Below are positions 1 through 64,000 of a stretch of DNA of 64,000 bases, in pieces. The number at the start of each line of letters is the position of its first letter. Within the stretch, counting starts at the first letter, position 1. The notes beneath the pieces are model-generated. The model had not been told where the DNA came from and ran no database searches. It worked only from the letters and a program-made list of their open reading frames with translations. A program made the translations under genes and the position numbers. Origin of the DNA: Acidobacteriota bacterium (GTDB taxonomy: Bacteria; Acidobacteriota; Blastocatellia; RBC074); NCBI GenBank assembly GCA_033763255.1, contig JANRKX010000024.1, positions 12,835-76,834 on the forward strand. Reading direction: 5' to 3'.

Positions 1-1463
1 ACATCGTCACGCTCGACACCGCGACGTTTGAATATCGCCCACAACAGAAAGCTCAATTCGCTTCGCTGGGCGCAGCCAAACAAATCGAAGGCCTGCCAGA
101 ACGCTTGCGCTCGCTGGTTTACGCCGAAGACAAAGCCGGTGAATTTCTTTGGCAAACCATGTCCGAAGCCGGCAGTTACGCCGCCAATCGCATCCCTGAA
201 ATCGCCGACAACATTGTCGAAATTGATAACGCGATGAAGTGGGGCTTTGCGCATGAAATGGGGCCATTTGAAAAATGGGACGCCATCGGCGTTGAAAAGT
301 CCGTCGCGCGATTGAAAGAAGAAGGCCGCCCAATTCCGGCCAACGTCGAAAAGATGCTCGCCACCGGAGCCAAAAGCTTTTACAAAACTGAAAACGGCGC
401 ACGGCAGTTTTTCGATTTTGCCAGCGGCGAATACAAACCTGTCACAACTCCGGCAGGCATCACCATCCTGAAATCGCTGAAAGATCAAAACAAAGTCGTC
501 AAGAAAAACGCTGGCGCAAGCCTGATTGATCTGGGTGACGGCGTGGCCTGCGTTGAATTTCATTCCAAGATGAACGCCCTGGGCAGCGATCAATTGGGAA
601 TGATTCAATGGGCAGTTAAAGAAGTTGAAAAGAATTACGTCGGCCTGGTCATCGGCAATCAAGGCGAGAATTTTTCTGCCGGAGCAAACATCATGATGAT
701 GCTGATGGCCGCGCAGGAAGGCGAGTGGGACGAAATCAATCTTGGCGTTCGCCAGTTCCAAAACACTACGATGAGCCTGCGTTATTCGGCGAAGCCTGTC
801 GTTGTCGCGCCGCATCATCTGACGTTGGGCGGAGGTTGCGAAATGGTGCTGCACGCCGACCGCGCAGTGGCTGCGGCTGAAACTTACATCGGCCTGGTTG
901 AAGTCGGCGTCGGCTTGCTTCCAGGCGGCGGCGGCACAAAGGAAATGGCCGTTCGCGCAGCCGAAGCGGCTGAAGCTTCGCCGGGCGTGGATCAGTTTGA
1001 AGTTCTTCGCGCCAACTTCGAGATGACCGCGATGGCCAAAGTCGCCACCAACGCCGTCGAAGCCCGCAAGTGGGGCTTGCTGCGCAAAGCCGACCGCGTG
1101 GTGATGAACGACAAACGCGTTATCGAAGAAGCCAAACAAACCGTGCTGACGCTCGCGCGCGAAGGCTACACGCCGCCGCAACCGCGTCAGGACGTTTTGG
1201 TTTTAGGCGAATCGGCGCTGACTAAATTCAAATTGGGCATGCACATGATGCAACGCGGCGGATACATCTCCGCGCACGATGCCTTGATCGGAACCAAGAT
1301 CGCCACGGTCATGAGCGGCGGCAATCTGACCCGCCCGACGCGCGTCAGCGAACAATACCTGCTCGATCTGGAACGTGAAGCCTTCGTCAGTCTGTGCGGA
1401 ACCAAAGCCACTCAGGAACGACTGGCGCATATGCTGAAGACGGGCAAACCGCTACGGAATTAA
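1..1463 (+). CDS. 3-hydroxyacyl-CoA dehydrogenase / enoyl-CoA hydratase fusion protein, C-terminal part (5' end lies outside the window)
   Basis: Frame 3 is open from nt 3 with no stop before the listed Met at 105, so the gene is cut by the window edge. A 3HCDH C-terminal-like segment (MGPFEKWDAIG) is followed by a crotonase-fold segment (GDGVACVEFHSKMNALG, GNQGENFSAGANI). Stop TAA at 1461-1463. Thiolase and acyl-CoA dehydrogenase genes lie downstream. Confidence 0.9.
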   Translation, partial: IVTLDTATFEYRPQQKAQFASLGAAKQIEGLPERLRSLVYAEDKAGEFLWQTMSEAGSYAANRIPEIADNIVEIDNAMKWGFAHEMGPFEKWDAIGVEKSVARLKEEGRPIPANVEKMLATGAKSFYKTENGARQFFDFASGEYKPVTTPAGITILKSLKDQNKVVKKNAGASLIDLGDGVACVEFHSKMNALGSDQLGMIQWAVKEVEKNYVGLVIGNQGENFSAGANIMMMLMAAQEGEWDEINLGVRQFQNTTMSLRYSAKPVVVAPHHLTLGGGCEMVLHADRAVAAAETYIGLVEVGVGLLPGGGGTKEMAVRAAEAAEASPGVDQFEVLRANFEMTAMAKVATNAVEARKWGLLRKADRVVMNDKRVIEEAKQTVLTLAREGYTPPQPRQDVLVLGESALTKFKLGMHMMQRGGYISAHDALIGTKIATVMSGGNLTRPTRVSEQYLLDLEREAFVSLCGTKATQERLAHMLKTGKPLRN

Positions 1464-1475
1464 GAAGGAGACATT

Positions 1476-1763
1476 ATGCAAACCAACGAATCTGTTAAGT
1501 CACAGATGATTCAGCAAGCTGTCATTGAAAAGTTGGCGCTACTTTCGATGGAAAAGCAGCAGAAAGTTTTGGCCTACGCTGATGAATTGGCTCAACCCAA
1601 AACTGACGGCCAAAATTTGTGGGACATGATTCAAGAGTGTACCAAAGATGTTCCGCCTGAAGCTTGGGAGGAATTGCCAACAGATGGCGCGCTCAATCAC
1701 GATCATTATTTGTACGGCGCACCGAAGCGTTACAACCCCGATGGTAGCCTGATCGAACGATGA
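1476..1763 (+). CDS. small antitoxin-like protein (DUF2281-like N-terminus), partner of the downstream PIN toxin
   Basis: AAGGAG lies upstream of ATG 1476. The protein is 95 aa. Its stop overlaps the PIN start (ATGA, 1760-1763). The N-terminal IEKLALLSMEKQQKVLAYADELA resembles antitoxins paired with PIN proteins. Confidence 0.7.
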   Translation: MQTNESVKSQMIQQAVIEKLALLSMEKQQKVLAYADELAQPKTDGQNLWDMIQECTKDVPPEAWEELPTDGALNHDHYLYGAPKRYNPDGSLIER

Positions 1764-2167
1764 AAACTATCTTCGTTGATACATTTTTCTACATTGACGC
1801 GATGAGCCAAAACGCCGATTTGCGGCTGAGAGCTGAACAAGCTGTTGCGTCTATTGGCCAAGCTCAGTTTGTAACAACTGATCTGGTATTGACTGAGTTG
1901 CTGAATTATTACGCGAACTACAGGCCGTTCGTCCGAAAAGCCGCTGCCAATTTGGTCAGAACGTTGTTGGCTAACACCAAAACCGAAGTCATACAACTTT
2001 CGCATCAAACTTTTCTTGAAGGCTTGGCGCTTTACGAATCACGCCCAGACAAAGGCTACAGCGTGACTGATTGCATCTCAATGAACGTGATGCGTGAACG
2101 AGGAATTTCAGAAGTCTTAACTCACGACCACCACTTCGCACAGGAAGGGTTCGTCGTTTTGATTTGA
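1760..2167 (+). CDS. vapC: PIN-domain ribonuclease toxin (VapC family)
   Basis: 135 aa with N-terminal FVDTFFYID (first acidic residue), [20 protein letters not shown] and THDHHF, which together match the PIN acidic quartet layout. It has a 4-nt overlap with the upstream small ORF. Confidence 0.85.
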
Positions 2168-2177
2168 GGAGAATCAC

Positions 2178-3374
2178 ATGCGTGAAGCAGTTATCGTCAA
2201 CGCTCTGAGAACCGCCATCGGCAAATCCGGGCGAGGCGCGTTGAAAGACTCAAGGCCGGATGATCTGGCCGCGGCCGTCATCAAAAAGTTGTTGGCCGAT
2301 GCGCCGCAAGTCGCTCCGGCGGAAATCGAAGACGTGGTCATTGGCTGCGCGACGCCCGAAGCGCAGCAAGGCATGAATATGGCGCGGCAAGCGGCTTTGC
2401 TGGCGGGCATTCCGAACACGGCTTCGGCGATTACGATCAATCGCTTTTGCTCGTCGGGCTTGCAAGCCATTGCCCAGGCCGCCGAGCACATCATGGTTGG
2501 TTCGGCTGACGTGGCCATTGGCGCAGGAGCCGAATCCATGTCGTTGTTGCCGATGGGCGGATACAACTTGTCGCCGAACGCTACGTTGGTGGATAGCTAT
2601 CCCGACACGTATTTGAACATGGGATTGACCGCTGAAAACCTGGCTCGCAAATACGAAATCACGCGCGAACAGGCTGACGAATTCAGCGTGCGTTCACACC
2701 GCAATGCTGCCTCGGCGATTGACTTTGGCCGCTTTAAGGATGAAATCGTTCCCTTCACCGTCGCGACGCGCGAACTGGAAACCGACGACAAAGGGCGAGG
2801 CAAAATTCGCGTCAAGGAAACAGTCTTTGAAGTTGACGAAGGCGTGCGGCGCGACACGGGCATGGAAGGTTTGGCCAAGCTGCGTCCGGCCTTTCACGTC
2901 AAAGGCACAGTCACGGCGGGCAATTCGTCGCAGACTTCGGACGGCGCGGCGGCGGCATTGGTGATGTCCTCCACACGCGCTGAAGCATTGGGACTCAAGC
3001 CGATGGCGCGCTTCGTCGCGTTCGCAACCGGCGGCGTTGCGCCCGAAGAAATGGGCATCGGGCCGGTTGTCGCGATTCCCAAAGTTCTGAAGATCGCCGG
3101 CCTCAAGCTGGAAGATATTGATTTGATCGAACTCAACGAAGCTTTTGCGGCGCAAGCCCTGTCGGTCATCAAAGTCTTGAACCTCGATCTGGAACGACTG
3201 AACGTCAACGGCGGAGCGGTCGCGCTCGGCCATCCGCTCGGCTGCACTGGCGCAAAGCTGACGGCGACGTTGCTTTACGAAATGAAACGCCGAAAGGCGC
3301 GCTACGGCATGGTCACGATGTGCGTCGGCGGCGGAATGGGTGCGGCGGGCATCTTCGAGAATTTGATGAGGTGA
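2178..3374 (+). CDS. fadA: acetyl-CoA C-acyltransferase (3-ketoacyl-CoA thiolase)
   Basis: Thiolase motifs [11 protein letters not shown] (active Cys), [24 protein letters not shown] and [19 protein letters not shown] lies before the ATG. Confidence 0.95.
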
Positions 3375-3377
3375 TTT

Positions 3378-3767
3378 ATGAACAGCAATGGAACGAACGA
3401 ACCGACGAAAGACCTGACTGAAGACCTGAGCGACCGGCAATTACTGCTGCTGTTGCTTGAGCGCGTCACCGAAGACCGACAATTATTGTCCCAGTTGCTT
3501 GAGCGCACCGCGCGGCTGGAATCGGCAGAGGAAGACCGCAAGCTTGAAACTCGTCCGCTCTGGGCGCGACTGGACGGCCAAGTAACGCAAATGCTAGCCA
3601 AGTTAATGGCTATCGAAGAAGAGCAGGGGCGAATGCGCGAGGAACAACAGCGGATGCGCTTTGAAATTAGCGGGTTCAGCGAAGACCTTCGTAATGAGCG
3701 ACTGGCGCGTTTTTATCTGGTGGAGCGAATGAATACGCTGGAAAGAGCGCAATCATCACAGCAGTAA
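3378..3767 (+). CDS. hypothetical coiled-coil protein
   Basis: ATG lies 3 nt after the thiolase stop, with a GAGGTGA RBS. 129 aa rich in E/R/L/Q heptad-like sequence (LLLLLLERVTEDRQLLSQLLERTARLE). No recognisable domain. Confidence 0.6.
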   Translation: MNSNGTNEPTKDLTEDLSDRQLLLLLLERVTEDRQLLSQLLERTARLESAEEDRKLETRPLWARLDGQVTQMLAKLMAIEEEQGRMREEQQRMRFEISGFSEDLRNERLARFYLVERMNTLERAQSSQQ

Positions 3768-3803
3768 AACCAATTCATAACCAATCAAAGGAAGACATAA
3801 ACC

Positions 3804-5579
3804 ATGGCAGCACATGAAATCATCAAAGGCGGCGGCTTTCTGCTTCAGGAAACTTCGCCCGCAACCGTTTTCTCACCCGAAGATTTCAACGACGAACAAA
3901 AACTGATCGCGCAAACAACCGATGAATTCGTCGAAAACGAAATCATTCCGAACTTCGACCGGATCGAAACCAAGGATTACGAAATCCAGCGCGAACTCAT
4001 CAAGAAGGCCGCTGACCTGGGTTTGATCAACGCGCCGATTCCCGAAGCTTACGGCGGACTCGATCTGGATCACGTGTCGCAGATGTTGATCTACGAACAC
4101 CTGACCGGCAGCGCGTCGTTTTCGACGGGCTTTGGCGGAACGGCTGGCATTGGCTTGTTGCCGATTCTGCTCTTCGGCACGCACGAACAGAAAGAGAAGT
4201 ATTTGCCGAAACTCGGTTCAGGCGAATGGGTCGGCGCGTACGCCTTGAGCGAATCAAGTTCCGGCTCTGACGCGCTGGGAGCAAAATCCACCGCGCGATT
4301 GAGCGAAGACGGCGCGCACTGGATTTTGAACGGCGAAAAAATGTGGATCACCAACGGTGGCTTTGCCGATGTCGTCACCATCTTTGCCAAAGTGGACGGC
4401 GAACATTTCACCGGCTTCATTGTCGAAAAGAACGATCCAGGAGTCAGCCACGGCAACGAAGAACACAAACTGGGTCAGCGCGGATCGTCCACTACGCCGA
4501 TCATTATGCAAGACGCGAAAATCCCTAAAGACCGTTTGCTGGGCGAAATCGGCAAAGGCCATTTGATCGCCTTCAATGTGCTGAATCACGGGCGCATCAA
4601 CCTGGGCGTGGGTGGAGTCGGCGGCAGCAAACGAGTCGTTGAGCAAGCCGCGAAATACGCCGCGCAACGTCGTCAGTTCGGACGCGCCATCGCCAGCTTC
4701 GGCGCGATTCAATACAAGATCGCCGAAATGGCCGCGCGCACCTTTGCCTGCGAATCCGCCGTTTATCGCACCGCCGGAATGATCGAAGCGCGCGAAGCGA
4801 CAATTGACCGCACGAACCCGGTCGAATTGATGAAAGCCATCGAGGAATACGCCATCGAATGCGCCATCGCCAAAGTCGCCGGTTCCGAATTGCTGTTTTA
4901 TTGCGCCGATGAAAACGTGCAGATTCACGGCGGCAACGGCTTCACAGAAGATTACCCGGCAGAAGGCGTGTACCGCGATTGCCGCGTCAACCGCATCTTT
5001 GAAGGCACGAACGAAATCAACCGCCTGTTGATTCCAGGCCAGCTCATCAAACGCGCGATGAAAGGCGGATTGCCGCTGTTCCAGGCTGCGATGAAGTTGC
5101 AGGAAGAATTGCTAGCCGGACCTTCGTTCGATGAAAGCGACGAAGAATCTCCGCTGGCCAACGAAACCAAATTGGCGGCCAACGCCAAGAAAGTCGCCAT
5201 CGCTTTGCTCGGTTCCGCCGCGCAAAAATTCCAGGCGGCGCTGGCCGAACAGCAAATGATCCTGAGCTGGACGGCGGATGTCATCATTGACGCCTTCCAG
5301 ATTGACAGCGCCGTTGGCCGCACCGCCAAGCTGATTGCTCAGGACGGAGCGGAAAAACACTCAGCGGCGATTGACGCGACGAAGCTCTTCACGCACGACG
5401 CCATCAACCGCATTGAAGTCGCCGCCAAAAACGCTCTGGCCGCAATTTCCGACGGTGATGAACTGCGCGTGATGCTGGTAGCGTTGCGCCGCCTGACCAA
5501 ACAAGACCCACTCAACACGGCTGCGATTCGTGAACGACTCTCCAACAAAGTCGTTGAAGCTGGCGGTTACATTTTCTGA
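3804..5579 (+). CDS. acyl-CoA dehydrogenase, long (about 590 aa) form
   Basis: ACAD motifs YALSESSSGSDA and HGGNGFTEDYPAEGVYRDCRVNRIFEGTNEI (catalytic Glu context), plus a C-terminal extension typical of long-chain FadE-like enzymes. Confidence 0.93.
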   Translation: MAAHEIIKGGGFLLQETSPATVFSPEDFNDEQKLIAQTTDEFVENEIIPNFDRIETKDYEIQRELIKKAADLGLINAPIPEAYGGLDLDHVSQMLIYEHLTGSASFSTGFGGTAGIGLLPILLFGTHEQKEKYLPKLGSGEWVGAYALSESSSGSDALGAKSTARLSEDGAHWILNGEKMWITNGGFADVVTIFAKVDGEHFTGFIVEKNDPGVSHGNEEHKLGQRGSSTTPIIMQDAKIPKDRLLGEIGKGHLIAFNVLNHGRINLGVGGVGGSKRVVEQAAKYAAQRRQFGRAIASFGAIQYKIAEMAARTFACESAVYRTAGMIEAREATIDRTNPVELMKAIEEYAIECAIAKVAGSELLFYCADENVQIHGGNGFTEDYPAEGVYRDCRVNRIFEGTNEINRLLIPGQLIKRAMKGGLPLFQAAMKLQEELLAGPSFDESDEESPLANETKLAANAKKVAIALLGSAAQKFQAALAEQQMILSWTADVIIDAFQIDSAVGRTAKLIAQDGAEKHSAAIDATKLFTHDAINRIEVAAKNALAAISDGDELRVMLVALRRLTKQDPLNTAAIRERLSNKVVEAGGYIF

Positions 5580-5650
5580 CGCCAAACCTGATCCAAGTTC
5601 CAGGCTCGCGTTGGGTGCGCGAGCCTGGAACTCGGCTGAAAGAGGTGTTT

Positions 5651-6286
5651 ATGCAAGTAAGCGAAGAAACTCAGCAACAGTTTGAGCAGGAAGAGCAAGC
5701 CTACTGGCAGCAACGTGACGAATTGATAAGGCAATATGGCGGCAAATGGGTGGCCATCGTTGGCCGGCAAGTCGTCGCCGTTGGCGAACAAATGAGCAAA
5801 GTCGCCGCCGAAGCTTGGCGAAAAACCGGTAGCGGTTTGATGTATGTGAATTTGGTCGGCGAAGAAAATGTTGTGCTGCGCGTTCGCCAGGTTACTTCAG
5901 GCATCTACGACCGGAGTTACGCGCCTCCGATGCCGATGATTACCGCGCCGGTCAGTAATTTGCGTTTGAATGAATCAACCGAAGTTACCTTCGTTATAGA
6001 CACTGGCGCAGACCTCACTGTTTTGCGAAATGATGTGGCAGATGAGGCCGGATTGTGGAGTGACCTGGCCGGGCGTCTTTCGGTGGGTGGCATCGGCGGA
6101 ACGCCAAAAATGCGCCAGCTTTACAATGCGCTGGTTCACGTTGGCGAGCATCCTGTTTTCGTTACGGTTGATTGCCGGGATGATGTTGACGAAGACATTC
6201 TTGGGCGAGACGTAATCAACGAATTTTCAATGACTGTCTGCGCCAAAAGAGAGCAAGTGGATTTTGAATGGATTGACGAGGTTTGA
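5651..6286 (+). CDS. DUF5678-like N-terminal domain fused to a retropepsin-like (clan AA) aspartic protease domain
   Basis: AGAGG RBS lies before ATG 5651 (the track start at 5615 is less likely). The N-terminus has YGGKWVAIVGRQVVAVGE (DUF5678-like). The C-terminus has FVIDTGADLTVL (DTGA catalytic motif) and ILGRDVI (retropepsin flap/ILG motif). Confidence 0.75.
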   Translation: MQVSEETQQQFEQEEQAYWQQRDELIRQYGGKWVAIVGRQVVAVGEQMSKVAAEAWRKTGSGLMYVNLVGEENVVLRVRQVTSGIYDRSYAPPMPMITAPVSNLRLNESTEVTFVIDTGADLTVLRNDVADEAGLWSDLAGRLSVGGIGGTPKMRQLYNALVHVGEHPVFVTVDCRDDVDEDILGRDVINEFSMTVCAKREQVDFEWIDEV

Positions 6287-7128
6287 TGATGATAGAAGCT
6301 TTCTCAATCATTGACGCATGGGCGCAACCGGCTCGGCGCGAAGCTTTCGCGAAACTGCCGGAGGTCGCTCGGCTGTTCAAACAATCCGGCTCGGCGCATT
6401 TGCTGGAAGCTGGCTTAACGACGGCGCAGATCGTCGCCGAGATGGATCGCGCAGGAATTCAAACCTTGATGCTGTCGGCGTGGCATCGTCCCGGGACTTG
6501 GGTGTTCAGCAATGACTTGATCGCGGAAATGGTGGACGAGTTCCCAGATCGTTTTGTCGGCGTAGCCAGCGTCAATCTGGAAAAACCAGTCGAAGCCGTC
6601 CGCGAATTGGATCGCGCCGTGAACGAACTTGGCTTCAAGGCGCTGCGCGTCATTCCCTGGCTATGGAAGCTGCCGCCGAATGACAAGCTGTATTACCCGC
6701 TGTATGTGAAGTGCATCGAACTCGACATTCCCTTTTGCACTCAAGTCGGCCACACGGGACCGTTGATGCCTTCGGAAACGGGACGTCCGGTTCCTTACCT
6801 GGACGAAGTCGCGCTGACCTTTCCCGAACTGAAAATCGTCGCCGGACACATCGGCCATCCGTGGACTGACGAAATGATCGGCGTGGCGTGGAAACACGAG
6901 AACGTTTTCATTGACACCTCGGCGTACCTGCCACGCTATTACCCGCCGCAACTGCTGCATTACATGAAAACTTATGGGCAGGATAAGGTGATGTTCGGAT
7001 CGAACTTCCCGCAGTTGTCTTTGGAAAAGTGCGTTCAACAAGTGAACGAGCTTGGATTGGCCGATGACATCAAAGCGAAGTTCCTGTTCCAAAACGCTCA
7101 GCGTGTGTTCAAGCTTGAGACCAATTGA
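6286..7128 (+). CDS. amidohydrolase family protein (Amidohydro_2-like metal-dependent hydrolase)
   Basis: ATG at 6286 overlaps the upstream TGA by 1 nt (TGATG). Motifs AGHIGHPWTDE and FIDTSAY, with overall TIM-barrel amidohydrolase-like sequence. Confidence 0.8.
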   Translation: MMIEAFSIIDAWAQPARREAFAKLPEVARLFKQSGSAHLLEAGLTTAQIVAEMDRAGIQTLMLSAWHRPGTWVFSNDLIAEMVDEFPDRFVGVASVNLEKPVEAVRELDRAVNELGFKALRVIPWLWKLPPNDKLYYPLYVKCIELDIPFCTQVGHTGPLMPSETGRPVPYLDEVALTFPELKIVAGHIGHPWTDEMIGVAWKHENVFIDTSAYLPRYYPPQLLHYMKTYGQDKVMFGSNFPQLSLEKCVQQVNELGLADDIKAKFLFQNAQRVFKLETN

Positions 7129-8072
7129 TGCGAATCGAAAAACTGACGATCCCAACTCCCTTCCCTGTTGGCCCGATCAACATTTATCTGGTCATCGAAG
7201 ACCCGTTGACGCTGGTGGACACCGGCCCAAAAACCGATGAAGCTCTGGCGGCGTTGCGCGCGCAGTTGCAGCAACTCGGTTTTTCTATCAAAGACATCCA
7301 GCGAGTCATCCTCACGCACACGCACGAAGACCATTGCGGATTGGCCGCAACGATTCAGCAGGAATCCGGCGCGCGGGTTTACGTTCACGAATGGGAATAC
7401 CAGAACATCTCCGAACACAGAGCCACGCGCGTCAATCGCAACTTGCTGATTCCCGCCGGAGTTCCCGCCGAAGAATTGGAAACGATGGCTGGCCGTTACG
7501 AACTGATTCACCATTACGCCGACGCAGTGGCAAACGTTGAAGCTTTCCGAGATGAGCAGGAATTCGTGTTCGCTTCAGGCAGTTTGCGCATCGTTCACAC
7601 GCCCGGTCACACGCCGGGAAGCTGCTGTCTGCTGCGCGAAGCGACTCGGCTGATGCTGACTGGCGACACGGTGTTGAAAACCATCACGCCGAATCCAGTT
7701 TTGAACTCTGACCCGGTTGACCCGAGCCGCCGCTTTCCTTCGTTGGGAGAATATCTGGTGTCGCTGGCCAGGATTCGAGAATTGGCTCCGACTCTGCTGA
7801 AAACTTCACACGGCGGAGACGTGACCGATTACGAAGAACACTTTCACCGCTCCGTAAAACAGATTCAGGAGCGCCAAAACAAAGTCATAGGCTTTGTCGC
7901 TAAACAAGGTGTCACGGCCTGGGAAATGTCTAAGCTGCTGTTCCCAAAAGTGGACAACCTGAATCGGTTCTTAGCCGTTTCCGAAGCCGTCGCCCATCTT
8001 GATCTGGCCGTTGCCGAAGAAAAACTGCGCATCGAAAAGCGCGGCGACGTGGAATTTTATCTGCGCTATTGA
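7128..8072 (+). CDS. MBL-fold metallo-hydrolase
   Basis: HxHxDH motif LTHTHEDHCG, then later HTPGHTPG. ATG 7128 overlaps the upstream stop by 1 nt. Confidence 0.9.
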   Translation: MRIEKLTIPTPFPVGPINIYLVIEDPLTLVDTGPKTDEALAALRAQLQQLGFSIKDIQRVILTHTHEDHCGLAATIQQESGARVYVHEWEYQNISEHRATRVNRNLLIPAGVPAEELETMAGRYELIHHYADAVANVEAFRDEQEFVFASGSLRIVHTPGHTPGSCCLLREATRLMLTGDTVLKTITPNPVLNSDPVDPSRRFPSLGEYLVSLARIRELAPTLLKTSHGGDVTDYEEHFHRSVKQIQERQNKVIGFVAKQGVTAWEMSKLLFPKVDNLNRFLAVSEAVAHLDLAVAEEKLRIEKRGDVEFYLRY

Positions 8073-8512
8073 TTTCCAAACTTGTTGCACTCTGCCTGTC
8101 GCCGCCTGCCGTAACTGCAAACGAATCACGGAAAATTTTTGAACCGCAAGACTCCATTAGTCGTGCGTTCATCTGTCACGCCGTTGTTCCCAAACAACTT
8201 CCCGTAGCAATATCGCGCCGAAGTTTTTACAAACGATTTACAACTGATTAACAACTGATTGACCTGACAGGCGCATAATCGAATCCTGTCAAAAAAGGTA
8301 TTTAGCAGTATTGGCAAAAAATCTGGTTTGCCTGATTGGTTTGGTTGAAACCTTTTGCCAGATTCGATCACCAACATCGTCGAATCTGACAATTCTGCGA
8401 CAGATTTTATTGAGGCAAAATTTCGGTAAACACTCCCCTCGGAGTTGAAGAGTTCAACAAGGAACCGGGTTTTGCCTTCAGACTTTTGAGTAGACAACTG
8501 CCGGAGATCGTT

Positions 8513-9364
8513 ATGGCCAGCAAAGCTTTTATCCGCACAATTCTCATCGTCGTTCTGGTCTTCACAGCGCACACGGTCAAACCGTTTACGTTTGGCAATG
8601 TTACGCTTCAGGCGTTGGGAACAGCGCGCTCGCTTTCCCTCGTTATGCCTGAAGCCGCCGCCGAACGCATCGAACACGCTCATCACCTGGCATACATTTA
8701 TGGCAAAGGCTTGTTTGACGCTACCCCTTGGACGCAACAAAACATGCTGCAATCCAATCTGGTGGCTTTCGCCAATTCGGTTGAAACCATGATTGATGCC
8801 GACATCAAAGATGTGAAACCCGGTGATCTGAATCGCAAACCGACTCCGAAGCGCCCAGTCAAACGCATCAAACGCGATGAAAATCGAGACGAAGATTCGG
8901 AATGCACCAAGAACGCCGAAATTGCCAACCTGCCAAATAAGCCTTCGGTCAAAACTATTTCTAGCCTGACACCAAATTATCAGCCACGTATGGTCAAAGC
9001 CGGGTTCATTTCCACGGCAGTCAGATCGGAATTGGTTAAACCTATGGTAATGCGGCTTGATTGCGGAGTGGCCGAATTGAGCGAGATCAAAACCATCGCT
9101 TTGATTCATCATCTGCCGCATCTGCACAAGCTGGAAAACCTGAAAGTTCAATTGGTTCTGGTGTCTCAACCGGCTTCACTGACGGCGGTTTGCCGCGACG
9201 CCAGCGTCACCAAAGTTGAAACCACCGAAGCAACAGCGGAAATCGTCGTCGGCCCGGAAGAACAATTTGACGAAGCGGCGGCAGAAGAAGAACAGGAAAT
9301 GGCTCCTGCTCCCCCGCCAGTCGCTTCTATTCCGCGTACGCCGGAATGCATTCGGATTCCATAA
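8513..9364 (+). CDS. hypothetical membrane-anchored or secreted protein with acidic/Pro-rich C-terminus
   Basis: GGAG lies 6 nt before ATG 8513. The N-terminal hydrophobic segment is FIRTILIVVLVFTA. The opposite-strand ORF 8126..9169 has junk-like composition. A strong terminator follows immediately. Confidence 0.6.
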   Translation: MASKAFIRTILIVVLVFTAHTVKPFTFGNVTLQALGTARSLSLVMPEAAAERIEHAHHLAYIYGKGLFDATPWTQQNMLQSNLVAFANSVETMIDADIKDVKPGDLNRKPTPKRPVKRIKRDENRDEDSECTKNAEIANLPNKPSVKTISSLTPNYQPRMVKAGFISTAVRSELVKPMVMRLDCGVAELSEIKTIALIHHLPHLHKLENLKVQLVLVSQPASLTAVCRDASVTKVETTEATAEIVVGPEEQFDEAAAEEEQEMAPAPPPVASIPRTPECIRIP

Positions 9365-9383
9365 CAATAGTTTCATCCAAATC

Positions 9384-9427
9384 AAAAAAGGGAGAGACGG
9401 ATTTTCAAATCCATCTCTCCCTTTTGG
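9384..9427. terminator. bidirectional rho-independent terminator between convergent genes
   Basis: An A-tract (AAAAAA) precedes stem GGGAGAGACGGATTT / AAATCCATCTCTCCC (14 of 15 paired, tiny loop), followed by TTTTGG. It sits between stops at 9364 (+) and 9445 (-). Confidence 0.85.
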
Positions 9428-9444
9428 TTTTCAGTCTGTCGCCG

Positions 9445-11355
9445 TTATTTTTTCTGCGCGCGTTGTTTCATGGCTTTTTCGGCTTCTTCAAACGCCCCGC
9501 CTTCCACTTTGCCCAGCTTAACTGCCAGATCGTAAGCGATGGTCGCTTCCGCCGTCAGCTTTTCCGCCAGCGAAGGATTTGTTTCAGCGATGAAGTCCAG
9601 AATCTTTCCGGCGGCGACATAACTGCGTTGCGCCAACCACTTTTCCGATTCCGGCGAAGCCGATTGAGCGGCTCGTTTGTAAAGATCAACTGCGGCGTAC
9701 AAAGCTTCTTCGACGCGGTCGCTGTCGTCCAGCGTGCTGGCTTGCTTGCTGGCGACTTCGGCCAGCCCGAACAGCACGCGGGCGTTGTTCGGATTTTCTT
9801 TCGACGCCGCGTCTAAAATGGCTTTGGCGTCGTCGTACTTGCGGTTCTTAATCAGGTTGTCGGCTTCGACGATTCGCGCTACCAGTTTGTCATCGGCATT
9901 TGCAATCTCCAGTTTCGGAGCCGGAGCAAATGTCGCTTCGGTGCGAAACTGTTTGTAACGCGCCAATCGCTGCTCGAATTCTTTCAATCGCACGGCTTCG
10001 CGTTCGTAATCAACGTTGCCCAGCATAGAAGAGATATAATCCCGTATGTTGACGCCGACCGGTTCAAACGCCTTCATCTGATCGTAAAAGTGATATACCA
10101 GCACGGATCCGCGTTCGTAGCCCAAACTGAGTTGGTAAATCGCTTCGTCTTCCGGCGAAACATTGCGCGCAGCCATTCCCAACACATCCATTCGCGCGTT
10201 GGTGGCCTGCACCAGCGAATCGGTAATCAAAAAGTACGCGCTGCGTTCGGCGTAATCGCGGTCGAGTTTGTCGCCGCGCGTTTCCATCAGTTTTCGCAGA
10301 TCAGTACGAATCGCGGCAACTTCCTTGATTTGCCGTTCGACCAGCGGATCCAGCACAAAATTCAAAAACGCACGCCGCATGGATTCGATGCTGGGCGTGC
10401 TGCTTGGCCCCAACAATAAAAAGTACGTGTCACGCACCACGCGCAGGTTCGCCGCGTTCGACGCATTGAGCAGGTCTGGAATAATCACGAACCGACGGAT
10501 GCGATTTGGCGAATCCATCTCTTCTGCAATTTGCGGTAGCTGTGGTTTGTCGGCGGCTTGCGTATCTTTTTTGCCGGAATCTTTCTTGCCCGAATCTTTC
10601 TTGTCAGATTTCTTTTCGTCTTTTTTCTCCGGCTTGGCTGCCGGAGTCGTTCGCCGAATGTTGACCAGCGGCGGCAATTCCAGCACCGGTTCCGTGTGCA
10701 AATAAGTCAACACGTTGCCCAGCACCAGACCGGCGACTTGCGGATACGTTTCAGCGACTTTCAAACTTGCTTCGATGTATTTGGGCAACAACCTGGAAAA
10801 ACTCGTTTTCTGATAAAACTCTTCGACGATGGGGGCGAAGCCGACAATTTCTTTGACATCGTCCGGCAAACGATCTTGCGGAACATCAATGGCGAAAGCC
10901 GGAGGTTCCTGCAAAGACAGCGCCAGACTCAGATAAGGCGCAACGGCTGCGGCGTCGGTGGTTCCTTTGCGATGAGCCAGGAAAAAGTCGCGCAATTTGC
11001 GAACGACCTCCGGCGGAGTGTTTTTCAAATCGTCGCGCATCTGTTGGCGCAATGGCGTCAACTGGCGTCCGCCGGTTTCGTAATCGTAACCGGCGACATT
11101 CAACGCAGCCATCATCACTATGATTCGTTTGTCCGCACCGATGTATGTGTTGACATCATCCAGTGAAAGATTCGGGCGCTGAGCCAACGGAATTTTACGG
11201 CGATCAATTTGCGGAGCCTGTTGCGGCCTGGCTTCCTGTGTCGCCGGAGCTTTGGGCGGCTGAGCCGGTTGCTGCCCAGCCTGTTGAGAAAACACATTCA
11301 GCGTCAAGGCCAACGCCAGCGCCGACGTTTGAAGGATAGAAAGAGTTTTTTTCAT
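9445..11355 (-). CDS. hypothetical secreted protein with Lys-rich low-complexity linker and TPR-like C-terminus
   Basis: The best start is ATG at 11355 (MKKTLSILQTSALALALTLNVFSQQ signal peptide). It contains KPEKKDEKKSDKKDSGKKDSGKKD and a C-terminal TPR-like segment (KNRKYDDAKAILDAASKENPNNARVLFGLAEV). Confidence 0.7.
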   Translation of the reverse strand: MKKTLSILQTSALALALTLNVFSQQAGQQPAQPPKAPATQEARPQQAPQIDRRKIPLAQRPNLSLDDVNTYIGADKRIIVMMAALNVAGYDYETGGRQLTPLRQQMRDDLKNTPPEVVRKLRDFFLAHRKGTTDAAAVAPYLSLALSLQEPPAFAIDVPQDRLPDDVKEIVGFAPIVEEFYQKTSFSRLLPKYIEASLKVAETYPQVAGLVLGNVLTYLHTEPVLELPPLVNIRRTTPAAKPEKKDEKKSDKKDSGKKDSGKKDTQAADKPQLPQIAEEMDSPNRIRRFVIIPDLLNASNAANLRVVRDTYFLLLGPSSTPSIESMRRAFLNFVLDPLVERQIKEVAAIRTDLRKLMETRGDKLDRDYAERSAYFLITDSLVQATNARMDVLGMAARNVSPEDEAIYQLSLGYERGSVLVYHFYDQMKAFEPVGVNIRDYISSMLGNVDYEREAVRLKEFEQRLARYKQFRTEATFAPAPKLEIANADDKLVARIVEADNLIKNRKYDDAKAILDAASKENPNNARVLFGLAEVASKQASTLDDSDRVEEALYAAVDLYKRAAQSASPESEKWLAQRSYVAAGKILDFIAETNPSLAEKLTAEATIAYDLAVKLGKVEGGAFEEAEKAMKQRAQKK

Positions 11356-11386
11356 CTTCGGGTTCAACTTAGATTGATGATTAAGT

Positions 11387-11869
11387 TCAGCCGGAAAGCG
11401 GGTCAGCTTTCGGCTCAATGTCTTTGGGAAATTTGCGACGATACGCGCGAATGGCGAACAGCATCAGCGGATAGGAAATCAGCGAGCAAACAATCGCCAG
11501 AATCATTGCGCCCACCGCATAAGGCAATAACTGCCGCCACTGCGAAACCAGCGATTGCCAAAACGCCGAAGTCACCAGCGCGCCCAGCGTTACGGTGGGC
11601 AATTCCACCTGCGGCGAGCCGATAATCAAATTGCCGATTCCCCACGAAGCCGCAATCGCCGGAGCGAATGTCCACGGATTGGTGATAAACAAGCCGGTGA
11701 ACAGCGCAACCTTGTTGACTCTCCAAACCAGCAGCAACAATCCGGCGATTACCATGTGCAATCCAACCAGCGGCGTGAATGCAATGAACGTCCCGACAGC
11801 AAATGCCAGCGCCGTGCGTTCCGGCGGTTCATCAAGGTTGAGCAAATTTCTGAACGCGCGTCTCAACAT
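11387..11869 (-). CDS. DUF2062-family membrane protein
   Basis: PERTALAFAVGTFIAFTPLVGLHMVIAGLL and ITNPWTFAP are characteristic of DUF2062. There are 3-4 predicted TM segments. Confidence 0.8.
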   Translation of the reverse strand: MLRRAFRNLLNLDEPPERTALAFAVGTFIAFTPLVGLHMVIAGLLLLVWRVNKVALFTGLFITNPWTFAPAIAASWGIGNLIIGSPQVELPTVTLGALVTSAFWQSLVSQWRQLLPYAVGAMILAIVCSLISYPLMLFAIRAYRRKFPKDIEPKADPLSG

Positions 11870-11918
11870 AACTTGTCTGTGGGATTTTTGCCGCGCGGAT
11901 TATAGCCGAAGCCGCGCG

Positions 11919-13181
11919 TCATTCGTAACGAAGAGCTTCAATTGGGTCGAGCCGGGCGGCTTTCCAAGCCGGCCACAATCCGAAGCTGACTCCCAATCCA
12001 ACCGACACGGCAAAGCCAACTACCGGCGCCCACAACGGAACGAAGGTCGGCATCACCAGCTTGATAAGTTCGGCCAAGCCCCAGCCAATCAAAATGCCTA
12101 CGACGCCGCCCAAGCCGGTCAACGTCGCCGCTTCGATCAGGAATTGCAGCACGATGTCGCGCCGCCGAGCGCCGATGGCTTTGCGAACGCCGATTTCTTT
12201 GGTTCGTTCGGTGACGCTGACCAGCATGATGTTCATCACGCCGATGCCGCCAATCAGCAAACCGACGCTGGAAATCGCCACCATCAACAAAAAGACTCCG
12301 CCGGTGATCGCTTTGAATTGCTGGATGATGCCTTCGGAGGTTTGAATGCCGAAATTGTCCGGCTGGTCGTAAGCGACTTTGCGCCGTTTTCTGAGCGCCT
12401 GACGGATTTCGTCCAGCGCCTGTTCCTGTTTGCCGGGCGCGTACTGTGCCATGACGAAGTTTTCTTTGACGTTCGGGAAAACTTTCCGAATCGTTTCGTA
12501 AGGAATATAAACCGCTTTGTTTTCGTTGCCAGGATCGTCGGCGGGAGTGATGAACGTCTCACGTTTTTTCATCACGCCGATGACGCGGTAATTACGCCCA
12601 TTAATCATGATTTCTTTTTCGAGCGCCGCAACCGTCGGAAACAGTGTGTTGGCGACATCTCGTCCGATGACACACACATCGGCGCGCGCGAGGTTTTCGC
12701 CATCGGTGAAAAAGCGGCCTTCGGTGACTTCGGTGTTGCCCATTCGGAAATACGCGGGCAAGGTTCCCTGCACCGTCGCGTTGTACATTTCCGTATCTCG
12801 AAAGCGAATTTTGACGCGCTCCGCCATCGGCCCCTGCAAAAAATCCACCGGCGACATAAACGGAGTGACATCCGTCACCGAAGGGCATTCATCCCGAATT
12901 GCCATCGCATCTTCGTAACTGATCGGTTTGCGCTGCCGCTCTTCCGCCGACGGATTGAAGTTGAAACCCGGATCGAATTTGAAGATGTAGATCGAATTCG
13001 TACCGAACGATTCAATCTCTTTGGCGACTTGCGAATCAATGCCCGACACAAAGGCGGCAATCACAATCACGGTCGTCGTGCCGATGACGACTCCCAGAAT
13101 CGTCAAAAACGACCGCAGCTTGTGTTGCCACAACGTGTCGAACGCCATCCAGATGTTTTCCCGAAAATCCTGATGAGTCAT
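11919..13181 (-). CDS. ABC transporter permease, MacB/FtsX family (no ATPase domain)
   Basis: N-terminal LWQHKLRSFLTILGVVIGTTTVI, a large periplasmic MacB_PCD-like middle region, and a C-terminal FtsX module RTKEIGVRKAIGARRRDIVLQFLIEA. Confidence 0.9.
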   Translation of the reverse strand: MTHQDFRENIWMAFDTLWQHKLRSFLTILGVVIGTTTVIVIAAFVSGIDSQVAKEIESFGTNSIYIFKFDPGFNFNPSAEERQRKPISYEDAMAIRDECPSVTDVTPFMSPVDFLQGPMAERVKIRFRDTEMYNATVQGTLPAYFRMGNTEVTEGRFFTDGENLARADVCVIGRDVANTLFPTVAALEKEIMINGRNYRVIGVMKKRETFITPADDPGNENKAVYIPYETIRKVFPNVKENFVMAQYAPGKQEQALDEIRQALRKRRKVAYDQPDNFGIQTSEGIIQQFKAITGGVFLLMVAISSVGLLIGGIGVMNIMLVSVTERTKEIGVRKAIGARRRDIVLQFLIEAATLTGLGGVVGILIGWGLAELIKLVMPTFVPLWAPVVGFAVSVGLGVSFGLWPAWKAARLDPIEALRYE

Positions 13182-13184
13182 AAA

Positions 13185-13736
13185 TTACGCCAATTGAAAT
13201 TCTGGCAACGCCAGATTCAAACGCTCCGACAAGCCCAGTTTTTTATCGAAGCCAGCCAAATCAGCAGAGCTGCAATTTCCCAAAAGGTCCGTCACATCGT
13301 TCGCATCAAACAAGGTATAAAACCGCTGCGTAGGCCAGTAAAAAACGACGACCTTCTTATCGCGTGTCAGCAAGTTCACGACGTTGTTAAGCGTGCCATT
13401 GCTTTTGCCGTCCCAAAGCATGAACCCGTGAGTCGCTTCTTCTGCCATCTGCGAATCTTTCAGTGCATAAAACTCAAACCCGCGCTTGCCTTGTTCAGCC
13501 GTGACAACGCGCGTTTCCCAGTTTCCAATGTTGTTGCGACATTTATCGTTCATGCAAAACACCATCACATTACGGTGCCCCTTGTCGGCCAGGTATTTTT
13601 GAACGGCTTTATCCGCACCGTTGGCATCACCAATCAAAACTCTGAAGCTGTTGTTGATAATGTTGTCGAGCCGTGCTGTGACCAAATCGTTCAACCTGGT
13701 CACGTTTCTCGAACCACCAATGAAGATTTTCGTCAT
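13185..13736 (-). CDS. SLOG / DprA-LOG-like Rossmannoid protein (DUF2493-like), candidate antitoxin or sensor
   Basis: IFIGGSRNV...(about 25 aa)...VLIGDANGADKAVQKYL...WDGKSNGTLNNV matches the GSR / G-x-G-x-D / S-x-GT layout of DprA, LOG and DUF2493 proteins. It has a 4-nt ATGA overlap with the upstream PRTase gene, and its stop lies 3 nt from the next permease start. Confidence 0.65.
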   Translation of the reverse strand: MTKIFIGGSRNVTRLNDLVTARLDNIINNSFRVLIGDANGADKAVQKYLADKGHRNVMVFCMNDKCRNNIGNWETRVVTAEQGKRGFEFYALKDSQMAEEATHGFMLWDGKSNGTLNNVVNLLTRDKKVVVFYWPTQRFYTLFDANDVTDLLGNCSSADLAGFDKKLGLSERLNLALPEFQLA

Positions 13737-14323
13737 AACGCACTCCTGGTTCTGGTTACAGCCAGAGCATAAACGTCAACAACTTCGCCTTTTTCAATTA
13801 AGGTTTTGGTCAAGGCATCCATCGTTGCGCCCGACCTGAACAGGTCATCGAAAAGCAGCACGATCCGTCCCTGCACTTTCGATTTCTTGATGTTGAAAGC
13901 ATTTTCCAATGCCGCAACGCGCTTATCGTACTCGTAAATGTTCTTCACTTCTGGTGTGCTTTTGAATTTGGTCACGCAATCTGAACACATTGGCACTCTG
14001 AGCTTTGCAGCCAATTCATTCGCCAGCAACAGAATTGGCTGGAAGTTTCTTCTCTTTGAAGGCGGAACCGGCAGGATCAAATCTGGTTCGATTTTCCAGC
14101 GGCGCACAAAGCCAGCCGCAGCTTCGGCTATCTCACCCGCCACTGAACGATCCGCTTTGTATTTCAACCTGTAAAGCAACTCGCCAATCTCACTCCGCTG
14201 CGTATCAAAGATTGGATGGCCAAATTCATCGTGGCCAACAAACTGGCTGTGCAGCGTGTGGTAATCAAGTGCAAACCCTAGTCGCCAATTTCCAGGAATC
14301 CTGATTGGATTGATACTTGCCAT
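13733..14323 (-). CDS. ComF-family phosphoribosyltransferase lacking the N-terminal zinc finger, candidate toxin or effector
   Basis: LYRLKYKADRSVAGEIA, DLILPVPPSKRR, ENAFNI and the PRPP-binding loop GRIVLLFDDLFRSGATMDA follow the ComF/PRTase order. No Cys4 finger is present at the N-terminus. Confidence 0.8.
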   Translation of the reverse strand: MASINPIRIPGNWRLGFALDYHTLHSQFVGHDEFGHPIFDTQRSEIGELLYRLKYKADRSVAGEIAEAAAGFVRRWKIEPDLILPVPPSKRRNFQPILLLANELAAKLRVPMCSDCVTKFKSTPEVKNIYEYDKRVAALENAFNIKKSKVQGRIVLLFDDLFRSGATMDALTKTLIEKGEVVDVYALAVTRTRSAL

Positions 14324-14344
14324 TCTTTACACTTCCCTTCTTCC

Positions 14345-15577
<1,233 letters not shown>

Positions 15578-15678
15578 GTGGATTCCTCTAGTTGTTGCGA
15601 AGCTGAAACTACGCCCGGCTCGGCCAAAAGGTTCGGCAGAGTTGAGATTCATTCGAGGATGCACTGGCGGGAATTCTT

Positions 15679-15753
15679 GATTGCGGAATGCGGATTTCGG
15701 ATTGCGGACTCGTTCAATCGAACTCCGCAATCCACAATCCGCGATCCGCAATC
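15679..15753. repeat. long imperfect palindrome built from GATTGCGGA-type units
   Basis: The left arm gattgcggaatgcggatttcggattgcgga is nearly complementary to the right arm tccgcaatccacaatccgcgatccgcaatc. It lies between the PPIase stop and the permease start. Confidence 0.85.
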
Positions 15754-15756
15754 AAA

Positions 15757-16320
15757 TCAGTCTTGAACCGTGACTTTCTTCATGACGGCTTTGTTGATCA
15801 GATTCTCTCGTTGGTCTGTGGGCTGACTGGCGATTTTTTCCACCACTTCTATGCCTTCGATGACTTCGCCGAACACGGTGTACTGGCCGTTCCAGTTCGG
15901 GAAATCGCGCAAACAGACAAAAAACTGGCTGGTGGCACTGTTCACATCGTTGCCTCGTCGAGCCGCGCCGAGCACGCCTTTTTTGAAGGGTTTGTCGCTG
16001 AATTCAGCGGGAATCGTCGGCTGTCCGGGAGCGCCCATTCCCCAAGTGCTTCGATCGCCATTGCGCGTGTTCGGGTCGCCGCCCTGAATCAACAACCCTG
16101 GCGAAACGCGATGAAACGCCAAGCCGTCATAAAAACCTTCGCGCGCCAGCTTGGTGAAGCTTTCAACGTGCTTTGGCGCAACAGACGCATCCAGTTTGAT
16201 TTTTATCTGACCAAAATCAGTGTCAATCACCGCCACGCCGCCGCCACTTTTTGAACAGGAACCGACGACCAACGCCAGCGCCAACACAATCAAAATTCGA
16301 GTAAGTTTCATAATCTCCAT
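15757..16320 (-). CDS. peptidyl-prolyl cis-trans isomerase, cyclophilin type, lipoprotein or secreted
   Basis: FHRVSPGLLIQGGDP and FFVCL...NGQYTVFGEVIEGIEVV. The N-terminus LIVLALALVVGSCS has a lipobox. The start could be 16320 or 16311. Confidence 0.9.
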   Translation of the reverse strand: MEIMKLTRILIVLALALVVGSCSKSGGGVAVIDTDFGQIKIKLDASVAPKHVESFTKLAREGFYDGLAFHRVSPGLLIQGGDPNTRNGDRSTWGMGAPGQPTIPAEFSDKPFKKGVLGAARRGNDVNSATSQFFVCLRDFPNWNGQYTVFGEVIEGIEVVEKIASQPTDQRENLINKAVMKKVTVQD

Positions 16321-16329
16321 TCCGGGAAT

Positions 16330-16388
16330 GGACAGGATGAACAGGATTTTTCAGGATTCAATCCTGTCGCATCCTGTAAATCCTGTCT
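16330..16388. repeat. palindromic repeat built from CAGGAT / ATCCTG units (family copy A)
   Basis: ggacaggatgaacaggatttttcaggatt-ca-atcctgtcgcatcctgtaaatcctgtc. It lies between the gatB stop and the PPIase start. Related copies are at 48157-48185 and 61757-61865. Confidence 0.85.
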
Positions 16389-16394
16389 GATGTT

Positions 16395-17891
16395 TTATGC
16401 CTCAAGTTTCGCTTTCAAAATTTCGTTGACCGCTTTCGGATTGGCTTTGCCGCCGGAGGCTTTCATCACCTGGCCGACGAAAAATCCGATCAGCGCCGCT
16501 TTGCCCGAACGATAGCCTTCGACTTCTTTCGGGTTGGCGGCAATCACATCATCCACGATCTTTTCAATCGCCGAAGTGTCCGTAATTTGCACCAGGCCTT
16601 TTTCCTTGACGATTTCTGCCGGAGCTTTGCCGCTGGCAAACATGTCGGCAAACACGTCTTTGGCAATTTTGCCGGAAATGGTTTTGTCGTCAATCAGCCG
16701 AATCATCGCGCCCAGGTCTTCGGCTTTGATTTTGCAATCCGTGATGTCAGTTTCGGAGTTTTTCAATTCGCGCAACAGTTCAGACAAAATCCAGTTCGCC
16801 GCCGCGCGATGATTTCCAGACGCTTTGACCGTCGCCTCAAAGTAATCGGCCAGAGCGCGTTCGCCCGTCAGCGTGAAGGATTCGTCGGCGGTCAATTCGT
16901 AATCACGCATAAACCGTTGCCGCCGAGCTTCGGGCAATTCGGGCATTTCGGCTTTTAACGCTTCAATCCATTCGGCGCTGACTTCCAGCGCGGGCAAATC
17001 CGGATCGGGAAAGTAACGATAATCGTGCGCGTCTTCCTTCGAGCGCATCGTGTAGGTTTTGCCTTCTTTCTCATTCCACAGGCGGGTTTCCTGAACCATC
17101 TCGCCACCGGCTTCGAGCAATGCGATCTGCCGATCAATTTCGTAATCAATCGCTTTCTGCAAAAAACGCAACGAGTTGACGTTTTTGATTTCGGCGCGCG
17201 TGCCCAGCTTTTCCTGCCCGGCAGGCCGAACCGAAACGTTGGCGTCGCAGCGCAGATTTCCTTCTTCCATGTTGCCGTCGCAAACGCCGATGTATTGCAG
17301 TGTGCGGCGCAAAAACGCGACGTAATCGTAAGCTTCCCAACTGCTGCGAAAATCCGGTTCGCTGACGATTTCCAACAGCGGAGTTCCGGCGCGATTCAAA
17401 TTGACGTGCGACTTGGACGAATCGCCTATGTCGTGAACCGATTTGCCTGCGTCTTCTTCGATGTGAGCGCGCGTGATGCCGAAACTTTTCAATTGCCATT
17501 CGATGGGGCGTCCGCCTTCGTCGCGCTGACTGGTCAGAATTTCGACTTTGCCCAGTTCGGAAAACGGTTTGTCGTATTGCGAAATCTGGTAGCCCTTTGG
17601 CAAATCAGGATAGAAATAATTTTTCCGCGCGAAGATGGATTCGGTGTTGACGCGCAGATTCAACGCCAGCGCGGCTTTGCCTGCGTTGACCACCACGTCG
17701 CGGTTCATGACCGGCAAGGCTCCGGGCAAACCCAGACACACTGCGCAAGTGTTGTCGTTCGGTTCCTGCCCGAATTCGGTCGAACAAGTGCAAAAGATTT
17801 TGGATTTGGTATTGAGTTGCGCGTGAACTTCCAAGCCGATGACGGCTTCCCAACCTGCTTTCACTGCTTTGTCTCCTTCAGATGAGGTCAA
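16395..17891 (-). CDS. gatB: Asp-tRNA(Asn)/Glu-tRNA(Gln) amidotransferase subunit B
   Basis: WEAVIGLEVHAQLNTKSKIFC, CAVCLGLPGALP and a C-terminal GatB_Yqey-like tail. The start appears to be TTG. Confidence 0.95.
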   Translation of the reverse strand: MTSSEGDKAVKAGWEAVIGLEVHAQLNTKSKIFCTCSTEFGQEPNDNTCAVCLGLPGALPVMNRDVVVNAGKAALALNLRVNTESIFARKNYFYPDLPKGYQISQYDKPFSELGKVEILTSQRDEGGRPIEWQLKSFGITRAHIEEDAGKSVHDIGDSSKSHVNLNRAGTPLLEIVSEPDFRSSWEAYDYVAFLRRTLQYIGVCDGNMEEGNLRCDANVSVRPAGQEKLGTRAEIKNVNSLRFLQKAIDYEIDRQIALLEAGGEMVQETRLWNEKEGKTYTMRSKEDAHDYRYFPDPDLPALEVSAEWIEALKAEMPELPEARRQRFMRDYELTADESFTLTGERALADYFEATVKASGNHRAAANWILSELLRELKNSETDITDCKIKAEDLGAMIRLIDDKTISGKIAKDVFADMFASGKAPAEIVKEKGLVQITDTSAIEKIVDDVIAANPKEVEGYRSGKAALIGFFVGQVMKASGGKANPKAVNEILKAKLEA

Positions 17892-17994
17892 TCAAGCGGC
17901 GGATTATAACGGCTGACTTCAGGCTAAGCCAGACAGCGTTTACGGTTTCTGCCATAATCCGATTCACTCATTTCACTACTGGGGAAATCGCAAA

Positions 17995-19482
17995 ATGACA
18001 GCTTTGCTCGAAGCCAGCAATCTGACCAAATCGTACACCGGAGTTCAGGCGTTGAAATCGGCGTCGTTCGAATTGCGCGCCGGGGAAGTTCACGCGCTTG
18101 TCGGCGAAAACGGCGCGGGCAAATCCACGCTGATAAAAATCATTACTGGAGCCGTCCAAGCCGACAGCGGCGAACTGCGGCTGGACGGCCAATCAATCCG
18201 CGACAACTCTCCGCAACTGGCGAAGTCGCTGGGCATCGCGGCGATTTACCAACAGCCTGCGCTGTTTCCAGAATTGACCGTCGCTGAAAACATCGCGCTC
18301 GGCGTTGAGCAAACTTCCGGTTGGCAGCCGATCAATTGGAAAGCCAGACACGCTCGCGCGGCGGAGTTGCTTCGACAAGTCGGCGCGAAAATTTCGACTG
18401 AAGCTTTGGCTGGCGAATTGACGATGCCGGAACAACAGTTGGTTGAAATCGCCCGCGCGCTGGGAGCTAATGCCCGCGTGCTGATTATGGATGAACCGAC
18501 GGCTTCGCTGTCCGCGGAAGACACGCAAAACCTGTTTCGCGTCATCGGCGAGTTGCGCCAGCGCGGAGTCAGCATCATTTACATTTCTCACCGGCTGGAA
18601 GAATTGCCGCTCATCGCCGACCGGGTCACAGTGCTGCGCGATAGCGTGACGATTGAAACCCGGCAAATGGCCGACGTAGATCGGCAGGAATTGATTCGGT
18701 TGATGGTTGGGCGCGAACTGTCTGCCGTCTTTCCCAAACGCGAAGTCGCGCTGGGCGATGTTGCGCTGGAAGTCCGCAATCTGTCTTGCCAAGCGGCGGG
18801 CATCAGTGACATCAACTTTTCGCTTCGCGCCGGAGAAATTCTGGGCGTTGCCGGATTGGTCGGAGCCGGACGAACGGAACTGGCTCGGACGTTGTTTGGT
18901 TTGACGCCAGCAGACAGCGGCGAAATTCGTTTGCGCGGCGAAGCGGTTAAGATCACGTCTCCGGCGCAAGCGGCGGAACTCGGCATCGCTTACGTTCCCG
19001 AAGACAGGCGGCGGCACGGAGTGATTTTGGATTTGCCGATTGCCGCCAACACGACATTGGCTTCGTTGCGGCAATTGGCGAAGTTCGGCTTTTTGGATTT
19101 CGCCGCTGAACGCGAGCTTGCCGCCGATTACGCCACTCGGTTGGGAGTCAAAACGCCTGCGCTGTTTGCCGCAGCCGGAACTCTGTCAGGAGGCAACCAG
19201 CAAAAAGTCGCGCTTAGTCGTTGGCTGGCGACAAAGCCATCGGTGTTGATTCTGGATGAACCGACGCAAGGAATTGACGTTGGGGCGAAATCAGAGATTC
19301 ATTCGTTGATGGGCGAACTGGCTGAACAAGGCTTGGCGATTTTGATGATCTCTTCAGAACTTCCCGAAATTCTGGGAATGAGCGACCGCATCGCCGTGAT
19401 GCATGCGGGACGAATTGTGGCGACGTTTGATCGCGCCGAGGCTTCGCAGCAAAAGATTCTGGCGGCGGCGCTGGGACATTGA
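17995..19482 (+). CDS. sugar-type ABC transporter ATP-binding protein with two NBDs (RbsA/MglA-like)
   Basis: The first NBD has GENGAGKSTL, MPEQQLVEIARAL and LIMDEPT. The second NBD has LSGGNQQKVALSRWL and LILDEPTQGIDVGA. No permease or binding-protein gene is adjacent. Confidence 0.9.
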   Translation: MTALLEASNLTKSYTGVQALKSASFELRAGEVHALVGENGAGKSTLIKIITGAVQADSGELRLDGQSIRDNSPQLAKSLGIAAIYQQPALFPELTVAENIALGVEQTSGWQPINWKARHARAAELLRQVGAKISTEALAGELTMPEQQLVEIARALGANARVLIMDEPTASLSAEDTQNLFRVIGELRQRGVSIIYISHRLEELPLIADRVTVLRDSVTIETRQMADVDRQELIRLMVGRELSAVFPKREVALGDVALEVRNLSCQAAGISDINFSLRAGEILGVAGLVGAGRTELARTLFGLTPADSGEIRLRGEAVKITSPAQAAELGIAYVPEDRRRHGVILDLPIAANTTLASLRQLAKFGFLDFAAERELAADYATRLGVKTPALFAAAGTLSGGNQQKVALSRWLATKPSVLILDEPTQGIDVGAKSEIHSLMGELAEQGLAILMISSELPEILGMSDRIAVMHAGRIVATFDRAEASQQKILAAALGH

Positions 19483-19502
19483 CATCGAGAAACCAGAAAA
19501 GA

Positions 19503-19602
19503 AATTAGCCATTGACCATTCGCCATCAACCATTATCCGACAGGTAGAGATGCTTTTTACCCTGCCTAATAATGGTCAATGCGTAATGGTCAATGGCTAA
19601 TT
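19503..19602. repeat. 34-nt-arm inverted repeat built from CCATTGAC-type units, between convergent genes
   Basis: The left arm aattagccattgaccattcgccatcaaccattat (19503-19536) pairs with the right arm ataatggtcaatgcgtaatggtcaatggctaatt (19569-19602). The reverse complement of the right arm differs at only a few positions. The loop is 32 nt. Confidence 0.88.
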
Positions 19603-19627
19603 TTGGCCGCGTAAATCAGCGCCATTA

Positions 19628-20836
19628 TTACCGCGCAGAGAATTTATAGATTGTCGTCGTTTGATACTTCTCGCCGGGTTTCAGCACCGTCGAAGGGAAG
19701 TTCGGCTTGTTCGGCGAATCCGGGTAATGCTGCGTTTCCAGACAGAACGCGCCGCGACGCGGATACGTTTTGCCGCCTTTGCCGATGATCGTGCCGTCCA
19801 GGAAGTTCGCGGTGTACAACTGCACGCCGGGTTGATCGGTGAACACTTCCATTACGCGCCCAGTCGTTGGTTCGTAGACTTCAACGGCTTGAACTGTCAA
19901 TTTGCTGCGGGCGTCCAAGCCGTCTGTGTTCAACACAAAGTTGTGATCGTATCCGTTGCCAATGACGATCTGTTCGTGCGGATCGCCAATGCGCGCGCCA
20001 ATGGCCGTCAGCTTGGAAAAGTCGAACGGCGTTCCCGCCACGTCAGCCAGCTTGCCAGTCGGAATCATGGTCTTGTCCACAGGAGTCGTCTGCTTGGCGT
20101 TGATCTTCATTTGATGGCCGAGAATGTCGCCGTTGCCCGCTCCGGCCAGATTGAAATAGGAATGGTTGGTCAGGTTGACGACAGTTTCTTTGTCGGTAGT
20201 CGCCGAATATTCGATCTTCAATTCATCCCATTCGGTCAGCGTGTAAGTCACCGTCGCTTCCAGATTGCCTGGATAATTTTCTTCGCCGTCTTTGCTCAGG
20301 TACGTCATGCGAACGGCGATTCCTTCTTTGCTGCTGGCGTCCGAAGCTTTCCAGAGTTGTTTGTAAAAACCGTTTGGCCCGCCGTGCAGATGGTTGGGGC
20401 CGTTGTTTTTGGCCAGCGTGATTGTCTTGCCGCCAAGCTTGAATTCGCCTTTGCCGATGCGGTTGGCATAACGACCGGCGAGCGAACCCATGTGCGGATT
20501 CTTGGCCAGATAGCCATCAATGCTGTCATAACCCAACGCCACGTCGTCCAGTTTTCCGCTGCGATCCGGGACTTTGATCGAAGTCACGGTTGCGCCGTAG
20601 TTGGTGATTTTGACCTCAACGCCGTTTTTGTTCGTCAGCGTGTACGAGTCAACTTCTGTGCCGTCAGGCAATTTGCCAAAACTCTCTTTTTTCAATTTCG
20701 GTTCTGCTCCTTTTGCTGCCGTTTGCGATTTCTGGGCGTCGGTGTTGCCCACTTCCGATGTTTGCTGTCCGCATCCGCTCAAGCTGATGCCGAGCGCAAT
20801 CAGCGACAACAGAGTCCAAGCTCTTTTGAATTGCAT
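19628..20836 (-). CDS. galM: aldose 1-epimerase (galactose mutarotase) with lipoprotein signal peptide
   Basis: NGPNHLHGG, NLTNHSYFNL and FCLETQHYPDSPN. The N-terminus is LIALGISLSGCGQ (lipobox). Confidence 0.9.
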   Translation of the reverse strand: MQFKRAWTLLSLIALGISLSGCGQQTSEVGNTDAQKSQTAAKGAEPKLKKESFGKLPDGTEVDSYTLTNKNGVEVKITNYGATVTSIKVPDRSGKLDDVALGYDSIDGYLAKNPHMGSLAGRYANRIGKGEFKLGGKTITLAKNNGPNHLHGGPNGFYKQLWKASDASSKEGIAVRMTYLSKDGEENYPGNLEATVTYTLTEWDELKIEYSATTDKETVVNLTNHSYFNLAGAGNGDILGHQMKINAKQTTPVDKTMIPTGKLADVAGTPFDFSKLTAIGARIGDPHEQIVIGNGYDHNFVLNTDGLDARSKLTVQAVEVYEPTTGRVMEVFTDQPGVQLYTANFLDGTIIGKGGKTYPRRGAFCLETQHYPDSPNKPNFPSTVLKPGEKYQTTTIYKFSAR

Positions 20837-20925
20837 CCGTGAATCTCCTGTTTGGGTTGGAAGTGTAATGATCGTGCGGCGGGCATTGTACTTGGCGAAG
20901 CTTTAGACGGCTAGCCATTCGGCGA

Positions 20926-22335
20926 TCAGAACAATGACTTTTGTTCTATTCCTTTGCTGAGCATTTCGACGCGGCGAATGTAGGCTTTGACGTCAAACTT
21001 TCGTTCGCAGCCGCTGCGAGCCATAAACCGAACCATGCCGAAAATCGGTCGCTGAGGCGCCCACGGGCGATCATGCTTTCCGCCAATCGCCCAGGCGATG
21101 CCTGTGTATCCGTTCGGATCACGGCCATCAAGTTCATACCGGTCGTTCAGCCGAACGGCAATGTCGAAGGCTTCTTCGGGCGAAGGCGACCATTCCAGAA
21201 TTTTCTTCGCCCAATACATTCGCAAATACCCATGCATGCGTCCGGTCGTCACCATTTCCATCTGCGCGGCGTTCCACAGGTCGTCGTGCGTTTCGGCGTT
21301 TTCAAATTGCGATTCGGTGTACAAATACGGACGCGGATCGCGCCGATGATCGTCCAGCGTTTTCAGCGCCCAGGCGTGACACCCCGCCAAGCGGTCGTAA
21401 TTCGGATTGCGTGCGACAAAATTGATCGCTATTTCGCGGCGAACGATCAATTCTTCCAGATAAGCGTCTTTGGCTGGTTGCGGCGCGTCGGCTTCGCGTG
21501 CGGCCAGGGCAATGGTCAGCGGACTGATTTGACCGAAGTGCAAATAAGCCGACAGCGAACTCGTGCCCGGCAAATGCGGCTGATTGCGCGCGGTGTCGTA
21601 ACTTTTCAAACCCGAAGCGACGAATTTTTTCAGCAAATCCAATCCGGCGCTGGTTCCGCCTTTGAAATGGCTGACCGGCTGAACGCTGCGATCAAAGGGC
21701 AATTCGGCCAGCAATCGCGTCTCGTCAATCGGCTGGCTCGGCGGCAACTCAGCGGCCTTCCATTTGAATTTTGCCGAAGGATTTTCGAGCGGCTGAAAGA
21801 AAATCGGCAACAACCGATGAATCTTCGGGCGAATGGTGCGCGCGGCATATTCTTCTTTCTCGAAAAACTTTGTCGGCACAATCACGTCGGCGTCCACCGT
21901 CCAAAACGGCACGCCGAGTTTTTCCGTTGCCGCGCGCCGCCAGCCTTCGGGTTCGCGCATGGGATTTTCATCGCCAACAACCAGCGCCGGGTTTACTTCT
22001 TCGCAAAATCGAATCAGATCGTGATTGGGAAACGGACGAAAAACAAAAGCTGCGCCACGCTCTTCGACGCGGCGTTTGGTTTCGGCCAGCCCTTCAATCA
22101 GAAAGGCGTAATGCCGCAAATTCGCGTTCGGGTATTTCGGATGCAACCCGAAAAACACTGCCAGCGGTTTTTGCAATTCGTTGGCGGCGGTAATCGCCAC
22201 ATCCAGCGCCGGATTGTCCAGACCGCGTTGTGCGCGCTGCATCCAGTAAACGACACAGCGACCATCGAAGCTTGGCGAAGCTTGCCGACGAATGGTGACT
22301 CGCGGATCGGCTTGCAGTCTTTCGAGTTCGTTCAA
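20926..22335 (-). CDS. phr: deoxyribodipyrimidine photo-lyase (class II-like CPD photolyase)
   Basis: VVYWMQRAQRGLDNPALDVA, HGYLRMYWAKKILEW and DPNGYTGIAWAIGGKHDRPW. The TTG start overlaps the upstream stop (TTGA). Confidence 0.88.
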   Translation of the reverse strand: MNELERLQADPRVTIRRQASPSFDGRCVVYWMQRAQRGLDNPALDVAITAANELQKPLAVFFGLHPKYPNANLRHYAFLIEGLAETKRRVEERGAAFVFRPFPNHDLIRFCEEVNPALVVGDENPMREPEGWRRAATEKLGVPFWTVDADVIVPTKFFEKEEYAARTIRPKIHRLLPIFFQPLENPSAKFKWKAAELPPSQPIDETRLLAELPFDRSVQPVSHFKGGTSAGLDLLKKFVASGLKSYDTARNQPHLPGTSSLSAYLHFGQISPLTIALAAREADAPQPAKDAYLEELIVRREIAINFVARNPNYDRLAGCHAWALKTLDDHRRDPRPYLYTESQFENAETHDDLWNAAQMEMVTTGRMHGYLRMYWAKKILEWSPSPEEAFDIAVRLNDRYELDGRDPNGYTGIAWAIGGKHDRPWAPQRPIFGMVRFMARSGCERKFDVKAYIRRVEMLSKGIEQKSLF

Positions 22336-22808
22336 GAAACCTGCTCCTTCACTTCGCCGAGCAATTCAGCAGTCACTTGTTTCCGATAATCGAAGATCGT
22401 TTTCAGCGAACGACGCACAAACAACAAATGCGCCAGGCGTCCGAAAATCCCGAACGGCATTTCGTACAACACCTGATCGCGCATCAAAGTGCGGTTGGGA
22501 GCGACCTCTTCAAAAGTGTGAGTGTGATGCCAGAGCGCGTACGGCCCTTTTAACTGGCGATCAATAAAAAACTCTTCCGGTCGCCAGCTTTCGATCAGTG
22601 TGCGCCAGCGAAATTTGATGCCGTAAAGTTTCAATTCGTAATCAATAATTGCGCCATCAGCCATTTCAATCGGACGCGGAGTCGTGATGTGAAACTTCAG
22701 AAATGGCGGCGTCAGTCGTTCGAGATTAAAGGCATCGCAAAAAAATTTGAACGTTTCCGACCGCGACAATGGAATCAGTTGTTCCTGCTCCAGTGTGTAA
22801 ATGTGCAT
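22332..22808 (-). CDS. SRPBCC-family (cyclase/dehydrase-like) protein
   Basis: 158 aa with a START/Bet v1-like pattern. It sits between the TIGR01777-like gene and the photolyase with 4-nt spacing and overlap. The family call is tentative. Confidence 0.65.
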   Translation of the reverse strand: MHIYTLEQEQLIPLSRSETFKFFCDAFNLERLTPPFLKFHITTPRPIEMADGAIIDYELKLYGIKFRWRTLIESWRPEEFFIDRQLKGPYALWHHTHTFEEVAPNRTLMRDQVLYEMPFGIFGRLAHLLFVRRSLKTIFDYRKQVTAELLGEVKEQVS

Positions 22809-22812
22809 TGTG

Positions 22813-23718
22813 TCACCTCATCAAAGAATCAAGCGCCGGTTGCAACTGCGGATAACGAAACTTGTAGCCGCTTTCCAAAGTGGCTGTCGGATTAACTCGC
22901 TGGCTGTCCAACGCGGCATTGGCCATTTCTCCCATCAACACGCGAAGCGCCAATTCCGGCACGGGAAAGATCGTTGGACGATGAAGCGCCGATCCCAGAG
23001 CTTTGGTAAATTCGGCATTGGTGGCGGGGTTGGGCGCGACTCCGTTAATCGCACCGCTGATGTGTTCGCCGTAAAGGGCGTGACGAAGAATTCCCACCAT
23101 GTCGTCAATGTGAATCCATGGAAACCATTGGCGACCGCTGCCCAAAATGCCGCCGACTCCCAACTTAAACGGCAACAAAATCTTTTCCAGCATTCCGCCG
23201 TCGCCGAGCACAACTCCGATTCTGACCAGCACGACTCGCGTTCCTAATTCTTTGGCTTGTTCGGCCTCGTATTCCCAAGCAGTGCAAATGTCCGGGAAAA
23301 AACCTGTGCCGGGAGCAGAACGTTCATCCACTTGTTCGTCGCCGCGATTACCGTAAAACCCAACTGCTGAACTGCTGATAAACACTTTTGGCGGAACCGC
23401 CGCGGCCTTCATTCCTTTCACCAGATTTCTGGTTCCGACGACGCGCGAATCTCGAATGCGACGTTTTTGCTCATCCGTCCAGCGTTTGGCGGCAACCGGT
23501 TCTCCGGCCAAATGAATTACCGCTTCGACTCCTGTCCAGCATTCAGCGGGCGGAGCTTCGGCTTCGGAATTCCACCGAAAAGCTTTTGCGCCGGGCACGA
23601 CTTCGGCGGTTTCCGGTCGCCGTGACAACACGACAAGCTGATGCCCATCGTCTGCAAGTGCTTTACTCAGAACTTTTCCGATAAATCCTGTAGCTCCGGT
23701 CATCAGAATTTTCATCAC
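22813..23718 (-). CDS. NAD-dependent epimerase/dehydratase, TIGR01777 (YfcH-like, DUF1731 C-terminus)
   Basis: MKILMTGATGFIGKVL Rossmann motif, about 300 aa, with a C-terminal PATNAEFTKALGSALHRP...RVLMGEMA segment typical of YfcH. Confidence 0.85.
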   Translation of the reverse strand: MMKILMTGATGFIGKVLSKALADDGHQLVVLSRRPETAEVVPGAKAFRWNSEAEAPPAECWTGVEAVIHLAGEPVAAKRWTDEQKRRIRDSRVVGTRNLVKGMKAAAVPPKVFISSSAVGFYGNRGDEQVDERSAPGTGFFPDICTAWEYEAEQAKELGTRVVLVRIGVVLGDGGMLEKILLPFKLGVGGILGSGRQWFPWIHIDDMVGILRHALYGEHISGAINGVAPNPATNAEFTKALGSALHRPTIFPVPELALRVLMGEMANAALDSQRVNPTATLESGYKFRYPQLQPALDSLMR

Positions 23719-23850
23719 TTATTCTCCAGTTTCGTCATTACAATTTTTCCGATCGCGCATTAGAATACACCTTGACCACGTTAAGTCAACTAGATTTTGT
23801 TTAGGTTTTAGCTTGACAAAATCGAGACAAGGCGAGAGATTAGGTTCGTT

Positions 23851-24786
23851 ATGACAGATCAACCAATAGATTATTCGACAATTCCCAAATACAAAATCGG
23901 AGCGGTTAGCCGCCTGACAGGACTTTCCGTTGATGTGGTGCGCGTTTGGCAGCGGCGGTATCAGGCCGTCATTCCGCAAAGAAGCGAAGGTGGTTCGAGG
24001 CTTTATTCTGACTTAGACATCGCGCGATTGCGGAAATTGAGGCAGGCGGTCGAGCTTGGCCATTCGATCAGTCAGATTGCCGGTTTGCCGGATTCGGAAC
24101 TGGAAACGCTGGGCAGCAAACAAGCTGCAACCATCGGAGCATTTTCTCTGGCCGAACAGCCGCCGGATCAATACGCCATCTTGCGCGACCGATTTTTGTC
24201 GTCCATCGAACGTTTCGACGTTGTCGCTGCCGACGAAGAAATCAATCGAGCCGCGACGCTTTATCCGCCTCGATTGATCGTCAAACACGTGGTGATTCCG
24301 TTGCTGATTGAAATCGGCGAACGCTGGGCGCACAAAGATTTCGGCATAGCTCATGAACACGTCGCCACGAATCTGATTCGCAATTTGTTGAGTTCGCTGT
24401 TCCGACTGTACCCGCCCAATGAAGGAGCGGATTCCATCGTGTTGGCAACTCATACCGGAGAACGACACGAATTCGGCATTTTGATCGCCGCCTTGATTGC
24501 CGCCACGCGAGGTTGGCGTGTGATTTATCTGGGAATTGATTTGCCAGCCGCCGAAATCGTTCGCGCAGTGAAGCTGTCGAAATCGCGCTTGCTGTTGCTG
24601 AGCGCCATTCACCACCAAAACGGAGTTACGGCTCAGGAGTTGAATTTCGTTGGCGAACAGGTTCCGCACAATTGTCGTGTCTGGATTGCCGGAGCCGAAG
24701 CTTACAACCATCGTCCATTGATCGAACAATTCGATTGGATTCTGGTGCGTGATTTCGACGATTTGGACGACCGATTGAAACGGTGA
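23851..24786 (+). CDS. MerR-family transcriptional regulator with C-terminal cobalamin-binding domain (CarH/LitR-like)
   Basis: MerR HTH YKIGAVSRLTGLSVDVVRVWQRRY. The B12-binding signature is GERHEFGILIAALIAATRGWRVIYLG (E-x-H-x-x-G ... G-x-x-V-x-x-L-G). It is divergent from the photolyase operon. Confidence 0.8.
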   Translation: MTDQPIDYSTIPKYKIGAVSRLTGLSVDVVRVWQRRYQAVIPQRSEGGSRLYSDLDIARLRKLRQAVELGHSISQIAGLPDSELETLGSKQAATIGAFSLAEQPPDQYAILRDRFLSSIERFDVVAADEEINRAATLYPPRLIVKHVVIPLLIEIGERWAHKDFGIAHEHVATNLIRNLLSSLFRLYPPNEGADSIVLATHTGERHEFGILIAALIAATRGWRVIYLGIDLPAAEIVRAVKLSKSRLLLLSAIHHQNGVTAQELNFVGEQVPHNCRVWIAGAEAYNHRPLIEQFDWILVRDFDDLDDRLKR

Positions 24787-24957
24787 GCTTTGTTTGCCTC
24801 GCGTCGAATACTGACCTGAACGCTTCAACACATTCCCTCTTCTCAGCTAGAATCCAGCCGCCCGGACATTTGCGGCTGCGATCTGAAAAATCTCTTTCGC
24901 GCATTTTGGCAGGCTGACAAAGCCTGCCTCACATTACTTTCAGGAAAAGCATTCAAC

Positions 24958-27900
24958 ATGAAAAGAAAAACTCTGTACTTCGCCACCTTCGTCGTGATCG
25001 TTGGCATTTTTTCTCTGATTTTTACGGTTACGGCGCAACGCCAGCCAGAGTCAGTTTCTCAAGCTCAGACCCAGCGCCGCGTTCCGCAACGCCAGGAAGA
25101 TTTCGATATTCGCGCCGGATTGAATCGCTCGCTGCCGGTTTTGCCCGCCGAAGCCAAAGCCGCCGCAAACGAAGGTCGTCAACTCATCCCGGCGCGCAAT
25201 TCGCGGTTGCGCCGCGAACGTCCGAGCGTCGAAATGCAGTTCAGCAATCTGACCAACGCGCCCAGCCGCGTGTACAGCTTCACGCAAAACCTGACGCAAT
25301 CCACCGCCGATGTCGAAGCCGGAGCCAGGTTCTTCCTGAAACAAAACAACGATCTTTACCAATTGCGCGATGACGAAGTTGACGGTTTGCGAGTCGCGCG
25401 CCGTTACAAAACCGATCACAACGGCGTGACGCATTTGACCTTGCAACAAGAGGTCAACGGCATAGAAGTTTTTCAGGGCGATTACAGCTTTCACTTCGAC
25501 CGTTTCGGTTCGTTGATTACCGCCGGAGGCGAATTGATTCCAGCCGCTGTGCGTTCGGCAAATCCTGCTCGACCGCGTTTGACGCCGAATGCCGCGTTTC
25601 GCCGAGCCGCAGAGTTCGCCGATGTCGAATTGACCGGCGAAGCGACAACCAAAACTCCTGCTGCGGGCCGAGCCTTGAAACAGAAACTTTCGCTCACCGA
25701 GAAATTCGGGCGCGACATCGAAGCTCGACTTGTGTATTTCCCTGCGCTGGGCGATCAATTGCGGCTTGCTTGGGAGTTTGAATTGTGGCTGAACGAAACG
25801 CCGGACGTTTATCAAATGGTTGTGGATGCCGACAGCGGCACGTTGCTCTATCGCCGTAATCTGACGGCGTATTGTTTTGATGGCAACGGTACAGAACCGG
25901 GAGCGGTAGCGATCGGGTCTGCTCTTGATGGCGGCGGTACAGAACCGGGAGCGGTAGCGATCGGGTCTGCTCTTGATGGCGGCGGTACAGAACCGGGAGC
26001 GGTAGCGACCGGGTCTGATTTTGTTACTAATCACATTCACCAAAATGCTGCCCGGTCGCTACCGCTCCCGGTTCCGTACCAGACGCAGCCGAATCCGCGC
26101 GGACTGGTTTTTACCAAAGAAAGTCCGCGCCCGAATCTGCCGGTTGTCAGCAGCAATCCGCCAACGGTGCAGCGCGAAGAATTGCCGTTTCGCCCTGCGC
26201 CTTACAACGGCTCGACGATTTATCCAGCGAACGATCCGCGTAATGATTGGTGGAACGGTCAAACGCCCACGACGTTCACAGGCAACAATACGGACACCTA
26301 CCTCGACCGCGATTCCAACAACTCGCCGGATGACGTTCCGCGACTGACCGTGCCGGACAGTAATTTTTCGTTCCCGCTTGATCTGACGATGGCTCCAACG
26401 ACGCCCGACAACCAGAAAGCTGCGCTGGCCAACGTGTTTTATTGGGTCAATCGCTATCACGACATTTTGTATCTGTTCGGGTTTAACGAAGCCGCCGGAA
26501 ATTTCCAAACCAGTAATTTCAATGCAACCAGCGGATTGGGCAACGATCCGGTTCGCGCCGAAGTGCAGGACGGCAGCGGAACCAACAACGCCAATTTTTC
26601 GACTCCGGCGGATGGTTCACCCGGTCGCATGCAGATGTTTTTGTGGACTGGCAATCCGCAACGCGACGGCGATTTCGATCAAGGGGTCATCATTCATGAA
26701 TTGACGCACGGGCTGAGCCTTCGTCTGGTTCGTCCACTTTCCGGGTTCCAGCAAATGGGCGAAGGCTGGTCGGATTATTTCGGCATCGTTCTGCTGGCTT
26801 CGGAATCCGACAACCTGGATGGCAGTTACGCCGTCGGCCAGTTTGCCACTGGAAATTATTCGCGCGGCATTCGGCGATTTCCTTACAGCACGAATCCGTC
26901 TGTGTATCCGCTGAATTACGCCGACATCACCACCAGCATCGCTCCGCACGGAGTCGGCGAAATCTGGTGCAACACTTTGCTGGAAGCGCGCGCGCAATTG
27001 ATTCGCAAACTCGGTTTCACCGAAGGCCAGCGCCAAAGCATCCAATTGGTTGTGGACGGCATGAAGCTGTCTTCGCCGTCGCCTTCGTTTTTGGATTCGC
27101 GCAATTCGATTTTGCAGGCCGACCGCGTCAACAACGGCGGCGTCAACCAATGCGCTTTGTGGACTGCCTTTGCCAAACGCGGGATGGGATTTTCGGCTTC
27201 GACGTTGGACGCGCGCGACACGGTTCCGTCGCAAGCTTTCGACATGCCGCCGTTTTGCAGCGATCTGGGAATCGTTCAATTCGATCAGAAATCTTACCTG
27301 CTGGGCGAAACCGTTCGACTGGCTTTGGGTGATCGAAATTCGACCGGAACTCAAACCGTCAAAATTCGCAGTTCGGTCACGGGCGACGAAGAAATTCTGA
27401 CGATGACCGCCGATGCCAGATATTTGGGCGCGTACAACTCCAACTTGCGCGTAGTTGCCGGAGCGGCGATTCCGGGCGACGGTCAGTTACAAGCTTCGCT
27501 GTCGGCGCGCGACAAAATCATTGTCACTTACGAAGACGCCAACAACGGCAGCGGAACGTCGGCTCAAATCACGGCGCAATCTGAAATCGTCGGCGAAAAA
27601 ACTTTGTTCGATGATTCGGTTGAAACAGGCAATTTAGGATGGAGCGTGTCCGGCGTTCCAGCCAGCACCTGGGCGATTGCGGAAACCGCGTCGGCGTCTG
27701 GTTCGCGTTCGTGGACGGACAGTCCCAACGGAAGTTACGCCGCCGGAACAAACGCTTCGCTGGTGTCGCCTTTGATGGATTTGTCGCAAGCCGTCGGCGT
27801 CATGCTGACTTTCGCGCATCGGTATGCGTTCACGAACGGTTCCGATTACGGCAACGTGGAATTTTCGCTGAACGACGGCGCAACCTGGAATCGCGCAACG

Positions 27901-30846
27901 GCATTCACGGGAACTTCGACGACTTTCAATCAAGTCGTGCTGAAACTGGATGCGCTGGCCGGGCAATCGCGCGTGCGAATTCGATTCCGAACGGCGTCGG
28001 TTTCCATCGCCGATGGGTGGACGATTGATGACATTCGCGTCATTGCGCGTTCGTCCGATCCGGCTGTGATTCCTTCACCGAGCACGCTGGCTCCGGCGAT
28101 CAGCGGGCTGACACCGGCATTCGGACTTCCGACGGGAAACACTGCGGTGACGATCAGCGGAGTGAATTTCACCGAAACCGGCGATGTCAAAGTTTTCTTC
28201 AACGGAGTTGCCGGAGTGAACGTTCGCGCGCTCGGCAGCACTTCAATCGCCGTCAACACTCCGCCGCAAGCCGCCGGCAAGGCCGCTGTGCGCGTCGAAA
28301 CTCGTTACGGCGCGGTGACTCTGTCGAACGCTTTCACCTATTACACCAACGGCACTACCACCGGAGCGCCCGACGTGATGGGAGTTTCGCCAGCTTCCGG
28401 TTCGATGCGCGGCGGAACCGTCGTCACGATCAACGGCTCAAACTTCTCGCCGGAAACGACGGTTCTGTTCGGAGCGCAAACCGCGACGCGAACTTTCATC
28501 AACGCGAACACTCTGCGTGTTACGGCTCCGGCGGCAACGGCAACCGGCGCGGTTGATGTGACTGTGCGAAATTCGGCGACAGCGGAAAAGAAAGTCACAG
28601 GCGGATTCACTTACACAGCCTTGACGCCGCCGACTGTCGCAGTGATTGCGCCGACCGGCGGCGAAAAAATCTTCACCGGCTCGGTAGTTCCTCTGCGCTG
28701 GCAATCGTCTGACAATCGCCGAATCGTTCGGCATCGCGTCGCACTGTATCGCAGCACGACGACTACGCCGCAATTGATAACGAACATTGCCGATCTGGGC
28801 GGGGAATCTTTGTCGTTCAACTGGATGGTTCCGAACAACGCCGCGACGACTGTCGGGCGTTTGCGAGTCGTGGCTGTGGACGACGAAGGCGCGGAAACCG
28901 AAGCATTTTCGACCAGCGATTTCGTCATCGAATCGCGCTGGCAATCGCAAACTATTTTGCCGGGCGGGTTGAATCGTCTGGCCGCTGCCAGCGACAGCAA
29001 ATACATTTATCAAATTGGCGGGCGAACCTCGACCAGCAACGCCGCTTCGATCACTACCGTTCAACGCTTCGACCCATCGGCAGCAACTCCAACATGGGAA
29101 ACGCTGGCCTCACTGCCGTCACCGGTCAATTCCGGCAAAGCCGTCACAGTCGGCGGCAAAATCTACATGCCCGGCGGCATCACTCAAGTCGCCGAAGCGG
29201 ATCGCAGCCATTACGTGTACGACATTGCCGGAAACAGTTGGTCGAAAATGGCCGAACCTCCCATCGGGGTTCACGCTTATTCGGTAGCCGCTGACACGGC
29301 AAACAACCGGTATTTCATGACCGGCGGCAGCGACGTAGTGATTTCCGGTTTGAACAACGCACAGACATACAACATTCAAACCAACACCTGGACTCCGTTG
29401 CCCGCGATGAATGCCGCGCGGTTTGCTCACGAATCGGCTTTTGTTGGCGGCAAGTTGTACGTTGTTGGCGGACGCGGCCCTTCTGGAATGTTGGTCAGCG
29501 GCGAAGTTTTCGATTTCGTCACGCAACAATGGTCGCCGATTGCCAACGTTCCGCGCCAGCGTTGGTACGGCAATAGCGCGCTGGCGCAGGACTCATCCGG
29601 GAAAGTTTACTGGCTGATTATCGGCGGCGAAAACGGCAACAGCGTTCCGATCGATGCTGTGGACGTTTACGATTTTGCAGCCAATCAATGGCTGTCTCTG
29701 GATGGTTCGTACAACCTGCCGACGAGCCGCGCTCGACAGGGCAGCGCGGTGCTCGGCGGATTTGTTTACACGGTCGGGGGCAACACCGGCACAGGTACGA
29801 CGACTATCACCACCAACGAACGGTTTTCGGTAAATGGCCTGACGATCATTTCGCCGAATCAACCGCCATTGATGGTTGTGCCTGCCACACAGCAAATCGC
29901 TTTGCCCGGACGCGAACTCAGTTTCGTGGTTTCGGCTCAGGATTTGGGATCGAGCGTGCCTGTGACAATCACGCCTTCGGGATTGCCGAACGGCGCGACG
30001 TTCAACGCCACGAACGACACCAACAACAGCGCGCGCGGCACGTTCCGTTGGACTCCGACCGCTGGCGATGTTGGCCGCAACATCAGCGTCAGTTTCACGG
30101 CTGCGGACGGTTCGCTCACCGACGTTAAGGTCGTGCAGATCACCGTGGTGCAAACGGCTCCGCTAGCAGCAGTCAACGCGGCGGATTTCCGCAACGCTCC
30201 GCTGGCGGCTGATTCGATTGCGGCGGCCTTCGGATCGAACCTCGCACCGCGCATCGAAATCGCGCAATCCTTCCCGCTGCCAACGTCGCTGGCCGAAACC
30301 ATGCTGACCGTGAATGGCATTCCCGCTTCGTTGTTTTTCGTTTCGCCGACGCAGATCAATTTCGTAGTTCCTGCCGGAGTCGAAACAGGTTCGGCGACGA
30401 TCATCGTCAGCAATGGGCTGGGCAATTATTCGCTCGGCAACATTCAAATCGCCGCAGCGGCTCCGGCGATTTTCACGGCGAACGCTTCGGGAACTGGCGA
30501 CGCTGCGGCTCAAACGACGATTGACGGCGTCAATTTCCTGCAACCGCCGTTCGATGTGTTGGTCAATGGACGCTCGAACATTCTGGTGATGTATGGCACT
30601 GGTTTCCGGCGCGCTCCGGCGACAAATCCGACTGACGGCAACGGCGTCGCCGAATCAGTCACGGCCACGATTGATGGCCGAGCCGCCAACGTGTTGTACG
30701 CAGGCGCTCAAGGCAGTTTTGCCGGGCTGGATCAACTCAACGTTGAAATGCCCGCAAGCCTGGCTGGAACCGGCCCGCGTCGCGTCGAAATCGTCATCAC
30801 CGTCAACGGCGTTACCGCCAATCGCGTGACCATTCAGATCAAATAA
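24958..30846 (+). CDS. giant secreted multidomain M36 (fungalysin-type) zinc metalloprotease
   Basis: It has a signal anchor, an FTP-like propeptide, and the catalytic motifs IIHELTHGLS plus GEGWSDYF. Downstream are a jelly-roll/MAM-like domain, two IPT/TIG repeats (ISGLTPAFG..., VMGVSPASG...), Kelch-like repeats, an Ig-like domain and a C-terminal TIGR03437-like domain (AAVNAADFRNAPLAADSIAAAFG...YAGAQGSFAGLDQLNVEMP). Confidence 0.9.
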   Translation: MKRKTLYFATFVVIVGIFSLIFTVTAQRQPESVSQAQTQRRVPQRQEDFDIRAGLNRSLPVLPAEAKAAANEGRQLIPARNSRLRRERPSVEMQFSNLTNAPSRVYSFTQNLTQSTADVEAGARFFLKQNNDLYQLRDDEVDGLRVARRYKTDHNGVTHLTLQQEVNGIEVFQGDYSFHFDRFGSLITAGGELIPAAVRSANPARPRLTPNAAFRRAAEFADVELTGEATTKTPAAGRALKQKLSLTEKFGRDIEARLVYFPALGDQLRLAWEFELWLNETPDVYQMVVDADSGTLLYRRNLTAYCFDGNGTEPGAVAIGSALDGGGTEPGAVAIGSALDGGGTEPGAVATGSDFVTNHIHQNAARSLPLPVPYQTQPNPRGLVFTKESPRPNLPVVSSNPPTVQREELPFRPAPYNGSTIYPANDPRNDWWNGQTPTTFTGNNTDTYLDRDSNNSPDDVPRLTVPDSNFSFPLDLTMAPTTPDNQKAALANVFYWVNRYHDILYLFGFNEAAGNFQTSNFNATSGLGNDPVRAEVQDGSGTNNANFSTPADGSPGRMQMFLWTGNPQRDGDFDQGVIIHELTHGLSLRLVRPLSGFQQMGEGWSDYFGIVLLASESDNLDGSYAVGQFATGNYSRGIRRFPYSTNPSVYPLNYADITTSIAPHGVGEIWCNTLLEARAQLIRKLGFTEGQRQSIQLVVDGMKLSSPSPSFLDSRNSILQADRVNNGGVNQCALWTAFAKRGMGFSASTLDARDTVPSQAFDMPPFCSDLGIVQFDQKSYLLGETVRLALGDRNSTGTQTVKIRSSVTGDEEILTMTADARYLGAYNSNLRVVAGAAIPGDGQLQASLSARDKIIVTYEDANNGSGTSAQITAQSEIVGEKTLFDDSVETGNLGWSVSGVPASTWAIAETASASGSRSWTDSPNGSYAAGTNASLVSPLMDLSQAVGVMLTFAHRYAFTNGSDYGNVEFSLNDGATWNRATAFTGTSTTFNQVVLKLDALAGQSRVRIRFRTASVSIADGWTIDDIRVIARSSDPAVIPSPSTLAPAISGLTPAFGLPTGNTAVTISGVNFTETGDVKVFFNGVAGVNVRALGSTSIAVNTPPQAAGKAAVRVETRYGAVTLSNAFTYYTNGTTTGAPDVMGVSPASGSMRGGTVVTINGSNFSPETTVLFGAQTATRTFINANTLRVTAPAATATGAVDVTVRNSATAEKKVTGGFTYTALTPPTVAVIAPTGGEKIFTGSVVPLRWQSSDNRRIVRHRVALYRSTTTTPQLITNIADLGGESLSFNWMVPNNAATTVGRLRVVAVDDEGAETEAFSTSDFVIESRWQSQTILPGGLNRLAAASDSKYIYQIGGRTSTSNAASITTVQRFDPSAATPTWETLASLPSPVNSGKAVTVGGKIYMPGGITQVAEADRSHYVYDIAGNSWSKMAEPPIGVHAYSVAADTANNRYFMTGGSDVVISGLNNAQTYNIQTNTWTPLPAMNAARFAHESAFVGGKLYVVGGRGPSGMLVSGEVFDFVTQQWSPIANVPRQRWYGNSALAQDSSGKVYWLIIGGENGNSVPIDAVDVYDFAANQWLSLDGSYNLPTSRARQGSAVLGGFVYTVGGNTGTGTTTITTNERFSVNGLTIISPNQPPLMVVPATQQIALPGRELSFVVSAQDLGSSVPVTITPSGLPNGATFNATNDTNNSARGTFRWTPTAGDVGRNISVSFTAADGSLTDVKVVQITVVQTAPLAAVNAADFRNAPLAADSIAAAFGSNLAPRIEIAQSFPLPTSLAETMLTVNGIPASLFFVSPTQINFVVPAGVETGSATIIVSNGLGNYSLGNIQIAAAAPAIFTANASGTGDAAAQTTIDGVNFLQPPFDVLVNGRSNILVMYGTGFRRAPATNPTDGNGVAESVTATIDGRAANVLYAGAQGSFAGLDQLNVEMPASLAGTGPRRVEIVITVNGVTANRVTIQIK
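25879..26080. repeat. 3 x 48-nt tandem repeat plus an inverted 30-nt copy (palindromic element) embedded in frame in the M36 CDS
   Basis: The tandem copies are at 25879-25926, 25927-25974 and 25975 to about 26018. The segment ggtacagaaccgggagcggtagcgaccggg (25984-26013) is repeated as its reverse complement at 26051-26080 (29 of 30 match) around a 37-nt AT-rich loop. Confidence 0.92.
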
Positions 30847-31775
30847 TGACCATTCCAGAACAGAGAGACGGCGGGACGGAGGGAAAGAGGGACGGAGAGT
30901 ACGCCGAACAAGCGGCGTCTCCCAATCCCTCTGTCTCTCCATCACTCGATCCCTCTGTCTCTCCATCCTTCCTTCGCCAACTTTGGGACAAAACCTTTGA
31001 CGACGACGTGTTTGGCCGAGCCGCTCAACTGGCTTATTACTGGCTATTTTCGTTGTTTCCGCTGTTGATTTTTTTGACGGCTTTGCTGGCGTATCTGCCC
31101 GAACCGATTCCACGCAAACTGGATTACTGGCTGTCAGCGTTGAACAACGTGCTGCCAGCCGATGCCTATCGGTTGATTGACACGACCTTTCATCAAGTCA
31201 CCGCCAAACCGCGCGGAGGCTTGCTCAGCTTCAGCATTTTGATCGCCATTTGGGCGTCGTCCGCCGGAATGGAAGGAATCATCGGTTCGATCAATCGCGC
31301 ATATCGCACTACGACTTTGCGTTCGTGGTGGCGGGAAAAATTGCTGGCCATTGTCTTGACGCTGGGTTTGGCCGGATTTGTGCTGGTGGCTTTATCGCTG
31401 ATCTTTTTTGGCGAAAGCATAGGTCTGCAAATCGCACGCGCGTTGGGAATGGGCGCGGCATTCAAAACGGCGTTCGGCGTGGCCCAATGGCCGATTGTCA
31501 GTATTCTGATTTTGATCGCGGTGGATTTGATTTATTACTTTGCGCCGAACATCAAAAAACATCGCTGGCAATGGTTCACTTCCGGAGCCGTTTTTGCCGT
31601 CATCTGCTGGCTGCTGATTTCTTTCGGCTTTCGGTATTACGTGTCACGGTTCGGTAATTACAACGCGACTTACGGCGCGCTGGGCGGAGTGATGGTGCTG
31701 ATGCTGTGGTTTTACCTGACCGGAGTCGTCATCCTGCTTGGCGGAGAAATCAACGCTCTCAGCAAAAAAATCTGA
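30846..31775 (+). CDS. YihY/BrkB-family membrane protein
   Basis: AAQLAYYWLFSLFPLLIFL and multiple TM segments. The ATG overlaps the protease stop by 1 nt (TAATG). The first 40 or so codons run through a GA/CT-rich palindromic repeat, so the true start is uncertain. Confidence 0.85.
   Translation: MTIPEQRDGGTEGKRDGEYAEQAASPNPSVSPSLDPSVSPSFLRQLWDKTFDDDVFGRAAQLAYYWLFSLFPLLIFLTALLAYLPEPIPRKLDYWLSALNNVLPADAYRLIDTTFHQVTAKPRGGLLSFSILIAIWASSAGMEGIIGSINRAYRTTTLRSWWREKLLAIVLTLGLAGFVLVALSLIFFGESIGLQIARALGMGAAFKTAFGVAQWPIVSILILIAVDLIYYFAPNIKKHRWQWFTSGAVFAVICWLLISFGFRYYVSRFGNYNATYGALGGVMVLMLWFYLTGVVILLGGEINALSKKI
30861..30972. repeat. purine-arm / pyrimidine-arm palindromic repeat (GGAGAGA/CAGAGGGA units), copy 1
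   Basis: The purine arm is cagagagacggcgggacggagggaaagagggacggagag and the central hairpin is acgccg-aacaag-cggcgt. The pyrimidine arm contains two 19-nt copies of atccctctgtctctccatc (30925-30943 and 30949-30967). Confidence 0.85.
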
Positions 31776-31887
31776 GCCAATCTTTCCTGACTAATTCCTT
31801 TGCCATTACTGGAACAGTGATTGCTCTTCTCACTGTTGAAGCATTTGAACTGCGAGTTTTCACCCAAACAGAGAGGAGCAATTGGTT

Positions 31888-32217
31888 ATGAAAAAGTTAG
31901 CACTGGTTTTACAGATCGTAGCTGTGGCGTTTTTTGCTGGTTCGTTGTTGGTCGGCGGAGCGGCTTTTTTGGTGACGTTTCTGACCGCCAGCCAGATTGG
32001 CGGAGAAATGCCGTTGTTCTATTTTGAAAAACTCAATCTGCCGTTGCTGTCCATTGCCTTGCCGATGGCGGGGATAATCGTATTTTTGCTGGCGTTGCCG
32101 GGCATTCTGGGACTTCGCAAAGTCAGCGAAGAATCCAATGTCGTCGAGTTTTCTGCCAAACCTGCTGAAGTCACGCGGCGCGCTGAGAATTTCTCGAATC
32201 ATCTGAAAGCAGCGTAG
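31888..32217 (+). CDS. small hypothetical membrane protein (2 TM)
   Basis: GGAGG lies 9 nt before ATG 31888. There are two hydrophobic segments (LALVLQIVAVAFFAGSLLVGG and LLSIALPMAGIIVFLLALPGIL). Confidence 0.6.
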   Translation: MKKLALVLQIVAVAFFAGSLLVGGAAFLVTFLTASQIGGEMPLFYFEKLNLPLLSIALPMAGIIVFLLALPGILGLRKVSEESNVVEFSAKPAEVTRRAENFSNHLKAA

Positions 32218-32271
32218 CAATCAATTTGTGATCGTTGTTTTCAGGCGGAGATAAACTACGATCACTTAGTG

Positions 32272-32299
32272 GGGCGGTGGGAGATTTCTCTCACCGCCC
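32272..32299. terminator. GC-rich hairpin between convergent genes (possible terminator, no clear U-tract)
   Basis: Sequence gggcggtgggaga-tttc-tctcaccgccc, between the stop at 32217 (+) and the stop at 32313 (-). Confidence 0.4.
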
Positions 32300-32312
32300 T
32301 TCGCAAAATTCC

Positions 32313-33536
32313 TCAAACAAACTCCATCGCCGCAAAACTCACCACAGACTCCTGGTCAATGTTCCATTGTTCGTATCGCAGCAGTTCGCCGCGAGCTTCG
32401 GGGACGGCGCTCAGAAATGTGTACAACGGCGAAAATCCGCACCACTTCAACCGATCTTCTTCCGGTTTCACCAATTCAAAAAACTCTTCGCTGTTGCCGC
32501 TGCAAACCTGCTCCAGTCGCTGTAAATCCTCTTCTTTGACTGCGATCATTTCGTCTTCTTCGGCGCGAGCGATCAATTCATCGCCGTATCGCCTGCCGAC
32601 GTGAGCCAGATCAATTCCTAGCACCCAGAACAATTTTGACCGATGCAAATCGGCCATTTCGCCCAATGCATCGAAAAATCGCATCACCTTGTCATCGCTT
32701 TCCGGCGCTTCGCCGTAATACAACGCCCTGGCGAACGGCCCGCAAAGGATCGGCAAAATTTTGACATCCGTGCCGAGCATCTGCTGCAAAAACACGCATT
32801 GAAACTCAATCGAATGTTCGATGCTGTGGCAATAATCTTCGTGAACGATGGAACCTTCGGCGTTGTCGGCGAGGAAATTGACCAATTCCAAATCCGGTTG
32901 CAGAGTGCCGAGCGGCGTCACGAATGGTTTTCGCGTCAGCCCGAACTGTTCCGGCTGACCGTAATGCGAAGTCCCCAACACAACGACGGTTTTGTCCGCC
33001 GCGTGTTGTTTGGCTGCGCCAGCCAATCGCCCATAAGCCGCCGCGTAAGATTGCCAGCCGCCGAACGGACTCACATGCGGAGCCGCCAATCCGATGATTG
33101 GCTTGGCCGTGGGAGACAAACTTCCTGCCAAATAATCGTCAAGTTGCACGCGCAATTCCGCCATTTGATCGGGATAGCCTGACCCGGCGTGCGCCGGTTG
33201 CCGATGCGTTGCGGCGGCAAATTCCGCGTGGCGCTGGCGCTTCATTCGCTCGAACTCTTCGGTTTCCAGGTATCCGTTTTGCTGAAGCACTTCGCCCAGG
33301 GCTTCTATGACATCGCTCGGCACAAGCTGGCCGACCAGCCGCGTCAAATGCGCCTGACAGTCCAGCACAGTGCTTTCGCCGTCAAAGAAGCTCAAGCCTG
33401 CGGCCAGTATCGGGGGAATAATCAACACTTCCTGCGAATACCGAAACGGATCGCGCATCACCAGTCCCGGACGTTCGGGAACCGGCGACGGAAACATATC
33501 AAGGCCTCTTCTGAGAGCGAATAGTTGTTTGTCCAT
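32313..33536 (-). CDS. MEMO1-family protein (AmmeMemoRadiSam system protein B-like) with N-terminal extension
   Basis: AAPHVSPFGGWQSYAAAY, VVLGTSHYG, EHSIEFQCVFLQ and GIDLAHVG. The likely start is ATG 33536 (MDKQLF). Confidence 0.8.
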   Translation of the reverse strand: MDKQLFALRRGLDMFPSPVPERPGLVMRDPFRYSQEVLIIPPILAAGLSFFDGESTVLDCQAHLTRLVGQLVPSDVIEALGEVLQQNGYLETEEFERMKRQRHAEFAAATHRQPAHAGSGYPDQMAELRVQLDDYLAGSLSPTAKPIIGLAAPHVSPFGGWQSYAAAYGRLAGAAKQHAADKTVVVLGTSHYGQPEQFGLTRKPFVTPLGTLQPDLELVNFLADNAEGSIVHEDYCHSIEHSIEFQCVFLQQMLGTDVKILPILCGPFARALYYGEAPESDDKVMRFFDALGEMADLHRSKLFWVLGIDLAHVGRRYGDELIARAEEDEMIAVKEEDLQRLEQVCSGNSEEFFELVKPEEDRLKWCGFSPLYTFLSAVPEARGELLRYEQWNIDQESVVSFAAMEFV

Positions 33537-33753
33537 AAGTCGTCTCTTGGGTACGCTCGCGCCCCCGCGAGCCAACACTAGCAAAAGCCTTGCCCGCGCC
33601 CACGCGGGCGTACCAATTGCAAATTGTTGTAAGATCAACCGGAATCGGGCGCGGGCATGATGCTCGGCGGCTTTTCAAACATCAAACTGGTCAAACGGCA
33701 AACCGGAAAAGTCGTCATTGAAACCTTTCTGCACAGTTTTTCGTCTGTAGGCT

Positions 33754-34575
33754 TTGGGAAAAATGAAAACAAGCAACCAAACAATTTGGATTCGGCTGGC
33801 AATCGCGCTGATGGCGGCAGCCTTGCTTGTTTCAACTGCCTCAGCGCAAAAGCCCAAACGCAAAAAAGCTGAACCGGTTCCGCCGCCAGCGCCCACCGTC
33901 ACTGCCGAAGAACTGAAAGAACTGAGCGACGCCGCCAGCAAATCGCGCGAAAGTTTGATTGCCGCCTCGAACACTTACCGCGAAAGTTTGCAGCGATTGC
34001 TGACGCTGCAAAAACAGGACGAAGAACGCGCCGCCTCCATCGTAGAGAAAAACAAAAAGCTGTTGGATTTGGGCGTGCTGGCCAAAAAAGAAGTCGAAGA
34101 AAGCGAGCAAGTCCTGGCGGCTTCCAAAACCAAATCAGCCGAAACCGAAAAACAGCTTGAATCCATTGACCAATTGGTCGCCGAAGTCGAAGCCGCCGAA
34201 GAACTGGCCAAACTACCTCCGCCGCCGACCGGCGAATTTCGTTCGAGTGGCGTGCTGGTTCGGTTCGTCGGATTCAGTCGCTGGAACTTGAGCGATTTCG
34301 GAAAGGTAGATGCGTTTTACCGATTGAAGTTCGGCAAGCCGCTGCCGGTCAGCGCCTTTGGCCAGACGGAAACGCATAACCGGTTGGGTTTTGATCACAG
34401 CAACGCGCTGGATGTCGCCATTCATCCCGACAGCGCCGAAGGCCAGTCGCTGGTTGAATTTCTGCACGGACAAGGAATCTCATTCATCGCCATTCGCGCT
34501 GCCATTCACGGTTCAGCTACCGGCGCGCACATCCACATCGGAGCTTCTTCGCGGCGAATCACACCGAAGCAATGA
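33754..34575 (+). CDS. hypothetical secreted coiled-coil protein with His/Asp-rich C-terminal domain
   Basis: Signal peptide IRLAIALMAAALLVSTASAQ and a long coiled coil. The C-terminal FDHSNALDVAIHP...GAHIHIG is faintly reminiscent of LAS-type Zn-peptidase H-x-D / H-x-H motifs, which is weak evidence. Confidence 0.6.
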   Translation: MGKMKTSNQTIWIRLAIALMAAALLVSTASAQKPKRKKAEPVPPPAPTVTAEELKELSDAASKSRESLIAASNTYRESLQRLLTLQKQDEERAASIVEKNKKLLDLGVLAKKEVEESEQVLAASKTKSAETEKQLESIDQLVAEVEAAEELAKLPPPPTGEFRSSGVLVRFVGFSRWNLSDFGKVDAFYRLKFGKPLPVSAFGQTETHNRLGFDHSNALDVAIHPDSAEGQSLVEFLHGQGISFIAIRAAIHGSATGAHIHIGASSRRITPKQ

Positions 34576-34578
34576 CAT

Positions 34579-36351
34579 CTACTTTTTCAATGTCTCGCCT
34601 TCTCTGATTTTCAACACTTGATCGGCTTTGACATCTTTCAGCGTATCGGTTTGTCCGTTCGGCCAAAATACGTCAACGCGGTCGGCTTTCGTTTTGTCGC
34701 CAAGCCCGAAATGCAGTCGCAAATCATCGTGAGAATAATAGCTGGTCTGGCTGAGCACGGCTTGGGCTTGTTTGCGTTCGCCAATGGTGACGACAACTCG
34801 CGCGCCCAAGCCCGTTCGGTTGGATTTCACGCCGGTCAGTTTCACTTTCAACCAGTGATTGTCATTTGCCAGATCGTTTCTGAGCAGCGAAGGCGGTTCG
34901 TTCATGTTCATCACCAGCACGTCTGTGTCGCCATCGTTGTCGAAATCGCCGAAAGCGCAGCCTCGACTGGAATGCGGATCGGTCACGCCGGAGCCGCTTT
35001 TCGCCGTCACGTCTTCAAAGCGACCATTGCCCAAATTGCGAAACAACTGTCGCGGGCTGCGATGCGGATATTGCGGGAAGATTTTTTCGACTTCGGGATA
35101 AACATTGCCCGTTACCCAAAAAACATCCGGCCAACCGTCGTTGTCTACATCGGGCATTCCGGCGCCCCAACTTATGTATTTCGTCGCGCGGCCAAAACCT
35201 GCGGCCAGCGTCACGTCTTCAAACAAGCCTTTGCCGGAGTTTTGGTAAAGCACGGGCGTGTCGTCCATAAAGTGCGTTTTGAAAACATCCAACCGCCCGT
35301 CGCGGTTGTAATCGCCGACGCCGAGTCCCATGCCGGCTTGCGGCTGACCGTCTTCGTTGTAAGCCACGCCGCTTTCCAGCGCGACATCGGTAAAAGTTCC
35401 GTTCGCGTTGTTGCGATACAGAATGCTGGCCGTCGAATCGCAAGCGACGTAAAGATCAACCCAACCGTCTTCATCAAAATCCACAGCCGCAACCGACATC
35501 GGATACCGCTCGAAAACTTTGCTGATGCCCGAAGTTTCGGAAACATCGGTGAATGTTCCGTTGCCTTCGTTGCGATAAAGCCAGTTACGCGCAAACGGCA
35601 AACCTTTCGGCCCGCAATTGACCGGGACGCCTTTCCAGGCGCAATTCGCGCCTTTGCCGGGTTCGGCAGCGGTTTTCAAATCGAAGCTCAGGTAATTGGC
35701 GACGAACAAATCCAGGTCGCCATCGCGGTCGTAATCAATGAAGCTGCTGCCCGATCCCCAGCGAACGCCCTCAAAATCAAGCCTGGCTCGTTTGGTCACG
35801 TCGGTGAACGTGCCGTTTCCGTTGTTGCGATACAAAACGTTCGCGCCCCAATACGTGACGAATAAATCATCAAAACCGTCGCCGTCGTAATCGCCAATGC
35901 TCAAACCGGAAGCAAAGCCTGTTTTGGTGAATCCGGCTTTGGCCGTCACGTCGGTGAACGTGCCGTTGCGGTTGTTTTTATAAAGTCGCGTCGTCGGTTT
36001 TGAAGATGCCGCTTCCTGACGGTCGCGGTACTGTTCCAAAGTCGTGCCGTTCAGTGTCAGCACGTCCATCCAGCCGTCGTTGTCGTAATCGTAAAAAGCC
36101 ACGCCGCAGCCGTTGGTTTCGATGATGTAGCGTTTGGATTCGACGCCGCCGTAAATGATCGGCTGAGTTAAACCTGCTCGGACGGCGATGTCAGTGAATT
36201 GCGGATTGCGGGTTGCGGGTTGCGGATTCGCAGCGGCAAACAAGGTCAGGCCAACAGCAACTGCGGCAACAAAACCAATCTTTCTCCCACTCCTATTGTT
36301 ATTCGTGCCTCTTCGTGCCTCTTCGTGGATGGAATCATTGCCGAATTTCAT
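34579..36351 (-). CDS. CRTAC1-family FG-GAP/VCBS repeat protein with ASPIC/UnbV C-terminal domain
   Basis: Repeated FDYDNDGWMDV, YKNNRNGTFTDVT and DYDGDGFDDLF. The C-terminal segment is NRTGLGARVVVT...SQTSYYSHDDLRLHFGLG. ATG 36351 overlaps the upstream TPR stop (ATGA). Confidence 0.9.
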   Translation of the reverse strand: MKFGNDSIHEEARRGTNNNRSGRKIGFVAAVAVGLTLFAAANPQPATRNPQFTDIAVRAGLTQPIIYGGVESKRYIIETNGCGVAFYDYDNDGWMDVLTLNGTTLEQYRDRQEAASSKPTTRLYKNNRNGTFTDVTAKAGFTKTGFASGLSIGDYDGDGFDDLFVTYWGANVLYRNNGNGTFTDVTKRARLDFEGVRWGSGSSFIDYDRDGDLDLFVANYLSFDLKTAAEPGKGANCAWKGVPVNCGPKGLPFARNWLYRNEGNGTFTDVSETSGISKVFERYPMSVAAVDFDEDGWVDLYVACDSTASILYRNNANGTFTDVALESGVAYNEDGQPQAGMGLGVGDYNRDGRLDVFKTHFMDDTPVLYQNSGKGLFEDVTLAAGFGRATKYISWGAGMPDVDNDGWPDVFWVTGNVYPEVEKIFPQYPHRSPRQLFRNLGNGRFEDVTAKSGSGVTDPHSSRGCAFGDFDNDGDTDVLVMNMNEPPSLLRNDLANDNHWLKVKLTGVKSNRTGLGARVVVTIGERKQAQAVLSQTSYYSHDDLRLHFGLGDKTKADRVDVFWPNGQTDTLKDVKADQVLKIREGETLKK

Positions 36352-37376
36352 TTGTCGGGATTCTCCAGATTGCCTTGCAGCTTGTCGGCGATGGCGAATT
36401 CTCGTTTGGCGTCTTCGGCCTTGCCGAGTTGCTGATACACCTGCCCCAAAATGTAATGCGCGGATTTGTTGTTCGGGTCGAATTGGATCGCTCGGCGCAG
36501 CATGCTTTCGGCGTTCGGCAATTCTTTCTTTTTCAGGTACGACTTGCCCAGCAGAATGTACGGCCCGCTGTAAAACGGATTGAGCCAAACGGATTTTTGC
36601 AGTTGCGTGATGGCTTCGTCCCATTTGAGTTGCCGAGTCAGCGCGTCACCGATCTTGTAATAGGCCATGGCGTTGTTCGGATTGATGGCCAGTTCTTTTT
36701 CGAGCAGCGCGATGCCTTCTTCAAAACGGTTTTTGTAAATCGCGTTTTGCGCCAGCAGGTAATTGGCCTGCGGCAAGCGCGGGTCTTTTTCGAGCGCCGC
36801 TTTCAATTCCGCGTCCGCGAAATCTTCCATCTCCACGCGGATCATCATCTGCGCGGTCAGCAAATGGGCGGCGGCGGAATCCGGCGCGACGCGAAACATT
36901 CGCCCAAACGCCGCGCGCGCTTTTTCAGGCTGCCGCGCCTGCACTGACGCCATGCCGAGTGCATAAACCAGTTCGTTGTTGTTTGGAAATCGGCTGACGG
37001 CTTGCTCCAGGTGCGGAACCGCTTCGGCCATTCGACCAAGCAGATAGTTCGACAATCCCAACGCCTGTTGGCATTCCAAAAATTCGCGTGACAATTTGCC
37101 ATCAGCCAAAGCGTCTTTGCCTGCACTAACGACTAATTCCAAATACACGAGCGCGCGTTGATACTCACGTTTGTGATACCAGGACATGCCCATCAAATAA
37201 GTGACCTCTCTGGAATCGCGTCCTTGCCCGTTTGCTAAAGTGCTCAGCTTCTTAATCACTTCGTCGTAACGACCGGCGTTGAACATCGTGCGTTCTTCGG
37301 TCACCAGGACAGGCGTTTGCGCTTGGCCGGAAGCGAACAGACAAACGATCAACAGACAAAACAGAATCAGTTTCAT
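36348..37376 (-). CDS. tetratricopeptide repeat protein, secreted
   Basis: ATG 37376 gives the signal peptide MKLILFCLLIVCLFASGQAQ. There are multiple TPR units (AMAYYKIGDALTRQLKWDEAI, ILLGKSYLKKKELPNAESML). Confidence 0.85.
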   Translation of the reverse strand: MKLILFCLLIVCLFASGQAQTPVLVTEERTMFNAGRYDEVIKKLSTLANGQGRDSREVTYLMGMSWYHKREYQRALVYLELVVSAGKDALADGKLSREFLECQQALGLSNYLLGRMAEAVPHLEQAVSRFPNNNELVYALGMASVQARQPEKARAAFGRMFRVAPDSAAAHLLTAQMMIRVEMEDFADAELKAALEKDPRLPQANYLLAQNAIYKNRFEEGIALLEKELAINPNNAMAYYKIGDALTRQLKWDEAITQLQKSVWLNPFYSGPYILLGKSYLKKKELPNAESMLRRAIQFDPNNKSAHYILGQVYQQLGKAEDAKREFAIADKLQGNLENPDK

Positions 37377-37381
37377 GGCAG

Positions 37382-37843
37382 TCAATGAAGATTGGAATCG
37401 TCCGTGACAAAGCCTTCGGCTTGGGCAGCCTGCAATAACTGCTTGTCAGCGGAAAGGAAAATCGGCGCGGCAACGCCAACAGACAGCGCGGCGGTTCTTG
37501 CTTGCAACGCGGAAGCCAGTTGCACTGCATCGTAGGCACGTAAGGGATGGCGTCCCAGCAAGAATTTTGTTTGATTCACCAGGTTATCCGTCAATGTAAT
37601 GACTTCGTACTGCGCGCCCCAAACAAAGTTGATGACCGAAATTATTCGCTGATAGCGAAGCGGCGTGATGCTTTGTTCACGCACTCTGCGATTGATCGCG
37701 CTGTAAAGCTCGGTCAGACTCAATTGTCCCGTAATAATCGTGTTGGCGGCTGACGGTTTGAACAAAGCGCGCATCCAAGGGGAACCGACTTCAGGAACGT
37801 GTCGCTTCACCAGAACACTTGTGTCGGCGTAATAACTCGGCAT
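37382..37843 (-). CDS. vapC: PIN-domain toxin (VapC family)
   Basis: YYADTSVLVK, SLTELYSAI, LRAYDAVQLASAL and LSADKQL follow the PIN acidic-residue layout. The stop lies 5 nt from the TPR start. Confidence 0.85.
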   Translation of the reverse strand: MPSYYADTSVLVKRHVPEVGSPWMRALFKPSAANTIITGQLSLTELYSAINRRVREQSITPLRYQRIISVINFVWGAQYEVITLTDNLVNQTKFLLGRHPLRAYDAVQLASALQARTAALSVGVAAPIFLSADKQLLQAAQAEGFVTDDSNLH

Positions 37844-37859
37844 TCAGCCTCCGCTATCT

Positions 37860-38171
37860 TCAAAAGCGTTCCTCGCGCTCTTCGAGAATGAGTTCAGACA
37901 GCGGTTTCCCTGCCGCGAAAACCCTCCCTAGCTCCTCTTCTTCGTCTTCTGAAACAGGCATCACGATTTCAGCCTGCCAATGCCCGGCATCTCGAACCAG
38001 TCCAGCGTCAACCAGAGCTTGGTGAAGACGAATGCGCTCCTCAATTGCCGCACGGCTCGGTTTGGCTTTTGTCTTAACTTCGACTTCGACTTCGGCTTGC
38101 TCAGGCAATTTCAGCGGCGATAAGGGACGCAACACTCCCTCGGCGTAGATTGCAGTCACGATTTGGCTCAT
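37860..38171 (-). CDS. antitoxin with DUF104/AF2212-like N-terminus (VapB-type partner)
   Basis: GGAGG RBS lies before ATG 38171. MSQIVTAIYAEGVLRPLSPLKLPEQAEVEVEV is the classic DUF104 pattern. The stop lies 16 nt upstream of the PIN start. Confidence 0.8.
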   Translation of the reverse strand: MSQIVTAIYAEGVLRPLSPLKLPEQAEVEVEVKTKAKPSRAAIEERIRLHQALVDAGLVRDAGHWQAEIVMPVSEDEEEELGRVFAAGKPLSELILEEREERF

Positions 38172-38273
38172 AGCCACCTCCGTTGGATTGATGTTCAATG
38201 CTCGAAGCATAGCATAAAAAGAGGAGAAGCCCTGTCGGACTTCCCCTCTTGAAATCGCCAATTTACGCCGAAG

Positions 38274-41200
38274 TTAAAACTTCAGCCGGAGCGCGAATTG
38301 GAAGTTGCGTTGCGGGTCGGCGCCGAAATAGGCGGTCGAATTGATGACGCCCGCGCCGCCGCTCGGGACCAGTCGCCCGCCGTCAAACCGTCCGATGAAG
38401 CTGTCCGGGTTGCCCAGGTTGACGTTGTTGAAGAAGTTGACCGATTCGATGCGGAATTCGAGTTCCTTCGTTTCGGTGATCTTGAACTTCTTGAAGAGTG
38501 AAGCGTCCGTGCGCCAGTAACGCGGGCCGCGCAAGGCGTTGCGTTTCTGGTTACCGAAGGTTCCCACCGCCGGAACGCCGAAGACGCTCAGGTCAGTGAA
38601 ATGGCGGATCGTGCCGCCGGCATCGCGCGTGACGCCGGTTTTGACATCGCCGCTGACGTTCGGGCGGCAGGTTCCGGTGTCGGAAATCCCGCCCGTGTCG
38701 AAGCAGTTGTCATAGGGCAAGCCGCTTTGAATCGTCGTGTTGGAGTTCACCTGCCAACCGCCGATCAACAAATCCACCGGGCGCGAAGCGCTGCCCAGCA
38801 GTTTTTTGCCTTTGCCCACCGGCAGTTCGTAAACCTGCGAGAAGACAAAGTTGTGATTGCGTTGCCAGCCCGCCGGGCCGCGATTCAAGTTGGCGTCGAA
38901 GAAGAAATACCCGCCGTCGTCCTGTTCCTGCTTCTGGTAGGTGTAGTGCGCCAGCAGCGAGTAACCGTCCGAAAAACGCTTGTCCAGTTTAAGCTGGATC
39001 GAGTTGTAGCGGTTGTCGGCGCAGTTGCAGAAGAAAGCGATGTCCTGCGACCAGCCGAACCGTTGGAAGAAAGGTCTGGCCAGCGTGCCGTTTCGATTCG
39101 GCCGATAACCGGCAATCGGCACTTGATTGACGTTGACGTCCGGGCCGTCGCCCGCAAACACGTGCGTGCCTTTGTTGCCGACATAAGCCGCTTCGAGTGA
39201 CATCTTGCTGGTCAATTGGTATTGCACCGTGACGTTGTAAGCGTCCACCGTCGGCAGCCGCATCTTGTCCGGCAACACGCGCGCGAAAACGCCGTCCGGC
39301 AGGAAGAATTGCCCGCTGGTCGGCAAGGTCGCGTTCGGCGTGCCGTTGCGATTCGGCGCGTTGTTCAAACCGAAGAACTGCGTAAACGCCGGCGCGCCCT
39401 GCGCCAGATTGAAGACGCTATTGAAATTGCCGTTGTTCAAACGTTGCACGGCCAGCACCGGCAGGTTCTGCGTCACCGAATGGCCGAAGACCGAGCCGAA
39501 CACGCCGATGTCGTAACTGCGTCCATAACCGGCGCGCACCACCAGCTTGTCGGACACTTTGTAAGCCACGCTCAAACGCGGCGCGAAGTTGAAGCTGTTT
39601 TCCACGTTGCCCGCGAGATCGGTGGAACCAACGCCCGCCGTGCTGATTTGCCCGGTTTCCAAGCTCAAGAAGCCGCCGTTGCCGGGATTGTTGAGCGTCT
39701 GCGGATTGATGACATCCATGCGCAGGCCGTAGTTGATGGTCAGTTTCTGCGTCGCGCGCCAGGAATCCTGACCGTAATAGAAATGTCGCCATTGCCGTTC
39801 GCGCGCATCGGTGTTTGAACTGATGTAGCGTCCGAAGTTGGTCACTTCGCCCAGCAGGAAGGTCGCCAGACCGAGTCCGCCGCCATTGACGCCCGCCGTC
39901 CGACCGTTGTTGAAGGTCAGTTCGCCGGAACGATGCACGTCCGAAGGCACGCGCAAATTGAACGCCCGCCGCACGTCCACGCCGAATTTGAAGGTGTGAT
40001 TGCCGACGAATTTCGTGGTGTTGCTGACGAATTGGAATTGGTTCTCGTCCTGATCCAGCGGGCAGTTGCAACGGTTAACGCCCAGGCCCGAACCGAAATT
40101 GGTGTCAGGGATGCCGTTACCGTTGATAAAGCCGCCGAACAAACCGGAACTGAAATCATCCAGGTTCAATCCACGAATGCCCGCTTCTTCCGCCGTTTTC
40201 TTGCCGAAATCGAAGGGCAGAACGTTGACCTTGTAACGGAAGAAACCGAAGCGGAAATCCGTCACCAGCGTGGACGACCAGGCATAGTCAAAACCGTAGG
40301 CCACGCTCTGGTTGCGCACTTTGGAAGTGCCGCCCAGACTGACCAATTCCGGGCCGCCGCCCGCGCCAAAAGCCGTCGGACCGTTGCGGCTGAAATCCGC
40401 GAAGCTGTAGCGGCCAAACATGCTCAAGTTTTCGGACACCCGGTAGTCGCTGCGAATGTCGAAGCTGTCTTTGTCAAAGCCTTCGATGCCGGAGGCGACA
40501 TAGTTGTCAGCCGTGCCGTTCAACCGTCCCGGCGCGTTCGGCAGCGGAATCAGTCTCAGGACATTCACGGCTTGCGGCGACAACCGTGCCGTTGGAATGC
40601 GATTGCCTGTGAACTGCGTGCGCGCCGTCAAATCGCCGTTGGCATTGAAAACCGAAGTGGCCGGATCGAAAACATTGACGCCGTAAGCGCTTAAATCGCC
40701 CGTGCGCGCCGCCGCTGTCGGAACGGTCAGTAATCTGCTGCCGCCGGTTTTGCTGCGGATGCCGTCGTAATCGCCGAAGATGAACCATCGGTCTTTGACA
40801 ATCGGCCCGCCGACCGCGCCACCGAATTGATTACGCAACGTGTCAGGAATGAATTTGCCTGTCAGCGAATCGGGCCGAGCTTGCGAAAACGGATTGCGCG
40901 CTTGCAGCACGTCGTTTTGCCGGAAGAGGTAAGTCGCGCCGTGAATGTCGTTCGTGCCGGATTTGGTCGAAACTGAAACCACGCCCGCGATGGCCTGGCC
41001 GAATTCCGCGTCGTAGTTTTGCGAAGTGATCTTGGTTTCGCCGATGGCTTCAAAGTTGGGATTGACGACGATGATGCCCAGAATCGGATCGCGGTTTTCC
41101 GTGCCATCCAGTTGATAGCCCGTGCCCGCGAAGTGCTGGCCGTTGACCATCGTCTGGGTCGAACCTTGCGGATTTTCGCTGGCCGCGTGCTGCCATTGCA

Positions 41201-41705
41201 GTTGCTGAGTTCCGGGCGTCAGCAAAATGAATTTGGTGAAGTTGCGGTCGAGAATCGGCAGATCAGTCACCTGACGAGCTTCAAACGTCACCGCCACGTC
41301 TGCTCGATCTGTTTTCAGTAATGGAGCATCAGCCGAAATGGTGACTTCTTCGCTGACTGCGCCGGTTTGCAGCGACACATTTGTTTCGCTCGCGCGGTCA
41401 ACGTTGACGACAACTTCGACGATGGCGGTCTTGAACCCCTGAGCTTCGATCTTGACTCGATAAGCTCCGGGGATCAGCCGGGTTTGGTTGAAATTGCCTG
41501 ACGAATTGGTTTCGGTCGCTTCGCTCACGTTGGTTCCGGTGTTTGTGATCGTCACTTTGGCTTTGGCCACAGCCGCGCCGGATTGATCGGTCACAGAGCC
41601 GAACACGCTGCCGTACACGGCCTGTCCGAAAACCTCAACGGACAGAGACGTAATACACAGCAGCAAGCTCAACGCGAGAAGAGAGAATTTCTCTTTCGTC
41701 CTCAT
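38274..41705 (-). CDS. TonB-dependent receptor with N-terminal carboxypeptidase-regulatory-like domain
   Basis: GGAGG lies before ATG 41705, followed by a signal peptide. The CarboxypepD_reg segment is GSVTDQSGAAVAKAKVTITNTGTNVSEATETNSSGNF. The protein is about 1140 aa, beta-rich, and ends in the aromatic terminus ...FALRLKF. Confidence 0.9.
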   Translation of the reverse strand: MRTKEKFSLLALSLLLCITSLSVEVFGQAVYGSVFGSVTDQSGAAVAKAKVTITNTGTNVSEATETNSSGNFNQTRLIPGAYRVKIEAQGFKTAIVEVVVNVDRASETNVSLQTGAVSEEVTISADAPLLKTDRADVAVTFEARQVTDLPILDRNFTKFILLTPGTQQLQWQHAASENPQGSTQTMVNGQHFAGTGYQLDGTENRDPILGIIVVNPNFEAIGETKITSQNYDAEFGQAIAGVVSVSTKSGTNDIHGATYLFRQNDVLQARNPFSQARPDSLTGKFIPDTLRNQFGGAVGGPIVKDRWFIFGDYDGIRSKTGGSRLLTVPTAAARTGDLSAYGVNVFDPATSVFNANGDLTARTQFTGNRIPTARLSPQAVNVLRLIPLPNAPGRLNGTADNYVASGIEGFDKDSFDIRSDYRVSENLSMFGRYSFADFSRNGPTAFGAGGGPELVSLGGTSKVRNQSVAYGFDYAWSSTLVTDFRFGFFRYKVNVLPFDFGKKTAEEAGIRGLNLDDFSSGLFGGFINGNGIPDTNFGSGLGVNRCNCPLDQDENQFQFVSNTTKFVGNHTFKFGVDVRRAFNLRVPSDVHRSGELTFNNGRTAGVNGGGLGLATFLLGEVTNFGRYISSNTDARERQWRHFYYGQDSWRATQKLTINYGLRMDVINPQTLNNPGNGGFLSLETGQISTAGVGSTDLAGNVENSFNFAPRLSVAYKVSDKLVVRAGYGRSYDIGVFGSVFGHSVTQNLPVLAVQRLNNGNFNSVFNLAQGAPAFTQFFGLNNAPNRNGTPNATLPTSGQFFLPDGVFARVLPDKMRLPTVDAYNVTVQYQLTSKMSLEAAYVGNKGTHVFAGDGPDVNVNQVPIAGYRPNRNGTLARPFFQRFGWSQDIAFFCNCADNRYNSIQLKLDKRFSDGYSLLAHYTYQKQEQDDGGYFFFDANLNRGPAGWQRNHNFVFSQVYELPVGKGKKLLGSASRPVDLLIGGWQVNSNTTIQSGLPYDNCFDTGGISDTGTCRPNVSGDVKTGVTRDAGGTIRHFTDLSVFGVPAVGTFGNQKRNALRGPRYWRTDASLFKKFKITETKELEFRIESVNFFNNVNLGNPDSFIGRFDGGRLVPSGGAGVINSTAYFGADPQRNFQFALRLKF

Positions 41706-42249
41706 GATTAGGTAGCCTCCTATGACAGCCCATGAAAAGCGGTTCAGACAAAACTCCACCCTTCTGGTTCAGTCAAAATTGTTACGTGGTCGTGTAAGCG
41801 GCAACAAAAACTGCCCGCTCAAATGATTGAAGTCAGTGGTTTCACCCGGACGCACACTTCGACCTGCCGAAACGGAAGTTCGAGTGCGCATCGGCCTTTT
41901 GGAGGCCAGCAAAGCTTTCAAGGCAAATCAGTTTTTCTAGTTTTTGGAAATTCGATCCGGCTGTTGGTGCGTGTGATGCCGAGTTGATTGAATCCTGCTC
42001 TCAACTCAGGGAACCCAAGTCAGCCAGTTTTATTGTGTCCCAGCAAAGCATCGTCCTGAACTTTGGTAATTCACCAAGTTGAATTTGACGTGGCGGGAGA
42101 TTAGTTCACCGATGATGGATTTGGGAGTTACGCGGGCGTATGATACGGTTACTGACCATTGATGCCTTATGTTGCATTGAGTTACGAAATTGTTACATCT
42201 TGTTTGTAACGTTCTTTAGTGAGTTGAGATACGGTTGGCAGGTCTGGCA

Positions 42250-43683
42250 ATGATCCCCACAGAAGACAAAATCGCGCAGTTGGAGAGAATTCTGAGTGGA
42301 CGCACACTTCACGGTTCAGAAAGTCTACGTGCTTTTCTGCGTTTTGTGGTCGAACAATCGGTCGAAGGAGAAGAACATCAGCTAAAGGAGTATATCATTG
42401 CCACCGAAGTGTTCGGACGCGGCAGCGATTTCGATCCGCGAATTGATTCCGTCGTGCGGGTTCAAGCCGGAAGGCTCAGGAACAAACTTCAAGAGTATTA
42501 CGCGACAGAAGGCAAAGGAGATTCGATTGTCATTGATTTGCCTAAAGGGCAATACACGCCAGTGTTTTTCCCGGCTCAGAAAACGGAAGACCATTCAGGC
42601 AACGGCGTCAATTCGCAACCGTCCAAATCCTTGCAGACCTCCGCTGTTGAAACGGTTTCGGCGACGGCTGGTTTGGGGTTAAATGAATTCGCGCTAGCTC
42701 CGGTCGAACCGGCTGTTTCGACGCCGCATCAGCTTCCCAAAATCACGCGCAGAAGATGGCGAATGGCTGCGGCTTTTTTTTCCATCGCGACGGTTGTCTT
42801 TGGGGCGATGGCTTTTAATTACAGGGCAAAGAATCTGGAATTGTTGGAATCTTTGGGCGGCATCGCGCTGGGCGAAATCAGTTTGATTGATCGCCGCGGG
42901 GTTGATCCTTTATGGGGAGATTTTCTGCGCTCCACCGAACCGGTTTTGATTGTTTACAGCAACACGCTTTTTCGCGGAACGCCTGACACAGGAATGAGGT
43001 CGCTTAAATCGCTTGATTCGCCCGGCAGCAGTCTTGGGTCGCCGATGATTCCGCAAAGCGAAATAGAACAAAGCAAGGAACCCATCATCGAACATTACAC
43101 CGGAATAGGCGAAGTGATGGGGGCGTATTTTCTGGGGGATTTTATGGCGCGGGTGCGCCATCCATCCCGCGTTAAGCGCAGTTTGTTGCTGACGTGGGAA
43201 GATTTGAAAACCGAAAACATCGTTGTGCTCGGTTCGCCCGCTGAAAATTTGTTTTTGCGCGATCTGCCTCAAAAACAGGATTTGGTCTTCAAACAGATGC
43301 CCGACGAAAGCGGCAAACTGGATTTCGGCGTTCTGGTCAATGATCCTAAACCGGGCGAACAACAAAAGTATTTCGCCAAACAGGACGGCCCTTCGCGCAG
43401 CCAGATAACCGAAGATTACGCCGTCGTCAGTTTGTTGCAGGGCGTGTCCGGGCAAAAACGATTGTTGATTCTGGCCGGCATCACAACGCATGGAACTCAA
43501 GCCGCAGCCGAATACGTCACCAAACCGGAATACATCAACGAACTAATCAATCGTCTGAATATCGCTTCGCCCGGCGCGCCGCCCAAATTGCCGATGAATT
43601 ATCAGGTTTTGGTGAAAGTTAAGGTGAATGGCGGAGTTCCTGTGCAAGTGTCTTACGTCACTCATCACGTTTTGGGTCAATAA
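42250..43683 (+). CDS. membrane-anchored winged-helix (OmpR/CadC-type) regulator with unknown periplasmic domain
   Basis: N-terminal LKEYIIATEVFGRGSDFDPRIDSVVRVQAGRLRNKLQEYY...IVIDLPKGQY matches the Trans_reg_C pattern. There is a single TM (AAAFFSIATVVFGAMAF) and a C-terminal domain of about 290 aa. Confidence 0.6.
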   Translation: MIPTEDKIAQLERILSGRTLHGSESLRAFLRFVVEQSVEGEEHQLKEYIIATEVFGRGSDFDPRIDSVVRVQAGRLRNKLQEYYATEGKGDSIVIDLPKGQYTPVFFPAQKTEDHSGNGVNSQPSKSLQTSAVETVSATAGLGLNEFALAPVEPAVSTPHQLPKITRRRWRMAAAFFSIATVVFGAMAFNYRAKNLELLESLGGIALGEISLIDRRGVDPLWGDFLRSTEPVLIVYSNTLFRGTPDTGMRSLKSLDSPGSSLGSPMIPQSEIEQSKEPIIEHYTGIGEVMGAYFLGDFMARVRHPSRVKRSLLLTWEDLKTENIVVLGSPAENLFLRDLPQKQDLVFKQMPDESGKLDFGVLVNDPKPGEQQKYFAKQDGPSRSQITEDYAVVSLLQGVSGQKRLLILAGITTHGTQAAAEYVTKPEYINELINRLNIASPGAPPKLPMNYQVLVKVKVNGGVPVQVSYVTHHVLGQ

Positions 43684-43756
43684 TCTCGATTGTCGAATCT
43701 CGCGCAGCGCGATCTTTTTGCGGATGCGTCAGCCAACATTTATATTCATTCGCGCG

Positions 43757-45475
43757 ATGAATCGAAACAATTTGCCTTCCATCTTTTTTCTGTTCGCGGC
43801 GTTTTTGCTGTCGCCGATTGTTTTGCCGATTGAAGCGACACAAACGCCGTCCGTTCAAAATGAATTCAAGATAGCCTTCGTCAACATAGCCAAAAACGCC
43901 GGGCTTAATCACAAAACCATTTACGGCGACGAAAACAAGAACAAATATCTGTTGGAAACAACCGGCAGCGGAGTCGCCTGGTTCGATTATGACAACGACG
44001 GCTGGCTGGATTTGTTTTTCGTCAACGGCTCGCGCTTCAGCGGCATTGTCAAAGGCCAGGAACCGACGACAAAGCTTTACAAAAACAATCGCAACGGCAC
44101 TTTCACAGACGTGACGGCAAAATCCGGTCTGGCCAAAACCGGCTGGGGGCAATCCGTTTGCGTAGGCGATTTTGACAACGACGGTTGGGATGATTTGTTT
44201 GTGTCTTACTTCGGCAAAAACTCGCTGTTCAAAAACAACGGGAACGGCAGCTTCACAGACGTGACAGACAAAGCCGGAGTCGGCGTGAACAAAACTCGCT
44301 GGGGATCGGGCAGCGCCTTTTTGGATTTCGACAAAGACGGCGATCTGGATTTGTTCGTTGGCAGTTACATTGACTTCGATGTGAAAACCGCTCCAACGCC
44401 TGAAACCGGACCTTGTTTGTACAAAGGCGTGATGGTCGCTTGCGGCCCGCCGGGACTGACTGGAGGCGTCAACATGCTTTTCCAGAACAACGGCAACGGC
44501 ACTTTTGCCGACGTTTCCGAAAAATCCGGTATCCGCAAAACCATCGGTACTTATGCGCTGGGAGTCTTAATCGCCGATTTCGACAACGACACCTGGCCGG
44601 ACATTTACGTCGCCAACGACTCGGCTCCGGCGGCGCTTTATCACAACAACGGCAACGGCAGCTTCACAGACATTGGCGTCGAATCCGGCGCGGCTTACAG
44701 CGGAGACGGCAAACCTCAAGCCGGAATGGGCGTCAGCGCAGGCGATTTCGACGGCGACGGTTTGCCGGATATTTTCAAGACCAATTTTTCCGGCGACACT
44801 TCGACGCTGTATCGCAATCTGGGCAAAAACAATTTTGACGACGTGACGTTTGCCGCTGGCATTGGTTTGAACACTCGCTGGCTGGGTTGGGGCTGCGGAT
44901 TTTTCGATCCCGACAACGACGGCTGGCTGGATATTTTGCTGGTCAACGGCCACGTTTACCCGGAAGTCGGCAAGCTGACCACCGAAGCCGGATACGCTCA
45001 GCGCAAAGTGCTGTACCGCAATCTACGCAACAAGACTTTTCAGGACGTGACGGAAAAAATCGGCGGCGCGTTGATAGAACCTACCGCCAGTCGAGGCTGC
45101 GCGTTTGGAGATTTCGACAATGACGGCGACGTTGATGTGGTCATCAATCCGGTCAACGAAACGCCAGTGTTGATGCGGCTGGATTCACCTGCACCGAAAG
45201 ACGGCGGCAACAACTGGATCGCCGTCAAAGCCGTTGGCGTGACTTCAAACCGCAGCGGCATCGGTGCGCGTGTGACTTGCGTGACGGAAGAGAAAACCCA
45301 GTTCAACGAAGTCCGCAGCGGCGGCAGCTACTATTCGCAGAATGATTTGCGCGTGCATTTCGGCATCGGCAAAGCCACGAAAGTGAAAACGATTGAAATC
45401 CACTGGCCCAGCGGAAAGGTAAGTAAACTCAGCAATGTCGCGGTCAATCAGGTCGTTGTGGTGAAAGAACAATAG
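43757..45475 (+). CDS. CRTAC1-family FG-GAP/VCBS repeat protein with ASPIC/UnbV C-terminal domain (paralog of 34579..36351)
   Basis: FDYDNDGWLDLFFVN, YKNNRNGTFTDVT and NRSGIGARVTCV...RSGGSYYSQNDLRVHFGIG. The start is ATG 43757 (signal peptide), with 43724 as an alternative. Confidence 0.9.
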   Translation: MNRNNLPSIFFLFAAFLLSPIVLPIEATQTPSVQNEFKIAFVNIAKNAGLNHKTIYGDENKNKYLLETTGSGVAWFDYDNDGWLDLFFVNGSRFSGIVKGQEPTTKLYKNNRNGTFTDVTAKSGLAKTGWGQSVCVGDFDNDGWDDLFVSYFGKNSLFKNNGNGSFTDVTDKAGVGVNKTRWGSGSAFLDFDKDGDLDLFVGSYIDFDVKTAPTPETGPCLYKGVMVACGPPGLTGGVNMLFQNNGNGTFADVSEKSGIRKTIGTYALGVLIADFDNDTWPDIYVANDSAPAALYHNNGNGSFTDIGVESGAAYSGDGKPQAGMGVSAGDFDGDGLPDIFKTNFSGDTSTLYRNLGKNNFDDVTFAAGIGLNTRWLGWGCGFFDPDNDGWLDILLVNGHVYPEVGKLTTEAGYAQRKVLYRNLRNKTFQDVTEKIGGALIEPTASRGCAFGDFDNDGDVDVVINPVNETPVLMRLDSPAPKDGGNNWIAVKAVGVTSNRSGIGARVTCVTEEKTQFNEVRSGGSYYSQNDLRVHFGIGKATKVKTIEIHWPSGKVSKLSNVAVNQVVVVKEQ

Positions 45476-45507
45476 CTGGAGCGAGGATGGAACATCCGCG
45501 CTCCAGC
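45475..45507. terminator. strong hairpin between convergent genes (bidirectional terminator candidate)
   Basis: Sequence gctggagcgaggatg-gaa-catccgcgctccagc (14 of 15 paired). It begins in the stop codon of the + gene and is followed by AAAA. Confidence 0.65.
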
Positions 45508-45525
45508 AAAATGTCCGTGCTCCGG

Positions 45526-46197
45526 CTAGAGCAACAAATCTTCAGCCACTCGCCCATCGCGCAAACTGATTTTGCGATTCGCCAAGCCTGCCAACTGCTG
45601 ATCGTGAGTCACCAACAGCAACGTCGTTTGCCGCTCTTGGTTCAGTTTCAGCAACAGCTCAAAAATATGACTGCCGTTTTTGGTGTCCAAATTCCCTGTT
45701 GGTTCATCGGCCAACAGAATTTGCGGGTCGTTGGCAAACGCGCGAGCGATGGCTACGCGCTGCTGCTCTCCGCCGGAAAGCTGCGAAGGGTAATGATGGC
45801 CTCGGTCGTGCAAACCAACTTCGTCCAGCAGGGCTTGAGCTTTATCACTTGCTTTGCTGACGCCCATAATTTCCATCGGCGTCAAGATGTTTTCGTAGGC
45901 GGTCAACGACGGAATCAAATGAAACGATTGAAAAATGAATCCTACCAGCCGCCCGCGCAACTCGGCCAGATTGTCTTCGCTCATCGTGGTGATGTCATGG
46001 CCATCCAGTTTGATGTTGCCAGTTGTCGGAGCATCCAAACCAGCCAGCAATCCCAGCAAAGTGGATTTGCCGCTGCCCGAAGGCCCAATGACCGAAACGA
46101 ATTGTCCGCGTGGAATTTCGAGATCAAGCGAATGAAGAATGGTGAGTTGTTCGCTGCCGCTGGTGACGGTTTTGGAGACGTTGGAAAGTTGAATCAT
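45526..46197 (-). CDS. ABC transporter ATP-binding protein (YbbA/LolD-like)
   Basis: [25 protein letters not shown] and [11 protein letters not shown]. It is divergent from a TesA-like gene, as in the E. coli tesA-ybbA arrangement. Confidence 0.92.
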
Positions 46198-46200
46198 AGT

Positions 46201-46345
46201 TTGGTGGTCGGTAGTCGGTTGTCAGTGATCGGTTGACGGTCTCAGTTGTCGGCTGCTGCTTGTCGGCTTAAGATTGTTTTCCGAAAATGAGTTCAACAAA
46301 TTCGGGAAAGAACCGACAACCGACCACCAACAACCGATCACCGTT
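46201..46345. repeat. palindromic repeat built from GGTTGTCGG / CCGACAACC units in a divergent intergenic region
   Basis: The left arm ttggtggtcggtagtcggttgtcagtgatcggttg... pairs with the right arm gaaccgacaaccgaccaccaacaaccgatcaccg. The shared blocks are ttggtggtcggt and gtgatcggttg. Confidence 0.75.
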
Positions 46346-46352
46346 ACGAAAT

Positions 46353-47069
46353 ATGCCTTTTCACTTTCTCAATTTCAAATCGCGGATTCTGCTTTTATTG
46401 ATGCTGACGTTGCTTTCGTTCGGCTGTCAGCAATCATCTCAACCATCTCAATCGGCGCAAAACACCAATCCACTGGCCACGCCCGCTCCGGCAACGATTT
46501 CAACTTCGTCGGATGAATTGCCGACCATTGTCGCGTTTGGCGACAGCCTGACCGCCGGGTTCGGGCTGAGCGACGACCAGTCATACACTACGCTGCTGCA
46601 ACGCAAATTGGATGCAAACGGATACGGGTATCGCGTCGTCAACGCTGGAGTTTCCGGCGACACTTCGGCAGGCGGCGCACGAAGAATTGATTGGGCGCTG
46701 CAATCAGGCAACGTCAAAGTTTTGATTTTGGAGCTTGGCGGCAATGACGGCTTGCGCGGTCTGCCAGTGGAGGAGATGAAAAAGAATCTTGAGCAGGTGA
46801 TCCAGCGCGCTCAATCAACCGGCGTAACCGTGTTGCTGGCCGGAATGGAAGCTCCGCCGAATTTCGGAGTCAGCTACACGCAGGAATTTCGGCAGGCGTT
46901 TCGTGACTTGGCCAAACAGTACAAAACTCCGTTCATTCCGTTTGTGTTGGACGGCGTCGGCGGCAATCCTCGCATGAATCAACCCGACGGCATTCATCCC
47001 AACGCCGAAGGCGAAAAGGTCATGACCGAAACCGTCTGGCGCGCTCTGGAACCACTGCTCACCAAATAA
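46353..47069 (+). CDS. SGNH/GDSL hydrolase (TesA-like arylesterase/thioesterase), lipoprotein
   Basis: VAFGDSLTAGFGL (block I), ELGGNDGLRG (block III) and DGIHPN (block V). The N-terminus is LLMLTLLSFGCQQ. The track start at 46287 reads through the palindromic repeat, so ATG 46353 is preferred. Confidence 0.88.
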   Translation: MPFHFLNFKSRILLLLMLTLLSFGCQQSSQPSQSAQNTNPLATPAPATISTSSDELPTIVAFGDSLTAGFGLSDDQSYTTLLQRKLDANGYGYRVVNAGVSGDTSAGGARRIDWALQSGNVKVLILELGGNDGLRGLPVEEMKKNLEQVIQRAQSTGVTVLLAGMEAPPNFGVSYTQEFRQAFRDLAKQYKTPFIPFVLDGVGGNPRMNQPDGIHPNAEGEKVMTETVWRALEPLLTK

Positions 47070-47134
47070 CGATGGAGGGACAGAGAGACAGAAGGGTCTT
47101 CTCTCCATCTCTCAATCCCTCTTTCTCTCCATCC
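47070..47134. repeat. purine-arm / pyrimidine-arm palindromic repeat (GGAGAGA/CAGAGGGA units), copy 2
   Basis: Sequence gatggagggacagagagacagaaggg-tc-ttctctccatctctcaatccctctttctctccatccc, between convergent stops at 47069 and 47142. The units match the 30861-30972 element. Confidence 0.8.
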
Positions 47135-47141
47135 CGCTCGC

Positions 47142-48077
47142 CTACTTCACGTTTTTCGACAACTCCGTGTGGACGCGCTCCAACAATTTCTTGGTCGCTT
47201 TGATGCCGTCAGCTTCACTCATCTTGTCGCCTTCATATTCGATGCCGACAAAGCCGCGATAACCCGCATCCAAAACGATCTTCATCATCTTGTGATAATC
47301 GGTTTCAGTTTCTTCGCCGCGTTCGTCGAAGTTGTGCGATTTGGCGCTGACCGCTTTGGCAAAAGGCATCAACTCCGTCACGCCTTTGTACCGGTCATAC
47401 ATTTCGGTTTGGCTGACGCGGAAGTTGCCGAAATCCGGCAGCGTGCCGCAGTACGGATGATTGACCATCTTCATCACGCCGCTCAGCCATTGGCCGTTTG
47501 ACGACAAACCGCCGTGGTTTTCGACGACGACATGAATTTTGTGCTTCGCGCCAAATTCGCTCAGCCGCCGCAAACCGTCCGCCGCCAATTTCTGCTGTTC
47601 TTCCGCGCTGCCTTTGCTTTGCGCGTTGACGCGAATAATTTTGCAGCCCAGAAACTTCGCGGCTTCCACCCAGCGATAATGATTTTCTACCGCCTGAGTC
47701 CGCTTGGCAGCGTCAGGATCGCCGAGCGCGCCTTCGCCATCGCACATAATCAACCGATGTTCGACGCCGAAATCTTTTGCGCGTTTGTTTAGTTCGCGCA
47801 GGTAATTTGTGTCCTTCGCTTTGTCTTTGAAAAACTGATTGACGAATTCGATGGCGCTGATGCCGAACTGTTGTTTGGCGGTTTTGGCAAAATCCAAGTT
47901 GTCGAGTTCTTTCTTGAAAAGCGCCTTGTGCAGCGACCATTGCGCCAGCGAGATTTTGAAAACCTGTTTGGCGGCGGCATTCGCCAGCGTTTCGCCAGCG
48001 ACAACGGCAATGCCAACCGCAGCCGATTGCTTCAGAAATTCACGCCGCTTGAGCGGTGATTCAATCACTTCGATCAT
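47142..48077 (-). CDS. sugar phosphate isomerase/epimerase (xylose isomerase-like TIM barrel) with Tat-type signal
   Basis: N-terminal [24 protein letters not shown] (twin-Arg). The AP_endonuc_2-like body has [10 protein letters not shown] and VGIEYEG. Confidence 0.72.
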
Positions 48078-48156
48078 AGTTTTGGGTCCTCTTGGTTTTG
48101 GAGTTTGAATAGTTCGGAAATAGACAGTAGCCAGTAAACAGCGGTGCGGTCAACCA

Positions 48157-48185
48157 AATCCTGAAAAATCCTGTGCATCCTGTCC
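48157..48185. repeat. half-copy of the CAGGAT/ATCCTG palindromic repeat family (copy B)
   Basis: The reverse complement of aatcctgaaaaatcctgtgcatcctgtcc matches the left arm of copy A (16330-16358) at 28 of 29 positions. Confidence 0.85.
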
Positions 48186-48189
48186 GCGA

Positions 48190-49854
48190 TTAGCCTGGTG
48201 GTCGCAACCTGCGATCAAGCTGCTGCGCGCGTTCGAAAGCCGCCGCCGCTCCCTTCCTGTCGCCTTTCTTTCTCAACGCCAAACCAAGCTGGTAATAAGC
48301 CGGAGCGTAGTTCGCGTCTTTCTTAATCGCCGATTCAAACAGATTGATGGCGGCGGCCAGATTTCCCTGCTTCATTTTCTGAATGCCGGTGTTGGTATCG
48401 AAAGTCGCAGCTTGGTTATTGGCTTTCAACTGATTCAACCGAGCCGCTTCGGCAAATTCGACGCGAGCGGCTGGCAAATCGCCTTTTTGCCGCAAGGCAT
48501 TTCCCAGCGTGTTATGCGTTTCGGGCGTGAGCGGCGCAATCTTGATTGCCGTTCGGAAAGCTTCAATCGCCGCATCGAGTTCGCCTTTCTGCTGCAATGC
48601 CGTGCCGAGCGTGTAGTGAGCTTGAGCGAAATCCGGCTTGGCGGCGATGGCTCCGCGAAATGCGGCGATGGCTTCGTCGAGCTTGCTTTGCTGCATCAAG
48701 GTGATGCCCAGCGTGTAATGCGATTCGTGCAGCGACGGTTGCAGAGCGATGCTGCGGCGAAGCGCGTCAACGGCTCCGGCAAAATCGTCTTTGTACTTCA
48801 GCGCCACGCCCAGGTTGTACCAGGCTTCGGCTTCGTTCGAGTTGGTGGCCAGCAAGCCGCGATAGACTTCGACGGCTGCGGCGTAATCGGCTTTTTGAAT
48901 CAGCGCCAAACCAAGATTGTTCAACGTCACCGAATTGTTCGGATCGAGTTTCAACGCCGCTTCAAACTCGGCGACGGCTGCCACGGCATCGCGTTTTTGA
49001 ATCCACGTCAGGCCAAGCTGATTGCGCGCTTCGATGAAATCCGGTTTCAAGCGAATGGCTTCGCGCAAGGCGGCGATGGCGTTGTCTGTGTCTTCGTCCA
49101 CGTACAACGCCAAACCGAGCGCGTTAAATCCGTCGGCGACTTTCGGCGCAAGCTTGACGGCCTGGCGAAGCTCTTCAATCGCTTCTGGAATCGCGCCGGT
49201 CTTTTGCAAACACACGCCGAGGTAATACCGCGATTCAAAATGTTTGGGATTGAGTTTCGCCGCTTCGCGCAGCGGCGCAATCGCTTCGGCAAATTGCTGG
49301 CCGAACCAGCGCGTCACGCCCAGCCGAAAATGAGCTTCGTGAAAATCAGGTTTGAATTTGATGGCGGCTTCAAATTCGGAAATCGCCGCGTCAATATTTC
49401 CCGTCTGGCCAAGCGCGAAGCCCAACGCGCTGTGCGCTTCGGCAAAATTTGGCCGAGCCTCAATCGCCAATCGAAACTCGTTGATGGCTTCGGCAATCTG
49501 GCCTTTCTGCTGCAACGCCAAGCCTAGATTGGCGCGCGCTTCGGCAAACTCCGGTCGCAATCGAATGGCTTCGCGGAAGGAATTGATCGCTTCGTCGCCC
49601 TGCCCCAACTGACCGAGCGCCGTGCCGAGCGCGTTGTGCGCTTCGGCAAAATTCGGTTGCAGCTTGATCGCCGCTCGCAGCGAAGCAACGGCTTGCGCGG
49701 GATTGTTCCGCTGTAAGGCTGTAAGTCCAACTTTGTACTGTTGTTCGGCGGTGGCTGGCGATTTTGGCTGCTGGCCGCGTTGAGCAAAAGTCGGCTGAAC
49801 ACACAAAACCAGAATCGAAAGAAAGATAATTGCGGGCGATTGACGGATGTTCAT
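48190..49854 (-). CDS. tetratricopeptide repeat protein (about 15 TPR units), secreted
   Basis: The 34-aa periodicity is regular (…AEAHNALGTALGQLGQGDEAINSFREAIRLRPEF…). ATG 49854 gives the signal peptide MNIRQSPAIIFLSILVLCVQPTFAQ. Confidence 0.9.
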   Translation of the reverse strand: MNIRQSPAIIFLSILVLCVQPTFAQRGQQPKSPATAEQQYKVGLTALQRNNPAQAVASLRAAIKLQPNFAEAHNALGTALGQLGQGDEAINSFREAIRLRPEFAEARANLGLALQQKGQIAEAINEFRLAIEARPNFAEAHSALGFALGQTGNIDAAISEFEAAIKFKPDFHEAHFRLGVTRWFGQQFAEAIAPLREAAKLNPKHFESRYYLGVCLQKTGAIPEAIEELRQAVKLAPKVADGFNALGLALYVDEDTDNAIAALREAIRLKPDFIEARNQLGLTWIQKRDAVAAVAEFEAALKLDPNNSVTLNNLGLALIQKADYAAAVEVYRGLLATNSNEAEAWYNLGVALKYKDDFAGAVDALRRSIALQPSLHESHYTLGITLMQQSKLDEAIAAFRGAIAAKPDFAQAHYTLGTALQQKGELDAAIEAFRTAIKIAPLTPETHNTLGNALRQKGDLPAARVEFAEAARLNQLKANNQAATFDTNTGIQKMKQGNLAAAINLFESAIKKDANYAPAYYQLGLALRKKGDRKGAAAAFERAQQLDRRLRPPG

Positions 49855-49954
49855 CGCCAAAAACTATAAAGGCTTACAACAAGGCCTGCAATGATTTGAT
49901 CAATCCCAAACTTGCGACTTCAATCAACTCTGTCTCTGACTTACAATCCGGCCT

Positions 49955-51334
49955 ATGGCAACCAAAGGATCACGCACCGTTTTCGCCTGTCAAAATTGTG
50001 GCTTTCAATCGCGCAAATGGATGGGCAAATGTCCCGATTGCGGCGAATGGAATTCCTTTGTCGAAGAGCGCGAACGCCCGGTCGGCAAGGATTCCACCAG
50101 CACGGCTCGCGTAGGCATCAGTTGGCGCGACAGCAAGCCCATCGCTTTCACCGAAATCGAGGCGCAGGACGATTCCCGCGAAGTCACGGGCATCGAAGAA
50201 TTCGACCGCGTGCTCGGCGGAGGAATCGTGCCGGGTTCGTTGGTGCTGATTGGCGGCGAACCGGGCATCGGCAAATCCACGTTACTCAGCCAGGTGGCCG
50301 ACAAACTCAGCGCGGTGTACGGCCACGTGCTGTATGTTTCCGGCGAAGAAAGCGAACGGCAGATCAAACTGCGCGGCGAACGTTTGGGCATCAATCCGGC
50401 AGGATTGTTTTTGCTCGCCGAAACCAGTTTGGAACGCATCTTCGACGAAATCGAACGCTTGCAGCCCAAAGCCGTCATCATTGATTCCGTCCAAACCATC
50501 TTTTCCGAAAAGCTGGAAAGCGCGCCCGGTTCGGTTTCTCAGGTGCGCGAAGTCGCCGGGCAGTTTTTGCTGCTGGCCAAGAATTTGGGCTTGCCGGTGT
50601 TTCTGATCGGCCACGTCACCAAAGAAGGCACGATTGCCGGGCCGAAGGCGTTGGAGCACATAGTGGACACGGTGATTTACTTTGAAGGCGAGCGCCATCA
50701 CAACCATCGCATCTTGCGCGCCGCCAAAAACCGCTTCGGCGCGGCCAACGAACTGGGGATTTTTGAAATGACCGGCGCGGGATTGGTCGGCGTGCCAAAT
50801 CCTTCGGAAGTGTTTTTGAGCGAACGTCCGATTGGCGCTTCCGGCTCGGCGGTGGTCGCGGCGATAGAAGGCACACGGCCTATGCTGGTGGAAATTCAGG
50901 CGCTGGTTAGTTCGTCGAAATTCGGGACGGGGCGGCGGACGACTTTGGGAGTTGAACTCAACCGCGTGGCTTTGCTGGTGGCGATGCTGGAAAAGCGCGT
51001 CGGTTTTCATCTGAGCGGCGACGACATTTTCGTCAATCTGGTCGGCGGCATTGCGCTGAACGAACCGGCGGTAGATTTGGGCATCGTGGCGGCGGTGACT
51101 TCCAGTTTTCGCAACATTCCGATCAACGAACACACGATTGTTTTTGGCGAAGTCGGCCTGGCCGGAGAAGTTCGCGCCACCAGCCACGCGGCCATTCGAT
51201 TGCGCGAAGCGGCTCGCATGGGATTCAAACGAGTCATCCTGCCGAAAAACAACCTGACTGGCTTGCCCGAAGACGACCGGCTGGAAGTCATCGGCGTGCG
51301 GTCTGTAGCCGACGCGCTGGACGCGCTGTTTTGA
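49955..51334 (+). CDS. radA: DNA repair protein RadA (Sms)
   Basis: Zn finger CQNCGFQSRKWMGKCPDCGEWNSF, Walker A GGEPGIGKSTLL, the KNRFG motif, and a Lon-like C-terminal domain. Confidence 0.96.
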   Translation: MATKGSRTVFACQNCGFQSRKWMGKCPDCGEWNSFVEERERPVGKDSTSTARVGISWRDSKPIAFTEIEAQDDSREVTGIEEFDRVLGGGIVPGSLVLIGGEPGIGKSTLLSQVADKLSAVYGHVLYVSGEESERQIKLRGERLGINPAGLFLLAETSLERIFDEIERLQPKAVIIDSVQTIFSEKLESAPGSVSQVREVAGQFLLLAKNLGLPVFLIGHVTKEGTIAGPKALEHIVDTVIYFEGERHHNHRILRAAKNRFGAANELGIFEMTGAGLVGVPNPSEVFLSERPIGASGSAVVAAIEGTRPMLVEIQALVSSSKFGTGRRTTLGVELNRVALLVAMLEKRVGFHLSGDDIFVNLVGGIALNEPAVDLGIVAAVTSSFRNIPINEHTIVFGEVGLAGEVRATSHAAIRLREAARMGFKRVILPKNNLTGLPEDDRLEVIGVRSVADALDALF

Positions 51335-51440
51335 GCCGAGCCGCTTCTTGCAACTTTCACATTGCGTCCGTAAACTCGCCCGCGACTTCATAATCCCAAA
51401 CGACAATTCGCAATCAAAATTTTTTTTGAGGACATAAACC

Positions 51441-52472
51441 ATGAGTGTGTTTAGCAATTGCGGCCAAACGAAACTCAGCTTGTTTTTTCTACTGGCTGGT
51501 TTGTTGTTGGCAAGCGCCTGCTCCGGCTCAAGCCTGTCGAGCGAAAGCGCCTACGTTGTGCCGGAAAAGATTCGGCTGAAAAACTCGACAGCTCAGGCGG
51601 CGCGCGGCATAGGCGAACTGAAATCAGGCGACCGCGTAACCATCACCGAACGCAGCAAATCCGAAGACGGAACTCCGTGGGTGAACGTCAAAGCTGCCGA
51701 CGGTCAGGAAGGTTGGGCGGAAGCCAAGAACTTCATTAAGGAAGACATTGTTGCCAAATCGCGCAAGATGGCCGACGAAATCAAAGACATTCCCACTCAA
51801 GCCATCGGCAAATCGAAAGCCACATTGAAACTGCGATTGACGCCGGATCGAACTACGGAAGAAAACGTGGCGGCTCCGCTGCCTTCGGGAACGATCATGG
51901 AAATCGTCGCGCGCGAACGAAAACCTCGCCCGGCGTCGCTGGATCAAAAAGCAGAAAGCGCAGAAGGAGCGGCTTCGGATTCCAAACAGGAAACGAAATA
52001 TGACGAATGGCTTCAGGTTCGATTGAGCGGATTGACAGTTTTGCCCGCCGGATGGATTTACGGCGGTTCGGTCGAATTGGATATTCCGGGCGAAATTATC
52101 TACTTCGTTTCCAGCGGGCGACGCATCGTCGGTTGGCAAAAACTCGGCACGGTTCACGGCGACGACAGCCGCACCGGAGATCATTTTCTGGTCTTGGAGC
52201 GAAAAGTAATTGACGCCGATGATCGAGCCGATTTCGACCGCATCAAGGTGCTGGCCTACGACGCGCCGACCAGGAATTACACGACGCCATTCAAAGACGA
52301 TGTGATTGGGCGCTTCCCCATTTCGGTAAAAATGGATGGTCAGAGCGGCAGTTTCCGCGCCATTGTGTTGGACAAAAATGACGCTAAACAGGAAATCGAA
52401 TACAGCGTCGAAATAATGAATAACAAAGTGAAAGCGGCCAAACCTGCCGCACAAAAAATGGATAAAAAATAG
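51441..52472 (+). CDS. hypothetical lipoprotein with SH3b-like domain(s)
   Basis: Lipobox LLLASACSGS. The segment IRLKNSTAQAARGIGELKSGDRVTITERSKSEDGTPWVNVKAADGQEGWAEAKNF resembles bacterial SH3. Confidence 0.6.
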   Translation: MSVFSNCGQTKLSLFFLLAGLLLASACSGSSLSSESAYVVPEKIRLKNSTAQAARGIGELKSGDRVTITERSKSEDGTPWVNVKAADGQEGWAEAKNFIKEDIVAKSRKMADEIKDIPTQAIGKSKATLKLRLTPDRTTEENVAAPLPSGTIMEIVARERKPRPASLDQKAESAEGAASDSKQETKYDEWLQVRLSGLTVLPAGWIYGGSVELDIPGEIIYFVSSGRRIVGWQKLGTVHGDDSRTGDHFLVLERKVIDADDRADFDRIKVLAYDAPTRNYTTPFKDDVIGRFPISVKMDGQSGSFRAIVLDKNDAKQEIEYSVEIMNNKVKAAKPAAQKMDKK

Positions 52473-52486
52473 AGGAGGAGTTTTCG

Positions 52487-53473
52487 ATGGCCGATTCTTC
52501 AAATCAGTTAGTCAGTTATTTGAACAAGTTCGATGATGCCGGTTGGGCAAAAATCGTGGCGGAACTTCAAGGCGCAATCCACCCGGTTGACCAGCGAGCC
52601 ACGCAAATCTGGTTTGCGTTCTTTCCGGTCAAACTGAACAAAGCCTTGACCGAATCAGAAGACTCTGCGGCCCTGGCGAAAAAGTTGATCTTGAAAGGCA
52701 GCTATCGCCTGACAGATCAGGTGGATTCATCGGCGGAGTTTTTGTACGGACATCGTTACTGGCCACAGGTCAAAAAAGCCGTCGCATTGCACGCCGAAAC
52801 CGGAATGCAAACTCCGCTGGACGCGCAAATCCGCGATGTTGCTCGCAAAGTCGCCGGAGAAGTAAACGCGCCGGTTTCATTGCTGGTCGGAATCACTGCG
52901 GTGGCGTTTGGCACGCTGGCTCAAGTTGGGTTGGACGTGTTTCGCCAACCGGCGGCGGCGGGACGATACGGTTCGTCGTGGCGAAAATCCGCCGACCAAA
53001 TCGTTGCCGATCGCGCGAAAGACGACAGCCAGGGTGTGTTCGGCTTTTTGCGTTCGGTCAACAAATCCTTCACGGTGACTTATCGGGAATACGAACCCGG
53101 CTGTTCGTTCAAACTCATCAGCCAGCAAGATGTGACTATGGCAGGTCGCCAATACGAACGCGATTACCACGCTGAAGACGCACGCTGCATGCCGGGAGAA
53201 GGGCCGATTCCGGTCGAATGCCGCGCGGCATCGTGCGGGACTTGCTGGGTGGGTGTGTTGTCGGATGGAGGCAAAATCTCTCCGCCCAATCAGCGCGAAA
53301 TTGATCGCTGGCGATACTTCGGTTACGAAGGATTCACAGGTGAAGCCAATTCGCCGATCCGGCTGGCTTGCCAAATGAAGGCTCAAGGCAACGTTTCGCT
53401 GGTCGTCGCTCCATGGAATGGAATGATCGGCAGGCTGGACGAAAAAGAAAAAGCGGTTGCCGCTGCCAACTAA
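52487..53473 (+). CDS. protein with unknown N-terminal domain and C-terminal plant-type 2Fe-2S ferredoxin-like domain
   Basis: The C-terminal ECRAASCGTCWVGV...IRLACQ shows C-x4-C-x2-C...C spacing. The N-terminal region of about 200 aa has no motif I recognise. Confidence 0.7.
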   Translation: MADSSNQLVSYLNKFDDAGWAKIVAELQGAIHPVDQRATQIWFAFFPVKLNKALTESEDSAALAKKLILKGSYRLTDQVDSSAEFLYGHRYWPQVKKAVALHAETGMQTPLDAQIRDVARKVAGEVNAPVSLLVGITAVAFGTLAQVGLDVFRQPAAAGRYGSSWRKSADQIVADRAKDDSQGVFGFLRSVNKSFTVTYREYEPGCSFKLISQQDVTMAGRQYERDYHAEDARCMPGEGPIPVECRAASCGTCWVGVLSDGGKISPPNQREIDRWRYFGYEGFTGEANSPIRLACQMKAQGNVSLVVAPWNGMIGRLDEKEKAVAAAN

Positions 53474-53481
53474 ACATTGGC

Positions 53482-54060
53482 CTAAACATTGGCTTTGATC
53501 CGTTTGAGTTGTTCTGTATGCCATTCTTCATGTTTGCCGATGAATAGCGCGAACTCGAACAGAGAAAAGCTGCCGAGAATCGGATGCGAAAATTTCAGTT
53601 GCTTGAGCCGTGAAAAATCCGAGTGACTTAACGCGGCCAGAGTTTTTGCTCTGGCCGCTTCGCGTTCCGCCCACAACTTTTCAAACTCGTAAGATTGGCG
53701 ACGCGGCTTCAAAAACGCCGGGGCCGTGAACCGACCGCGAAACTTCGCCAGATCCTTTTGTTGAAAGATGTTTGGCGATTGTTCGCCATTGCTGAGAAAG
53801 CTCATTCCAGCCAATTTGTTCAGCGCGATGTTCAGCCAATCCAACCGATCCAGAATTTTCTGCGAACGAATCAGTTTCGGCACAAAGGAAAACAGCGGAT
53901 ACAGATATTTTTCGGTTTTGATCAGATGCGTCAGCACCTGACCCGCTGACCAGCCGCCATTGGCAGGAAAAGCATTCAAATCCAGACCGCGCAATTCAGC
54001 CAGCAATTGGGTTTGCGTCGAATCGAGATACTCCTGAAGTTCAATCAGGCCCTGGTTCAT
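53482..54060 (-). CDS. DinB-family (DinB_2) protein
   Basis: GWSAGQVLTHLIKTEKY and ALFIGKHEEWHTEQL show the helix-bundle His pattern of the DinB superfamily. Confidence 0.75.
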   Translation of the reverse strand: MNQGLIELQEYLDSTQTQLLAELRGLDLNAFPANGGWSAGQVLTHLIKTEKYLYPLFSFVPKLIRSQKILDRLDWLNIALNKLAGMSFLSNGEQSPNIFQQKDLAKFRGRFTAPAFLKPRRQSYEFEKLWAEREAARAKTLAALSHSDFSRLKQLKFSHPILGSFSLFEFALFIGKHEEWHTEQLKRIKANV

Positions 54061-54236
54061 TGTTGTGCGAAAAACCTCCTGGCCTAGGTGTTGCGGTCAA
54101 ATTCTAACCTTGCGCACAGGCTCAGTCATGGACAAACCAGCGTTTGCAAACTTTTACGGGAAATACAGCTTTCTTTTTCGAGGCCGAGTCTTTAATATCT
54201 GCGCCGAAATTCACCGCTTTCTTAATTGAATTCATT

Positions 54237-55376
54237 ATGGGGTTTGCAACAACAGCAATTCACGCCGGGCAGGAACCTGACCCGACAACCGGTTCCGTCG
54301 CCGTGCCGATTTACCAGACTTCGACGTATGTCCAGGATGCTCTGGGGCAACATAAAGGCTACGAATACGCGCGAACACAAAATCCGACGCGCATCGCGTT
54401 GGAAAAAAACCTGGCTGCGCTGGAAGGCGGATTGGCTGCTCATTGCTTTGCTTCGGGAATGGCGGCGATTGACACCGTGCTGAAGCTGCTGAAAGCAGGC
54501 GATCACGTTATCGTTTCCGACAACACCTATGGCGGAACATATCGTTTGTTCGAGCGTGTGCTGCGCGGCTTTGGATTGGATTTCAGCTATGTGGACACTA
54601 CCGAAGCGATTCATGTGGAAAATGCGCTGAAGCCTAATACGCGCATGATCTTTGTCGAAACGCCGACCAATCCGATTATGGCCGTGGCCGATCTGGAAGG
54701 CATTGGCCGACTGGCTAAAGCCAACGACATTCGGTTAGTAGTAGACAACACCTTTATGAGTCCGTTTTTCCTGCGCCCAGTTGAATGGGGGGCGGACATT
54801 GTGGTGCATTCGACAACCAAGTACTTGAACGGTCATAGTGACAGTGTGGGCGGTGTCGTCGTGACCACCAAAGCCGAAGACGCCGAACGCATCGGGTTTT
54901 TGCAAAATGCGGTTGGCGCGATTCTTTCGCCGTTTGATTCGTTTCTGGTGATGCGAGGAACCAAAACATTGGCCGTTCGCATGCTCCAACATGATGAAAA
55001 TGGTCGTGCTGTCGCCAGTTTCCTCACCGAACACCCCAAAGTGCAAAAGGTGTATTACCCCGGACTGGTTCAACATCCGCAGCACGAACGTGCCAGGCGA
55101 TTGATGTCCGGTTTTGGGGGAATGATTGCCTTTGAAACAGGTTCTCTTGCGGCAGCGCGAGGTGTATTGGATAATGTGCGCCTCTGCGCACTTGCTGAAA
55201 GCCTCGGCGGCGTTGAAACCTTGATCTCCCATCCGGCGACGATGACACACGCTTCAGTCCCGGCAGATCAACGCGCACGGTTGGGCATTTCGGATGGTCT
55301 GGTGCGAATTTCTGTGGGAATAGAAGATGTCGAAGACATCATTGCGGATTTAGACGCGGCACTTGAGCGAGCGTAG
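54237..55376 (+). CDS. PLP-dependent trans-sulfuration enzyme (cystathionine gamma-synthase/beta- or gamma-lyase family)
   Basis: The start is ATG 54237 (MGFATTAIHAGQEPD). The PLP-Lys motif is HSTTKYLNGHSD, and LAESLGGVETLISHPATMTH is also present. Confidence 0.93.
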   Translation: MGFATTAIHAGQEPDPTTGSVAVPIYQTSTYVQDALGQHKGYEYARTQNPTRIALEKNLAALEGGLAAHCFASGMAAIDTVLKLLKAGDHVIVSDNTYGGTYRLFERVLRGFGLDFSYVDTTEAIHVENALKPNTRMIFVETPTNPIMAVADLEGIGRLAKANDIRLVVDNTFMSPFFLRPVEWGADIVVHSTTKYLNGHSDSVGGVVVTTKAEDAERIGFLQNAVGAILSPFDSFLVMRGTKTLAVRMLQHDENGRAVASFLTEHPKVQKVYYPGLVQHPQHERARRLMSGFGGMIAFETGSLAAARGVLDNVRLCALAESLGGVETLISHPATMTHASVPADQRARLGISDGLVRISVGIEDVEDIIADLDAALERA

Positions 55377-55381
55377 ACACA

Positions 55382-55455
55382 GTGAAAAGTGAACTGTGAC
55401 AAGTGACAAGCAGAAGTAAATACTCACGAATCACAAACCGCTCATCACTCATCAC
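55382..55455. repeat. loose palindrome built from GTGA / TCAC units
   Basis: The left arm is gtgaaaagtgaactgtgacaagtgacaag and the right arm is ctcacgaatcacaaaccgctcatcactcatcac. The arms are complementary at the unit level only. Confidence 0.6.
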
Positions 55456-55462
55456 AAACTTT

Positions 55463-57187
55463 ATGGCCGAGCTTCCAACCATCAATTTGGCACTTTATGC
55501 ACAGACAGATGTCGGCATGGTGCGCAGCGGCAATGAAGATAACTTCCTGATTCTGGACCTTTCGTCCGGTAAAAGCTGGACTGCCAACGAGGAAGAGCCG
55601 CACGAACTTCTTACTTACGCGCAAGGATATTACGGGACATTGCTGGCGGTTTCAGATGGCATGGGCGGGGCCTTGGCCGGTGAGGTCGCTTCCCGGATGG
55701 CCGTAGAAACCGTGCGTGACCGAATGTTGCAGCTACAAGCGCACGAAATCTACGGAAAGATGCCTTTCCACGAACGCATGCGACTGGCGGTCGAAGAAGC
55801 CAATCTGGTCATCCACGCCGACGGACAGACCAATCAGGCTCATCGTGGATTGGGCGCAACGTTTACCGCTGTCGGCATCAATGGCAGTAGTCTTTATTTT
55901 GCCCAGGTTGGCGACAGTCGGGCTTATCTGATCCGGCAAGGAGACATCAGCCGCGTTACCAAAGATCAATCGCTGGTGCAGCAATTGATTGACGCCGGAC
56001 AAATCACCGAAGAAGAAGCCGAAACGCACAGTTACCGCAATGTGATTTTGCAGGCGCTCGGCGCGCACAACAACGTCAACGTTGAGGTGAATAAAGTAGA
56101 GCTTTGTCAGCTGGATACCCTGGTACTGTGCAGTGACGGTTTGTCGGGCAAAATGCACGCCGATGATATTGCACGTATCGTCATCGAGGCGGGGGATTTC
56201 AAATCCGCCTGCCAATCATTGATTAGCCTGGCCAACGAACGCGGCGGAGAAGACAACATCACAGTGGTCATTGCGCAGTTTTCCGGTTCCGGGTTGCCGC
56301 TGCCAAATGGTTCAGTGGAACCGGAGGGATTAGCGCGATCGCCCGATACGCCAACTGAAATTACCTGGAACACGGGAGCTAAAACCGACCCGTTGGATCA
56401 AGCAGGAAATCAGGCGGCGTCTAAAACTGACGCCGCCCAACGAGCGACAGAACCGCTGCCCGTCCCACCCAAACAAGCCACTCCGTTTACCGCCCCGTTG
56501 CAACGCGAGATTCCTGAGCGCAAACGAACAAACGATCTTTCTGATCGCGTCGAACCAATCACCGCGGTGTTTTCGGTCGAAGATTTTGAAAGTGATTTGT
56601 CGCATCAAGGCTCATCTCAATCTCAAACTGCGCCGCTTGGAGGGCGCCATACTGCGCCTCTGACCGTTGAAATGCCTGCGCCTGCGCCTGTGGCAAAAGC
56701 GCCTGTTGACGTTCCGCCCGGCAACAACGGCTCACAAGCCAAGCCGAAAAACTCCAAAACCAATCTGGCGATTTTTATTGGTTTGTTGATTCTGGGAATC
56801 ACAGGGTTGGTGTTTGTCGCCACGACCTACGTCAGTCGTCAGAAAGCCGAATCCGAAGCGAAGCAACTGGAAAATGCGCGGCAGGATGAAGAACTGCAAA
56901 AAGAACGGCAGAGCAGCATTGACCAGGTCAGAAACAAAATTACCAAGCTACGGAACCAGTTGGGTGCGAGCACCAAACCTTCACTCGAAAGCAAACTGGA
57001 AGGATGGAGAAGCAAGCTAAGTGATTTCGACCGCCAACTCGATGAACTCGGAAGCAAATCTCCCGAAGAAGCCAAAAATGTTTGCACGGAAATTGAGCGG
57101 GAGATTCAGAAAATTGACGAAGAATTCAACAATGCTCAAGGATTGATTCCTTCGCGCAACCTCAACCGCGCGCCAGTAAAGCTTTAA
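55463..57187 (+). CDS. PP2C-family Ser/Thr phosphatase with C-terminal TM segment and coiled coil
   Basis: VGMVRSGNEDNF, AVSDGMGG, LCSDGLSG and GGEDNITV. Downstream are a Pro-rich linker, a TM segment (LAIFIGLLILGITGLVFVA) and a coiled-coil tail. Confidence 0.9.
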   Translation: MAELPTINLALYAQTDVGMVRSGNEDNFLILDLSSGKSWTANEEEPHELLTYAQGYYGTLLAVSDGMGGALAGEVASRMAVETVRDRMLQLQAHEIYGKMPFHERMRLAVEEANLVIHADGQTNQAHRGLGATFTAVGINGSSLYFAQVGDSRAYLIRQGDISRVTKDQSLVQQLIDAGQITEEEAETHSYRNVILQALGAHNNVNVEVNKVELCQLDTLVLCSDGLSGKMHADDIARIVIEAGDFKSACQSLISLANERGGEDNITVVIAQFSGSGLPLPNGSVEPEGLARSPDTPTEITWNTGAKTDPLDQAGNQAASKTDAAQRATEPLPVPPKQATPFTAPLQREIPERKRTNDLSDRVEPITAVFSVEDFESDLSHQGSSQSQTAPLGGRHTAPLTVEMPAPAPVAKAPVDVPPGNNGSQAKPKNSKTNLAIFIGLLILGITGLVFVATTYVSRQKAESEAKQLENARQDEELQKERQSSIDQVRNKITKLRNQLGASTKPSLESKLEGWRSKLSDFDRQLDELGSKSPEEAKNVCTEIEREIQKIDEEFNNAQGLIPSRNLNRAPVKL

Positions 57188-57969
57188 TTCGGGTCTTTCT
57201 TCGGCTCCTGATAGCACCCATCGTTACAGAACACGACGAATACCGACCGCACACCCGCCACCGTTCGAACTCCCGAAACCAGATCACTGACATTTACTTT
57301 GTGATTTCGCGGAATTTTCAACGTCACCATTCCATCTTTCACGTCATACTTCACGCCTGACCAATCGTGACGCTCGAAAAACAATTCCGCCAGGTCTCGA
57401 TAAATGCCTTCGTCGTTACGACGAATCATCGAAACGGTTTTTCGCCCGCTCAATCGTCCTCCGCTTTTTATTCCTTTGACCGAAGCTTTTGCGCCTTCTT
57501 TGGATTTGGTCGCGGCATAACTGCCAGCGTCCCAGGTTTTTTCCAGACCGTACCGGGTGCCTTCTTTCGTTTTTGACGCCACGTACCCGCCGGCGCGCTG
57601 GGCAATGTTCGGATCGTCGGGGTTTGGTGCAGGATAGGGCAAGCCGAGTTTTTCATAGGTCGGCGGATCAATTCTGCCCGTGACCCGCAATGAATTGGCG
57701 CTTTGGTATTCGCGAACGGCGTCAGTGGTGGCGGCGTCTAATTTGCCGGTGATACCGGATTTCAGAAAGCCCAGGCGACGCAATTCAACCTGAACGGCGA
57801 TGACTTCGTTTTTGTTGATGCGAGCATCGGCAGGCAGTTGCGTTCCGCCGGATTGCGCCCGGATGAATCCTGTCGCGACACAGAGCGCGGCCAGCAGGCA
57901 AACACTGCGAAGGAAGTTATTCGAGATGGGTGGAGCCATGATCGGAATTCTCATCGGCTTTTTTCTCAC
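57184..57969 (-). CDS. secreted protein with peptidoglycan-binding (PG_binding_1) and BON-like domains
   Basis: VQVELRRLGFLKSGITGKLDAATTDAVREYQSANSLRVTGRIDPPTY. The C-terminal segment is VKYDVKDGMVTLKIPRNHKVNVSDLVSGVRTVAGVRSV. The start is uncertain (GTG 57969, ATG 57954 or 57939), and all three overlap the 3' end of the upstream regulator gene. Confidence 0.7.
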   Translation of the reverse strand: MRKKPMRIPIMAPPISNNFLRSVCLLAALCVATGFIRAQSGGTQLPADARINKNEVIAVQVELRRLGFLKSGITGKLDAATTDAVREYQSANSLRVTGRIDPPTYEKLGLPYPAPNPDDPNIAQRAGGYVASKTKEGTRYGLEKTWDAGSYAATKSKEGAKASVKGIKSGGRLSGRKTVSMIRRNDEGIYRDLAELFFERHDWSGVKYDVKDGMVTLKIPRNHKVNVSDLVSGVRTVAGVRSVFVVFCNDGCYQEPKKDPN

Positions 57970-59362
57970 GTTTGCGCGTTTCGCGCGGAATCTGAATCCG
58001 GTATTTGCGAATTTTGCTGTACAAGCGCGGGCGGTAAATTCCCAGAATCTGCGCCGCCGCCTGTTTGTTGCCTTGCGTGCGTTTCAGTGTTTGTTCGATG
58101 ACGACGCGTTCGATTTCTTCCAGCGACATGTTCGGCGGAATATAAAACGATTGCGGTTCCTGTTCATCGTTGTGAATGCCGAACGGCAAATCTTCCGGCT
58201 CGATGCGCGGCCCTTTGGCCAGCAGCACGGCGCGTTCGATGGCGTTTTGCAATTCGCGCACGTTGCCCGGCCAGCGATGCGAAAACACGCGCTGATACGC
58301 CAGTTGCGTGAATCCTTGCAACGGACGATTGTATTTGTCCTTGAACTTATTGAAGAAAAAATCCGTCAACAATTGCAAATCTTCCGCTCGTTCGCGCAGC
58401 GGCGGCACGTTGATGGTGATGGTGGAGATTCGGTAAAACAAATCCTCGCGCATCAAACCTTCCTTGATCGCTTCGCGCGGCTCGCGGTTCGTGGCGCAAA
58501 TCAGCCGGAAATCGGCCTCAAAGGTTTCCGTCGAACCGACCGGACGATACCGCCGCTCTTCCAGCACGCGCAGCAACTTGGGTTGTAACTCAATCGGCAT
58601 TTCGCCGACTTCGTCCAGCATCAAGCTGCCGCCTTTGGCCTGAGCCACCAGACCGGACCTGTTCTGAATCGCGCCGGTGAAGGCTCCTTTGACGTAACCG
58701 AACAGTTCGGCTTCGATCAATTCTTTCGGCAACGCGGAACAGTTGACCTTGACCAGTTCGTTCGATGCGCGCAGCGAATTGAAATGAATGGCGTTGGAAA
58801 TCAGTTCCTTGCCGGTGCCGGATTCGCCGATGATCAGCACGTTGGCGTCGCTTTTGGCCACGCTGGCAATCGTTTCGTAAATCATCTGCATGGCTTTGGA
58901 GCCGCCGATGATGCTGGAAAATTCCTGCTTCTGAAAATGCTTGCGCAGACTTTCCGATTCGCTGACCAACCGCTGCCGTTCCAGCGCTTTTTCAACCAGC
59001 AACAAAATCTGTTCTGGCTCGAACGGCTTTTCGACGAAATAAAACGCACCGGATTTGGTCGCTTCGACGGCTTCGGAAACCGTTGCGTGACCGGTAATGA
59101 CGATGACTTCGGTGTCGGGGGCGCGTTCTTTCACCAATCGCAACAGCGACAATCCGCCTTGCCGGTCGTCGGGCAGTTGCAAGTCGGTAATCACCAGATC
59201 GGGCAAATCGGTTGCGTTTCGTTCCAGCATCGCGCGCGCAGCGCCGAAACTCGGAGCGGTATCTACTCTGTAGCCTTCGGCGCCGAGCAGCAACCGCAAT
59301 CCGTCCGTAATCGAAGGTTCGTCATCAACGACCAATATTTTGTTGTCACTTTTCAAGGGCAA
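57917..59362 (-). CDS. sigma-54-dependent response regulator (NtrC family: REC + AAA+ + Fis-type HTH)
   Basis: ILVVDDEPSI...DLVITDLQLPD (REC), GESGTGKE, GAFTGA, and the C-terminal HTH GNKQAAAQILGIYRPRLYSKIRKY. The start appears to be TTG. Confidence 0.93.
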   Translation of the reverse strand: MPLKSDNKILVVDDEPSITDGLRLLLGAEGYRVDTAPSFGAARAMLERNATDLPDLVITDLQLPDDRQGGLSLLRLVKERAPDTEVIVITGHATVSEAVEATKSGAFYFVEKPFEPEQILLLVEKALERQRLVSESESLRKHFQKQEFSSIIGGSKAMQMIYETIASVAKSDANVLIIGESGTGKELISNAIHFNSLRASNELVKVNCSALPKELIEAELFGYVKGAFTGAIQNRSGLVAQAKGGSLMLDEVGEMPIELQPKLLRVLEERRYRPVGSTETFEADFRLICATNREPREAIKEGLMREDLFYRISTITINVPPLRERAEDLQLLTDFFFNKFKDKYNRPLQGFTQLAYQRVFSHRWPGNVRELQNAIERAVLLAKGPRIEPEDLPFGIHNDEQEPQSFYIPPNMSLEEIERVVIEQTLKRTQGNKQAAAQILGIYRPRLYSKIRKYRIQIPRETRKREKKADENSDHGSTHLE

Positions 59363-59386
59363 GCTTCTCCGACAATCTCACCTGTT

Positions 59387-60115
59387 TCAAATCTTTATCG
59401 TCAACCTGACCTCAGTGCCTGTCAGGCCAAAATCTTCGGCAGCCATCGCGGAAAGTTGGCCGCCGTGTGCTTCGACAATTCGTCGAGCCATCACCAGATT
59501 CAGCGCGTGTTTGTTCAACCGTTCGCTGGTTGAAAATCGAAACAGCGATTCGCGCTGTTCATCGCTCAGCGGTTCACCGTCGTCAACAAAAGACAGTTCC
59601 AATTCATCTGCGCCGCTTCGCACACTCAAACTCACTTGCCCGTTTTCGCGCGCGGCTTCAATCCCGCGCGAAAACAAAGCACCAAGCGCCAACAGCATTT
59701 GCTGCGAATCCAACTTGGCGGATTTTTGCTCTGGCGACAATTCGGTCAGATCGGTTTTCACCGTCAAGCCACGTTCGGCGATTCGCGTACTGCATTGGCC
59801 GATTGCCTGCTCGATCAACTGAACGAAATCGGTTTCCAGCATCGTCAATTCCAATGGTCGCGTCAGTTTGCCAATCAAGTTGGCGTTTTCCGTCATTTCA
59901 TTGACGCTCTGAACGATCTTGTCGGCGATTTCTAGCCCGTCGGCCAGATCAGGGTGCGCGGCAAATCGTTTTTTCAAATAGGCGGTGTAAAGCTTCAAAC
60001 CGCCCAACTGGTTTTTGAAGTCGTGAATCAATCGCGCAGTGGCGCGCCCAACTTCAGCCAGCATCGCCTGTTCGTTGTTGCTGTCCAAGCTATTCATATT
60101 CATCAATCGTTTCAC
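59387..60115 (-). CDS. soluble histidine kinase core (HisKA + HATPase_c, no sensor or TM domain)
   Basis: The H-box is ARLIHDFKNQLGGL and the ATPase region is LSFVDDGEPLSDEQRESLF...VEAHGGQLS. The protein is only about 240 aa. The start could be 60115 (GTG), or 60103 or 60097 (ATG). Confidence 0.82.
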   Translation of the reverse strand: MKRLMNMNSLDSNNEQAMLAEVGRATARLIHDFKNQLGGLKLYTAYLKKRFAAHPDLADGLEIADKIVQSVNEMTENANLIGKLTRPLELTMLETDFVQLIEQAIGQCSTRIAERGLTVKTDLTELSPEQKSAKLDSQQMLLALGALFSRGIEAARENGQVSLSVRSGADELELSFVDDGEPLSDEQRESLFRFSTSERLNKHALNLVMARRIVEAHGGQLSAMAAEDFGLTGTEVRLTIKI

Positions 60116-60233
60116 TCATTGAAACGGGGGAGGCTGGAAGGGGAAACTTTTTGCTCACTTACCGCAATTTCAGCGAGCCGTATGCTAACAAACCGAACTG
60201 CCGATGAGAAGCATCGAGCAATTCGACCTGAAA

Positions 60234-61607
60234 CTACTGGCATTCGGGAACCCCGTCTTTGATAAAGCTGCGATGCCAGACGCCTGGCGCATAAGTGTTT
60301 TCAGTCAGCACAGGCGTGCGGCCTTCCAGATCAGTACCGGAAAACGAAAGTCGGAAACGGACTTTGCCATCGCTGGTGACTTCGCGTTCGAAACGTTCGC
60401 GGATTCCCTGCTGACTGTAAGACCGCGTTGCCAGACAAAAACTCTTTTTCTGTTCGTTGTAGTTGGCGTAACCCGGAATCATTTCGACTGTCAGGTTGTA
60501 AGTGATTCCGGCTTTGAACACAGGCCGACCGCTGAAAAAGATTTGTTGCGGCGATTGCAATCCGTCCGGCACCGGTTCGATGTGGCTGCGATACAGCCGC
60601 AGATTCATTGCCCCTGTGTAGGTGTTGGGAATGCGTTCGGGAAATGCCTGCGGATAAGGCGAATACTGACCATCCACCGGAAAACGAATCGAATACTTCA
60701 ATCGAACACCAACCGGATTTCCCTTTTCCGAAAGCAGCGGCTCATCCGACCAGTTGGTGATTTGAGCGCGCACGATTTTGTATTCTCCGGCGACGGCGTT
60801 TTTGTCCCAATCCTGCGGTTGAGTTTGCGATTGCACTCCACCGGTAACATCCGGCTGGGCGTTGGCCGGTTCAGCCGCCAGCGGTCGAACCAGCCAATAA
60901 AACACTCGCTGAAACTGTTTGCCGTTGGTGTCGCGCCCGCGAGCACGAATGCGAAACGGTTGATCCGGCGTTTCCATCAACAACGTGAAATTGTACGGAT
61001 TGGAATAATCGCTCTGACGAATTTTGAGCGGCCCGATCAATTCGCCTTGCTCGCTGATGGCCTGAAATTCCAAAGTTTCGATGTTGAACCCGGACGCATA
61101 AACCTGAGCCTGTTGCCGCGAACCGCGAACCGGTTGGAACTTGTCGAGTTGGTGAATCAGGTTGCGCGCAAAAAACTGCATGCAGCAAATGTATAGTTCG
61201 CCCTGCGCCCACACTGAAGCCGTGAAATCTCCCGAACCGATGATGCGCATCTTCCACAATCCTGGTCGCGGATCCCACATCGCCACTGTTTTTTTGCCAT
61301 CGGCTTCGGTGACGGAAATGTTCGGTTCGTTCAACGGAATGATTCGGCCTGACGGAGAGACAAGTTCCAATTTGAAATCGCCACCGGCGCGCACGGAGAA
61401 AAACACTCGCAACACGCCGACTTCAACCGGCGCTTCGATTTCTCGCGCTTCGCCGGAAAGTTTGCCCGACAGCAAGGTGATGTATTGCTGGTTCGGGTCT
61501 TCCTGCGCGATGGCAGGCTGGAAATCGAAAACAAATGTTGCCGCAATCCACAGGGCGACCACGACCCAAAAGCTCGGTAAGAATCGTCGCACAGAATTCA
61601 AAGTCAT
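60234..61607 (-). CDS. hypothetical secreted or membrane-anchored protein (beta-sandwich-like segments)
   Basis: ATG 61607 gives MTLNSVRRFLPSFWVVVALWIAATFVF. GDFKLELVSPSGRII resembles pre-peptidase C-terminal-type beta-sandwich modules. It lies first in the two-component operon. Confidence 0.65.
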   Translation of the reverse strand: MTLNSVRRFLPSFWVVVALWIAATFVFDFQPAIAQEDPNQQYITLLSGKLSGEAREIEAPVEVGVLRVFFSVRAGGDFKLELVSPSGRIIPLNEPNISVTEADGKKTVAMWDPRPGLWKMRIIGSGDFTASVWAQGELYICCMQFFARNLIHQLDKFQPVRGSRQQAQVYASGFNIETLEFQAISEQGELIGPLKIRQSDYSNPYNFTLLMETPDQPFRIRARGRDTNGKQFQRVFYWLVRPLAAEPANAQPDVTGGVQSQTQPQDWDKNAVAGEYKIVRAQITNWSDEPLLSEKGNPVGVRLKYSIRFPVDGQYSPYPQAFPERIPNTYTGAMNLRLYRSHIEPVPDGLQSPQQIFFSGRPVFKAGITYNLTVEMIPGYANYNEQKKSFCLATRSYSQQGIRERFEREVTSDGKVRFRLSFSGTDLEGRTPVLTENTYAPGVWHRSFIKDGVPECQ

Positions 61608-61756
61608 GATGTTGTTTTCCGAATGATGTCTAGGAATTTCAGCCAAGCGTCAAAGACGTAATTGAGGCGGAAGATTACCACTCTTGTTTTGTCGAAGCGA
61701 GCGCTTCAAATGTATTCCTGAATCGAAGCAGACAGCTTTGAGGCAGCCTTTTTCGA

Positions 61757-61865
61757 CAGGATGAACAAGATTGGCGGCAGGATTTACAGGCTCATCCATT
61801 CGCTTATGATTTCGGTTCGGTTTGAATCCCGTTCATCCTGCAAAAAATCTTGTCAATCCTGTTTC
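61757..61865. repeat. degenerate full copy of the CAGGAT/ATCCTG palindromic repeat family (copy C)
   Basis: The left side is gacaggatgaacaagattggcggcaggatttacagg and the right side is ttcatcctgcaaaaaatcttgtcaatcctgtttc. It lies upstream of rsmI. Confidence 0.7.
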
Positions 61866-61937
61866 AAGTTTTTTGCCTTGATTGAGTTCCCACGCTCAGA
61901 CTTGCGCAGCGGCGCACGACGTTCAAGAATCCGGCCA

Positions 61938-62786
61938 ATGGCTCTCTATCTGGTTTCAACTCCGATTGGCAATCTGGAAGACATCACGTTGCGCGCGCTG
62001 AACGTGCTGAAGTCGGTTGACCTGATCGCTTGCGAAGACACGCGGCACACACGCCGGTTGCTGGATCATTTCGGCATTCGCAAACCAACCGTCAGTTATC
62101 ACGAACACAACGAGCAAGCGCGCACCGAAGAACTCGTTCAACTGCTGGTCGAAGGAAAATCCGTCGCCATTGTTTCTGATGCCGGAACGCCGGGAATTTC
62201 CGATCCGGCTTATCGAATCGTGCTGGCGGCCATCGAACGCGGAATCATGGTAGTTCCGATTCCCGGAGCCGCAGCGGTCATCGCCGGATTGATCGCGTCG
62301 GGATTGCCGACCGATTCGTTTTTGTTCGCCGGTTTTTTGCCGTCGAAAAAACTGGCTCGCCGCGCGCGGCTGGAAGAATTGAAATCCGAACGCGCAACGT
62401 TGGTGCTCTACGAAGCTCCGCACCGAATACGGGAAACGCTAACCGATGCGTTGGAAGTTTTCGGCGACCGGCAAGCTTCGCTGGCACGCGAACTGACCAA
62501 GCTGCATGAACAGTTCATTCGCGGCACGTTATCGCAACTGAAGGAGCATTTCGACGCCACCCAACCGCGCGGAGAAATGACGCTTGTCATTGCCGGAAGC
62601 GCCAAAGATAATCTGGCTCCGGTCGAAACAGGCTCCATCAGTTCACAAGTCGAACGTTTGATGCTCAGCGGCGCAAACCGCAACGACGCCATCAAACAAG
62701 CTGCCAAATCGCGCGGCCTGTCTAAACGCGACGCCTATCAATTGATGTTGGAGGAAAAACCAACTTATGAAGATGATGAATGTTAA
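61938..62786 (+). CDS. rsmI: 16S rRNA (cytidine1402-2'-O)-methyltransferase
   Basis: ATG 61938 gives MALYLVSTPIGNLEDITLRALNVLKSVDLIACEDTRHTRRLL. Other motifs are SDAGTPGISDPA and YEAPHR. The track start at 61761 runs through the repeat. Confidence 0.95.
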   Translation: MALYLVSTPIGNLEDITLRALNVLKSVDLIACEDTRHTRRLLDHFGIRKPTVSYHEHNEQARTEELVQLLVEGKSVAIVSDAGTPGISDPAYRIVLAAIERGIMVVPIPGAAAVIAGLIASGLPTDSFLFAGFLPSKKLARRARLEELKSERATLVLYEAPHRIRETLTDALEVFGDRQASLARELTKLHEQFIRGTLSQLKEHFDATQPRGEMTLVIAGSAKDNLAPVETGSISSQVERLMLSGANRNDAIKQAAKSRGLSKRDAYQLMLEEKPTYEDDEC

Positions 62787-63696
62787 GAGATTACTGCTGA
62801 CGCTTTTTCTACTGCCTGCTGTCTTCTGTCTTCTGTCTACTCAGGCGCAAGCTCAACTTCTGAAACAAAACGATTATGGCGTAGGTGTGACAGTCGCAAT
62901 TTATCAGTTCGACGATGTGCGCTCGAAGAAGTTTTCTCAGGTCAACACGCTGAAAGTCACCGCCAACACGCCCGAAGAAGAGATCGAATACATTCAGCGG
63001 AATTTTGGCGTCGAAGACCTGAAGTTTCGTTACGTTCGCACCATCGGTTTGCGCGAAAGCGAAGCCTTCACCGATTCGCAGCCGATGAACGAGAAGCAGT
63101 TCGTGTTCGTCATCACGCCGCGCATCATTTCCAAATCAGAAGTCACCTTTGATTTCGTGGTCAAATACGGCGAACAAACCTTGCTGGAACTGAAAAGCGT
63201 AACCGCCGGAAGTTACGAAACCGTGATGATGCGTGGCGAACGTGGCGATTTCGGCGTCAAGGAATTCAAAGGGCCGGACGGCGTCGAATCCGTCCCAGAA
63301 AAGCGCGCCTTGCTGGTGACGATCACGCCTTCTGTGCAAACCGCTCGAAGTTTGCAAAACAAACCGTCGGACATTTCACGGCCTACCGATCAGTTCGGCT
63401 CCAGAGTCGAACTCGGCGAAAGCGACACCTTCGTCATTCCGGCGATCATCAATCGCGCGCCGCTGAAATTCACTGTGGGTTCGCGCCCTAAAGGTTCGAT
63501 CACGTTGCAGTGCATCGTCACTCCCGAAGGTACAGTCAGCAACGTCCGCGTGCTGGATTCGCCCGATCCGGCGCTGAATCCCAAAGCCATCGAAGCTTTC
63601 CGGCAATACCGATTCGCGCCTGCGAAGCTGAACGGTCGAGCGACTTACGCGACGTTCCGCGAAACGATCATCCTGAGCAAACCCGAAGTTCCATAA
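62767..63696 (+). CDS. TonB C-terminal-domain protein (energy transducer TonB family)
   Basis: It has a signal or anchor sequence (LLLTLFLLPAVFCLLSTQAQA). The C-terminal GSITLQCIVTPEGTVSNVRVLDSPDPALNPKAIEAFRQYRFAPAKLNGRA is a TonB_C pattern. It overlaps the rsmI 3' end by about 20 nt. Confidence 0.8.
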   Translation: MKMMNVKRLLLTLFLLPAVFCLLSTQAQAQLLKQNDYGVGVTVAIYQFDDVRSKKFSQVNTLKVTANTPEEEIEYIQRNFGVEDLKFRYVRTIGLRESEAFTDSQPMNEKQFVFVITPRIISKSEVTFDFVVKYGEQTLLELKSVTAGSYETVMMRGERGDFGVKEFKGPDGVESVPEKRALLVTITPSVQTARSLQNKPSDISRPTDQFGSRVELGESDTFVIPAIINRAPLKFTVGSRPKGSITLQCIVTPEGTVSNVRVLDSPDPALNPKAIEAFRQYRFAPAKLNGRATYATFRETIILSKPEVP

Positions 63697-63729
63697 ACAA
63701 ATGCCCACAGTAGTTGACGCTTCCTGCTT

Positions 63730-64000
63730 ATGACCAAGTTTCTGCACATTGCCGATGTTCATCTGGGCATTCGCCGCTATCGTTCGGAAGAGCGCGCTTT
63801 GGATTTTTTCCACGCCTGGCGCGATTGCATTGAACGATACGCGCTGGCCGAACAGGTTTCGTTCGTGCTGATTGCCGGAGATTTTTTCGACGCTCGCAAA
63901 GTCGAACCGCAGGCGATGAATCAGGCAATGTTCTGTTTGAAACGGCTTCAGGAAGCAAACATTCCCGTCGTCGCCATCGAAGGCAATCACGATTCGCACG
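63730..64000 (+). CDS. sbcD: SbcD/Mre11-family nuclease (metallophosphoesterase), N-terminal part (3' end outside the window)
   Basis: ATG 63730 gives [13 protein letters not shown]...LIAGDFFD...[11 protein letters not shown], which are calcineurin-like phosphoesterase motifs I-III. The frame is open to the window end, so it is not listed in the ORF track. Confidence 0.85.

Follow-up and report, generated by a model that had tools for sequence, protein, structure and literature searches.

A pair of genes in a soil acidobacterium (Blastocatellia), encoding a 196-aa phosphoribosyltransferase (PRTase) and a 183-aa protein of the SLOG superfamily, is an insertion between two permease genes and probably represents a two-gene conflict module that is self-contained, spreads horizontally and is of the toxin-antidote/abortive-infection type, kin to PsyrTA/RqlHI, ShosTA and the DprA-PRTase system of the P2 hot spot. 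Effectors with a PRTase domain are a recurrent element, being present in retrons, PsyrTA, ShosTA, DprA-PRTase and Ophion. With one PRTase and one SLOG domain, and free of helicase, pyrophosphatase and SAM additions, the pair would be the smallest natural version of this arrangement, and a clean, tractable setting in which to study the targets of ComF-clade PRTases and their neutralisation by DprA-like proteins.

Gene layout and insertion site

The pair was found in the window (i.e. the whole 64,000-nucleotide stretch of DNA that was analysed; Table 1), in which the coordinates and sequence of both minus-strand open reading frames, the overlap between them and their spacing to the neighbouring permease genes (21 nt after one, 3 nt before the other) agree with the description given in the first-pass annotation. 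The ATGA overlap implies that the two genes are translationally coupled. Scans for a promoter or terminator belonging to the pair gave signals at chance level, which (together with the tight 21-nt/3-nt spacing) makes co-transcription with the permease genes likely; the module is thus probably transcribed here along with the flanking MacB-type genes. The upstream permease probably comprises 410 aa (start MHFIEAIK), its orthologs in four relatives (L175-L178) having 408-410 aa.

Table 1. Features of the gene pair and its flanks (positions within the window)
Feature	Position	Strand	Description
PRTase gene	13733..14323	-	196 aa; ComF/PsyrT-clade type I phosphoribosyltransferase core with N-terminal beta-meander
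SLOG partner gene	13185..13736	-	183 aa; compact, basic, DprA-like SLOG fold
ATGA stop/start overlap of the PRTase and SLOG genes	13733..13736	-	minus-strand sequence GCGTTATGACGAAA
Left junction spacer, 21 nt, upstream permease stop to PRTase start	14324..14344	-	GGAAGAAGGGAAGTGTAAAGA
Right junction, TTT (3 bases), SLOG stop to downstream permease start	13182..13184	-	
Upstream MacB-type permease gene (MacB_PCD + FtsX)	14345..15577	-	Pfam matches; flank, outside the module
Downstream MacB-type permease gene, 420 aa	11919..13181	-	Pfam matches; flank, outside the module

Comparison with relatives showed that the gene order gatB-PPIase-MacB2-[ ]-MacB1-DUF2062 is kept (orthologs of the downstream permease being 73-98% identical), and that the site between the MacB genes is empty in three of them (L176, L187 and L188), where the two MacB genes are adjacent. 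In a close relative the MacB genes are separated by an empty 20-nt spacer, and the 21-nt left spacer of the window (GGAAGAAGGGAAGTGTAAAGA) resembles the empty-site spacer of L176 (GCAGAAAATGGAAGTGGCTT). Other relatives hold different cargo at this position, either a DUF433 and PIN toxin-antitoxin pair (L178) or a methyltransferase with a SLOG gene, the cargo of L178 and L186 being unrelated to the pair; in L177 the pair is just 58-60% identical to that of the window and MacB1 is 86% identical. Since it is empty in some relatives and otherwise occupied in others, we consider the site an insertion hot spot, and it is a small reusable marker for finding more cargo in Acidobacteriota. That a bona fide TA pair uses this hot spot too speaks for the toxin-antidote reading. 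The cassette had been proposed to split a tandem gene duplication: the insertion stands by virtue of the empty sites, and the duplication does not, as the two flanking permeases share 36% identity and are therefore ancient paralogs and no product of a recent tandem event. Flanking direct or inverted repeats were not found in the window, and a transposon- or integron-like cassette was rejected on the lack of both such repeats and a recombinase in the window.

The GC content of the pair, 48.1% and in line with the first estimate, lies below that of the flanking permease genes (54.2% and 56.0%; window mean 53.9%), but the contrast is weaker than the one noted at first reading, the flanks falling well short of the 58-67% then estimated. 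Of the GC values of the 50 window genes, the second and fourth lowest belong to the pair (z about -2). In GC3 the PRTase gene is moderately low (z -1.6) and the SLOG gene unremarkable (z -0.2), and atypical codon usage (rank 2nd of 50) is confined to the former. As this signal is modest (GC z about -2, SLOG-gene GC3 nearly normal), base composition was discarded as proof of foreign origin, the case for which rests on the empty site.

Folds and relation to known systems

The PRTase has the Rossmann-like core, PRPP loop and PPi loop of the type I fold, and carries all of the motifs that had been quoted for it (DLILPVPPSKRR, ENAFNI and GRIVLLFDDLFRSGATMDA); its PRPP loop (LLFDDLxRSGAT) is invariant, as are D159 and D160 across 30 homologs. 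The Cys4 zinc finger of ComF is missing, as already recognised in the first-pass annotation, for residues 1-111 are Cys-free and the sole cysteines (C112 and C115) are unconserved in the family; a family-specific three-stranded beta-meander, predicted in the AF2 model (pLDDT 91.8), takes its place at the N-terminus. Foldseek returned 86 PDB matches at E<=1e-3, all of PRTase fold among the 50 matches listed, with H. pylori ComF at the top (7p0h, E=9e-7, TMq 0.64) and ShosT (8zvd/8zvc) at TMq 0.54-0.55. At the sequence level the PADLOC PsyrT model matched with E=1.8e-20, exclusively through its C-terminal domain (profile positions 537-686 of 689), and the ShosT model gave a partial match (1e-6); TIGR00201 comF scored 50.1 bits (3e-13), far under its cut-off of 233.55 bits, and Pfam PF00156 reached 22.1 bits, slightly under its cut-off of 26.3. 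The PRTase is nearer to the ComF/PsyrT clade than to ShosT.

The partner displays the SLOG superfamily hallmarks (a Rossmannoid fold, a Gly-rich loop after strand 1 and a GxD/E-type motif), and its family has 27 invariant positions, an enzyme-like degree of conservation that includes the motifs GGSR, GDAxGxD, CRNN, KD and SxGTLN (the previously quoted GGSR, GDANGAD and SNGT in the window copy). The family is basic (median pI 9.15) and large (2446 clusters at 50% identity). In structural searches with the AF2 model (pLDDT 91.7) the top Foldseek match was ShosA (8zva, E=4e-4, TMq 0.55), followed by DprA, YpsA (2nx2, TMq 0.57), the SLOG domain of ThsA and TRPM N-terminal domains, so that the two folds proposed from the letters alone are both supported by models and structural matches. 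None of the Pfam, NCBIfam and PADLOC models reached threshold against the partner: Pfam YAcAr gave 0.014 and NCBIfam dprA E=0.15 for the window copy, for which Pfam DprA and PADLOC ShosA yielded no match at E<=1. Across 30 members of the family, sub-threshold Pfam DprA matches appeared in 17, and faint ones to YAcAr in nine and to YpsA (PF06908) in two (best E = 0.28). An hhalign comparison of the partner family with DprA-like partners aligned the GGSR/GDAxGxD motifs weakly (E=0.022), and a sequence-level tie to solved structures was dropped after a profile search of PDB sequences came back empty. The lack of a PsyrA or ShosA model match and of the SAM domain of ShosA (PMC11961720), and PDB support that is purely structural with moderate TM-scores (about 0.55), count against a toxin-antidote reading.

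PRTase-dependent toxicity held in check by DprA-like antitoxins is documented (PMC11961720, PMC12961424, PMC4670107), and the module is best read as a minimal relative of the PsyrTA, ShosTA and DprA-PRTase systems. PsyrTA/RqlHI provides the closest sequence relative of the PRTase domain and is likewise a two-gene operon with a SLOG-superfamily partner, but it carries a RecQ-like helicase domain that is absent here (about 690 aa versus 196 aa), it lacks the N-terminal beta-meander unique to the PRTase family of the window, and its PsyrA model in PADLOC gives no match to the 183-aa partner. In RqlHI, toxicity depends on the Asp of the PRPP loop, and the PRTase domain is the one to which RqlI binds (PMC4670107); this domain of RqlH is genotoxic, and since the isolated PRTase domain is not toxic alone (PMC4670107), a stand-alone PRTase of 196 aa need not be toxic either. 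With ShosTA the pair shares the logic of a PRTase toxin and a DprA-like SLOG antitoxin (ShosA topping the structural matches of the partner), as well as the Asp-Asp of the PRPP loop (D159/D160 here) needed for ShosT toxicity, which the D331A/D332A mutation abolishes (PMC11961720). It differs in that ShosT (424 aa) has an extra N-terminal pyrophosphatase domain, and in that ShosA, which acts through ssDNA and RecA (PMC11961720, PMC12961424), combines a SAM domain with a larger, nine-stranded Rossmann domain (>313 aa), the window partner having no SAM domain (PMC11961720). Neither protein falls within the ShosT, ShosA or PsyrA sequence models.

A two-gene DprA and PRTase system from a P2 prophage hot spot protects against T7 and lambda (Rousset 2022, PMC9122126) and resembles the present module in being a minimal pairing of a PRTase with a DprA-like protein, an arrangement that the PRTase family of the window also shows at two loci (L088 and L167); the window's own partner is much smaller and belongs to a sequence-unrelated SLOG family, the P2 proteins being compared by description only. 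From natural transformation, ComFC and DprA offer the best structural match of the PRTase (ComF) and the sub-threshold DprA matches in 17/30 partners, from which the pair departs by its missing Cys4 zinc finger, sub-cut-off comF score, want of competence context and mobile, patchy distribution. Comparative genomics has pointed out a YpsA-PRTase gene pair (Burroughs 2015; Brzozowski 2019; PMC6459960); YpsA 2nx2 stands high in the list of structural matches of the partner, but just 2/30 partner members have faint Pfam YpsA matches, the published branch being compared by description. The first-pass annotation had seen in the pair a ShosTA-like and possibly undescribed minimal variant. Its ShosTA-like logic is sustained by the structural match of the partner to ShosA and by the PsyrT and ShosT model matches of the PRTase, less so by the affinities of the PRTase (nearer to ComF/PsyrT) and by PADLOC, which matches the PRTase in part and finds neither ShosA nor PsyrA in the partner; both proteins are indeed shorter than ShosT and ShosA and devoid of their extra domains. 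The novelty narrows: the idea of a PRTase with a SLOG-type partner is already known from the P2 hot spot system (PMC9122126) and the YpsA-PRTase pair (PMC6459960), and what is new here is the compact SLOG family, which the PADLOC, Pfam and NCBIfam models miss.

Pairing, gene decay and mobility

We examined the conservation of the pair in scans that took the 80 best-scoring loci each, mostly from MAGs and metagenomes. Of the 80 best metagenome loci anchored on the PRTase, 12 ran into a contig end; an intact SLOG gene directly followed the PRTase gene in 67 others, and a DprA-like partner took its place in one, so that none of the 68 assessable loci lacked a SLOG-superfamily partner, none carried a degraded SLOG gene, and a single one (1/68) had exchanged it for a PsyrA/ShosA-like DprA protein. 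The SLOG-anchored genome loci (74 assessable) retained an intact PRTase gene in 59 cases, a truncated, frameshifted or stop-containing one in nine and none in six; an intact SLOG gene thus stands beside a decayed or missing PRTase gene in 15/74 (about 20%). On initial counts this asymmetry (17/57 vs 1/67) was significant (Fisher's test p = 7e-5), with the qualification that it rests on a biased sample, i.e. the 80 best-scoring loci per scan, mostly MAGs and metagenomes. Such asymmetric decay is what one would predict for a PRTase that does harm when its partner is absent. Spacing is conserved as well: among 66 full pairs, the gap between PRTase end and SLOG start in tblastn coordinates measured 6 nt in 40 cases and 0 nt in 11, and the identical 4-nt overlap is annotated in L001, L175, L177 and L179. 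At L088 and L167 a PRTase of the window's family is followed by a DprA-like protein (in L088 with matches to PsyrA at 1e-62, to ShosA at 3e-42 and to Pfam DprA), so that the 183-aa SLOG protein and the known antitoxin type can stand in for each other as partners. Orphan SLOG genes adjoin genes for SSB, RecD-like helicases and DNA methyltransferases.

More than 12 phyla harbour the module, and its two genes abut or overlap again in unrelated surroundings: the 148 genes next to it represent 127 Pfam families, for the most part of housekeeping function, with MacB/FtsX accounting for 2/148 (approximate figures, as the ORF caller missed some foreign genes, e.g. at L005). Among these neighbours known defence genes were not enriched and competence genes did not occur. 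The absence of defence enrichment around the pair, and the near-absence of the module from viral contigs, count against the toxin-antidote reading. A phage-borne or anti-defence gene was rejected in view of the three PRTase loci and one partial SLOG locus in 2.9 million viral contigs; a phage collection returned nine weak, unannotated matches (25-33% identity).

The module is mobile, being carried by conjugative plasmids of Klebsiella, E. coli, Agrobacterium and Sinorhizobium: the SLOG gene was present in 103 plasmid records and the PRTase gene in 70, and 56/103 of the SLOG-bearing ones were typed as conjugative. Plasmid copies sit near replication, toxin-antitoxin (TA) and restriction-modification (R-M) genes, as exemplified by copies that adjoin repA (Klebsiella IncF plasmid) and R-M systems (E. 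coli IncFII plasmid). RefSeq labels the PRTase homologs 'ComF family protein' (the Klebsiella plasmid copy of the pair being WP_016528968/WP_016528967), and a literature search with the RefSeq accessions of the plasmid homologs turned up no paper mentioning them. The plasmid-encoded SLOG protein is often extended at its C-terminus by an antitoxin-type HTH domain of the HigA/XRE kind (P0416, P0481), as in Agrobacterium, Xanthomonas, Brucella, Sinorhizobium and others; this form bears the RefSeq name 'addiction module antidote protein', and its gene is immediately preceded by a ComF-family gene that overlaps it by 4 nt. Further fusions are singletons, joining SLOG to the effector-type domains Abi_alpha (P0430) and HEPN_AbiU2 (P0440), or PRTase to SLOG (P0496, rare), the last of which fits a regulated enzyme complex and a TA pair equally; moreover, SLOG is repeatedly fused to or found beside NADAR, DUF4326 and DUF488 domains. 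The pair shows the generic traits of an addiction module, in being compact, mobile and plasmid-borne, with a PRTase never encountered alone at the assessable loci and a SLOG gene that exists as an orphan. It is abundant and includes clinical Klebsiella and E. coli plasmids, yet its partner is invisible to PADLOC, Pfam and NCBIfam models, and its recognition would bring into plasmid and genome annotation an addiction or defence module that now goes unlabelled.

Candidate functions of the pair

In the toxin-antidote scheme that we favour, the PRTase would be a PRPP-dependent toxic effector (a role suggested by its homologs), which the translationally coupled SLOG protein would hold harmless, either through attachment to the PRTase domain, in the manner of RqlI, or possibly through an action on ssDNA or repair, in the manner of ShosA. 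Were the SLOG protein lost or titrated away (e.g. upon phage infection or plasmid loss), the effector would be set free. In the acidobacterium the module would have landed in a recombination hot spot between the two MacB-type permease genes.

A sensor-effector defence pair, in which the SLOG protein would sense a phage ssDNA or nucleotide signal and activate an otherwise inactive PRTase (thus as activator, not antidote), is a lesser possibility. In Thoeris ThsA, signalling nucleotides are ligands of the SLOG domain, which is itself among the structural matches of the partner, and a sensor role fits the fusions of SLOG to Abi_alpha and HEPN_AbiU2, as well as the PRTase-SLOG fusion. The same scheme was proposed for DprA-PRTase by Rousset et al. 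(PMC9122126). However, a harmless PRTase predicts PRTase-only loci about as frequent as SLOG-only ones, whereas 0/68 and 15/74 assessable loci were found (best 80 per scan); the HTH-fused SLOG proteins resemble autoregulating antitoxins, the effector-domain fusions behind the scheme are singletons, and DprA-like partners act as antitoxins in ShosTA and RqlHI (PMC11961720, PMC4670107). Still less probable is a non-conflict accessory pair engaged in nucleobase salvage or modification, or a mini-ComFC and mini-DprA duo for ssDNA handling, with mobility being incidental, a view which we hold to be very doubtful. It could draw on the handling of incoming ssDNA by both ComFC and DprA in natural transformation (PMC4670107, PMC9005727), on ComF as the leading structural match of the PRTase, on the basic character of the SLOG family and on the orphan SLOG genes beside SSB, RecD-like helicase and DNA methyltransferase genes, but it is at odds with the missing zinc finger, the TIGR00201 score of 50 (cut-off 233), the absence of competence genes nearby, the patchy distribution with strain-level presence and absence at one site, the enrichment on conjugative plasmids beside replication, TA and R-M genes, and the asymmetry of decay. 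An accessory role in the surrounding MacB-type ABC transporter operon is almost certainly wrong: the tight 21-nt/3-nt spacing, the lack of above-chance promoter or terminator signals and the likely co-transcription would suit it, but MacB/FtsX genes make up 2/148 neighbours elsewhere, and in relatives the site is empty (L176, L187, L188) or taken by unrelated cargo (L178, L186). Empty sites and unrelated contexts together refute it.

A writer-eraser mechanism seems to us unlikely, though it would explain several observations together: the PRTase would place the ribose-5-phosphate of PRPP on a base in ssDNA or on a free base, creating a genotoxic adduct, and the SLOG protein would take the adduct off again after binding to the modified ssDNA or nucleotide. 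LOG phosphoribohydrolases share the SLOG fold and cleave the bond between base and ribose-5-phosphate, and DarG or NADAR, which reverse the action of DarT, would be an analogue for such a removal. This mechanism would account for the links of SLOG to NADAR, DUF4326 and DUF488 and for the orphan SLOG genes beside SSB, helicase and methyltransferase genes, and furthermore for the genotoxicity of the RqlH PRTase domain (PMC4670107) and the 27-position invariance of the SLOG family.

Protein families and their folds

Both ORFs of the proposed overlapping minus-strand pair are present and joined through ATGA, and every motif quoted in the first-pass annotation was found in them. The upstream ORF encodes a type I PRTase: the protein's score for Pfam PF00156 falls slightly under threshold and its match to NCBIfam comF (3e-13) well under the cut-off of that model, and its AlphaFold2 model (pLDDT 91.8, from an input of 30 homologs) has H. 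pylori ComF as closest PDB match (E=9e-7, structural match score TMq 0.64) and resembles many other PRTases, ShosT among them. The PRPP loop (LLFDDLxRSGAT) is invariant in the family, and aspartates equivalent to those of this loop are needed for the toxicity of ShosT (PMC11961720) and likewise of RqlH (PMC4670107). As had been claimed, a ComF-type zinc finger is absent, since the N-terminus is devoid of cysteines; at its position the predicted model has a three-stranded sheet (residues 15-43) in which conserved His, Asp and Glu residues sit. We observed that in the homologous locus L038 the match is limited to PRTase residues 76-189 of a 266-aa ORF, and that in L026 (upstream of 5518) the N-terminus is similarly different or extended; these may be domain-swapped variants instead of products of decay.

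The partner gave no significant match to Pfam, NCBIfam or PADLOC models, and its sequence profile retrieved zero matches among PDB sequences. Its predicted structure (pLDDT 91.7) is that of a SLOG Rossmannoid fold, with ShosA as closest PDB match (8zva, E=4e-4), followed by DprA, YpsA, the SLOG domain of ThsA and TRPM N-terminal domains. Furthermore, sub-threshold Pfam DprA matches occur in 17 of 30 family members, and hhalign against DprA-like proteins aligned the GSR and GxAxGxD motifs (E=0.022). Both families are large, with members of uniform length; that of the partner is basic (median pI 9.15), has 27 positions invariant across 30 sequences of ~50% identity, and amounts to 2446 clusters at 50% identity in a search with its profile.

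Pairing, decay and proposed function

A one-genome-per-species scan with the SLOG protein yielded 582 relatives, and in most of the best 80 of these, which span more than 12 phyla, the gene immediately 5' of SLOG and in the same orientation is the PRTase. The adjacent pair recurs in unrelated contexts. Among the best 80 metagenome loci by PRTase profile (12 of which ended at a contig edge), 67 have an intact SLOG gene immediately 3' of the PRTase and one (L167) has a 257-aa DprA-like gene in its place. Moreover, on a prophage-like viral contig (L088) a PRTase of the same family is paired with a 315-aa protein matching PsyrA (1e-62), ShosA (3e-42) and Pfam DprA; one PRTase family can therefore have either the compact SLOG or the known DprA-like antitoxin type as its partner. 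In the 74 assessable SLOG-anchored loci the PRTase is intact in 59, truncated, frameshifted or stop-containing in nine and absent in six (two loci having been reassigned by eye), and no degraded SLOG turned up beside an intact PRTase. This asymmetry (Fisher's test on first-pass counts, p = 7e-5) is what is predicted for a toxin-antidote pair, with the caveat that each sample comprises the 80 best matches of its scan.

In ShosTA, PsyrTA/RqlHI, type III retrons and Ophion the toxic or effector activity resides in the PRTase domain, and these defence-associated PRTases fall in one clade (bioRxiv 10.1101/2025.09.30.679545). The antitoxins of ShosTA and PsyrTA/RqlHI are DprA-like: ShosA works via ssDNA and RecA without binding ShosT (PMC11961720, PMC12961424), and RqlI-RqlH co-precipitation requires the PRTase domain (PMC4670107). 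A DprA and PRTase pair from a P2 hot spot confers protection against both T7 and lambda (PMC9122126). Taken together, homology, pairing, decay asymmetry, plasmid carriage and HTH fusions make it fairly probable that the pair is a minimal PRTase + DprA-like conflict system, in which the SLOG protein would be the antidote to a PRTase acting as PRPP-dependent toxic effector. The main rival, with SLOG as a sensor-activator, we consider unlikely, and a non-conflict role in DNA or nucleotide handling less likely still. It is also doubtful that the two form a writer-eraser pair, in which base phosphoribosylation would be written by the PRTase and erased by the LOG-like SLOG; fusions to NADAR, DUF4326 and DUF488 and the genotoxicity of RqlH would fit this reading.

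The suggested likeness to ShosTA holds for fold-level parts and logic, which the module has in common with ShosTA, PsyrTA and ComF, but not for membership: the pair is without the pyrophosphatase or SAM domain of ShosTA and the helicase of PsyrTA, the partner matches neither the ShosA nor the PsyrA model, and the PRTase departs from ComF in its missing finger and sub-threshold score. What sets the module apart is the compact SLOG partner family, which no Pfam, NCBIfam or PADLOC model covers and which is widespread, clinical plasmids included; a YpsA-PRTase gene pair already noted by comparative genomics (PMC6459960) could be the same family.

Neighbourhoods, plasmids and fusions

The 148 immediate neighbours of the pair represent 127 Pfam families, most of which are housekeeping, with no enrichment of known defence genes. 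An accessory role for MacB is refuted by the scarcity of MacB/FtsX among them (2 of 148) and by empty sites in relatives. The module is nearly missing from viral contigs and common on plasmids (SLOG in 103 records, of which 56 are typed as conjugative; the PRTase in 70). It adjoins repA on a Klebsiella IncFIB/FII plasmid and SIR2 and HNH genes on a Sinorhizobium plasmid, stands beside two R-M systems on an E. coli IncFII plasmid, and lies just 3' of plasmid-borne recA and umuD on the Serratia liquefaciens IncI1 plasmid p2-125; the last is intriguing, given that ShosA neutralises ShosT via RecA, and may be coincidence. On Agrobacterium, Xanthomonas, Brucella, Sinorhizobium and other plasmids SLOG carries a C-terminal HigA/XRE-type HTH domain, is labelled 'addiction module antidote protein' in RefSeq, and has a ComF-family gene upstream with a 4-nt overlap. 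Rare singleton fusions join SLOG to PRTase, NADAR, DUF4326, DUF488, Abi_alpha, HEPN_AbiU2 or an antitoxin-type HTH, and could instead be read-throughs of adjacent genes. SLOG genes that stand alone neighbour SSB, a RecD-like helicase, a gene with an NYN domain, and R-M or D12 methyltransferase genes.

On Agrobacterium fabrum pAtl-11c a DUF433 + VapC/PIN TA pair lies directly beside the HTH-bearing pair; such TA and PRTase-SLOG modules seem to share niches (here and at L178, between the permeases). A pair at 38-41% identity occurs, unannotated, in Neisseria gonorrhoeae NZ_CP119142.1, a 2.17 Mb record that is listed among plasmids but evidently represents a chromosome. In Chloracidobacterium, a four-gene insert between pheS and pheT (D12 methyltransferase, SacI-like restriction enzyme, orphan SLOG and a 575-aa gene of no assigned function) has SLOG accompanying an R-M system without a PRTase.

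The insertion site between the permease genes

The spacing is as tight as described, the PRTase ORF beginning 21 nt past the stop of the upstream MacB_PCD+FtsX gene and the SLOG stop preceding the start of the second by 3 nt. The bracketing permeases (MacB1 and MacB2) share just 36% identity and are an old paralog pair rather than recent duplicates. MacB1 orthologs place the source organism in Blastocatellia. The inserted cassette is borne out: relatives keep the order gatB-PPIase-MacB2-[ ]-MacB1-DUF2062 while the gap is empty or variously filled (see table), so the pair is an insertion and the site, in Blastocatellia, a hot spot at which small selfish modules insert. Low GC was confirmed for the pair (48.1%; the two genes rank 2nd and 4th lowest among 50 genes of the window, z ~ -2, window 53.9%), but the flanks measure 54.2% and 56.0%, not ~58-67%; in codon usage across these 50 genes the PRTase gene is atypical, but the SLOG gene, with normal GC3, is not.

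Coordinates and MacB1 identities of the features discussed
Locus	Feature	Position	Strand	MacB1 identity
Window	PRTase ORF, 196 aa	13733..14323	minus
Window	SLOG ORF, 183 aa	13185..13736	minus
Window	Spacer between the permease genes, holding the pair	13182-14344
Window	Metallo-beta-lactamase-fold gene	7125-8072	plus
L176, L187, L188	Gap empty, spacers 20-46 nt			94%, 89%, 84%
L175	Gap: the window's own pair			98%
L177	Gap: PRTase-SLOG pair, just 58-60% identical to the window's			86%
L178	Gap: 246-aa ORF + DUF433-PIN TA pair	TA 4369-4993		90%
L186	Gap: uncharacterised 137-aa ORF			90%
L024	Gap: D12 methyltransferase + SLOG gene			73%
L172	Duplicated MacB1 5' end	121-167
L171	Duplicated MacB1 5' end	1-30
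L178	Duplicated MacB1 5' end (C-terminus of 246-aa ORF)	about 4270-4357
L038	266-aa PRTase ORF	5201-6001
L179 (pAtl-11c)	TA pair beside PRTase-SLOG(HTH)	3414-5961
L180 (p2-125)	Pair 3' of recA, umuD	857-4555
L185 (NZ_CP119142.1)	PRTase-SLOG pair	4001-4492 + upstream
L005 / L006 / L020 (Chloracidobacterium)	pheS-pheT insert	4048-8308

At their left edge the inserts of L171/L172 and L178 repeat the first 16-21 codons of MacB1 (MTHQDFRENVWMAFNT..., MARQDFRENFWMAFDTLSQHRL...), with break points that differ between the two lineages, which suggests recombination through the conserved ends of both permease genes; cassettes may be exchanged with these ends as homology arms. The window junctions carry no MacB1 remnant or flanking repeats. 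Promoter-like and terminator-like signals at the window pair do not exceed chance, and it is therefore probably transcribed by read-through from the permease operon. Elsewhere in the window, a 315-aa metallo-beta-lactamase-fold gene has orthologs in L175-L178 with weak or faint matches to Pfam Anti-Pycsar_Apyc1; being syntenic in relatives, it is probably an ordinary hydrolase of this fold.

Follow-up and report, generated by a model that had tools for sequence, protein, structure and literature searches.

Foot-plus-hairpin sequences are the type of single-stranded DNA signal that is bound and cut by the Y1 HUH transposases of the IS200/RAYT superfamily. The only description of their class 3 branch that was found comes from Quentin et al. 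(2018; PMC6006769), and the available part of that article reports class 3 TnpA-Y1 genes in Acidobacteria, REPtron-like in arrangement and accompanied by flanking repeated hairpins. These hairpins are referred to there as “atypical” and carry a 5′ CnGA foot; about 600 of them are mentioned for Solibacter usitatus, the class 3 examples given in the same part belong to Solibacter, Planctomycetes and Proteobacteria, and the description closes with a call for experiments. Rickettsia palindromic elements (RPEs) have been included among the CGTC-tagged repeats, and a dedicated transposase was not found there (PMC3733652).

The hairpin described in this work lies in the window (the whole 64-kb stretch of DNA analyzed), where it sits in frame in a dispensable linker of a secreted protease gene. 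In our main reading, to which we assign a probability of about 80%, it is a REP-like doublet of a Blastocatellia repeat family tied to a Y1 transposase, and it was later partly triplicated. The hairpin is a genuine and tidy instance of an already known kind of element; the kind itself is not new. The features of the locus, with their window coordinates and strand, are the following:

24958..30846, + strand: host gene, a secreted multidomain M36 (fungalysin-type) metallopeptidase of 1962 aa (ORF list, translation, Pfam/NCBIfam matches and fungalysin structure match)
25877..25924, + strand: tandem copy 1 of the 48-nt unit, in which 13-15 nt of host coding sequence (TTGATGGCAACGGTA) are followed by the 27-nt REP-like unit and then by the initial 6 nt of the loop (repeat search; host part from the alignment with the orthologous loci L095 and L120)
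25892..25918, + strand: REP-like 27-nt unit, copy 1 (CAGAACCGGGAGCGGTAGCGATCGGGT), with 1 mismatch to the family consensus
25925..25972, + strand: tandem copy 2 of the 48-nt unit, absent from L095 (repeat search)
25940..25966, + strand: REP-like 27-nt unit, copy 2, with 1 mismatch to the family consensus
25973..26020, + strand: tandem copy 3 of the 48-nt unit, with its REP-like unit forming the left hairpin arm (repeat search, folding)
25988..26014, + strand: REP-like 27-nt unit, copy 3, with no mismatch to the family consensus
26015..26049, + strand: AT-rich loop of the doublet, unlike the loops of other family members and shared with the orthologous L095 copy
26050..26076, − strand: inverted REP-like 27-nt unit (right arm), with 2 mismatches to the consensus, translated as RSLPLPVP
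25984..26080, no strand: complete head-to-head doublet (REPIN-like hairpin), including a 4-nt palindromic extension, GGTA...TACC

The host protein contains FTP propeptide, M36, TIG, Kelch and Soli_cterm domains (Pfam, NCBIfam). Residues 142-193 correspond to FTP and residues 430-747 to Peptidase_M36 (Pfam), and residues 438-755 align with residues 43-378 of mature fungalysin (4k90_A). The insert covers residues ~308-375, so the domain limits and the 4k90_A alignment situate it just upstream of the expected mature N-terminus, at the junction of the FTP propeptide and the mature M36 domain where the first-pass annotation had placed it. The intact frame claimed in that annotation is equally real: despite the hairpin, the ORF at 24958-30846 is open throughout its 1962 aa, and its translation across the insert reads DGNGTEPGAVAIGSAL DGGGTEPGAVAIGSAL DGGGTEPGAVATGSDF ... 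NAARSLPLPVPYQ. No other database record holds this exact protein. In M36 homologues, the segment at the insert site is 0-50 aa long and unalignable, and one homologue (P0004) possesses its own peptide repeat, FLPFLPFLPF, in the linker at this position. The effect of the insert on the protease is most likely neutral. The influence on translation, mRNA stability or recombination that the first-pass annotation suggested is hypothetical.

Tandem Repeats Finder (TRF) described the 48-nt tandem as 2.9 copies with 96% matches and no indels, and its three copies are distinguishable by point changes; they had been noticed before in a phase 2 nt off the 25877-26020 given here, without consequence. An inverted copy of the 30-nt core (25984-26013) is found at 26051-26080 and differs by a single mismatch, the same 29 of 30 positions that had been counted in the first-pass annotation, and a search with this core returned 4 matches at ≤3 mismatches vs. 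0 in 100 shuffles. The stem of about 30 bp proposed earlier proved to be a hairpin of 30-40 bp, the inverted repeat reaching 40-nt arms (25984-26023 and 26041-26080) that are 88% complementary around a 17-nt loop and take in the ATTTTG/CAAAAT pairing already remarked on. A strong hairpin is predicted by folding, both as DNA (positions 25970-26095, -45.9 kcal/mol, z = -10.5) and as RNA (positions 25860-26100, -123.5 kcal/mol, z = -6.5). Unit copy 3 is composed of a CAGA foot and an imperfect hairpin, ACCGG-GAGCGGTAGCGA-CCGGGT. No further 27-nt units were found in the 64-kb window down to 9 mismatches, a level that is reached in shuffles, and no Y1 gene was found in it. An intrinsic terminator was considered and discarded, since no T-run lies 3′ of the stem. 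The sole terminator-like match, an unrelated small stem at 25852-25869, is no more than chance would yield.

The family core is the 27-nt unit CAGAACCGGGAGCGGTAGCGACCGGGT, with the consensus (T/A)C(A/G)GAACCGGGAGCGGTAGCGA(C/T)CGG(G/A)T, and no paper naming this repeat in Pyrinomonadaceae or Blastocatellia was found in the literature searched. The suspicion that the sequence would be dispersed rather than unique was well founded: its 22-nt core was located, on both strands, in at least 119 stretches belonging to about 79 assemblies of Blastocatellia (mainly Pyrinomonadaceae), and nearly all of the hosts among the matches listed are MAGs of these groups; 31 additional elements were present in the ~830 kb surrounding the seed matches. 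Beyond the pattern used for the search, C occupies position -3 in 97% of the units, A (91%) or G (8%) position -2, and G position -1 in 99%, the C(A/G)GA foot being conserved at 97/99/99%; at the 3′ edge, position +2 is T in 82%, and conservation ends beyond it. The unit is a small imperfect hairpin with a 4-nt CnGA foot, C(A/G)GA here, and a single copy folds alone as DNA (-9.8 kcal/mol, z = -4.8). Paired units are arranged head-to-head in 89 cases vs. 8 tail-to-tail, around mostly unrelated loops of 10-219 nt (median 48), a loop being shared by only a few within-genome pairs; in addition, 160 unpaired arms and 41 tandem neighbours were counted, and local arrays are formed by 3 + 1 units in the window, 5 + 1 in L057 and 4 + 4 in L186. 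In a subfamily, the palindrome runs 2-12 nt beyond the arms, and no target-site duplication was detected at the elements beyond this palindromic extension.

The location of the family is mostly extragenic, as an ORF that extends 80 codons or more to either side runs across only 13 of 117 elements (~10%), vs. 47% of random control segments. In-frame intragenic copies are found in SucD, where the copy is a 14-aa insertion relative to 6mgg_A, and in kynureninase-like, sulfatase-like and other genes. These intragenic units are read in at least four frames (EPGAVATG, RTGSGSDR, PVATAPGS and RSLPLPV), and a stop codon is present in only one of the six frames of the unit. Since the loops differ between almost all copies, the mobile unit may be a single arm or a doublet. 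It is conceivable, albeit unlikely, that units were inserted singly, preferentially as inverted pairs around existing host DNA, which would explain the different loop in almost every doublet. If true, one-at-a-time insertion would turn any short host stretch, coding linkers included, into a long hairpin, and the Y1 system would generate new structured DNA/RNA and peptide segments class-wide, instead of being a mere copier of fixed REPINs.

The candidate partner of the units is an IS200-like Y1 (HUH) gene encoding 157-168 aa, with NHVH and Y----Q motifs. Its product passes the Pfam Y1_Tnp cut-off (24.7 bits vs. 23), and Y1 proteins score 15.4 and 28.4 bits against NCBIfam NF047646 (REP_Tyr_transpos), under the cut-off of 80. 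The family of this protein exceeds 1000 members, many of them named “REP element-mobilizing transposase RayT” by JGI, and N-H-x-H and Y----Q are invariant in 20 aligned members. In two loci (L080 and L048), the Y1 gene lies between inverted units in a REPtron-like manner. The association was assessed on 80 metagenome loci picked by the Y1 protein alone, independently of the repeat: units were located within 400 nt of the gene in 30 of them, and on both sides in 20/80, close relatives presenting a + unit near -84 and a - unit near +32 to +54 relative to the gene. No Pfam match was obtained for the ORFs between distant arms (L003, L050), and no DDE gene was found between arms among the 119 loci listed. 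The units travel with the small Y1 transposase gene and are probably mobilized by its product.

Two orthologues inform on the local history of the insert. L095 (CADECP010000003.1), an independent MAG from another study, is 94-95% identical to the window and contains the same doublet and loop at the same site of the same gene, with one left arm only; its alignment with the window is offset by 96 nt, that is, 2 x 48. The 84%-identical orthologue L120 has no arms, and its 88-nt linker is simply a different sequence with no clean empty site, so the exact inserted segment and its target are not definable from it. Hence, the absence from relatives contemplated in the first-pass annotation applies to L120, while the closer L095 has the element in another copy number; beyond L120, the insert peptide is absent from all more distant orthologues. 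Between the window and L095, the element shows 4 changes in ~93 nt, about the divergence of the flanks (5-6%); some of these changes weaken pairing, and none forms compensatory pairs. The three-copy state of the 48-nt unit is seen in the window assembly only. As this unit includes host codons, the triplication is explained by local tandem duplication of a segment, not by re-insertion. In this sense, the local amplification claimed earlier is supported by the triplication itself, but the 48-nt unit is not the family unit, which is the 27-nt arm. The possibility that the loop is a pre-existing host linker with arms inserted around it was also considered, following a suggestive MAFFT alignment with L120; it was rejected as unsupported, the local alignment score of 14 between the loop and L120 being matched by 468/2000 shuffles and 254/2000 random L120 segments.

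A plausible course of events would begin in the ancestor common to the window genome and MAG RBC074, in which the doublet would have been placed in the propeptide-catalytic linker of the M36 gene. The insert may have survived because five of the six unit frames are stop-free, because its length keeps the frame, and because the linker is hypervariable and probably removed with the propeptide. Only in the window lineage, a 48-nt segment comprising host codons, the left arm and the start of the loop would have been twice duplicated in tandem, likely by slippage or unequal exchange at short TTTTG-like homology beside the hairpin-forming sequence; these duplications would have added 32 residues of Gly/Ala/Pro-rich linker.

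Other readings of the locus have to be weighed against this one. The tandem copies are read in frame, what they encode is a plausible flexible linker, and homologue linkers at the site vary, that of P0004 even having a repeat of its own; a Gly/Ala/Pro-rich module, TEPGAVA(I/T)GS, might have been selected as a peptide, with the inverted copy as a coincidence. Such a protein-level repeat is scarcely credible, given that the identical 27 nt are found mostly between genes and on both strands, that intragenic units use at least four frames, that conservation is nucleotide-level with sharp edges ignoring codons, and that the peptide is missing in the 84%-identical and all more distant orthologues; for the 27-nt unit itself, the frames, intergenic copies and nucleotide edges already refute it. 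An artefact of assembly or amplification, be it an inverted chimera or the wrong assembly of a repeat in metagenome sequence, is very unlikely as well. These genomes are rich in repeats of the family, by which short-read assemblers could be misled, and the exact protein lacks another record, its three-copy state being known from the window only; however, the ORF is open along 1962 aa, the three copies differ by point changes, and the occurrence of the same doublet, loop, site and gene in L095, from an independent study, effectively refutes this reading for the doublet.

The inverted arms around a variable interior, together with the subfamily palindrome extending 2-12 nt outside the arms, are also reminiscent of a MITE of a DDE insertion sequence, whose terminal inverted repeats would be the 27-nt arms and for which the Y1 gene would be a bystander. 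Against this, no target-site duplication exists beyond that of the palindrome itself, a DDE gene was seen between arms in none of the 119 loci listed, the ORFs between distant arms are without Pfam match, each arm is itself a foot plus a hairpin, many arms are alone or in same-orientation arrays (160 unpaired arms, 41 tandem neighbours), and units stand at fixed distances on the flanks of the Y1 gene in loci chosen without regard to the repeat, which makes this origin highly improbable. Of the REP/MITE-like element first proposed, the REP/REPIN-like part stands, and the DDE-type MITE part falls with the Y1 link and the lack of target-site duplication. A gene-specific regulatory RNA hairpin controlling protease expression (an RNase III site, a ribosome pause or an attenuator) is quite unlikely too: the mRNA hairpin is predicted to be very stable and has persisted while the flanks of the window and L095 diverged by 5-6%, but the element diverged about as the flanks did, with some pairing weakened and no compensatory pairs, there is no T-run after the stem, and hundreds of unrelated contexts carry the identical sequence. 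The Rfam search of the region gave no family at threshold, only generic miRNA-type hairpins far below their gathering scores (best 38 bits vs. 90).

Read as a REP-like doublet of a Y1-linked family, the hairpin provides a well-delimited repeat family, together with its candidate enzyme, for class 3, a little-studied branch of the Y1 HUH transposases. Furthermore, it indicates that RPE-like colonization of genes in frame occurs in free-living soil Acidobacteria, including in an enzyme of central metabolism. For annotators and assemblers of Blastocatellia MAGs, the 27-nt units are a source of unusual inserted peptides, of contig breaks and, possibly, of gene fusions.

Compared with RPEs, the family shares a palindromic repeat placed in frame in genes, translated into an extra peptide and tolerated at surface or linker positions, and this likeness extends to several genes, SucD among them. 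RPEs are nonetheless elements of 100-150 nt from obligate intracellular Alphaproteobacteria, with no sequence relation to the 27-nt unit, and the intragenic fraction of the family is only ~10%; the analogy with RPEs made in the first-pass annotation is thus valid for in-frame insertion behavior, and not for sequence, size, foot or host. The local arrays of units (e.g., window, L057, L186) resemble BIME/REP arrays, but the repeat of the window includes host coding sequence and is therefore a segmental tandem duplication instead of a unit-built array. With the REP/REPIN-RAYT systems of Proteobacteria (Bertels and Rainey 2011, PMC3116915; Ton-Hoang et al.; Di Nocera et al. 2013, PMC3733652) it has in common the hairpin units with a tetranucleotide foot, the predominance of head-to-head doublets, the clusters and arrays, a mostly extragenic location with occasional intragenic copies, a Y1 gene flanked by units, the lack of target duplication, and an apparently long vertical persistence across related species. 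It differs in the foot (CnGA here vs. GTAG), the tyrosine motif (Y----Q here vs. YI..NP), Y1 proteins below the REP_Tyr_transpos cut-off, and a spacer highly variable in length and sequence, REPIN populations being described as sharing theirs; assignment to canonical GTAG-REPs and class 2 RAYTs was rejected on the basis of the CnGA foot, an NF047646 score below 80 bits and the Y----Q motif. As for class 3, the available part of PMC6006769 mentions neither Blastocatellia hosts nor the 27-nt unit, and describes neither in-frame gene insertion nor doublets around variable loops. The likeness resides in a Y1 protein of ~155-178 aa (profile ~155 aa) with NHVH and Y----Q motifs, an acidobacterial host, and CnGA-footed hairpins that flank the gene and have many genomic copies. 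By these motifs, foot, flanks and host, an assignment independent of profiles, the Y1 system appears to match class 3 TnpA-Y1 as portrayed in that part of the article.

Within positions 25700-26300 of the window, repeat finding and TRF located three head-to-tail copies of a 48-nt sequence (25877-25924, 25925-25972 and 25973-26020; by TRF 2.9 copies, 96% matches, 0 indels), and positions 26051-26080 hold, in reverse complement and with one mismatch, the 30-nt core that occupies 25984-26013 in the third copy, as the first-pass annotation had described. With up to three mismatches allowed, this core matches four times in the window and never in 100 shuffles. The inverted repeat reaches 40-nt arms (88% complementary, 17-nt loop), its palindrome continues outward as GGTA...TACC, and the potential stem first proposed is borne out by a predicted folding far beyond shuffled controls (z = -10.5 as DNA, z = -6.5 as RNA). 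The whole array is contained in an uninterrupted ORF of 1962 codons, whose translation agrees with the repeat peptides read at first. Domain profile searches identify the product as a multidomain M36 (fungalysin-type) metallopeptidase, with the following features:

24958-30846, forward strand: M36 protease gene
Residues 142-193: FTP propeptide motif (profile match)
Residues 430-747: M36 domain (profile match)
Same protein: TIG, Kelch repeats and the acidobacterial Soli_cterm domain (profile matches)

Since the alignment with mature fungalysin structures starts at host residue 438, which corresponds to chain position 43, the mature N-terminus is expected near residue 395, and the insert (about residues 308-375) would sit just ahead of it. 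Among ten homologues, a conserved LLYRxNLTxYCFD block is followed by an unalignable segment of 0-50 residues before conservation returns at PHGLVFTKDSPRP; the insertion site is a hypervariable linker, in agreement with the placement originally given at a propeptide/catalytic junction tolerant of extra sequence. The homologue P0004 carries a different short peptide repeat, PVFLPFLPFLPFLLPS, in the same linker (alignment columns 355-375), which suggests that this site accepts repeats in general.

The core is dispersed rather than unique. When one genome of each GTDB species was scanned with its 22-nt portion, AACCGGGAGCGGTAGCGAYCGG, matches came from at least 119 stretches, in about 79 assemblies among the matches listed, nearly all of these labelled Pyrinomonadaceae, Blastocatellia, 'Chloracidobacterium' or Acidobacteriota. 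Units were also seen on a contig binned as Heliomicrobium, a Firmicute (L009), and on one labelled Terriglobia, another acidobacterial class (L079), which could reflect mis-binning or horizontal spread. When the matches listed are stacked, the edges of the unit are sharp and composition is flat beyond them: the three bases upstream of the searched pattern are C (97%), A (91%) or G (8%), and G (99%), while the first downstream base is G or A and the second T (82%). The unit can thus be written (T/A)C(A/G)GAACCGGGAGCGGTAGCGA(C/T)CGG(G/A)T. A single unit alone folds as CCGG-GA-GC-GGTA-GC-GA-CCGG (-9.8 kcal/mol, z = -4.8). With mismatches allowed, most units listed are paired head-to-head (89 such pairs vs 8 tail-to-tail); in addition, 160 units were unpaired and 41 neighbours shared the same orientation. 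The loops of these doublets (10-219 nt, median 48) are unrelated between almost all copies, so that the mobile unit may be either the single arm or the doublet; a test of the loops as host sequence was negative. The doublets lack flanking target-site duplications, and their palindrome instead runs 2-12 nt further outwards. Elsewhere in the 64-kb window no other unit was found.

Arrays of same-orientation units occur at three other loci, L186 (2653-3410; period 71 nt), L127 (721-1090; 102 nt) and L039 (3883-3980; about 35 nt), and two of these arrays directly adjoin a Y1 transposase gene; the family thus forms arrays recurrently. The window also holds long hairpins at 19502-19603, 15677-15755 and 46201-46335 (arms of 43, 32 and 24 nt), built of low-complexity heptamer-like runs such as GCGGAAT/GCGGATT; judged by the ORF list, the first two appear intergenic, and the third reaches from the end of one ORF into the beginning of the following one. 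Runs of this type also adjoin REP-like units in L024, L026 and L038, and may represent a second repeat class or a terminator style of these genomes.

The elements avoid genes, only 13/117 lying within an ORF that continues for at least 80 codons to either side, vs 47% of random control segments, and the gene-internal exceptions are in frame. A single 27-nt unit (L073, 5018-5044) lies in SucD, the succinyl-CoA synthetase alpha subunit, as a 14-residue insertion, SEVRTGSGSDRIPQ, relative to the solved SucD 6mgg_A. A kynureninase-like gene carries one unit, read SEPGAVATG, at an identical site in L084 (944-970) and L106 (7466-7492), an orthologous intragenic copy in two different species-level MAGs. 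Other units were found in large uncharacterised proteins and in sulfatase-like and MutS2-like ones. In L057 (6770-7078), five tandem units with the 48-nt period of the window, plus an inverted one, are read through without a stop from a GlcD-like C-terminus into the next reading frame, which may be a gene fusion or else an annotation trap. Read from sequence, a stop codon (TAG) occurs in one of the six frames of the unit, and four frames are observed in use.

The history of the M36 locus can be followed in two relatives. The contig L095 (CADECP010000003.1, MAG RBC074) matches the window at 94-95% identity across 8 kb and holds the same doublet and loop at the same place, but with one left arm, the alignment offset shifting by 96 nt (2 x 48); the doublet therefore predates the split from RBC074. 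The orthologous locus L120 (81-84% identical, encoding P0001) has no arms and a different 88-nt linker; the doublet would be either younger than the split from that lineage or lost in it. The insertion first proposed is consistent with this comparison. The 48-nt unit opens with TTGATGGC, the codons of the conserved F-D ending the propeptide block in all homologues, and since it opens in host codons, the copies reflect segmental tandem duplication of host sequence, arm and loop start, not repeated insertion. The local amplification of a palindrome suggested at first therefore stands as amplification, but what was multiplied includes host codons. The duplication junction falls between two TTTTG-like runs, and slippage or unequal exchange between them may have produced the copies.

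A candidate mobilizing gene was found beside the repeat. In L080, a 157-aa ORF passing the Pfam cut-off for Y1_Tnp (IS200-like) has a plus unit 82 nt upstream and a minus unit 31 nt downstream, and in L048 and L029 its homologues adjoin units as well. In L080, some 45 nt from the right end of the Y1 gene cassette, together with the unit (7690-7735), are duplicated 138 nt downstream (7828-7873). As these loci had been selected by the repeat, a reverse test was run on 80 metagenome loci retrieved via alignment of two Y1 proteins only, counting units with up to five mismatches within 400 nt of the gene: units were present in 30/80, and on both sides in 20/80. Among the close relatives, at about 60% identity and upwards, the layout is fixed, with a plus unit near -84 and a minus unit at +32 to +54; the more distant homologues among the 80 lack this particular unit, which would be expected were every protein clade to have a repeat of its own. 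More than 1000 clusters make up the protein family, with N-H-x-H, KANATR and Y----Q invariant or nearly so; many members are named 'REP element-mobilizing transposase RayT' by JGI and several 'transposase [Pyrinomonadaceae bacterium]' by NCBI. The window itself contains no Y1 gene.

Other readings of the element fare worse. A protein-level repeat selected for its peptide is excluded by a unit read in several frames, on both strands and mostly between genes, and an assembly artefact is excluded for the doublet by its presence in L095, an exclusion that formally covers the doublet and not the copy number. A MITE of a DDE-type insertion sequence is unlikely: target duplication is absent, no DDE gene was found between the arms, units often occur singly or in arrays, and each arm is a footed hairpin in its own right. 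Nothing supports a gene-specific regulatory hairpin, as the region matches no Rfam family and no terminator tail follows the stem; furthermore, window and L095 element differ at 4 of about 93 positions, about equal to the flanks and with no compensatory changes, which argues for neutral vertical descent, not selection on the stem. The dispersal, the L095/L120 comparison and the folding agree that the first-pass annotation was right in substance.

These results are of moderate interest to specialists in mobile DNA and acidobacterial genomics, and define no new category of element; our literature search found no paper naming the 27-nt unit in Blastocatellia. REPs inside genes, as well as acidobacterial Y1 genes bearing long inverted repeats, had already been noted (Di Nocera et al., 2013; PMC3733652). 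The canonical GTAG-REP/RAYT definition does not apply here: the foot differs, being C(A/G)GA, and the Y1 proteins score 15-28 bits for NCBIfam REP_Tyr_transpos vs a cut-off of 80. With Rickettsia palindromic elements the family shares the in-frame gene insertion for which these are known, and the analogy first drawn holds through the SucD, kynureninase-like and other copies as a likeness of behaviour only, with no sequence relationship. Quentin et al. (2018; PMC6006769) describe a small 'class 3' of Y1 HUH proteins with NHVH and Y----Q motifs, hosted mainly by Planctomycetes, Acidobacteria and Proteobacteria, whose flanking hairpins carry a 5' CnGA foot and reach about 600 copies in Solibacter usitatus; protein motifs, foot and phylum all agree with ours. 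The repeats form a REP/REPIN-like family associated with a Y1 transposase of class-3 type, and the element in the window is probably an RPE-like in-frame insertion of this family, later triplicated locally.
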